From Nitrosopumilus sp. (GTDB lineage: Archaea; Thermoproteota; Nitrososphaeria; Nitrososphaerales; Nitrosopumilaceae): a stretch of DNA of 10,621 bases. The notes under the pieces are model-generated. The model searched no databases and was not told where the DNA came from. It worked only from the letters and a program-made list of their open reading frames with translations. The stretch spans positions 1 to 10,621 of the forward strand of contig CBDBEK010000002.1 of the NCBI GenBank assembly GCA_965204345.1. Direction: 5' to 3'. A program made the position numbers and the translations under genes. Positions 1 through 10,621 of the stretch are shown in pieces. Position 1 is the first letter of the stretch. Each line of letters starts with the position of its first letter.

Positions 1-204
1 TCAAAAAATCGTTTTGACGTCCAAGCAGATCATGGTTTTAGAAAGCGATACAATACTGTCTTAAAACTGGACAATTCAGTAAACTATAACATTGCAGAAA
101 AGCTAATGGGTCACAAAAATGGTCTTGATCATGTATATCTAACCCCTACCCTAGAAGATCTCTTTAGGGAATTCAAAAAAGTCATGTATAAAATAGAGAT
201 CTAA
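1..204 (+). CDS. Tyrosine recombinase/integrase, C-terminal part (gene starts left of the window)
   Basis: Manual translation of frame 1: SKNRFDVQADHGFRKRYNTVLKLDNSVNYNIAEKLMGHKNGLDHVYLTPTLEDLFREFKKVMYKIEI*. It contains the box II catalytic signature H-x-x-R (HGFR), then LMGH, then a Tyr 8 residues later (DHVY). Stop TAA at 202-204. Confidence 0.9.
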   Translation, partial: SKNRFDVQADHGFRKRYNTVLKLDNSVNYNIAEKLMGHKNGLDHVYLTPTLEDLFREFKKVMYKIEI

Positions 205-392
205 ATGGCTAATAAACTAGATAAAACCATTAACTCCAATATCTGAAGAAAGATCAAAATACGTTCCTGTAACAATAATGATCTACTTTGAATAGTGTAA
301 TAATTCCAAAGATTTTCAACAATTACAGAGGATTCATTTATTTACCATGATTTATAAAATTCTATTTTTCACTTTAACTGTTACTTGACTAA

Positions 393-400
393 TTTAAATT
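393..400 (+). promoter_or_regulatory. Putative archaeal TATA box for hsdS1-hsdM (leaderless geometry)
   Basis: TTTAAATT begins 27 nt upstream of ATG 420. The region is AT-rich, so a chance match is possible. Confidence 0.45.
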
Positions 401-419
401 AAAGAAATAAAGAATTGGT

Positions 420-1775
420 ATGTTGATCTTTGAGAAAGAGAATCTTCCAGAGGGTTGGAAATATATTGATTTTAAAAAAATTGTTAAAAAAATTCCAATA
501 ACTGGGAAAAAAATAAAGAAAAAAGAATATCAAAATATTGGAAAAATTCCTGTTATTGATCAAGGTAAATCATTTGTAGGTGGATACACAAATGATGAAA
601 ATAACATAGTGAATTGTAGGTTGCCAGTAATTATTTTTGGAGATCATACCAAGAATATTAAATTCGTTAACTATAGATTTGTTGCAGGAGCTGACGGGAT
701 TAAAGTTTTAAAAATAAATTCTGTACTAAATTCTAAATTAATTTACTATTTTATACAATCTATAATTTTACCGGATAAGGGTTACCACAGGCATTATCAA
801 TATCTAGAAAAATCAATAATTCCTATTCCACCTTTCAACGAACAAAAACGCATCGTTACAAAAATCGAATCAATCTTCTCACAGATTGATGCGGCACAAA
901 ACAAGCTGGAGGCACTTGCATCTCAAATAAAGTCGTCTTCTGGCAGCCTGGAGATGCTAAAAAGCAGCGTGCTCAAGCAGGCCTTTGAGGGCAAGCTTGT
1001 TTCACAGGATCCAGCTGATGAGCCAGCAGAGATGCTTTTGAGGAGATTGCATAAGAATTCTAAGAAAGAGTTGATTTTTGAGAAAGAGAATCTTCCAAAA
1101 GGTTGGATTAGAACAGAAATAAATAATATGGCTACAATAGTACTTGGCCAATCTCCTCCTTCATCAACATATAATCGTGAACAAGATGGTCTTCCATTTT
1201 TTCAAGGTAAAACTGATTTTGGAGATCGTTATCCAACCGTAAGAGTATGGTGTAATGCACCAAAAAAACTTGCAGAAAAAGATGATATTTTAATTTCTGT
1301 TCGCGCGCCGGTTGGCTCTACAAACATAAGTACTGAAAAATGTTGTATTGGTAGAGGATTATCTATAATAAGATCTTTTGAGGGAATTAGTTCTCTGTAT
1401 GTCTTTTATCAACTGCGTCATCTTGAGAATGATATTGCAACAAAAGGAAGAGGAGTCACATTCAAAGCTATTACTGGAAAACAACTCAGATCTATCATGC
1501 TTAATTTACCGCCACTCAAAGAACAAAAACGCATCGTAGCTAAAATTGAATCAATCTTTGACAGGATTGATGTAATAGAAAAGTATGTAGATTCAACATT
1601 AGAACGACTTGATATTCTAAAAAATAGCGTTCTCAAGCAGGCCTTTGAGGGCAAGCTTGTTACACAGGATCCAACTGATGAACCAGCAGAAATGTTATTG
1701 CAAAGGATAAAACAAGAAAAAGAACAATTAATACAAAATCAAAAACCATCAAAGAGGAAGAAAATTGTCAAATGA
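420..1775 (+). CDS. hsdS: Type I R-M specificity subunit HsdS, complete copy (TRD-A, central helix, TRD-C, C-terminal helix)
   Basis: Two TRDs, each starting with LPxGW and ending in PP..EQKRIVxKIESIF. Duplicated conserved helix LKxSVLKQAFEGKLVxQDPxDEPAEMLL. Overlaps the hsdM start. Confidence 0.96.
   Translation: MLIFEKENLPEGWKYIDFKKIVKKIPITGKKIKKKEYQNIGKIPVIDQGKSFVGGYTNDENNIVNCRLPVIIFGDHTKNIKFVNYRFVAGADGIKVLKINSVLNSKLIYYFIQSIILPDKGYHRHYQYLEKSIIPIPPFNEQKRIVTKIESIFSQIDAAQNKLEALASQIKSSSGSLEMLKSSVLKQAFEGKLVSQDPADEPAEMLLRRLHKNSKKELIFEKENLPKGWIRTEINNMATIVLGQSPPSSTYNREQDGLPFFQGKTDFGDRYPTVRVWCNAPKKLAEKDDILISVRAPVGSTNISTEKCCIGRGLSIIRSFEGISSLYVFYQLRHLENDIATKGRGVTFKAITGKQLRSIMLNLPPLKEQKRIVAKIESIFDRIDVIEKYVDSTLERLDILKNSVLKQAFEGKLVTQDPTDEPAEMLLQRIKQEKEQLIQNQKPSKRKKIVK
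429..459 (+). repeat. Short TRD 5'-flank repeat (FEKENLPxGW); other copies at 1077-1115 (+), 7422-7460 (-) and 8118-8156 (-)
   Basis: TTTGAGAAAGAGAATCTTCCAGAGGGTTGGA matches the reverse complement of 8126-8156 at 28/31. Its first 21 nt are identical to 1077-1097. Confidence 0.88.
837..1575 (+). repeat. 739-bp inverted repeat, left arm (pairs with 6962-7700)
   Basis: Starts AACGAACAAAAACGCATCGT and ends GACAGGATTGATGTAA. Paired coordinates sum to 8537 at both ends, so there is no net indel. The encoded peptides are identical and I found no mismatch in the DNA segments compared by eye. Confidence 0.96.
1521..1558 (+). repeat. Short TRD 3'-flank repeat (EQKRIVxKIESI); other copies at 840-877 (+), 6979-7016 (-) and 7660-7697 (-)
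   Basis: The 17-mer GAACAAAAACGCATCGT is exact at 840 and 1521; 34/38 identity over the full repeat. Confidence 0.85.
1617..1694 (+). repeat. Conserved-helix repeat; direct copy of 957-1034 and inverted copy of 7503-7580
   Basis: 71/78 identity with 957-1034, including the exact 30-mer CTCAAGCAGGCCTTTGAGGGCAAGCTTGTT (972-1001 and 1632-1661). Confidence 0.88.
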
Positions 1776-3249
1776 AGCACCAGTTATAGTACAAAAACTC
1801 TGGAACTTTTGCAACATCCTAAGAGATGATGGGGTATCATACGGTGATTATGTACAACAGCTGACAAATCTATTATTCCTAAAAATGGCCGATGAGCAAA
1901 CAAAGCCACCATACAAGAAAAAATCAATCATACCAAAAAAATATGACTGGAGTACGTTGATTTCAAAAACTGGGAATGACCTAGAGAATCAATACAGACA
2001 TATCCTACAGAATTTGGCTAAAGAATCAGGACTTTTAGGTGTAATATTTAGAAAATCTCAAAATAAGATTCAAGATCCTGCCAAGCTAGAAAGATTGATC
2101 AAAATGATAGACGGAGATTCAAAAATCAAGGATAAAATTCTTTGGAGTGGGATGGATATTGATGTCAAAGGCGAAATCTATGAAGGGTTGCTAGAAAAAA
2201 ATGCAGAAGATGTCAAGAGTGGTGCAGGCCAATACTTTACACCGCGTGCATTGATTGATGCGATTGTAGATGTCATACAACCAAAACTAAAAGAAACGAT
2301 TGGAGATCCAGCATGTGGTACTGGAGGTTTTTTTCTGTCAACTCACAAATATCTGATAAATAATTTTAATTTAGATCCTGATGAAAAAAAATTCCTCAAA
2401 AATAAGACTTTCAAGGGTTGGGATATTGTAACTGAAGTGGTAAGGTTATGTGCGATGAGTATGTATCTTCATGGAATTGGATCTACAGAAAGTCAGATTG
2501 TTGGAGGAGACTCACTTATCTCAGATCCTGGTGATAGATTTGACATAGTGATGACCAATCCACCATTTGGTAAAAAATCAAGTACTATAATTTTCTCTGA
2601 GCAAGGAAAAACGGAACGTAAAACATTGTCCTATGAACGAGATGATTTTTGGACAAGTACATCAAACAAACAATTAAACTTTCTCCAACATGTCAAAACG
2701 ATTCTTAAAGTAAATGGGAGGTGTGCTATTGTAGTTCCTGATAACGTTCTGTTTGAAGGAGGAGCAGGGGAAACAGTAAGAAAAAAACTATTGGAACAGT
2801 TTGATTGCCACACCTTGTTAAGACTACCGACAGGGATATTTTATGCTGGAGGCGTTAAAGCAAATGTATTATTCTTTGACAAAAAACCAGCAAGAACAGA
2901 TGGTAATGCATGGACCAAAAAGCTATGGATTTATGATTTTAGAACAAACCAACACTTTACATTAAAAGAGAACTCGATTAGTCGAGAACATCTGGATAAT
3001 TTTGTAAAATGTTATAACCCAAAAAATATTCTAAAAAGAAAAGAAACTGATCAGTTTCATGCATATTCATATGAGGATTTGATAAACAGAGATAAAACAT
3101 CACTGGATATTTTCTGGTTAAAAGATGAATCTTTGGAAAATACTGAAAATTTACCTACTCCTGAAGATATTGCAAGAGAAATTAAAAATGATCTAGAACA
3201 TGCACTTGATTCAATCAGTGAACTAGTTGGCAGTCTTGAAAAAGTATAA
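1765..3249 (+). CDS. hsdM: Type I R-M N6-adenine methyltransferase subunit HsdM
   Basis: LWNFCNILRDDG N-terminus, GQYFTPR, SAM-binding motif I DPACGTGGF and catalytic motif IV NPPF. TTG start with SD-like GAGGA at 1754-1758; overlaps the end of hsdS1 by 11 nt. Confidence 0.97.
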   Translation: MSNEAPVIVQKLWNFCNILRDDGVSYGDYVQQLTNLLFLKMADEQTKPPYKKKSIIPKKYDWSTLISKTGNDLENQYRHILQNLAKESGLLGVIFRKSQNKIQDPAKLERLIKMIDGDSKIKDKILWSGMDIDVKGEIYEGLLEKNAEDVKSGAGQYFTPRALIDAIVDVIQPKLKETIGDPACGTGGFFLSTHKYLINNFNLDPDEKKFLKNKTFKGWDIVTEVVRLCAMSMYLHGIGSTESQIVGGDSLISDPGDRFDIVMTNPPFGKKSSTIIFSEQGKTERKTLSYERDDFWTSTSNKQLNFLQHVKTILKVNGRCAIVVPDNVLFEGGAGETVRKKLLEQFDCHTLLRLPTGIFYAGGVKANVLFFDKKPARTDGNAWTKKLWIYDFRTNQHFTLKENSISREHLDNFVKCYNPKNILKRKETDQFHAYSYEDLINRDKTSLDIFWLKDESLENTENLPTPEDIAREIKNDLEHALDSISELVGSLEKV

Positions 3250-3534
3250 TAAACAGATTGTCATTATCCCAAATAATTAATTTTGTATAATGCAAAAGAA
3301 ATTTGTGTATATTTTATATTTGAATTCATCATGAAAGCCCAATTTGATAGATACCGAAGCATGCTGTATCAGTTATAATTAATGAATATTCGTGGTTTAA
3401 TTAGAGATAAAATCGAAAGAATCAAGAAACAGCATTTTGTACAGTTGGGTAATTGAGAATATTTCTCATTTTTGATAAAAAATCTCGATTTATATATCTA
3501 GTATTTTGAATCATCATATAAAATTTTGATTGGA

Positions 3535-6279
3535 TTATTGGTTAAGTAAAACACTATGCAATTCTTCTAAAATTGTTTCATAACCATCTCCAAATACCTC
3601 ATTGAACTTTACTATTCCTCCCCTTTGATTAAATGGAACATCATTTAGCATGTCTATGTCAATTGATACAGAGCTGGCAATTGCATTTTTGATCATAACC
3701 AGCCATTCTTTTTGTTCTGGAGTAAATTGCCGTCCTGATGATTCTTGAGATTCAAGCCATTTTTCAAACTTTGTATCAAGTATATCTGAGAAAGGCATTA
3801 ACACATCTTCGTTACCTGATGAATATCTTACGATGGATATCAAATCTGTAAGCATTTTTGCTGGATTTTTCTTTACCTTTGATTTGTCTAGTCTTTGATA
3901 AGCATTCCAAAGCTTTTCATGTGTGAGATTGTATGGTGGTTTTTCTATGATACGCGCAAGATTCTTTATGTCTTCATATGTAATTTCTCTCAGTCTGTAT
4001 GGTTTTGAATAGATTATATCAAGAGCAGTAATCTTGTCTCTGTTTTTGTCTATAAATTCAGTCCAATTCTGAACTGTTGTTTGATCTATCTCTTTTACCT
4101 TGTCAACAAATCCAGCTTCGAATAATTCATCGATTGATTTACCATCTATAATTTGCTCATGTTTACTTTTTATATCAAGAATAGTTTTGCGTAATGTTGT
4201 AGAATCAAAGACTTTGCATGCATTATCAATCATTTGTTTTTCAACTGTTTTGATTTGTTCATTAGTTGGTGTATCTGTATCAAATTGTTTTTTTGTATTT
4301 TCTATTTTCTTATCAGAATCGATTCCATCAAGTAGTGTTCTTTCAATATCTATCAAAGTTTTTCCATTATTTACACTGGCAATCTCATCTTTATCTTCCT
4401 GACTTATCTTTCTATTTAACCTAGATAAACGATAAATCAAACTCTCGATATCATCTGTTTGTGCATTTTTGTCTATTGCCTTGTTCAATAATTCTTTAAA
4501 GGATATTTTTGGTTTTTTAGATAAAGAATGGGTATCACTCATAGTATGTTCACAAACACCAACTGCATCAACTATGACAAAATGTGTTTTGGCTTTGGCA
4601 TCTGGTGTTACTGCAATCAGGTCATCAGATGCAATAGTTCTAGTACCACGTCCTTTCATTTGATCAAAGTAATTTTTTGTTTTAACATCTCGCATGAAAA
4701 TAATGCATTCTAATGCCTTGATATCTGTCCCAGTTGCAATCATATCTACAGTAACTGCAATTCGTGGCATTGATGAATTTCTGAAACTGGAAATTAATTC
4801 TTCTGGTTTTTCCATCGTACGATATGTGATTTTTTTACAAAAATTATTCCCCACTCCAAATTCTTCTCGAACAATTTCAGTAATATCTTCTGCATGGGAA
4901 TCATCTTTAGCAAAAATCAAAGTTTTGGGAACATCAACTCTATTTGGAAAAATCTCATTCAGTTTTTCTTTGAAGGTTCTTATCACTTTTCGAATTTGAT
5001 CTTTGACAACAACACTTCTGTCCAGATCATTTTTCGTGTATATTACATCATCATCTAACTGTTTTTGTTCTAGATTGCGTGTAAATCTGTCACGTTTTTC
5101 AACATATTGACCTGCAGGCAATAAACCACCTTGCTCGCTAGTTTTGGTCTTGATTCTATATACATGATATCCAACATTTACTCCATCTACTACAGCACGT
5201 TCATGCGTGTATCGCATTACTTGATTATTATTGAAAAATCCTACTGTATCATTTGATGGAGTTGCAGTTAATCCTACCAAAAAAGAATCAAAATAATCCA
5301 ATACTTGTTTCCATTTATTGTATATGGAGCGATGACATTCGTCAATTACAATAAAGTCAAATTCTCCAATCGGAATGTTTTCATTATATTTTACATTTAT
5401 AGGAGTTTCATCTGTGTTTCTCTCAAATATTGAAAATTCATCATTTTCTTCCTCATAGACTTCCTCTCCCTTTAGAACAGAAAACATTCTCTGTATGGTG
5501 GAGATCACAACTTTGGGAACGGGATCAATTGTATTTGATTGTAATAGTTGGACATTATACAAATCAGTAAATTTCCTTCCATCATCAGGGGTTTGATATT
5601 GTTGAAATTCGCGTAATGCCTGTCTTCCTAAATTTGCTCTGTCTACTAGAAATAAAATTTTTTTGGCTTTAGCAAATTTTATCAGTCGATAAATGGATGT
5701 TACAGCTGTAAAGGTTTTGCCCGAACCTGTTGCCATTTGAATTAATGCACGTGGTTTATTCTGCGAAAAAGAATCCTCTAAATTTGTAATTGCTTCTGTT
5801 TGACACTCCCAAAGTTTTTCATAGTCTAGTTTTGGAATATCTTTTAATCTTGAACGCAATGTTTTCTCCCCTCTAAGCCATTCTTGTAATAATTCTGGGC
5901 GATGAAATGAAAATACATCTCTAGAACGGAAATTGGGATCACGACGATCTGCAAATTTAGTCTCAATTCCTGTCGTCTCATATGAAAATGGTGGTCTAAT
6001 TGGAATATTTGTAAATTTTTCACATAATCCATCAAGATATTTGTCTGATTGTTCTGCAACTCCACTAAGTGTATGTCCCTTTCTTTTGGCCTCAACTACA
6101 CCCACAGGTTTGGCATTAATGAACAGAGCATAGTCTGCACTATCTTTGCTTAGTGGGTATTCTCTAACTGCTACACCCAACCCTGCATTTAGATTTCTAT
6201 TATCATAATCTTGTACTATCCATCCTGAATCAATTAACATTTTGTCAATCTCTTGACGAGATTCATCTTCTGGTCTCAT
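3535..6279 (-). CDS. hsdR: Type I R-M restriction/translocase subunit HsdR (EcoEI/EcoAI-like architecture)
   Basis: Nuclease motif ADYALF...VVEAK, Walker A MATGSGKT, FLVDR, DECH box, LTATP and motif VI QMKGRGTR. 914 aa, uninterrupted. Confidence 0.96.
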   Translation of the reverse strand: MRPEDESRQEIDKMLIDSGWIVQDYDNRNLNAGLGVAVREYPLSKDSADYALFINAKPVGVVEAKRKGHTLSGVAEQSDKYLDGLCEKFTNIPIRPPFSYETTGIETKFADRRDPNFRSRDVFSFHRPELLQEWLRGEKTLRSRLKDIPKLDYEKLWECQTEAITNLEDSFSQNKPRALIQMATGSGKTFTAVTSIYRLIKFAKAKKILFLVDRANLGRQALREFQQYQTPDDGRKFTDLYNVQLLQSNTIDPVPKVVISTIQRMFSVLKGEEVYEEENDEFSIFERNTDETPINVKYNENIPIGEFDFIVIDECHRSIYNKWKQVLDYFDSFLVGLTATPSNDTVGFFNNNQVMRYTHERAVVDGVNVGYHVYRIKTKTSEQGGLLPAGQYVEKRDRFTRNLEQKQLDDDVIYTKNDLDRSVVVKDQIRKVIRTFKEKLNEIFPNRVDVPKTLIFAKDDSHAEDITEIVREEFGVGNNFCKKITYRTMEKPEELISSFRNSSMPRIAVTVDMIATGTDIKALECIIFMRDVKTKNYFDQMKGRGTRTIASDDLIAVTPDAKAKTHFVIVDAVGVCEHTMSDTHSLSKKPKISFKELLNKAIDKNAQTDDIESLIYRLSRLNRKISQEDKDEIASVNNGKTLIDIERTLLDGIDSDKKIENTKKQFDTDTPTNEQIKTVEKQMIDNACKVFDSTTLRKTILDIKSKHEQIIDGKSIDELFEAGFVDKVKEIDQTTVQNWTEFIDKNRDKITALDIIYSKPYRLREITYEDIKNLARIIEKPPYNLTHEKLWNAYQRLDKSKVKKNPAKMLTDLISIVRYSSGNEDVLMPFSDILDTKFEKWLESQESSGRQFTPEQKEWLVMIKNAIASSVSIDIDMLNDVPFNQRGGIVKFNEVFGDGYETILEELHSVLLNQ

Positions 6280-6299
6280 AGAATAATTTTGATATTACC

Positions 6300-6307
6300 A
6301 TATTTAA
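6300..6307 (-). promoter_or_regulatory. Putative TATA box for hsdR
   Basis: TTAAATAT on the minus strand, 21-28 nt upstream of ATG 6279. Confidence 0.4.
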
Positions 6308-6336
6308 CATGAATTGGTATAATCAAGATCTTCTTA

Positions 6337-6876
6337 CTAAATACATCTTGCCTTGATCTCAAAGAATGCAGAGTTTACTTCTGCAATTGTTTTTGCCCCT
6401 GCAATGACTCCTTTTCCTGATGCAAATAAAAGCGCTACACAACTATCTTGAATTCTATATATCAAACCCGGAAATTGTTCCGGTTCATACATGCTTTTTG
6501 GTAATATTCTTACAAGTTTTTCTATTGGCAAATTTTGTTTTAAATCAAATCGTGCTACAATATTTTGCACTTTGGGAGTAATTTTAATGATCTTCGCAAG
6601 ATTATGATTATCCAGTATTTTTATTGCTTTGTTTAATTCTTTTTTAGACTGTGCAGGATTCTTTGTTCCAACTGAAATAAGTTTTCCATTTCCAAATACA
6701 GTAACTCGTCCAACCATCAAATCATCTTTTACATACCCGCATCGATATAAGGCAATATTTGAGCTGAGAAATTGATATTTGTTAAAAGAAGCAATATCTA
6801 TTTTTTGTTTGAGATCTGCTGTAGTTACAGTGTTTTGAATTTTAATTCCTGCTACAATCTTTGATTCTTTTTGCAT
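6337..6876 (-). CDS. tbp: TATA-box-binding protein, divergent accessory paralog (start ATG 6876 or GTG 6888)
   Basis: Two-repeat TBP fold. Repeat 1: IQNTVTTADL...VFGNGKLISVGTK. Repeat 2: VQNIVARFDL...YEPEQFPGLIYR...LFASGKGVIAGAK. Confidence 0.93.
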   Translation of the reverse strand: MQKESKIVAGIKIQNTVTTADLKQKIDIASFNKYQFLSSNIALYRCGYVKDDLMVGRVTVFGNGKLISVGTKNPAQSKKELNKAIKILDNHNLAKIIKITPKVQNIVARFDLKQNLPIEKLVRILPKSMYEPEQFPGLIYRIQDSCVALLFASGKGVIAGAKTIAEVNSAFFEIKARCI

Positions 6877-6887
6877 TAAAATTAACA

Positions 6888-8176
6888 CTACCGTACTGCA
6901 TTAAAAACGAATGTCTTATTCACAGATGTGATCTTTTGTTTGATTAAATATAATATCTGTTTTACATCAATCCTGTCAAAGATTGATTCAATTTTAGCTA
7001 CGATGCGTTTTTGTTCTTTGAGTGGCGGTAAATTAAGCATGATAGATCTGAGTTGTTTTCCAGTAATAGCTTTGAATGTGACTCCTCTTCCTTTTGTTGC
7101 AATATCATTCTCAAGATGACGCAGTTGATAAAAGACATACAGAGAACTAATTCCCTCAAAAGATCTTATTATAGATAATCCTCTACCAATACAACATTTT
7201 TCAGTACTTATGTTTGTAGAGCCAACCGGCGCGCGAACAGAAATTAAAATATCATCTTTTTCTGCAAGTTTTTTTGGTGCATTACACCATACTCTTACGG
7301 TTGGATAACGATCTCCAAAATCAGTTTTACCTTGAAAAAATGGAAGACCATCTTGTTCACGATTATATGTTGATGAAGGAGGAGATTGGCCAAGTACTAT
7401 TGTAGCCATATTATTTATTTCTGTTCTAATCCAACCTTTTGGAAGATTCTCTTTCTCAAAAATCAACTCTTTCTTAGAATTCTTATGCAATCTCCTCAAA
7501 AGCATCTCTGCTGGCTCATCAGCTGGATCCTGTGAAACAAGCTTGCCCTCAAAGGCCTGCTTGAGCACGCTGCTTTTTAGCATCTCCAGGCTGCCAGAAG
7601 ACGACTTTATTTGAGATGCAAGTGCCTCCAGCTTGTTTTGTGCCGCATCAATCTGTGAGAAGATTGATTCGATTTTTGTAACGATGCGTTTTTGTTCGTT
7701 CAGAGGAGGAAGTGGACAAACAATGGATTTTAGTTTTGTAGCGTTAACATTAAAAACTGCAATACCAACTTTTTTCTCATATATTGATTGCCAATAAAAA
7801 GGACTCTGAAGAAAATAATAGAAAAATTTTGGATTAACTTTAGGCCTAAATCTAATCAAATATGACGCAAAAACCGTATTTGAAACTTCGTCTAATAAAT
7901 AACTAAATCCAATTGAACCAGCACGAGAGATGACGATATCATTTTTTTCAAGAAGATATTTTTCGATCATATTGGGAGTTTGTTTGCAAAAAGGAACAGT
8001 CTTCCAATTAATTTTTCCTGATGTAATATCAGTTGTTCTTAGAAATTTAATTTTTCCAGTTTTACTTGCACTAGTTGTATAACCATATTGAGGTTTGTAA
8101 CATATATTTTCTACCTTTGTTCTAATCCAACCTTTTGGAAGATTTTCTTTCTCAAATTCTATCTCAGAGTCACCAT
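6888..8176 (-). CDS. hsdS: Second HsdS (TRD-B, central helix, TRD-C) with truncated C-terminal helix and no in-frame canonical start at its true 5' end; probable alternative or silent cassette
   Basis: The frame of ORF 6888-7970 stays open to 8195 and encodes ...DSEIEFEKENLPKGWIRTKVENICYKPQYGYTTSASKTGKIKFLRTTDITSGKINWKTVPFCKQTPN-MIEKYLL..., so Met 7970 is internal to the TRD. After ...FDRIDV it ends in an unrelated 24-aa tail. The nearest ATG (8176) is out of frame; an ATA at 8162 is in frame. Confidence 0.9.
6962..7700 (-). repeat. 739-bp inverted repeat, right arm (pairs with 837-1575)
   Basis: Reverse complement of 837-1575. Identity stops at 6961 and 7701. Confidence 0.96.
8118..8156 (-). 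repeat. Short TRD 5'-flank repeat at the start of hsdS2
   Basis: The reverse complement TTTGAGAAAGAAAATCTTCCAAAAGGTTGGATTAGAACA is 38/39 identical to 1077-1115. Confidence 0.9.
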
Positions 8177-8196
8177 TATTTCCACCAACAAAACTC

Positions 8197-8204
8197 TAAT
8201 AAAA
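8197..8204 (-). promoter_or_regulatory. Putative TATA box upstream of hsdS2
   Basis: TTTTATTA on the minus strand, 21-28 nt upstream of ATG 8176. SD-like GGTGG lies just before that ATG. Confidence 0.35.
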
Positions 8205-8206
8205 GA

Positions 8207-8476
8207 TTAGACAAGTGCATATTTTATCCATCTTTGAACTTCAAACATTTTTGATTTAATTCAGAGATGGTTTTCTTCTCGATAATATACCCTTCTCCGA
8301 TGCAAAGATAATCCAATCAATCTATCCTAAATTCTAAAGATCAGACATAGAAATTGTTCAGGCTTATACGTAGATTTTGGTATTTTTCACGCTAATCTTT
8401 GAATATTTATTCTCTTTTCTAAATCATACCGTGTAATGATATTTCTTATTTTAGGAGATATTCTTACATATTGAAA
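8207..8476 (-). pseudogene. tbp: Decayed TBP gene (second repeat only)
   Basis: Minus-strand translation FQYVRISPKIRNIITRYDLEKRINIQRLA*KIPKSTYKPEQFLCLIFRI*DRLIG / IFASEKGIL / KTISELNQ / FEVQRWIKYALV* is collinear with KITPKVQNIVARFDLKQNLPIEKLVRILPKSMYEPEQFPGLIYRIQDSCVALLFASGKGVIAGAKTIAEVNSAFFEIKARCI of the intact TBP. Stops at 8389-8387 and 8329-8327, plus frameshifts. Confidence 0.85.
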
Positions 8477-8569
8477 TCTCTAATTTATGGATAATTTTTC
8501 TAAATACCATGTAATAATATTTTCATTCTGAAAAATCTACTTTTTGATATTTATTAGAATGTACTTGTC

Positions 8570-9041
8570 AAGTCCTATCAATCTTAATCCACTTGATAAC
8601 TGTGCTATAATTTTGAGATGGTTTTTCCTGTTGCTCACATTCAATGTCTTGCGGCTCCTCTTCTGTGAGTGAGTGTTTTTCCTCTTTGATCATGTATGGA
8701 AAATCCAGAGAATTTTCCACAACCTCTTTTGTGATCTTTATGTTGTGATATATGAGGTATTTTTTTAAGACATGAAAAGACTGTCAGATATCGTTTGGAA
8801 ATATCTTCTTACGATTCCAGTTGATCCACTCTTGGAGCAACTTGTAAATCACTCTAGTTCTATTTTTTAATATTCTACTATTGATCTCACCCCTATCTTG
8901 TCATATTTTTCCTTACAGAGTTTATCAAAGTTCTTTATTATTGATTAAGAGTTTTTTTCTGCGTATTTACTGCCTCTGTCTGCAGCTTTTTCTGAAATGT
9001 TTGATGATCTTTTGAATTGTTAGGAAAGGTAGATAGTTCAT
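8570..9041 (-). pseudogene. Decayed tyrosine integrase, N-terminal half ending just after box I
   Basis: Minus-strand fragments: IIKNFDKLCKEKYD / IYKLLQEWINWNRKKIFPNDI*QSFHVLKKYLIYHNIKITKEVVENSLDFPYMIKEEKHSLTEEEPQD / LNVSNRKNHLKIIAQLSSGLRL. An LT.EE motif followed by SSGLR (Arg at 8584-8582) is the start of a tyrosine recombinase catalytic domain. Stop at 8786-8784 and several frameshifts. The 5' limit (ATG 9041) is approximate. Confidence 0.72.
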
Positions 9042-9110
9042 TATTTTACTAATAACCCCCAAAAAAATACTTATGCAAAATTATGATATTTAAAATTAAA
9101 TCAGCAGATT

Positions 9111-10268
9111 TTAAAAAAAATCAGAAATAACTTTCTGTCTGGTCAGTTCGACAACATTTCCATGCATGAGCCACTCAGATTTACTGATGCTCGTTTTATT
9201 TGAGGCCAAAGTTAGTGCGTGCTCAAAATCATCAGCAAAGAGATGCTTTTTATTCATTGCCTCCCTGACGCCCTCTCTCACTTGCCACACACCGACAGGG
9301 ATGGCATACTCGGGACGGATTTCTCGTAAAATTACAGCTCCTGCTTGAACTTTATTTTTGACAAGGTATTCTAAAACACCTAGTTTTGCAGCAAAATATG
9401 CACCGGCAATAGCGGGAGGATGATCAATTCCGCGGGCATCCTCACAGTCAGAGCCAAAACCCAAGACACCGTTAGAATACCAGGCCTCAATCATTTCATA
9501 GACCCATCGGTGTGGAAACAATACCACGCAAAAGATATTCCCCAAATGCTCATACGAAAAGACCCTGTGCGAGTCAATCAGGCCGTAGTTTAACACGTCC
9601 TCGGTAAGCGATTTGCAAATAATATCATCAGTTGCAGTAATACTCCATTTAGTAGGAACAAGCTTCCTTTTGCATCCGAGCATTCCAATACTGAAGCATT
9701 TTTGGATTTTTGAAATTTCTACTCCGGAATTATATAAATTTAAAACAGCATCTTGAGCTTTTAGATCCTTGTCATAGTATGTTTTTTCTATAGATTTTAC
9801 AGGGGCATTTGCAGAGAATTTTGCAGATTTTATTTGGCCAATAGGACCAAAAGGGGCACTCTCACCGTCAAGTGAAACACTAGGGGCAGCAGAACTCTGA
9901 AAAACTAGATCAGAATCAATAGGCCTTGAAGACATTGTAACTTCTTGGAGATTTTCAACGTATCGCCCGTCAGTCTGTCCTATTGGAATTTTTTGTGTGC
10001 CCCTGACCAAATTGAGCCTAAAATTTACAATGTCTTCTAAAGACTTTCCTGTCCATCGCTCAGGGCTATCTAACAGACTAGTATCCCCATGAATTGGGGG
10101 CACCATAGGACCAACGAGGACTTTGGGGTAGTTGTATGATCCAACAAATACAGACGGAGGACTAGCACCGCTCACAAAATCAGAAGAGAACAGATTGCCA
10201 TGCCTTAAAAGAGATTCGTGCCATCTAGACAGGATGGCTCTACGAATATTTTCAGAGTCTGAAATCAT
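9111..10268 (-). CDS. nreA: Archaeal Nre-family DNA repair protein (PCNA-interacting)
   Basis: SPPSVFVGSYNYPKV.VGP, LVPTKWSITATDD, GAYFAAKL, REIRPEYAIPVGVWQVREGVR and a C-terminal PIP box QKVISDFF. Confidence 0.92.
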   Translation of the reverse strand: MISDSENIRRAILSRWHESLLRHGNLFSSDFVSGASPPSVFVGSYNYPKVLVGPMVPPIHGDTSLLDSPERWTGKSLEDIVNFRLNLVRGTQKIPIGQTDGRYVENLQEVTMSSRPIDSDLVFQSSAAPSVSLDGESAPFGPIGQIKSAKFSANAPVKSIEKTYYDKDLKAQDAVLNLYNSGVEISKIQKCFSIGMLGCKRKLVPTKWSITATDDIICKSLTEDVLNYGLIDSHRVFSYEHLGNIFCVVLFPHRWVYEMIEAWYSNGVLGFGSDCEDARGIDHPPAIAGAYFAAKLGVLEYLVKNKVQAGAVILREIRPEYAIPVGVWQVREGVREAMNKKHLFADDFEHALTLASNKTSISKSEWLMHGNVVELTRQKVISDFF

Positions 10269-10291
10269 GGTTTTTGTACCTAAAAAATGCC

Positions 10292-10345
10292 TATTAACTT
10301 GCCTAATGACAAAAATTGATCGCCAGCAAACAGGGCGTTTAAGTA
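10292..10345. promoter_or_regulatory. Divergent promoter region (TATA boxes for nre and the btuF-like gene)
   Basis: TTAATA on - at 10297-10292 (24-29 nt before ATG 10268) and TTTAAGTA on + at 10338-10345 (22-29 nt before ATG 10367). Confidence 0.5.
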
Positions 10346-10366
10346 AAATATCATCTAGTCAAAACC

Positions 10367-10621
10367 ATGACAGTAAGTCGAATCGTCTCATTTGTGCCTA
10401 GCGGAACCGAACTAGTATACGAATTAGGGAGACAGGACAAGCTTAAGGGAGTAACACACGAATGCAGATATCCGCAGGATGCATGCTCAAAACCAAGAGT
10501 CATAGATACGGTGATTAATTCCAAGGAACTAACCAGCAAGGAAATAGATGCAGCAACTTGCAAGCTGCAAAGCGAGGGCAAAGACATTTTTGTTTTAAAT
10601 GAAGAAAATTTGAAAAATGCA
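10367..10621 (+). CDS. BtuF-like cobalamin/iron-siderophore binding protein (helical-backbone family), N-terminal part; runs off the window
   Basis: Manual translation MTVSRIVSFVPSGTELVYELGRQDKLKGVTHECRYPQDACSKPRV... matches the RIVSLxPSxTEILxALG...VGVTHECDYP family signature. Open for 85 codons to the window end. Confidence 0.88.
   Translation, partial: MTVSRIVSFVPSGTELVYELGRQDKLKGVTHECRYPQDACSKPRVIDTVINSKELTSKEIDAATCKLQSEGKDIFVLNEENLKNA

What the first reader, a model, noticed from the sequence alone, without database searches (positions are those of the whole stretch)
837..7700. Candidate invertible, phase-variable Type I R-M system in an archaeon, where the R and M genes themselves flip
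Seen: two convergent hsdS genes share a 739-bp inverted repeat (central helix plus TRD-C) but differ in TRD1 (A or B), which lies outside the repeats. The only complete C-terminal helix, coupled to hsdM, lies inside them. A crossover would invert 1576-6961 (hsdS 3' end, hsdM, hsdR, tbp) in frame. TRD-B would gain the full C-terminus and hsdM, and TRD-A would gain the truncated tail. Known: hsdS inversion switches methylation specificity in bacteria (pneumococcal SpnIII/ivr, Mycoplasma pulmonis hsd, Bacteroides fragilis BfrI). Inference: this is an equivalent specificity or ON/OFF switch in a thaumarchaeon. I do not know of a characterised archaeal case, but I could not search for one.
Basis: partly seen in the sequence, partly recalled or inferred. 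Interest (0 to 1): 0.9.

Follow-up and report, generated by a model that had tools for sequence, protein, structure and literature searches.

The report
Possibly invertible archaeal restriction-modification island
Two facing copies of a DNA-recognition gene in an archaeon share a perfect 739-base inverted repeat that could flip the restriction-modification genes lying between them, but one copy is broken, so a flip would switch the system on or off, and no flip has been seen.

Summary
Window 837-1575 and 6962-7700 are a perfect 739-nt inverted repeat. It lies inside two convergent hsdS genes that flank hsdM, hsdR and a TBP paralog. An in-silico flip stays in frame.

1. hsdS-B has no in-frame start. 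A 2-nt insertion after codon 3, relative to the allele on contig C1, ends the ATG frame after five codons. A flip would therefore toggle hsdS-A between full length and tail-truncated. That is ON/OFF, not two specificities.
2. The window is a whole 10.6-kb contig. It is a minor-haplotype allele of an ~11-kb integrase-bearing island inserted between nre and a DUF432 gene.
3. The tyrosine recombinase gene ends 215 nt upstream of hsdS-A. In 34 loci of this recombinase clade, hsdS lies within 3 kb in 19, inverted hsdS pairs occur in 12, and long high-identity repeats occur in 5.

The available reads were short-read contigs that break at the repeat borders, so orientation could not be read.

Verdict: a plausible archaeal hsdS inverton candidate, unproven. 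My searches found no characterised archaeal case.

The parts
1..204 (+). 3' end of a tyrosine recombinase (integrase) gene, last 67 codons; the contig starts inside the gene
   Evidence: 100% protein identity to residues 242-308 of the 308-aa integrase of the C1 allele. Pfam PF00589 is weak and NCBIfam XerA gives 53.8 bits, below its cut-off. R143, H252, R255, H279 and Y287 are invariant in 28 orthologs; the window part holds H252 to Y287.
420..1775 (+). hsdS-A: complete specificity gene of 451 aa (TRD-A, central region, TRD-C, full C-terminal helix)
   Evidence: Residues 224-413 match the PDB S subunits 5ybb_D/3okg_A up to the end of their chains.
837..1575 (.). left arm of the perfect 739-nt inverted repeat (box 1, central conserved region, TRD-C, box 2)
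1576..6961 (.). 5,386-nt segment between the arms that a crossover would invert (hsdS-A C-terminal helix, hsdM, hsdR, tbp, truncated tail)
   Evidence: One short-read contig spans 1546-6523 in runs X5 and X7.
1765..3249 (+). hsdM (494 aa); its start overlaps the end of hsdS-A by 11 nt
   Evidence: PF02384 and PF12161; PADLOC MTase_I 618 bits; 82-88% identical to HsdM of relatives over its full length
3535..6279 (-). hsdR (914 aa), intact
   Evidence: PF04851 and PF08463; NF008521 401.6 bits, below its cut-off; 77-81% identical to relatives over 1-913
6337..6888 (-). divergent TATA-binding-protein paralog. The likely start is the ATG at 6876, 11 nt after the hsdS-B stop.
   Evidence: PF00352; scores 77 and 33 bits for its two repeats, against 94-100 bits for the three canonical TBP genes; 95% identical to the C1 allele; start read from the sequence
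6888..6961 (-). truncated 24-residue tail that replaces the C-terminal helix in hsdS-B
   Evidence: The same tail plus tbp, 92.5% identical, follows the integrase-proximal hsdS in the C1 allele.
6962..7700 (.). right arm of the inverted repeat
6888..8159 (-). hsdS-B body: an open 423-codon frame (TRD-B, central region, TRD-C, truncated tail) with no in-frame start codon before 7970
8159..8176 (-). frameshifted start of hsdS-B: an ATG at 8176-8174, then a stop at 8161-8159 in that frame. The cause is a 2-nt insertion relative to the C1 allele.
   Evidence: Alignment with the C1 allele and the sequence. The insertion is present in the window-type contig 7671-8198 of X5, X6 and X7 and absent from the C1-like variant in X1.
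8318..8455 (-). remnant of a TBP gene, with stops, in the hsdS-B upstream region
9085..9110 (.). approximate island border just downstream of nre. A 10-nt direct repeat is shared with the other border in the C1 allele.
   Evidence: Empty sites in G067, G017 and G014, and the border sequences. A 10-nt match alone is weak.

Best explanation
The window is one allele of an ~11-kb integrase-bearing Type I restriction-modification island in an archaeon. It carries one working system (HsdS-A, HsdM, HsdR). It also carries a second, translationally dead hsdS copy facing the first. That copy shares a perfect 739-nt repeat with hsdS-A, most likely created by recent gene conversion between the two copies across their conserved boxes. 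Recombination between the arms would flip the 5.4-kb hsdM-hsdR-tbp block. The recombination could be homologous, or it could be catalysed by the conserved tyrosine recombinase next door. In this allele the flip would give hsdS-A the truncated tail and hand the full C-terminus and hsdM to the frameshifted hsdS-B. That would be an ON/OFF switch of methylation and restriction, not a change of specificity. Shown: the repeat, the gene content, the in-frame outcome, the frameshift, the island status, and the recurrence of the design in relatives. Inferred: that flipping actually happens, who catalyses it, and that the truncated HsdS is inactive.
For: The repeat is perfect over 739 nt and is bounded exactly by the conserved hsdS boxes. 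The flip is in frame. The C-terminal helix lost in the tail version aligns to the terminal helix of solved S subunits. The recombinase gene ends 215 nt upstream of hsdS-A, and its catalytic residues R, H-x-x-R, H and Y are invariant in 28 orthologs. I examined all 33 places with this recombinase at E<=1e-90 in 151 genomes of the genus, plus the window. hsdS lies within 3 kb in 19 of 34, hsdS is on both strands in 12 of 34, and repeats of >=180 nt at >=90% link opposite hsdS copies in 5 (window, G155, G154, G172, G165#3). hsdR and hsdM lie between the arms in G155 and G154 too. The recombinase lies between the arms in G014, G172 and G165#3. More distant integrases had no hsdS beside them, 0 of 13. 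G155 repeats the pattern of one intact and one frameshifted copy sharing an ~860-nt repeat at 98%. The box2-tail-tbp module is in opposite orientation relative to the shared flanks in the two alleles of this assembly.
Against: No data show two orientations. The runs were short-read contigs that break at the arm borders, and no alternative-junction contig exists in the assembly. hsdS-B is doubly defective, with a frameshift and a truncated tail, as a decaying relic would be. The recombinase sits at the edge of an insertion, since nre and the DUF432 gene are adjacent in G067, G017 and G014. It is multi-copy and often degraded in relatives. 15 of 34 loci have no hsdS within 3 kb. All of this fits an ordinary island integrase. 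G014, G172 and G165#3 all show the same orientation. The two alleles differ in much more than an inversion: their HsdM and HsdR are only 30% and 26% identical.
Confidence: 0.5

Rival explanations
1. Static relic. The repeat is a by-product of gene conversion and mosaic recombination inside a mobile defence island. hsdS-B is a decaying pseudogene and the recombinase is only the island's integrase. Any inversion is rare, unprogrammed and without function.
For: The island is an insertion with the integrase at its edge. Thaumarchaeal integrated elements are reported to carry Type I R-M genes and XerC/D-type integrases (PMC6563490, passages and section 13 read). hsdS-B has a frameshift and a truncated tail. 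The islands are mosaics whose homology breaks at the boxes. The assembly shows only one orientation.
Against: 739 nt without a single mismatch beside a disabling mutation argues for very recent or continuing exchange. The 423-codon hsdS-B frame is still open in 34% G+C DNA. Only this recombinase clade is linked to hsdS, and in three species it sits between the two hsdS genes inside an R-M locus, which is an odd place for an island integrase.
Confidence: 0.38
2. One reading: a two-specificity switch in which either TRD-A or TRD-B is joined to the full C-terminus and hsdM.
For: The geometry and frame are right. TRD-A and TRD-B are distinct, at 28% identity. The hsdS-B body is an intact open frame.
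Against: There is no in-frame start codon. The ATG frame stops after five codons because of a 2-nt insertion, which is seen in the assembly and in the short-read contigs of X5, X6 and X7. Those runs may come from the sample that was assembled. The first in-frame ATG, at 7970, would delete about 63 residues of TRD-B.
Confidence: 0.07
3. Assembly artefact: one arm, or the joining of the two halves, is a mis-assembly of strain variants.
For: The window is a short minor-haplotype contig in a mixed population. Short-read contigs cannot confirm which outer end is joined to which inner end.
Against: Contigs from short reads end 28-30 nt inside the arms at three of the four arm borders, next to TRD-A (378-864), next to the hsdS-A C-terminal helix (1546-6523) and next to TRD-B (7671-8198). 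The fourth border, next to the tail, was not among the pieces listed. The arm-internal contig has about 1.5-2.6 times the depth of the unique pieces in three runs. Related genomes carry the same kind of repeat.
Confidence: 0.03

Closest known systems
Streptococcus pneumoniae SpnIII / ivr (cod) locus with the PsrA/CreX tyrosine recombinase (PMC7672463 passages read; PMC4948785 abstract from a search listing)
   Same: A Type I locus with several hsdS genes in opposite orientation, inverted repeats inside hsdS coding sequence, in-frame recombinants, and a tyrosine recombinase gene in the locus.
   Different: There the invertible segments hold only hsdS parts and the recombinase gene, while hsdM and hsdR stay fixed, and each variant is a working HsdS with its own motif. 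Here the fixed parts are the two TRD1 ends, the flipped part carries hsdM, hsdR and a tbp gene, and one partner is untranslatable. The host is an archaeon. The recombinase is only weakly XerA-like, and I could not compare it with the bacterial clades.
Clade-2 invertase loci of Huang et al. 2020, where inversions mostly yield truncated HsdS and ON/OFF switching (PMC7672463, passage read)
   Same: The predicted outcome is the same: inversion gives a truncated HsdS and so an ON/OFF methylome switch rather than new specificities.
   Different: Those are bacterial loci. Membership of that recombinase clade was not tested here, and the R and M genes are not described there as lying inside the inverted segment.
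Mycoplasma pulmonis hsd loci with the HvsR recombinase (PMC7672463, passages read)
   Same: hsdS genes in inverted orientation recombine at conserved sites within the coding sequence.
   Different: HvsR is encoded away from its target loci. Here the recombinase gene ends 215 nt upstream of hsdS-A.
Thaumarchaeal cryptic integrated elements carrying Type I R-M genes (Krupovic et al. 2019, PMC6563490; passages and section 13 read)
   Same: An integrase-bearing insertion of about 11 kb with HsdS/M/R cargo in an archaeon of this kind. S-subunit genes outnumber M and R genes in their arCOG table (11, 9, 6).
   Different: That paper's main text has no occurrence of 'inversion', 'TBP' or 'TATA'. The inverted hsdS pairs, the long repeats and the island TBP paralog are not described there.

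Membership tests
hsdS 'epigenetic inverton' (criteria as given in Huang et al. 2020, PMC7672463) | At least two hsdS genes in opposite orientation in one Type I locus | tested here: met
   hsdS-A 420-1775(+) and the hsdS-B body 6888-8159(-)
hsdS 'epigenetic inverton' (criteria as given in Huang et al. 2020, PMC7672463) | Inverted repeats inside the hsdS coding sequences | tested here: met
   Perfect 739-nt arms at 837-1575 and 6962-7700
hsdS 'epigenetic inverton' (criteria as given in Huang et al. 2020, PMC7672463) | A recombinase homolog within 2 kb of an R-M gene | tested here: met
   The tyrosine recombinase gene ends at 204, 215 nt before hsdS-A. It is full length in the C1 allele, and its catalytic residues are invariant in 28 orthologs.
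hsdS 'epigenetic inverton' (criteria as given in Huang et al. 2020, PMC7672463) | Inversion keeps the reading frames of both hsdS genes | tested here: met
   In-silico flip: 451 to 409 aa and 423 to 465 aa, with no new stops
hsdS 'epigenetic inverton' (criteria as given in Huang et al. 2020, PMC7672463) | Each resulting hsdS allele encodes a working specificity subunit with its own motif | tested here: not met
   hsdS-B has no in-frame start because of the 2-nt insertion. The flipped hsdS-A lacks the C-terminal helix. Methylation motifs could not be measured.
hsdS 'epigenetic inverton' (criteria as given in Huang et al. 2020, PMC7672463) | Both orientations detected in a clonal population by PCR or long reads | not testable with these tools
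   All four runs laid were short-read contigs that break at the arm borders.
Type I restriction-modification system | Intact HsdS, HsdM and HsdR genes in one locus | tested here: met
   Pfam, NCBIfam and PADLOC matches, plus full-length alignment to orthologs
Integrated mobile element of Thaumarchaeota (cryptic integrated element, PMC6563490) | An integrase-bearing insertion relative to an empty site in related genomes | tested here: met
   nre is followed within about 70-100 nt by the DUF432 gene in G067, G017 and G014, but by the ~11-kb island in G000 C1. The integrase is at the island's edge.
Integrated mobile element of Thaumarchaeota (cryptic integrated element, PMC6563490) | Direct-repeat attachment sites at both borders | tested here: inconclusive
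   There is only a 10-nt shared word at both borders of the C1 allele. About 0.7 such matches are expected by chance in the regions compared (my estimate from the lengths). No tRNA gene lies in the 18 kb scanned.
Bacterial hsdS invertase clades 1-6 (PMC7672463) | Sequence membership of the recombinase in one of the six clades | not tested
   No reference sequences were available to me. NCBIfam gives only sub-threshold XerA/XerC/XerD matches.

The most novel reading that the evidence does not exclude
This archaeal genus carries a family of true hsdS invertons run by its own clade of tyrosine recombinase. The clade travels on mobile islands together with a private TBP paralog. It flips either hsdS halves or whole hsdM-hsdR blocks at a conserved box in hsdS, whose nucleotide core contains a small palindrome. 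That would be the first phase-variable epigenetic or defence switch shown in Archaea.
Probability: 0.3. Interest if true: 0.8.

Novelty: new variant of a known kind. Interest (0 to 1): 0.5.

Why it matters
Programmed hsdS inversion is well documented in host-associated bacteria. The surveys I read either covered bacteria only or leave Archaea as an open question. PMC9881135 says so explicitly. PMC10028968 had 42 archaeal long-read sets, from Euryarchaeota and Crenarchaeota only. If these loci flip, ammonia-oxidising-type archaea in mixed populations would have a bet-hedging switch for virus defence and genome methylation. That switch would be driven by a new recombinase clade. The candidates are concrete and testable: this window, G155, G154, G172, G165#3 and G014. 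Even if the locus never flips, it shows how Type I specificity genes in these islands are rebuilt by exchange at conserved boxes. It also shows that strains co-existing in one population carry different R-M cargo at the same chromosomal site.

Tried and rejected
Reads. The look-up of sequencing runs gave only runs kept as short-read contigs. Read laying on X1, X5, X6 and X7 could not resolve orientation, because a flip between perfect arms creates no new junction words. The one 'opposite strands' joint (819 to 8124, in X1) is a C1-like variant with a different TRD that merely reaches the conserved box, so it is not an inversion product. The loose ends at 6958 (X1, X6) read as the C-terminal helix of the C1 allele's full hsdS when compared by eye. 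The loose ends at 507 and 8239 (X5) were not followed.

Wider collections. The search for related loci in metagenome contigs and genome contigs found no near-identical locus. The best hit was 59% identical and matched only TRD-C-like domains, mostly bacterial. No flipped copy could be looked for there.

Attachment sites. No direct repeat of 11 nt or more lies at the island borders, and no tRNA gene lies in the 18 kb scanned.

Recombination site. The conserved hsdS box holds an invariant stretch in 36 of 36 boxes found by an amino-acid pattern, with a 6-7-nt inverted match about 8-10 nt downstream. The boxes are related by descent and the motif is short, so I treat this only as an idea.

Orientation comparison. 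G014, G172 and G165#3 share one orientation. Three cases say nothing either way.

Full report
**What is in the window.** The window is the whole of contig C3 (10,621 nt, 33.8% G+C) of a nine-contig assembly whose main contig C1 is 2.04 Mb. ORF listing and Pfam, NCBIfam and PADLOC scans give the following genes.
- The last 67 codons of a tyrosine recombinase, 1-204(+).
- hsdS-A, 420-1775(+), 451 aa.
- hsdM, 1765-3249(+), 494 aa.
- hsdR, 3535-6279(-), 914 aa.
- A TBP paralog, 6337-6888(-).
- A second hsdS body, 6888-8159(-).
- nre, 9111-10268(-).

TBP and Nre are archaeal families. I did not verify the taxon further.

**The repeat.** The repeat finder reports arms 821-1575 and 6962-7716, 755 nt at 99%. 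The alignment and a script show exact identity over 739 nt, 837-1575 against 6962-7700. The next-longest inverted repeat in the window is 93 nt at 87%.

The arms begin at the conserved box after TRD1 and end just after the second copy of that box following TRD2. They therefore hold box 1, the central conserved region, TRD-C and box 2. TRD-A and TRD-B lie outside and are 28% identical.

After the right-hand border, hsdS-A continues with a 70-residue C-terminal region. That region aligns to the terminal helix of solved S subunits 5ybb_D and 3okg_A. hsdS-B continues instead with 24 unrelated residues and a stop, and tbp starts 11 nt later.

Inverting 1576-6961 in silico keeps both frames. hsdS-A goes from 451 to 409 aa with the short tail. 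The hsdS-B body goes from 423 to 465 aa with the full tail and hsdM downstream.

In its frame there is no ATG, GTG or TTG between the upstream stop and the ATG at 7970. Alignment with the homologous gene on C1 shows why. On C1 an ATG is followed in frame by the conserved N-terminus. In the window the same ATG (8176-8174) is followed by a 2-nt insertion and runs into a stop at 8161-8159.

The insertion is present in the window-type short-read contig 7671-8198 of runs X5, X6 and X7, which shows no differing letters. It is absent from a C1-like variant in run X1. X5-X7 may come from the sample that was assembled, so this rules out a long-read indel error only if the assembly was long-read based.

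The rest of the frame, 423 codons, is open in 34% G+C DNA. The lesion is therefore recent, or coding capacity is still maintained.

**The window is an allele of a mobile island.** C3 matches C1:69613-80763 at both ends.
- The nre side is 99.5% identical (8880-10621) and then 93% (8118-8918).
- The recombinase side is 92% identical (1-459).
- hsdM and hsdR have no nucleotide match. The proteins are 30% and 26% identical to those of C1.

In the contigs of runs X5, X6 and X7 the window-specific pieces have depths of about 23-29, 8-20 and 23-38. The C1-type pieces have depths of about 68, 38-42 and 123-127. The shared nre flank has depths of 110, 45 and 152. The two types roughly add up to the flank. 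This fits alleles in co-existing sub-populations, with the window type at roughly a fifth to a quarter, and does not fit two loci in one genome. The tool warns that contig depth is a poor measure, so this is only an indication.

In X1, a different study, window-specific hsdM and hsdR contigs with no differing letters occur at depth 2-6 beside a flank at 220. Other small contigs of the assembly (C2, C5, C6, C7, C8, C9) also match regions of C1, at 85-99.8% identity.

nre is present in 41 of 41 genomes of the genus searched. In G067, G017 and G014 it is followed within about 70-100 nt by a DUF432 gene. In G000 C1 that gene lies about 11 kb away, beyond the R-M genes and the recombinase. So the whole locus is an insertion with the recombinase at its edge.

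Related recombinase and R-M islands sit at other chromosomal places in relatives. Krupovic et al. 2019 describe integrase-bearing integrated elements with Type I R-M cargo in Thaumarchaeota. Their main text mentions neither inversion nor TBP (passages and section 13 read).

**The recombinase.** The 308-aa protein of the C1 allele is 100% identical to the window's 67 residues. It gives only weak Pfam PF00589 and sub-threshold XerA matches. In 28 aligned orthologs R143, H252, R255, H279 and Y287 are invariant. That these are the catalytic residues of tyrosine recombinases is my recall.

**Recurrence in relatives.** A search of 151 genomes of the genus found the recombinase at E<=1e-90 in 25 genomes, at 33 places. 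I examined all 33 places plus the window. Context was +-10 kb where the contig allowed, and only 2-5 kb for seven of them. The counts among the 34 loci are as follows.
- hsdS lies within 3 kb of the recombinase in 19.
- hsdS or fragments of it lie on both strands in 12.
- Repeats of >=180 nt at >=90% join opposite hsdS copies in 5: the window (750 nt, 99.6%), G155 (860 nt, 98.4%), G154 (355 nt, 92%), G172 (189 nt, 99.5%) and G165#3 (622 nt, 91.5%).
- 15 have no hsdS within 3 kb.
- None of 13 more distant integrases (46% identity or less) had hsdS within 1.5 kb.

hsdR and hsdM lie between the arms in G155 and G154 as well. In G014, G172 and G165#3 the order is hsdR, hsdS, then the recombinase on the opposite strand, then the second hsdS, then hsdM. 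The recombinase thus sits between two convergent hsdS genes, which is the classical bacterial layout.

In G155 the repeat covers the 5' region, TRD1 and the central region. One copy carries a 1-nt insertion and the other is intact at 478 aa. There a flip would present either of two TRD2 halves to the one live 5' half.

**Comparative hint of inversion.** The module of box 2, short tail and tbp (6336-7030) is 92.5% identical to C1:78535-79229 on the same strand, while both flanks match on opposite strands. Relative to the flanks, this module is therefore attached to the nre-side hsdS in the window and to the recombinase-side hsdS in C1. That is the arrangement a flip would give. But the alleles also differ by replacement of hsdM and hsdR, so this shows an evolutionary rearrangement and not rapid switching.

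**What could not be shown.** All runs available were short-read contigs. They stop 28-30 nt inside each arm, so by the tool's 31-letter rule they do not bridge. A flip between identical arms creates no new junction words, so neither the assembled orientation nor a mixture can be read from them. The arm-internal contig (1068-1575, equal to 6962-7469) has about 1.5-2.6 times the depth of the unique pieces in X5, X6 and X7, as expected for two copies. No near-identical locus exists in the metagenome or genome contig collections I could scan.

**Mechanism, as far as supported.** A perfect 739-nt repeat next to a disabling mutation points to recent or continuing exchange between the copies. Such arms are a good substrate for homologous recombination, and the neighbouring recombinase is a candidate catalyst.

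In this allele the flip would leave no translatable full-length HsdS. Because Type I restriction needs HsdS, both methylation and restriction would go off together, which is a safe OFF state. This last step rests on established Type I biology and on inference. Huang et al. 2020 describe bacterial loci where inversion mostly gives truncated HsdS and ON/OFF switching.

The main rival is that this is a static relic in a mosaic mobile island whose integrase only moves the island. I put the invertible ON/OFF reading at 0.5, the relic at 0.38, the two-specificity switch at 0.07 and an artefact at 0.03.

**Novelty.** Four searches of the paper library found no characterised archaeal hsdS inversion. 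I also read passages of several papers.
- PMC7672463 reports 16 bacterial phyla and notes that archaeal species have multi-hsdS loci.
- PMC9881135 covers bacteria only and names archaea as future work.
- PMC7394358 has no occurrence of 'archaea' in its main text.
- PMC10028968 had 42 archaeal long-read sets and says Atack's analysis hints at archaeal cases.
- PMC11033074 is a review of archaeal R-M with no occurrence of 'inversion' or 'phase vari'.
- For PMC13076061, 12 of 64 passages were shown.

Supplements were closed and may list archaeal loci. I rate this a new variant of a known kind: an archaeal host, an own recombinase clade, R and M genes inside the segment, and a TBP paralog in the island.

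Noticed in passing
window 6337-6888 and 8318-8455; L200, L208, L209, L210, L211, L214, L034, L046: A divergent TBP paralog travels with this recombinase. A TBP gene or remnant lies within the examined context in 10 of 34 recombinase loci, and directly beside the recombinase in G156, G164#2, G170#1, G170#2 and G015:C50. The genome has only three canonical TBP genes plus a few divergent ones. The main text of PMC6563490 does not mention TBP. Its role is unknown. A controller of island transcription is only a guess.
   Followed up: partly
whole window; G000 contigs C2, C5, C6, C7, C8, C9: The window is a minor-haplotype contig. Most other small contigs of the assembly also match regions of C1, at 85-99.8% identity. 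For example C6 matches C1 at 99.7-99.8% on both flanks around a replaced middle. The sequenced population therefore holds several strains that differ at islands.
   Followed up: partly
L202 (G155) 1203-2061 and 7359-8217: This is a second case of hsdR and hsdM lying between long hsdS repeat arms (about 860 nt at 98%). One hsdS copy is frameshifted by a 1-nt insertion and the other is intact, and the same recombinase clade lies 1.4 kb away.
   Followed up: partly
L032 (G014), L212 (G172), L213 (G165#3): Three species share the order hsdR, hsdS, recombinase on the opposite strand, hsdS, hsdM. The recombinase sits between convergent hsdS genes, with repeats of 119-622 nt. These may be cleaner candidates for testing inversion than the window.
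   Followed up: partly
window 840-890, 1521-1571, 6966-7016, 7647-7697 and 32 boxes in other loci: The hsdS box holds a nucleotide stretch that is invariant in 36 of 36 boxes, while neighbouring synonymous sites vary. A 6-7-nt inverted match lies about 8-10 nt downstream. This could be a recombinase core site or just descent. It was not tested statistically.
   Followed up: partly
L009 6501-7190 (C1 allele): A 229-aa ORF downstream of the full-length hsdS of the C1 allele has no match in Pfam, NCBIfam or PADLOC.
   Followed up: no
window 8124-9138 as laid in run X1: In the sponge-metagenome run X1 the shared nre flank has depth 220. The C1-like variant has 31.5 and the window-type genes have 2-6. 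Further alleles of this island probably dominate there. Loose ends at 507 and 8239 in X5 hint at yet other junctions.
   Followed up: no
window 1089-1658 (TRD-C, residues 224-413 of HsdS-A): TRD-C is strongly similar to the second TRD of the solved bacterial S subunits 5ybb_D and 3okg_A (193.7 bits). It is also 45-59% identical to TRDs in many bacterial metagenome contigs. This is a widely shared recognition domain whose half-site might be inferred from characterised relatives.
   Followed up: no
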